From: Candidatus Thorarchaeota archaeon
GTDB lineage: Archaea > Asgardarchaeota > Thorarchaeia > Thorarchaeales > Thorarchaeaceae
Length of the DNA: 12,291 nucleotides
Assembly (NCBI GenBank): GCA_029858305.1
Contig: JAOUFI010000067.1
Location: 1 to 12,291, forward strand
Direction of reading: 5' to 3'
Shown here: positions 1-12,291 of the stretch, in pieces
How positions within the stretch are numbered: position 1 is the first letter of the stretch
Layout: the number at the start of each line of letters is the position of its first letter
Program-made: the position numbers and the translations under genes
Notes under the pieces: generated by a model
Told to the model about the DNA's origin: nothing
The model's database searches: none
The model's input: only the letters and a program-made list of their open reading frames with translations

Positions 1-16
1 CAAAATCAGTTTCCAT
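1..16 (-). CDS. Probable 5' start of the next operon gene (M-E-T-D-F..., runs off the window)
   Basis: The minus strand reads GAGGAGGACTGACAAGTATGGAAACTGATTTTG: an SD-like GAGGAGG at the end of the helicase gene, the TGA stop, then ATG at 16 after a 5-nt gap. This matches the coupling seen at the other junctions. Only 5 codons are visible. Confidence 0.5.
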
Positions 17-21
17 ACTTG

Positions 22-2214
22 TCAGTCCTCCTCAATATGGTTCGTTAATCGTCTCTCTAGTGCCTCACGTAGACCTTGCGAAAGCTCCATGACTTTCGAG
101 AGACCTCCTAAATCTGATAAAACAGAGAAGGCATGGAGGAGCCATCTAGACGTGTCCAGTAATCCATAAACATCACCAATACTCAACTCAAACTGCTTAG
201 CTAGATCCTGGATTGCTATATCAGTGGTGACGAGAAAACTAACCAGATTATCAAATCCTTCATCGAGTGACATTCCTGTTTCAATAGATACAATATGTCT
301 AAGGAGCCACAATAGAGATTTGACATCCTGAGTTGTTGTAAGCATTGCAAGTGTTTCCCTTACAGTGGGTATACGTAGATAGAGCCTGTTCACGGCTCGT
401 CCAAGGCGTGTAGGTTTGATCTTTCCATTTGTATCGCCTTCGACTAAAGCTAAACGTGTTAGGAGACCCAAAGGGCTTGTTTCAGACAATGAAAGAGGAA
501 TGACATAGTCTGCCATATTGCCCAGGTCCTTAGCAGCAGCCATTCCAAGTGTTACTAAGTGATGGCAGAGAATTCCACTCTCGGTAATTGGTAATCCGCA
601 GGAGCACATCGGCCCTTCTACGGTCCCTAATGGTGATAGCCGTGCTGAGAAACGGCAAGTGAATGTTCCCCCATCAAGGCTGGTCACAAGTCCTCCTATC
701 ACGGTTTCGTTTCTCTCTCGAAGTGAAGTCTTTCCAAGCAGGTCTTTACGTGCAGTTTGAACCGTTTCAGGAAGTGCATGTAATTCCAAAACTGTCACTG
801 CTGAGATATCGCCGAGTTGCAACACTCTCATAGGCGCTTTCGAATCGCGAATCGCACAAAACACAAGAAATGATTCACCAAGGACCCCATTTTCGATTTC
901 CTCAACGGATGCCGAAACCATCATATCAAGGGCAACGAGAAGCTGCTCAGCTAAAGCATCGGGATGAGCCAACGAACTATTGATTCGATCATACTTTGCA
1001 GAAAGTGTTTCCTTTCCAGTTGTCTGGTCTCTTAAGATATCAAAGTACCGACGTTTTACTTCATCACTTTCACCAGTACTACCTGTTATAATAATTCCAA
1101 ACCCGATTTTATCATGCGTTGGACGACCAGCTCTGCCCAACATCTGATGAACCGTATTCGCTGAAAGCAGTCTTCTGTGGTCTGCAGGCGATTTTATACT
1201 TGAGAGAATTACTGTTCTGGCTGGAAGATCCATTCCTGCCGCCAATGTTGTTGTGGCGCATATCACACGGACTTTTCCTTCATTGAAGAGATGTTCAATA
1301 AGACGACGCCCCTGAAAACCGAGTCCTGCATGATGATATGCTATACCATTATGTAAGAGAGTTCTTAGGTCTAAAGAAAGTGAAACACTACAATTCTCAA
1401 CTGAATCTAATTCTTGGTCGAGACTTTTCTTTTCTTCAGATGTGAATTGCCTTCCTACATCATCAGCAAGTCGTCTAGCCTGTGCCTCAGCTTCGCGTCT
1501 AGTTCTATGAAAGATTATCGTCTGACCATTCCCTTGTACGGTAGTCATCACAAGCTGTTTTATCGTCAAATTTCTATCCGCGGAGGTAATAACACGATAT
1601 ACGAGGGGAACGGGTCGATCATCAGAAATTACGAGGTGACAGTCTAACCATTCTGCAAGTTCCTCTGGAGCTCCTGTAGTGGCTGATAGTGCGACTATTT
1701 GCAGGTCTTCAATAGTTCGTTTTATTCGAATGATGAAACTCTCAAGACGCGCTCCTCTGCCCAATTCAGAGAGCGTCTGAATTTCATCAATAACAACCGT
1801 GCCAAGCTCTGACAACCAGCTACTCCTACTTCGTAGGAGAGAATCTGCACGCTCATAAGTGGTAACAATTACATCATACTCCGCAAGATCATCACCATTG
1901 TTTTGGAAGTCACCAGTGCTTAGTCCAACTGATATGCCAAGATGTTCATATCGCTCTTGCATCGTTCGAAAGATCTGTACTGCAAGAGCTCGCAGGGGGA
2001 CAAGGAATAAACCCTTCCTGCCGCAAGTCACAGCTCTCAAGACTGCCATCTCGCCAATCAAAGTCTTACCAGACCCTGTTGGGCTCGAAACCATGATACT
2101 CTGTCCCTCTAGGAGACCTCTGTCGATGGCCATGGACTGGACGCCTCGAGGTTTCAATCCTGCTTGGATGAGCAGTTTATTGACTTGAGTTGTGACATCT
2201 ACGACTATGGTCAT
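22..2214 (-). CDS. Hel308/Ski2-like SF2 helicase paralog with inserted SWIM zinc finger (730 aa)
   Basis: Motifs in order: Q-motif (PRGVQ), Walker A SPTGSGKT, PLRALA, TGD, TTYER, motif II DEIQ, ALSAT, RPVPL, HHAGL, ATTTLAAGMDLPAR and QMLGRAGRP. These are followed by CSC-x10-CHH (SWIM) and a Hel308-like 'PTRLGRAVNRLYL' winged-helix/ratchet junction. ATGA overlap with the upstream gene. Confidence 0.92.
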   Translation of the reverse strand: MTIVVDVTTQVNKLLIQAGLKPRGVQSMAIDRGLLEGQSIMVSSPTGSGKTLIGEMAVLRAVTCGRKGLFLVPLRALAVQIFRTMQERYEHLGISVGLSTGDFQNNGDDLAEYDVIVTTYERADSLLRSRSSWLSELGTVVIDEIQTLSELGRGARLESFIIRIKRTIEDLQIVALSATTGAPEELAEWLDCHLVISDDRPVPLVYRVITSADRNLTIKQLVMTTVQGNGQTIIFHRTRREAEAQARRLADDVGRQFTSEEKKSLDQELDSVENCSVSLSLDLRTLLHNGIAYHHAGLGFQGRRLIEHLFNEGKVRVICATTTLAAGMDLPARTVILSSIKSPADHRRLLSANTVHQMLGRAGRPTHDKIGFGIIITGSTGESDEVKRRYFDILRDQTTGKETLSAKYDRINSSLAHPDALAEQLLVALDMMVSASVEEIENGVLGESFLVFCAIRDSKAPMRVLQLGDISAVTVLELHALPETVQTARKDLLGKTSLRERNETVIGGLVTSLDGGTFTCRFSARLSPLGTVEGPMCSCGLPITESGILCHHLVTLGMAAAKDLGNMADYVIPLSLSETSPLGLLTRLALVEGDTNGKIKPTRLGRAVNRLYLRIPTVRETLAMLTTTQDVKSLLWLLRHIVSIETGMSLDEGFDNLVSFLVTTDIAIQDLAKQFELSIGDVYGLLDTSRWLLHAFSVLSDLGGLSKVMELSQGLREALERRLTNHIEED

Positions 2215-4562
2215 ACAATCGCACTCTCCATTCCCTCGGTCTGGCGTAGGGCCATGCTACCTTTCATTGTGATTCTAAAATTGGTATATGATACTCCACT
2301 GTGTACTTCATGTCCACGAAGAATCATACTTGCATGTTCAAGTCTTGCAAGAACTGTTTCCACATCGGGATCATTGTCAGAGCTACTGGACACAATGAAT
2401 CGACGTACTGCCTCTTGTGTGAGTGGTTCATATCTTTCAAGCAGTTTCAGGATCCTTATTGCAAGAGCTGTACTTCCTGCAGATACTCGATCCAATAGCG
2501 ATCCCTCACTCCGGGTCGCCTCACTATCTTCTGAAGATAGAAGTGTTCTTAGCTGGTTGGAGTCCTCCTCTGTTGCACTCTCAGGATTCAGATCCGGAGC
2601 AGGATCAAGTTGAATCGGTTGACATGTTTCTGTACCATCATGCACGAGCAGTGCTGTGTCATCGTTCATAATGTTCAGGAAGGATGATTCTCTTGGAGAG
2701 ATACGAGCCTTTGTATGCATCCCTGTTGTTATCACATTCAACCCCAACAAGTCAGATGCTATCTTGATATCTACTGCCTCGCGAAGTCTTAGAGAAATAC
2801 ATGAGGCAAGAGTGCCAATTGCTCCGGGAGCCATATCGACTGGATGTTCCAAGGATAGGACAACTGGCCCTCGTTTCTTTAAGTTCTCTAGAAGACGTTC
2901 ACTGAAAGAATCATGTTTCATGAAGCGTCGGTTCCTCACTCGCATGTTCTCTGCTCCATCCAGAACAACCACAAGATTAGGGTCCGGTTGAAGTCCAGCT
3001 AGTTTGACACAAATGACATTCCACGCAAAGTGATCGAGGGATGTAGAACCAAGCCGCACTCGTACAACAGTCAGTGCAGATTCTGTGAGTCTTGCGGTGG
3101 GAATAGTCTGTGTACCGTAGAAGGCCTTTGCGGCTGAGCCCTGATGAAGAGACCGTACTGCATCCATACCAGCCTTGGATTTATTCGAGGGTGCCGAATC
3201 TGGGAGTTTCGGACTATCTGGTGCAGAGGAGATTACCTCCTCGAATGCACTACCCAGCTGGACATCCGCCAATGTGGCATTTCCGAGTGTGACGGCACGT
3301 GTTATTGCCAGTTCAAGATCTGCAGCACCCCTAAGGTCCGCTCCAGCAACAGGTTCCAAGGACGAGATAAGAAGTGGAACATAATCACTTCGTGGAATAC
3401 CTTCAGAATCAACAGGGTTCAACACAAGGTCTTTGCCAACTTCCAGATGGACTGCTCCTTCTGACAATCGTGTGTATCCTAATGACATCTTGTTGTTTGT
3501 GAAGACGATAACTCGTTTTCCAGCATGAAGAAGTTCAGTCGTTAGAAGCGCAATCACTCTCATCCTTGATTCACTAGTGCCCCCGCATAGTAGCGTACCA
3601 CTCTCAAGCTCAGAATGAGAGAAACCTACTGGGGGTCCGGTCTGTAGAGTGTCTGGGTTGATTGTAACTCCAAGACGATAATCACCAGGACGCCCCCGGA
3701 TTGGTGCAAGAAACTGACCAGGGATATTACTGCCAACCTCAGAAGCCAATTCCGATCTAAGTTGTACCAACCATTCTGCCAGCTCCGTACCAGCTGCATA
3801 GAACCAATCAGATTGGTTATCCACAGCAAGTTGAGTGACCCTGGAAACGAGAGTCTTTGACTTGATGCGTTTCCATTTTTCCATAGGAATTGATGCCTTT
3901 ACAGCTGAATCAAAAGACTCGATGTCTACTGATTCTTTTGCATGACCTATCGCATTTACATGAGCTAGCCACAGGCCTCCACGCCGAAGGATATAGGCTT
4001 CAACCTCACCCTTTGGTATCGTGTTGAGATATTCCTCTATCATATCTGAGACCCGTTCTTCATCCATAGCACGTTGGATTTTCTCAGGTTTCATGGTAAC
4101 ATTGAAACCAAATCCTGCTGAACCATCTACAGCACGAACAAAGGAGCTGATATCCCCTAGAAGTATGGATTTCGCATTCCCCAAATCCAATCCGATCATT
4201 TGCCGTGTTCCAGTGGGAGTCTTACAATCTAATCCTTCAATTTTATCAGAAGTGATCCATGAGGTATCGGTGCGGTGAGCCTGGCTCCAAGGATTTTTTT
4301 GCAATTCCGCGCGACTTACGCCAGTACCTGGCATCATTACTAGTATGAGAATCATACTTGCCACAATTACTGGCAGAATGGCGTATGTGAGACCGAGGAT
4401 AATACCCATTAAAGAAAGAAAGAGGGGAAATGCAAGAGCGCGTTTCTGCTTCCGATCATCCCACCGAATCTCTGTTGAACTCGTGACAGAGAAACTGGAA
4501 TAGGAAGATTCCTCCAACGGGTCTACTTCAGGCTTTGGCCCAAGAGTCAGTCGCCGTCCCAT
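2211..4562 (-). CDS. Membrane-anchored HerA/VirB4/TraG(CedB)-like P-loop protein with degenerate Walker motifs and C-terminal winged helix (783 aa)
   Basis: Two N-terminal hydrophobic segments (ALAFPLFLSLMGIILGLTYAILPVIVASMILILVMM). HerA/VirB4-type context motifs: GPPVGFSHSELESGTLLCGG, GKRVIVFTN, LVLNPVD, LVVVLDGAEN, CISLRLREAVDIKIASDLLG. The C-terminal helix-helix-helix-wing pattern ends in FRITMKG. Preceded by a GGAGGTG SD. The gene is solid; the family call is by motif recognition only. Confidence 0.7.
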   Translation of the reverse strand: MGRRLTLGPKPEVDPLEESSYSSFSVTSSTEIRWDDRKQKRALAFPLFLSLMGIILGLTYAILPVIVASMILILVMMPGTGVSRAELQKNPWSQAHRTDTSWITSDKIEGLDCKTPTGTRQMIGLDLGNAKSILLGDISSFVRAVDGSAGFGFNVTMKPEKIQRAMDEERVSDMIEEYLNTIPKGEVEAYILRRGGLWLAHVNAIGHAKESVDIESFDSAVKASIPMEKWKRIKSKTLVSRVTQLAVDNQSDWFYAAGTELAEWLVQLRSELASEVGSNIPGQFLAPIRGRPGDYRLGVTINPDTLQTGPPVGFSHSELESGTLLCGGTSESRMRVIALLTTELLHAGKRVIVFTNNKMSLGYTRLSEGAVHLEVGKDLVLNPVDSEGIPRSDYVPLLISSLEPVAGADLRGAADLELAITRAVTLGNATLADVQLGSAFEEVISSAPDSPKLPDSAPSNKSKAGMDAVRSLHQGSAAKAFYGTQTIPTARLTESALTVVRVRLGSTSLDHFAWNVICVKLAGLQPDPNLVVVLDGAENMRVRNRRFMKHDSFSERLLENLKKRGPVVLSLEHPVDMAPGAIGTLASCISLRLREAVDIKIASDLLGLNVITTGMHTKARISPRESSFLNIMNDDTALLVHDGTETCQPIQLDPAPDLNPESATEEDSNQLRTLLSSEDSEATRSEGSLLDRVSAGSTALAIRILKLLERYEPLTQEAVRRFIVSSSSDNDPDVETVLARLEHASMILRGHEVHSGVSYTNFRITMKGSMALRQTEGMESAIV

Positions 4563-4564
4563 AA

Positions 4565-4864
4565 CTACACCTCCCTCAAGAAACTGACCCGATGGGACTG
4601 TCGTTGCAACATTGCAAGTATTTGGCGAATTCTATCAACATATTCTACATCGCCACCCGCAATGATCATTGATCTATCCCCAGTTATGAGGAGCTCTGGC
4701 ATGTTTCCTGAACCCCGTGAAGGCGCACCATGAGCGATTAGTAGTGGGCGGCGTGTAAGAACAGTCCATCGGTAGCCATGCCCAATTGTTAGTGAGGTCA
4801 TGATAGCATCAGGCTTTACACCCACGGGAATTTCGATTCCTGACCGCTCTTCAGATGACTGCAT
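4565..4864 (-). CDS. Small hypothetical protein (99 aa)
   Basis: Fills the gap between two operon genes, has GGAGG upstream of its ATG, overlaps the upstream gene by 14 nt and carries the next gene's SD (GGAGGTG) in its last codons. No family recognised. Confidence 0.8.
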   Translation of the reverse strand: MQSSEERSGIEIPVGVKPDAIMTSLTIGHGYRWTVLTRRPLLIAHGAPSRGSGNMPELLITGDRSMIIAGGDVEYVDRIRQILAMLQRQSHRVSFLREV

Positions 4865-5456
4865 GGGTCTCCAAACCTCCTGTACACGTCGCTATGATGT
4901 CCTGAAAGCTCGCATTCTCTACAGGAAGATGCGGATAGGCTGCTCTCATTGCGCGTTCTAGTATCATTATATCTGTAACAACTTTGCTCGAAAGACTATT
5001 GACTTGACTCAGCCCTTTCCAAAGTTTCAATCCGCTTCTCCTTACAAGATAGCCCACTCTTGTCGTCCGGTTATCTACCGGTCTTATAATGAAGAAGACT
5101 AAATACCCTCCAGGACAATTCGAGAACCGAGTGTACATGGATTGAAGTACCTTGCGGCCTGAATGACTCAGGTCAATACCTATTGGCACACTTGAAAGTA
5201 CTCTCGCGCAGGCAACTTCTACAGTCCACTGTCGAATAATAGAAACTATCCCACGTTCTTCATCCCAAAGGACTCGTGGTTGTGTTTTGGATGATAGGTG
5301 AATGAATAACGCTAGTGAATATAATGCAAGACCTGCGCCAGCAATTGTTATTCCCAGAATGTCATCAGGTACAAGATAGAGCTTTAGCCCGAAAATCGCA
5401 ACGAATATTGAAAGACCAATCCATTTCAAATCATGTAACTCATTGAGTTGTATCAT
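4851..5456 (-). CDS. Hypothetical membrane protein, 2 N-terminal TM helices plus soluble alpha/beta domain (201 aa)
   Basis: Hydrophobic segments WIGLSIFVAIFGLKLYLV and ILGITIAGAGLALYSLALFIHL. ATGA overlap with the XPD-like gene. Confidence 0.82.
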   Translation of the reverse strand: MIQLNELHDLKWIGLSIFVAIFGLKLYLVPDDILGITIAGAGLALYSLALFIHLSSKTQPRVLWDEERGIVSIIRQWTVEVACARVLSSVPIGIDLSHSGRKVLQSMYTRFSNCPGGYLVFFIIRPVDNRTTRVGYLVRRSGLKLWKGLSQVNSLSSKVVTDIMILERAMRAAYPHLPVENASFQDIIATCTGGLETHAVI

Positions 5457-7411
5457 GGCAGTTCCATCCTCATCTTGTTGAATTGGGTGATTGCTTGTTT
5501 CAGTTCATCAGTGTCATTGAAAGGCCAGACATCAGATACAATCTCGTCGCCAAAGACAAGTAGATGCTGGAGAAACCTGTTATCTAGAAGAAGTACCACA
5601 CCAGAATCCGTTGGAGAGCGTCTTAGTCTACCGACTAGTTGTGCAACCTGTCTAATCGAAGGGACAACAGAAGCGTAATAGTATCCTGTTCCATGACCAA
5701 ATTTGGTGTCATACCACTTCTGGAGTGCATCCTGATAACTCGTTGGGGGGCTAAATGGAATCCCAACTCCAATAATGAGGTCGATCATACTCGATCCATC
5801 ACTCACTAGGTCAATTCCTTCAGAAAATTTGCCGCCATACACACAGAACATGGCGCAGGGTCCTCTCGAGATTGACTCTGATACAGTTTCAAGAAGGGCG
5901 TCCCTAGTTTCTACGAGCGCTTCACGAAAGCCAGTATCAATACTGTAGCTCATGACTTCGCTCATCATCTTGTAGGAGGGAAAAGCAATTAGAGCGCTCT
6001 TGTTAGCAGGCATTATGGTGAGAGCTGCTGAGACTCTTGCAGCAATTTCCCGCCATAGATCTGGAGTGCGTTCCTTGTATCGAGTGTTTAGTTTCTTATC
6101 GACAAGTACAAGCCGTGTCCCACGTGGGTATGGACTTGTGAGGTCATCAGATAGAGCGCTTGGAATACCTAGTAGACGAGCATAGTAATCAATAGGCCGT
6201 AGTGTCCCTGACATCAGGACTGCGGATTTGGCTCCTCTTAGTATCGGCGCGGTCAATCCCGCAGAATTGAGGGGTTGAATCATCAGTGTTAAAGTGGATT
6301 TGGACAAGTCATCTGACCAGGAACGATTCACATGTAGCGTTACATGCCAGCCTTCACTGCGTGCCGCTCTATGGGCAGTGTATAGGAACTCAATGAGTCT
6401 GTCAAGAGGGGTCTCTGCAAGACTTGCATTCTCTGGGTCTCCTAGCCCAGGTCGTCCTGCACTGTGTAAGAGATCGAGGTCTTCCTCCTTGACAAATCTT
6501 GGTGCCACATCCCACTTGTCTAGGGCCCTCTCTGTTTTGCTATGCATAGTATCCAGATGGAGCATCATGGTCTCCCAAAGGAAATCAATCGCCTCTCGAA
6601 TCCAAGAGATACCTGTCTCGCGCATGACTACTTGGCTATTCTCTCTCAGCCATCTAAGATCGTCACTGCAAAGAGAAGACGTCTCCGCATCAAGCACGTG
6701 TCCCGAGAGATTATGAGCCTCGTCTATGAGTAGATCAACATCGCTGAGTGGAATGCCCAACGATGCAAGCAGAGCCTCCCGAACTCTAGATTTGAACATG
6801 TAGGAATACGGTCCAATTATCACCATACTCCTTCGTGCGCACCAACGCATTATCTCGTATGGGCAGTAGCCTTCTAGCTCTGCTCTTTCCTCTGCCCTTT
6901 CACGTGTGACAACTCCCGTGTCAAGGAGGTCTTCGATTGTCCTATGGGCATCCTCATGGATAATAGGCTTACCGTCAGTGTTACCACGACTGTAGAAGTT
7001 CCAATAGTGGATGCACTGCCCTGTCTTTATCATACCTGCACAGGCACGCATGAATCCAGTATGACCAAGTGATTCCATTTCATGACGAATTGGACATACA
7101 TGAACACGAGAGACCATAGTCGTAGCTGCCAAATTGGGTACTACACTTCGAAGCACCTCAAGCTCAGTTTCGAAGACCTTCGATTGCGAATGAGTTCGTG
7201 TAAGTGCAAAAAGGTGAGTACTAGGATCAACTTTTCGTGAGGCTAGATATCCAGAGAGTACTGCGATTGTCTTGCCAATTCCACAATCTGCTTGCAAAAG
7301 TCCAACTGTATTAGTAGAGAAAGATTGTGCAGCCAGACTGACCGCTCTCTCCTGATGTAGTCTAGGAGAATATGGAAAATATGCCATGGGATCAGTCGTG
7401 GCAATACTCAC
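5453..7411 (-). CDS. XPD/Rad3 (DinG-superfamily) Fe-S cluster 5'-3' DNA helicase (652 aa)
   Basis: Q-motif FPYSPRLHQ, Walker A ADCGIGKT, TRTHSQ, four Fe-S-type cysteines (VCP, RAC, QCIHY, CPYE), DEAHNL, MSGTLRP, FPSY, GGKFSEGID, GIPF and QLVGRLRRSPTDSGVVLLLDNRF. GTG start preceded by GGAGGAGTGA. Confidence 0.95.
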   Translation of the reverse strand: MSIATTDPMAYFPYSPRLHQERAVSLAAQSFSTNTVGLLQADCGIGKTIAVLSGYLASRKVDPSTHLFALTRTHSQSKVFETELEVLRSVVPNLAATTMVSRVHVCPIRHEMESLGHTGFMRACAGMIKTGQCIHYWNFYSRGNTDGKPIIHEDAHRTIEDLLDTGVVTRERAEERAELEGYCPYEIMRWCARRSMVIIGPYSYMFKSRVREALLASLGIPLSDVDLLIDEAHNLSGHVLDAETSSLCSDDLRWLRENSQVVMRETGISWIREAIDFLWETMMLHLDTMHSKTERALDKWDVAPRFVKEEDLDLLHSAGRPGLGDPENASLAETPLDRLIEFLYTAHRAARSEGWHVTLHVNRSWSDDLSKSTLTLMIQPLNSAGLTAPILRGAKSAVLMSGTLRPIDYYARLLGIPSALSDDLTSPYPRGTRLVLVDKKLNTRYKERTPDLWREIAARVSAALTIMPANKSALIAFPSYKMMSEVMSYSIDTGFREALVETRDALLETVSESISRGPCAMFCVYGGKFSEGIDLVSDGSSMIDLIIGVGIPFSPPTSYQDALQKWYDTKFGHGTGYYYASVVPSIRQVAQLVGRLRRSPTDSGVVLLLDNRFLQHLLVFGDEIVSDVWPFNDTDELKQAITQFNKMRMELP

Positions 7412-7414
7412 GAA

Positions 7415-8035
7415 TCACTCCTCCACTCTCAGACATGACTCGCTCCGATGTATAGTGAATCGTAGTGAGAAATACTTCCGAAGAAGACGTTGAAACCTCC
7501 ACATGAGTTCAGGAGAATCATAGTGTGCCTCTTTGTTCCCCATCTTCTCGACTATCTCAGGACTGAAGCCTTTTTGACGAGCCGCTTTCCAAAACCATGT
7601 TTCAACCTCCCTCATGGTGGAATACAGATGTTCAAGAGAATCCTCAACTGTCGACATTAATAGACGAACTGTCCTCTTGGAGTCCTTAGGCAACTCAGAG
7701 ACCTTCATACTTGTTGGGAGGTACACCGCTATACCTTCAGCACTGTCGAGGTACACCTCTCGTGGGACACCCTTGGACCCACGTAGAGTTTCAAGGAGGG
7801 AAAGTATCCTAGGCAATTGTGGGAGAAATGGTTTGTTCAAGTTAGGGTCTCTCCATGCGACACGAGTAACTACGTATATCTGAGGATCAGGACCATCACA
7901 CCGTTCTAGCACCGTGACTCGATGCGAGGTCTCTCGAAGTAGGAGATTGACTAGGTTTATCATGGAACTCTGAGGAACGCTCGGGGTTGTTTTTGGAATC
8001 CATAGGGGATCTGAGAGGTTATCAGGACTAGACAT
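7415..8035 (-). CDS. Hypothetical protein (206 aa)
   Basis: Operon-embedded ORF with GGGAGG upstream, an 8-nt overlap with the upstream gene and a 3-nt gap to the XPD-like gene. No family recognised. Confidence 0.82.
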   Translation of the reverse strand: MSSPDNLSDPLWIPKTTPSVPQSSMINLVNLLLRETSHRVTVLERCDGPDPQIYVVTRVAWRDPNLNKPFLPQLPRILSLLETLRGSKGVPREVYLDSAEGIAVYLPTSMKVSELPKDSKRTVRLLMSTVEDSLEHLYSTMREVETWFWKAARQKGFSPEIVEKMGNKEAHYDSPELMWRFQRLLRKYFSLRFTIHRSESCLRVEE

Positions 8036-8486
8036 CTGACCATGCCTCCCTCGTGGTCATTATATGCACCCCATCATTCAAAATCAGCCCCTCTGATTCC
8101 AACGTGTCAAGAAACTTCATGGCGCGGCCCAAGTCGATGCCAGCCTCACTACATTCCCGCATTATTTCCTCGATGGATGCAGGCTTGCCTCGCTTGAGAT
8201 CTATCAATGCTTCAATGATATTGTATACTCTCTTCTTGACTCCTAATCCCCGACCAGCGCCTTCTCTCAACTTGGTCTTGGACATTCGGGATTCTAGGGC
8301 GAGGTCTCTCACTAATATCTGAGCCTCTTGCCGGGTCACTGCATATACTGTCCCAGTTTCGTGCAGAACAAGAGCTTGGCATAGACTGCAGCGTGAGGCG
8401 TCTTCCTCGCTCTCTACCTGACTATAGCCTATGTTCTTGCATCGTGAGCAGTGATAGACTCTGAACATGCCTCGGTCTCGGCTCAC
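8028..8486 (-). CDS. Zn-ribbon + winged-helix protein (DUF5817/DUF1922-like; MCM C-terminal-like wH) (152 aa)
   Basis: CSRC...CSLC zinc ribbon. The C-terminal RVYNIIEAL...ASIEEIMRECSEAGIDLGRAMKFLDTLESEGLI resembles the archaeal MCM C-terminal wH. GTGA overlap with the radA stop, with AGGTGA SD. The DUF assignment is from memory of the architecture. Confidence 0.8.
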   Translation of the reverse strand: MSRDRGMFRVYHCSRCKNIGYSQVESEEDASRCSLCQALVLHETGTVYAVTRQEAQILVRDLALESRMSKTKLREGAGRGLGVKKRVYNIIEALIDLKRGKPASIEEIMRECSEAGIDLGRAMKFLDTLESEGLILNDGVHIMTTREAWSDV

Positions 8487-9574
8487 GTATCCTCACCTGC
8501 CGATACTGATTCTGCCTCGAGTACCAGCTCCTCTTCCTCTGAGTCAGAACTACTGTGTTCTACTTCATCCTTTACGTCAATACCTCGTTTCTCGAAGTAT
8601 TCCAACACGTCTGGCTCATGTTCCTTCTTGGTCTTGGAGTCCGTGTAGAGACCACCCCAGCCCACTACTACATCCACATCAAACTCAGGAAGCCCTGCGT
8701 TGTCCTGCAACTCAATCTTGCGGACATCGGCCTTGGTCCTACGAGTGTAGAATCTATAGTCGCTTGCGTGGCTGATTATATGGCCTCCTACGGGTGCGTT
8801 CGGATTGCCGCCATAGCTGGATATTTTCGCCATGACCTGGTTTGTGTATGCAAAGATAGCCTCAGTTGCAGTAGCGGTGCGGCGCATCTGATTGAGGAGG
8901 GCGTTCATGTCTTGTTGACGAATCCGCATTGATTCAAGACCCGTGTACTCAGCTCTGAAGAGACCAGTGAAGCTGTCAATCACAACTAGCTTGTAGTTCT
9001 GCTCAGCACACAATTGGGGAATGCTCTCAAAAATCTCTGTAATCTGACCGGAGAGGACAATCTCAGCACGGCCAATATTTCCTAAGGCAATGTCTGGGTC
9101 TAGACCGAATCTGACTGCATTTGCTCGTATAACCCAAGGCTTGAAGCTAGACTCAGTATCAAGCCAGAGCACCCTGCCCTCAAGACCACCTTTGTCATGT
9201 GGGAGTTGAGCCATCACAGCCAGCTGGGAGACCCATTGCGTCTTTCCTCCTCTGGCAGGTCCAAAAATTTCAACAATGGAGCCGACCTCTATTCCTCCCA
9301 GAAGACATTCATCTATCTTACCAACTCCTGTCTTCAAGCGAGGCTTAGTGGCCATCTCCTGCTCGATCTCGAGTCCTGACCTGAATCCGAACTTCCCAAC
9401 AAGCTGCCGAGCATTCTTCACGATTTTCTCAGTTGTTCCTTCTCCTAATTTTGTTCGTTTGAGTAGTTCAACTGGATTCTGAACTGCTAGTAGTTCTGCT
9501 GTTGTGACATATGCTTCTTTGAGTTTTTTAGCCACAGCTGGGCCAACGCCAGGAACAGCCTCTAGTTCAGTCAT
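8483..9574 (-). CDS. radA: RadA/Rad51-family recombinase paralog with N-terminal HhH domain and acidic tail (363 aa)
   Basis: N-terminal LEAVPGVGPAVAKKL (HhH), LLGGIEVGSIVEIFG, Walker A GPARGGKTQ, QLPHDKGGLEG, DTESSF, Walker B LVVIDS, FRAEY, TNQV and PVGGHIISH. Strong SD GGAGGTGA. Probably a paralog rather than the housekeeping RadA. Confidence 0.93.
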   Translation of the reverse strand: MTELEAVPGVGPAVAKKLKEAYVTTAELLAVQNPVELLKRTKLGEGTTEKIVKNARQLVGKFGFRSGLEIEQEMATKPRLKTGVGKIDECLLGGIEVGSIVEIFGPARGGKTQWVSQLAVMAQLPHDKGGLEGRVLWLDTESSFKPWVIRANAVRFGLDPDIALGNIGRAEIVLSGQITEIFESIPQLCAEQNYKLVVIDSFTGLFRAEYTGLESMRIRQQDMNALLNQMRRTATATEAIFAYTNQVMAKISSYGGNPNAPVGGHIISHASDYRFYTRRTKADVRKIELQDNAGLPEFDVDVVVGWGGLYTDSKTKKEHEPDVLEYFEKRGIDVKDEVEHSSSDSEEEELVLEAESVSAGEDT

Positions 9575-10038
9575 GGGGTCACCTCCAATTCAACCTGTTC
9601 AGCAACTGGTCCTTCTAGGGGTACAAGGCGAACGAAGGCGGGAATGTCATATGGAGGAATAACGATGTCCCCATGAGACCTGAACAAGGTCAGCCCCTTT
9701 AGAAGTCGAGAAACCTCCTCTTGCCTATCAATTGGGACCCTGAAGTAAAGTCCTTCGGGGCACACTTCGCCCACGATGCTCACCCACCCACCGAGCGCAT
9801 CATACGCACTACCAATGAGACCATCTCCGTGGATAGGACTTGTGCCGGGCTCTGCAGGTGTGATTTCGCCAATCATTCGAATCATTTCATAGATATCATT
9901 GACAAAATCTCTCCATAGCCACTCAGGCGTTCGTGAGCCCACAATCTGCAGACCAGCAGCAGCACCTGCAAGCCAGGACGCCTGTGGCAAGTTGAATGCA
10001 TCTCGTGGAACGCTGAAAATAATATCATCAATCATCAA
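9571..10038 (-). CDS. Hypothetical protein (154-155 aa; start TTG 10038 or ATG 10035)
   Basis: SD GAGGAGGT at 10050-10057, 1-nt gap from the upstream stop, ATGA overlap with radA. Confidence 0.82.
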   Translation of the reverse strand: MMIDDIIFSVPRDAFNLPQASWLAGAAAGLQIVGSRTPEWLWRDFVNDIYEMIRMIGEITPAEPGTSPIHGDGLIGSAYDALGGWVSIVGEVCPEGLYFRVPIDRQEEVSRLLKGLTLFRSHGDIVIPPYDIPAFVRLVPLEGPVAEQVELEVTP

Positions 10039-10039
10039 A

Positions 10040-10792
10040 CTAGATCTCTACCTCCTCGCTAACTTGTACACTACTCATGACCTGCGGGAGTGGTCTCAGT
10101 GATGCGAGCCAATCCTTCAGGCCTAGAATCATCGGATCTTTCAACTGACTTACGGTAAGTACCGATGAAAGAAGTGCCTGAGATGCAATCACGATTCGCT
10201 GAAGTCCAATCGCGCGGTCTGAATAGCTCAGGGGGGCGAACCAGGGCATAGTCGTAAAACCAGTTTCACCTGCCAGCATCTCTCTCCAGTCTATATTCCA
10301 GAGACCAACAACTGGATCACGGGCTAAGATTCCAAGGAGTACATCTGTCCATTCGGTCCATCGTTTCATGAAAGTAGTGACAGCTGAAGAAAGTGCCTTC
10401 AGACTCCCTCCTTTCCGTTCTGCCAGACCTTCGAAGACCAAAATGAATCGAGTCACTTCTTCTCTAGATATCGCGCTGAGCACCACGCCATTATTGACAG
10501 ACTGTGCAAGCAGAGCAAGACCCGGCACAAGGCCTGGTATGTCACAAAGCTGATATCGTCCCTTGCGCTCAAAATTGACTCTCTCAAATGGAGCAAGGAT
10601 ATCACTCCTTAGACCAACTATTAGAATGAGATTTGCATCCCTCTCAGGTCCGTCATATCGAAGTTTTGCTGTAATGATACTTCGATCGGTGTTGCTGAAC
10701 ATTACTTGAAGAGCGAGTGTGACATCTACCGTAGAATGTGCCTTCACATCCTTAACCGCAGCGGCTAGTTGTTCGTCAAGTTGCGTGATCAT
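10040..10792 (-). CDS. Hypothetical protein, first gene of the operon (~250 aa, MITQLDEQ...)
   Basis: Long ORF coupled to the downstream gene. ATG 10792 is preferred over GTG 10864 because the 24-codon extension is Cys-rich, atypical and overlaps a palindrome. No family recognised. Confidence 0.8.
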   Translation of the reverse strand: MITQLDEQLAAAVKDVKAHSTVDVTLALQVMFSNTDRSIITAKLRYDGPERDANLILIVGLRSDILAPFERVNFERKGRYQLCDIPGLVPGLALLAQSVNNGVVLSAISREEVTRFILVFEGLAERKGGSLKALSSAVTTFMKRWTEWTDVLLGILARDPVVGLWNIDWREMLAGETGFTTMPWFAPLSYSDRAIGLQRIVIASQALLSSVLTVSQLKDPMILGLKDWLASLRPLPQVMSSVQVSEEVEI

Positions 10793-10802
10793 CTCATGCA
10801 CC

Positions 10803-10823
10803 GTACACGAACAACAAGTGTAC
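10803..10823. promoter_or_regulatory. Candidate operator palindrome GTACAC-N9-GTGTAC
   Basis: Perfect 6-bp inverted repeat with a 9-nt spacer, 10 nt upstream of the probable first start codon of the operon. Confidence 0.4.
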
Positions 10824-11044
10824 AAACATAATTCAACCCTTTCAGAGAGATAGAAGCCCACCACAGATAGCGTGAGAAAGATTTACCAGATTTTAACGCG
10901 CGATGGCTGCTTAATCCCCCATAATAGAGCCCCGTCTCGTACAAAGAGTTACCATGGAGGACTTCTAGGAGGGTAGAGATGACCATTCTGCACGAATTTG
11001 GCTTAGCCTCATCGATATGAAAAGATCATATGAGAAAATGAGAT

Positions 11045-11064
11045 GGCTGCAGTTTCCTGCAGCC
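11045..11064 (-). terminator. Hairpin GGCTGCAG-GAAA-CTGCAGCC followed by pyrimidine/T-rich tracts, likely end of the tfb transcript
   Basis: Perfect 8-bp stem with a GNRA loop on the minus strand, 10 nt after the tfb stop, followed by ATCTCATTTTCTCATATGATCTTTTC. Confidence 0.6.
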
Positions 11065-11074
11065 CAAATTAAAC

Positions 11075-12079
11075 CTATACAGCTATAGCCATTGCTTCTG
11101 GAGCAATGGTCAAGTTTAGTCTTGATACAAGTTCTTTGTACCTATTTCGAATCGTGACTTCGGTAACTCCTGATATTCTTGAGATGTCGCGCTGCGTCAC
11201 TCTGCAATCATTGATTATCGCTGCTACATAGATTGCGGCAGCTGCGAGTCCTCTTGGATCGCGACCCGTTACTAGTCCACGTACTTCCTTTGCCCTCTCT
11301 AGGATATCCATGGTTGTGCACTGAACCTCTGTGGGCAGGTGAAGCTCTGAGATGAATCTTGGGACATACATTGCTGGGCTCGATATAGGCATCCTGAGCT
11401 TTAGCTTTGTCACGAGCATCCTATAGTGTGCTGAGATCTTCTTTTTGTTCTCCCTAGAATGTTCTGCTATCTCTTCAATTGAACGGGGTGATCCCCTGTG
11501 CCTGCAGGCAGCATATACAGCCGCTGCGGCAGTAGCGTCGATACTTCGACTCCGCCAGAGTCTTCCCGCAATGAGTTTGCGATACATGCGCGCTGCATCC
11601 TCTTTGAGGCTTTGTGACATCCCTAACTGTGATGATAAGCGATCAATCTCGGTCATGGCTTGAGCCAAGTTCCTATCGAGCGAGCTGTGTACTCTTGTCC
11701 TTATCTGCCATTTTCGCAGTCGATAAATCTGAGCTCGTTGTTTTGCACTAAATGAGCCACCTTTTCCATCACGGTCTCTCCAATCAATGGTCGTGCTGAG
11801 ACCCTTATCATGCATCGCGTAACTCTCTGGCGCACCAGTTCTTGACCGTGTGTCTCGCTCATCCGAGGTGAATGCACGCCACTCTGGACCTGAATCTATA
11901 CGGTGGTCGCTTAGCACGAGACCGCATTTTGCACAGATCAGTTCACCCTTCTCATTATCCCTGACAACCTCGACTCCCCCGCACTCGGGGCAAGAAACGT
12001 TTTGGGTGCCTATTGTTCCTAATTCCTCTCTTCCTTCCAATGTGTTGCTAGACATTTCTGCACTTGTTCCCTCCAGCAT
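11075..12079 (-). CDS. tfb: Transcription initiation factor IIB (TFB) paralog, full length (alternative start ATG 12055)
   Basis: Zn ribbon CPECG...CAKCG, B-reader DSGPEWRAF, RTGAP...HDKGLSTTI, RLRKWQ, two cyclin repeats and the C-terminal HTH TQRDIS..GVTEVTIRNRYKEL. Confidence 0.97.
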   Translation of the reverse strand: MLEGTSAEMSSNTLEGREELGTIGTQNVSCPECGGVEVVRDNEKGELICAKCGLVLSDHRIDSGPEWRAFTSDERDTRSRTGAPESYAMHDKGLSTTIDWRDRDGKGGSFSAKQRAQIYRLRKWQIRTRVHSSLDRNLAQAMTEIDRLSSQLGMSQSLKEDAARMYRKLIAGRLWRSRSIDATAAAAVYAACRHRGSPRSIEEIAEHSRENKKKISAHYRMLVTKLKLRMPISSPAMYVPRFISELHLPTEVQCTTMDILERAKEVRGLVTGRDPRGLAAAAIYVAAIINDCRVTQRDISRISGVTEVTIRNRYKELVSRLNLTIAPEAMAIAV

Positions 12080-12143
12080 CCCGAATTGACCTGAGGGTCC
12101 GGGCCCCCTCGATTTTGGTGGTGGTATCTTCTTTCGTTTTTAA

Positions 12144-12291
12144 TCACGGTGCCATTGTGATATTCAGTTTCTGAACGAGTTCTTTGTAGCGATTCCGGAC
12201 GGTGACCTCTGTCACACCTGCCGCCATGGCGATGTCACGCTGGGTCACACGGTGGTCTGTGAGAATACTTGCAATATAGATGGCAGCTGCT
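12144..12291 (-). CDS. tfb: 3' end of a second TFB paralog (partial; not in the ORF track)
   Basis: Manual translation from 12290 gives [48 protein letters not shown] with TGA at 12144-12146. This is the TFB C-terminal HTH signature. Confidence 0.93.

Follow-up and report, generated by a model that had tools for sequence, protein, structure and literature searches.

Why do Thorarchaeota keep a RadA paralog, two DNA helicases and a set of membrane proteins together in one operon? The question is posed by contig JAOUFI010000067.1 of a Thorarchaeota MAG, the entire length of which (12,291 nt) is hereafter called the window. A sequence-only reading, whose guess of an Asgard source was correct, had proposed that its genes form a Ced-like DNA import machine and had not recognised the combination as a described system; no published description of the operon, which proves to comprise 15 genes, was found either. 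The proposal made below, to which I give about an even chance, is that the operon encodes a machine dedicated to homologous recombination, which is anchored in the membrane and sits on a passive VirB4-like hub protein. The operon thus points to an undescribed, membrane-based handling of DNA in Asgard archaea, the group most closely related to eukaryotes.

Organization of the operon

Ten successive ORFs, g1 to g10, are tightly packed on the minus strand of the window (the strand to which all window coordinates below refer), and their junctions are those originally described: overlaps of 4, 14, 4, 8, 4 and 4 nt, and gaps of 2, 3 and 1 nt. The operon had been put at ten genes or more, and it is indeed larger. 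Contigs C22 and C76 share an exact 76-nt overlap at the window start, and the operon therefore runs past position 1: C22 adds four whole genes and the start of a fifth, giving a total of 15 (g1–g10 and d1–d5). The window itself holds only the first five codons of d1 (1..16, ATG at 14–16), the rest of this gene, whose product has 562 residues, lying at C22:2563–4251. At the other end, the first gene of the operon, g10 (10040..10864), encodes a protein of 250–274 residues depending on whether it starts at the GTG at 10864 or at the ATG at 10792; it has orthologs in 23 loci. The upstream intergenic region, as read from the sequence, spans 10865..11074 and contains a TTAAAAT box at 10890–10896, 29 nt upstream of the g10 GTG. 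This box may be a promoter element, a reading that leans on the usual spacing of archaeal TATA boxes. A terminator-like hairpin (11045–11064) followed by a T-rich run lies after a TFB gene and divides that gene from the operon.

The recombination enzymes and their housekeeping counterparts

The assignment of a RadA paralog, an XPD-type helicase and a Hel308-type helicase to the operon is backed by Pfam and NCBIfam. The first, g8 (8483..9574, 363 aa), is a full-length RadA paralog with an N-terminal HhH domain (HHH_5, 5.8e-7), a Rad51-type core (Pfam Rad51, 8.3e-54), intact Walker A and B motifs (GPARGGKT and VVIDS, both conserved) and an acidic C-terminal tail. It scores just above the cut-off of PRK04301 (260.8 versus 259) but below that of TIGR02236 (234.3 versus 361.15), and shares 38% identity with the housekeeping RadA encoded on contig C74. 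In a tree, a clade of 10 housekeeping RadAs (support 100/99) excludes 12 module-linked RadAs, among them g8. A second clade of Asgard RadA paralogs has been described by Matsuo et al. 2025 (PMC12722695), and g8 resembles its members in being distinct from the housekeeping copy, a likeness of description and not of position in one tree. In the available text of that paper, the clade is assigned to Heimdall-, Njord-, Gerd- and, less robustly, Lokiarchaea; "Thor" is absent from the main text, which gives no gene context.

The XPD/Rad3-type helicase paralog g5 (5453..7411, 652 aa; Pfam DEAD_2 and Helicase_C_2) retains four Fe-S cysteines, Walker A and the DEAH box in at least 90% of 27 sequences. 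It stays under the XPD subfamily threshold (TIGR00604, 162.9 bits versus 246.95) and is 27% identical to the other XPD of this genome, on contig C50. The Hel308-like SF2 helicase paralog g1 (22..2214, 730 aa) matches Pfam DEAD (4.5e-31) and Helicase_C, reaches 19.4 against a cut-off of 27 with Helicase_dom4_arc, and falls below the Hel308 equivalog level of NF040935 (281.9 bits versus 1200, over residues 6–391 only), a full-length model that spans the helicase core, winged helix, ratchet and domain 5. At least 90% of its orthologs share motifs I, II and VI and a CxC...CxH insert at residue 537, which resembles the CxCxnCxH signature of SWIM zinc fingers, although the Pfam SWIM model gives no match in g1 at E ≤ 0.01. 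This SWIM-like motif is found in 13 of 13 module-linked helicases, versus none of three housekeeping Hel308 proteins. Separate housekeeping Hel308 copies in the related genomes G001, G049 and G042 score 596–622 bits over positions 3–697, compared with 262–295 bits for the operon copy. Separate housekeeping copies, on which the earlier interpretation leaned, are thus present in this genome for radA and xpd, and in relatives for hel308.

Three further enzymes or enzyme relatives are encoded on C22. Both d4 and d2 are paralogs of the RadA core (hhalign, 100% and 97.5%, respectively); d2 is a RecA-fold ATPase whose Walker A is intact, while d4 keeps the RecA fold and has lost that motif. The FEN/XPG-like nuclease d5 ends here at the contig edge after 80 codons, but its G001 ortholog scores 63.4 bits with XPG_I (cut-off 24.9), and 21 orthologs have the conserved D, FDG, SEAE, SND.D and GCDF blocks in common. 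Judged by their sequences, then, the operon enzymes keep their catalytic motifs, these being intact in g8, g5, g1, d2 and d5.

Conservation and selection in Thorarchaeia

Gene order, whose conservation had been singled out for checking, is kept: of 28 other Thorarchaeia genomes, 18 have the 15 genes in identical order, and the remaining 10 show no rearrangement. The g2 gene was detected in 55 of 87 Thorarchaeia genomes, in 20 of the 24 high-quality ones and in 16 of 17 genera, so nearly all Thorarchaeota keep the operon. The locus is single-copy, and its place on the chromosome is conserved: among the loci of 27 other genomes, 13 have a GH3-family gene on the upstream side and 18 a 681-aa gene on the downstream side, and a giant Ig-like/A2M-like surface protein is a conserved neighbour downstream. 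The conserved flanking genes indicate that the operon is a vertically inherited chromosomal locus and not an island. The genes g8–g10 are missing from one genome, the single-contig G049, whose only RadA is of the housekeeping type; this genome may be able to dispense with the RadA paralog, or else its assembly is faulty.

Between the window and its G001 orthologs, pN is 0.06–0.20 and pS 0.68–0.81 for all ten genes. Since pN lies far below pS throughout, all ten are real genes, and by this measure g1–g10 are under purifying selection, including those of no known family (g3, pN 0.18 versus pS 0.75; g6 and g10, dN/dS 0.07 and 0.065). The operon proteins are nonetheless only 60–91% identical, as compared with 83–90% for housekeeping RadA, and are therefore diverging much faster. 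Fast divergence is also typical of conflict systems.

Could the operon be a defence system against mobile elements, one that recognises foreign DNA at the membrane and takes it apart, like the helicase-nuclease system Hachiman or the HerA-based systems SIR2-HerA and DUF4297-HerA? The rapid divergence would fit, as would the matches of g1 to PADLOC HamB models (E 5e-39) and of g5 to type IV CRISPR-associated DinG (E 9.2e-72), and the best PDB matches of the g2 profile are HerA chains of defence complexes. The PADLOC matches, however, cover the generic helicase core only: no complete marker set of any PADLOC defence system was found in the operon, which has neither HamA nor another effector, and its proteins of unknown family gave no match. 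Furthermore, a single-copy locus that is near-universal in the class, with a fixed position and conserved flanks, is unlike the patchy distribution of defence islands, the presence of a full recombinase with mediators argues in the same direction, and no relative was found in viral contigs, albeit in a weak test made with a single protein as query. A defence role is therefore improbable.

A VirB4-like protein devoid of Walker A

The structure of g2 (2211..4562, 783 aa) was examined as an AF2 model (pLDDT 80). Its best Foldseek match is the TrwK/VirB4 chain 8rtd_O (E 4.4e-12), and VIA superposes its C-terminal ATPase domain on that of VirB4 (4ag5_A) with a Z of 28.1 and an rmsd of 2.9 Å over 327 aligned residues; the protein also aligns to full-length TrwK across 490 residues, and its profile matches HerA and PadR/MarR chains. 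The HerA/VirB4 fold first attributed to this protein from its sequence is thus upheld by the model. The predicted domain order is an N-terminal membrane hairpin, a RecA-fold VirB4-like domain and a C-terminal PadR/MarR-like winged helix. Compared with VirB4, TrwK and TrbE (PDB 4ag5, 7o43 and 8rtd), g2 has in common the fold of the C-terminal ATPase domain, and its hairpin is positioned like VirB3, but the winged helix is an addition and the ATP motifs differ. GK[ST] is absent throughout the alignment of 32 relatives, where GG(T/S)xxxR occupies the P-loop position, and the Walker B aspartate is not conserved in the family and is missing from several of the 32 rows. This motif loss suggests that g2 is ATP-dead. 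A nearly invariant arginine, R333, stands at the place of the Walker lysine, and g2 may bind some nucleotide.

FtsK likewise has a membrane anchor, a RecA-fold ring and a C-terminal winged helix, in that order. By analogy, the operon could encode a membrane-tethered device for replication restart or chromosome resolution at division, in which the g2 winged helix would read chromosomal sites while dimers or stalled forks close to the membrane would be resolved by the helicases, recombinase and nuclease. FtsK motor domains are indeed among the structural matches of g2, and Hel308- and XPD-family helicases act at forks according to the available part of PMC13623763. These matches are, however, far weaker than those to VirB4 (Z 14–15 versus 28), the g2 ring lacks the ATP motif, and there is no Xer-type recombinase or division gene in or beside the operon, which makes such a device very improbable.

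Other membrane proteins and proteins of no known family

The window was correctly said to encode two proteins with paired hydrophobic helices, g2 and g4. The link to the membrane is stronger than was then supposed, for four operon proteins (g2, g4, d1 and d3) are membrane proteins as called by a simple hydropathy scan and one AF2 model rather than a dedicated predictor; their hydrophobic segments are kept in 28/28, 28/28, 24/24 and 24/24 orthologs, respectively. In g4 (4851..5456, 201 aa), a helix pair (Kyte-Doolittle segments 12–30 and 33–51, at least one such segment being present in 28 of 28 orthologs) precedes a conserved soluble domain. A central membrane hairpin characterizes d1, which follows the Hel308-like g1 in relatives too and has no recognisable fold, and d3 has about four hydrophobic helices.

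Eight of the 15 operon proteins belong to no recognisable family, and in the window Pfam and NCBIfam gave no match for the seven genes other than g1, g5 and g8. The basic protein g3 (4565..4864, 99 aa) has no PADLOC match either, and its position is conserved across Thorarchaeia; none of the g3 and g4 members scanned passed a Pfam cut-off. Another basic protein, g6 (7415..8035, 206 aa), had no match for any of the 23 members scanned and is detectable as far as the sister family. The acidic g9 (9571..10038, 155 aa, pI 4.4) carries the conserved motifs WLAGAxAG and LGGYVS, and the g10 profile matched nothing in the PDB. As for g7 (8028..8486, 152 aa), previously described as a zinc-ribbon and winged-helix protein, the CxxC...CxxC ribbon stands, its four cysteines being conserved in at least 85% of 25 orthologs, while the winged helix is a possibility to which weak Pfam hits point (MCM8 WHD, 0.0098; HTH_20, 0.0052; as for Zn_Ribbon_TF, E 4.5e-4, each in one of 21 members).

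Do these proteins form a conduit? DNA import or cell-to-cell exchange coupled to recombination would make g2, g4, d1 and d3 the inner-membrane part of a domesticated type IV secretion system (T4SS) like Ced or Ted, in which the two helicases replace the VirB4 motor and reel in DNA that the RadA paralog integrates directly. The four membrane proteins are consistent with this, as is the structural similarity of g2, which is highest to VirB4 proteins of conjugation machines, among them TrwK at full length; its hairpin occupies the place of the VirB3 hairpin in T4SS, and VirB3-VirB4 fusions exist. The giant surface protein conserved downstream is a further point in favour. Ced (Sulfolobales) and Ted (Thermoproteales) are DNA-import systems derived from T4SS and, as far as the available text of PMC9905601 goes, Ted loci adjoin the recombination genes HerA and Rad50, while Ced and Ted are defined as including a polytopic VirB6-like protein (CedA/TedA) and a pilin (CedA1/TedC). 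Like them, the operon combines an archaeal VirB4-like protein with small two-helix membrane proteins.

Against this stand several differences. Transport is attributed to CedB and TedB as the driving ATPases, whereas g2 and its relatives, 32 of 32 in the alignment, lack Walker A. A RadA, XPD, Hel308 or XPG-like enzyme, each of which the operon has, is encoded by neither Ced nor Ted. No polytopic protein with 6–7 helices of the CedA/TedA or VirB6 type appeared among the operon proteins in the hydropathy scan; d3 falls short with its four or so, its profile matches no VirB6 chain, and the d3, d1 and g10 profiles match no T4SS chain at all. Neither was a pilin-like protein recognised in Pfam scans, although the channel and pilin families of Ced and Ted are undetectable by plain sequence search, and no VirB8 or VirB10 partner was recognised. 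The hydrophobic segments, moreover, are all paired hairpins, and no sizeable extracellular domain accompanies them. Among the genes beyond position 1, the nuclease (d5) and an ATPase with Walker A (d2) are present, but neither channel, pilin nor active motor ATPase was recognised. The damage-induced expression of Ced in Sulfolobales depends on TFB3, an analogy that the TFB gene of the window had suggested; a TFB gene is beside the operon in 0 of 28 other Thorarchaeia loci, many of which stop short of the upstream flank. Nothing tested backs the step to a Ced-like import machine; import accounts for part of the data and is a live but less likely alternative.

A recombination machine at the membrane

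The reading I favour, recombination on a membrane-anchored hub, supposes a second homologous-recombination toolkit arranged at the cytoplasmic face of the membrane. In it, g2 would be a passive ring or platform that grips DNA via its winged helix and docks the SWIM-Hel308 helicase, whose gene constantly accompanies that of g2 in Asgard. The two helicases, from families of opposite polarity, would open or reel in DNA, the small RecA-fold proteins d2 and d4 would act like Rad51 paralogs in loading the RadA paralog, and the flap nuclease would trim the joint. Acting on DNA ends or forks retained at the membrane seems a likelier task for the complex than constituting a trans-membrane conduit itself.

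Parts of the operon form a core module that is encountered again in 11 other Asgard families. It is composed of the Walker-A-less VirB4-like protein, fused or split and in both forms retaining its N-terminal hydrophobic anchor, the SWIM-Hel308, a small RecA-fold ATPase and the XPG-like nuclease; outside Thorarchaeia, the RadA paralog is part of it only sometimes. Near the g2-like gene, in 12 loci from these families, a Hel308-like gene was found seven times, a small RecA-fold ATPase five times, an XPG-like gene four times and a full RadA twice.

Three systems offer partial parallels. The archaeal HerA-NurA-Mre11-Rad50 end-resection operon also groups a HerA-superfamily ring with a nuclease and recombination functions, but the Asgard operon has SF2 helicases and RecA-fold partners instead of Mre11, Rad50 and NurA, and its ring is membrane-anchored and devoid of ATP motifs. 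In bacterial natural transformation (ComEC, ComFA, DprA, RecA, RadA/Sms), a membrane complex and a helicase-type motor on its cytoplasmic side hand DNA over directly to the recombinase with a mediator; the concept is alike, but the RecA-fold proteins are the only homologous component in common, and the genes are scattered as opposed to gathered in one operon. Finally, metazoan HELQ and BCDX2, as described in the available part of PMC13623763, associate a Hel308-family helicase with Rad51 paralogs, a partnership that here takes the form of operon linkage only and includes one paralog, d4, lacking Walker A; the Asgard helicase differs in its SWIM-like insert.

Extent of the operon

The genome to which the window belongs (G000) is split into 205 contigs totalling 3.04 Mb, and the 12,291 nt of the window make up one entire contig, C76. 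Ten minus-strand ORFs, from g10 (first in the operon) to g1 (at the window start), span positions 10864 (or 10792) down to 22. Successive ORFs overlap by 4–14 nt or are separated by 1–3 nt; the tight run of at least ten genes noticed in the sequence-only reading therefore stands, and five genes more were found on another contig. When the ten genes were compared with their orthologs in G001, another Thorarchaeia genome, pN values were 0.06–0.20 and pS values 0.68–0.81. Since pN is well under pS in every case, the unknown ORFs of the window are real genes. Pfam and NCBIfam identify three of the minus-strand products: a full-length RadA/Rad51 with an HhH domain (g8), an XPD/Rad3-type helicase (g5) and a Hel308-like helicase (g1). 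The other seven have no match in Pfam, NCBIfam or PADLOC.

The next gene after g1 begins 5 nt past the Hel308 stop (ATG at 14–16), and the first 76 nt of the window are identical to the last 76 nt of C22, a 4,311-nt contig of the same genome. C22 carries d1 (562 aa, no Pfam match), d2 (237–247 aa, Pfam AAA_25/KaiC), d3 (319–337 aa, no Pfam match), d4 (238–245 aa, Pfam Rad51) and the first 80 codons of d5 (Pfam XPG_I). Equivalents of d1–d5 lie head to tail behind Hel308 in G001, where a convergent gene closes the cluster. The sequence-only reading had proposed a look beyond position 1 for, among other things, a nuclease, a channel or pilins: a putative nuclease is encoded there by d5, and neither a channel nor a pilin was recognised among these genes.

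Upstream of the operon lie a TFB gene (11075–12079) and the tail of a second one (12147–12290). These are tandem TFIIB paralogs, the second of which runs off the contig and shows 71% identity with the first across its own last 48 residues; at least three further full TFB genes are present in the genome (on C44, C3 and C133). A GC-rich hairpin with a perfect 8-bp stem (GGCTGCAG gaaa CTGCAGCC, minus strand; 11045–11064), followed by a T-rich run, lies 11 nt past the TFB stop and separates the TFB genes from the operon. Judged by its sequence, this element looks like an intrinsic terminator of the bacterial type. TFB3-like control of the operon was considered and rejected, because the terminator-like hairpin stands between the TFB gene and the operon and because a TFB gene was found beside none of the 28 other Thorarchaeia loci, many of which end before the upstream flank. 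A TFB gene adjoins the module in one distant Asgard genome (L058:9157–10062), where it may be a chance neighbour.

Conservation of the locus in Thorarchaeia

The gene for g2, the 783-aa hub protein, is present in 55 of 87 Thorarchaeia genomes, including 20 of the 24 of high quality, and in 16 of 17 genera. The locus was compared in 28 other Thorarchaeia genomes. All 15 genes are found in identical order in 18 loci; contig ends truncate five, and in four, one of which is also cut by a contig end, a single gene (g9 or g10) was undetected even with family HMMs. HMMs recover 11 of the 15 operon genes in the sister family (G025). In the single-contig genome G049 (loci L025 and L046), g8–g10 are absent and g7 is shortened to 111 aa; the only RadA found there is of the housekeeping type, 38% identical to g8, which points either to loss of the RadA paralog or to an assembly fault. 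No altered gene order was seen among the 28 loci, and the conservation of gene order on which the sequence-only reading depended is thus borne out, the loci that are not complete being free of rearrangement.

The flanks are also shared. Of 27 loci from other genomes, 13 have a GH3-family gene on the upstream side and 18 a convergent gene of 681 aa on the downstream side, behind which a HEAT-repeat protein and a giant surface protein of Ig-like/A2M-like type are often encoded; in G000 the conserved flank genes sit on small separate contigs (C173 and C189 for the surface protein). Since gene order never changes and the flanks are common to relatives, the Thorarchaeia operon is a stable chromosomal locus and not a mobile island. 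The downstream surface protein of G001 (L019:9556–17847) comprises 2,763 aa, with Ig-like, filamin, MG2 and prenyltransferase-type α/α-toroid domains.

Across Thorarchaeia, housekeeping RadA is 83–90% identical, and for the operon RadA the identities lie between 91% and 60%. Such fast divergence of the operon proteins is what could be expected of a defence system directed against mobile genetic elements; however, the operon is near-universal, single-copy and fixed in position, and no known effector was found in it, which makes a defensive function very unlikely. Three genomes placed in the same genus as the window, G006 (locus L014), G005 (locus L015) and G067, have operon proteins as diverged as those of other genera. 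Relative to the window, the three genomes show 39–42% identity for g2, about 60% for g8 and 86–87% for housekeeping RadA. This divergence could reflect a deep split within the genus or exchange of the operon, housekeeping RadA being too conserved for its comparison to decide on horizontal replacement within the genus.

Housekeeping counterparts

The operon enzymes exist alongside separate housekeeping copies, for which the sequence-only reading had proposed a check. G000 has a second RadA on C74 (38% identical to g8) and a second XPD on C50 (27% identical to the operon XPD). Full Hel308 was found in G001, G049 and G042, where it scores 596–622 bits on NF040935 over nearly the whole model, as against 262–295 bits, over the helicase core only, for the operon copy; in G000 itself, housekeeping Hel308 is seen only as contig-end fragments. 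Another Ski2-like helicase of G000 (C200:14553–15689; 830 aa) resembles g1 and has a Cys-rich N-terminal extension. It is not a Hel308; it fits the ASH-Ski2 group, which PMC10946056 describes for Asgard archaea.

A VirB4-fold hub lacking the canonical P-loop

A search of 1.84 billion representative proteins with g2 returned only 61 matches at E ≤ 0.001. A profile built from 32 full-length or near-full-length relatives matched, in the stretch from Walker B to the sensor, PDB chains of HerA and DUF87 (best E, 2.6e-6) and, at the C-terminus, PadR/MarR winged helices; distant members have Pfam winged-helix matches at that place. The AF2 model (pLDDT 80.4) was matched by Foldseek to TrwK/VirB4 of the R388 T4SS (E 4.4e-12, 665 alignment columns). 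VIA-align gave Z 28.1 over 327 residues for Thermoanaerobacter VirB4 (4ag5_A), 24.9 for the C-domain of DndH, 24.6 for HerA, 21.9 for TrwB, 19.3 for full-length TrwK (490 residues across model positions 87–673) and 14–15 for FtsK. The HerA/VirB4 fold first proposed for this 783-aa protein is therefore confirmed. The N-terminal helices of the model (44–59 and 63–89) overlap a hydrophobic segment, and I conclude that g2 is a membrane-anchored VirB4-fold protein with a winged-helix tail. Architectural resemblance might suggest that the operon acts like FtsK in resolving forks or chromosomes, which I consider most improbable, as nothing further points to it.

The P-loop of g2 reads GG(T/S)xxxR or a variant of it in all 32 aligned sequences; GK[ST] occurs at this position in none of the 32, nor is the Walker B Asp conserved. 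With such motifs, g2 is most likely unable to hydrolyse ATP. This bears on the membrane-linked DNA import machine advocated in the sequence-only reading. The hub does descend from a DNA-transfer motor, archaeal domestication of T4SS parts is shown by Ced and Ted, the latter with recombination genes in its loci (PMC9905601), and the giant surface protein is a conserved neighbour, but the motor motif is lost and no channel or pilin was recognised. Import is thus a rather unlikely function, though a live rival to the reading preferred below.

The other operon proteins and a model for their function

Hydropathy indicates two segments in g4 (kept in 28 of 28 orthologs), two central segments in d1 (24 of 24) and about four N-terminal segments in d3 (24 of 24); together with g2, this brings the membrane proteins of the operon to four. 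Since all the hydrophobic bundles are even-numbered, the soluble domains of the operon membrane proteins are probably all cytoplasmic. In the AF2 model of d1 (pLDDT 76), an α/β domain at the N-terminus is followed by a helical hairpin of great length and by a helical bundle, and the acidic tail is disordered. The model drew no Foldseek match at E ≤ 0.001, and VIA-wide returned generic helical-hairpin matches only (Z ≤ 10.5, under the meaningful level for helical proteins). Profiles of d1, d3, g10 and g9 gave nothing better than E 0.03 against the PDB, d1 and d3 had no usable match in the ESM Atlas, and none of 103 members of g7, g6, g9, g4 and g3 scored above the curated cut-off in a Pfam scan.

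In the acidic, 155-aa g9 (9571–10038), WLAGAxAG and LGGYVSxxG stand out as conserved Gly-rich motifs, both without acidic residues; since, in addition, its profile found no PDB relative, a LAGLIDADG-like identity gained no support at the level of sequence. Kinship of g4 with the N-terminal module of g2, considered because both HMMs cross-match the split N-parts of distant g2 relatives, was discarded at an hhalign probability of 2.4%. All-against-all hhalign of the operon proteins relates only g8 to d4, g8 to d2 and d2 to d4. The RadA paralog g8 retains HhH and Walker A and B and has an added, conserved C-terminal extension; d2 retains GxxxxGKT and Walker B, and d4 shares its core with RadA (hhalign 100% to g8) but lacks Walker A. 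The four Fe-S cysteines and DEAH are retained in g5, motifs I, II and VI in g1, which also carries a SWIM-like CxC...CxH motif, and the acidic blocks of FEN/XPG nucleases in d5.

The evidence supports the operon being one unit under selection, in which a complete set of strand-exchange tools is linked to a platform at the membrane. The reading I prefer, and to which I give an even chance, is that of a membrane-organised recombination machine in which a passive g2 hub is associated with the RadA paralog, helicases, mediators and nuclease. From what is known of these families and from gene linkage, g2 would sit at the inner membrane face as a ring or dock without activity of its own, holding DNA via its winged helix and holding SWIM-Hel308, its constant partner across Asgard archaea. 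XPD and Hel308 would work on opposite strands, d2 and d4 would serve the dedicated RadA as Rad51-paralog-like mediators, and the FEN/XPG-like enzyme would trim flaps.

Relation to known systems

A full-text search covering the main text of open papers turned up neither this operon nor a dead VirB4-like hub as something described from Asgard archaea. Among known systems, Ced and Ted, both derived from T4SS, come closest; the Thorarchaeia operon differs from them in that its motor is silenced, that no channel or pilin was recognised in it, and that recombinase, mediators, helicases and nuclease are built in. Its recognised parts come from known families, and there is a substantial chance that the whole is something more distinct.

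Asgard archaea are the nearest known relatives of eukaryotes, and to my knowledge their DNA exchange and recombination are essentially uncharted. Here a whole class retains a second recombinase that comes with mediators of its own, a pair of helicases and a predicted flap nuclease, all tied to a platform at the membrane that stems from a DNA-transfer motor, and the core of this set is found in many Asgard families. Were its role established, it would become testable how control of recombination by Rad51 paralogs and HELQ-type helicases arose, whether there is a dedicated Asgard DNA-exchange pathway and how a translocase ring comes to be re-used as a passive scaffold. The module also offers structural work eight conserved proteins without known family.

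The module in other Asgard archaea

Matches to the g2 profile at E ≤ 1e-5 were obtained in 282 of 400 Asgard genomes (68 of the 90 of high quality), the weakest of which may be HerA-like proteins of the common kind; many Asgard families have strong ones (E < 1e-40). Twelve loci from 11 other families were compared. According to HMMs, the g2 relative is split in L047, L048, L052, L056 and L057 into an N-part of 251–357 aa and a C-part of about 480–535 aa; elsewhere it is fused (750–970 aa) or lies within a protein of about 1,260–1,420 aa, and the N-terminal hydrophobic segments are kept in all these forms. Hub proteins of about 1,260–1,280 aa are encoded by genomes of f9, a large Asgard family that is presumably Lokiarchaeia. 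In the spans fetched, the g2-like gene has as neighbours a Hel308-like gene in seven of the 12 loci, a gene for a small RecA-fold ATPase in five, an XPG-like gene in four and full-length RadA in two; in two more genomes, a low-identity RadA lies 9–20 kb off on the same contig. An XPD-like gene is absent from the same 12 spans, which suggests that XPD joined the module in Thorarchaeia.

At the equivalent site, CxC...CxH is present in 13 of 13 module-linked helicases examined and in none of three housekeeping Hel308 proteins, and the SWIM-like motif can serve as a hallmark of the module. In a RadA tree, the ten housekeeping sequences group together with 100/99 support, to the exclusion of all 12 module-linked sequences; the root of the tree being unknown, this does not establish monophyly of the module-linked RadAs. 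Two RadA clades in some Asgard lineages are described, without their gene context, in the accessible part of Matsuo et al. 2025 (PMC12722695).

A more far-reaching reading, which I deem unlikely, sees in the module an ancient device by which Asgard cells would exchange chromosomal DNA, a T4SS-derived membrane complex with a silenced VirB4 motor that gave rise to the HELQ–RAD51-paralog partnership. SWIM-Hel308, together with XPD in Thorarchaeia, would have replaced the silenced motor, and incoming DNA would be passed straight to the RadA paralog and the Rad51-paralog-like mediators of the module. If this were true, the sister lineage of eukaryotes would possess a dedicated ‘mating-and-recombination’ machine, and the module would be the evolutionary source of that partnership.

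A single-protein query of viral contigs, the reach of which extends to close relatives only, gave no related locus. Two of the loci from other families include additional large proteins: in L047 (5309–7975; genome G210), an 888-aa peptidase M28 protein is encoded within the module, with the RadA paralog on one side and the split hub genes on the other, and in L052 (15283–18528), from another Asgard family, a gene for a 1,081-aa toroid-domain protein immediately precedes the module and shares its strand.
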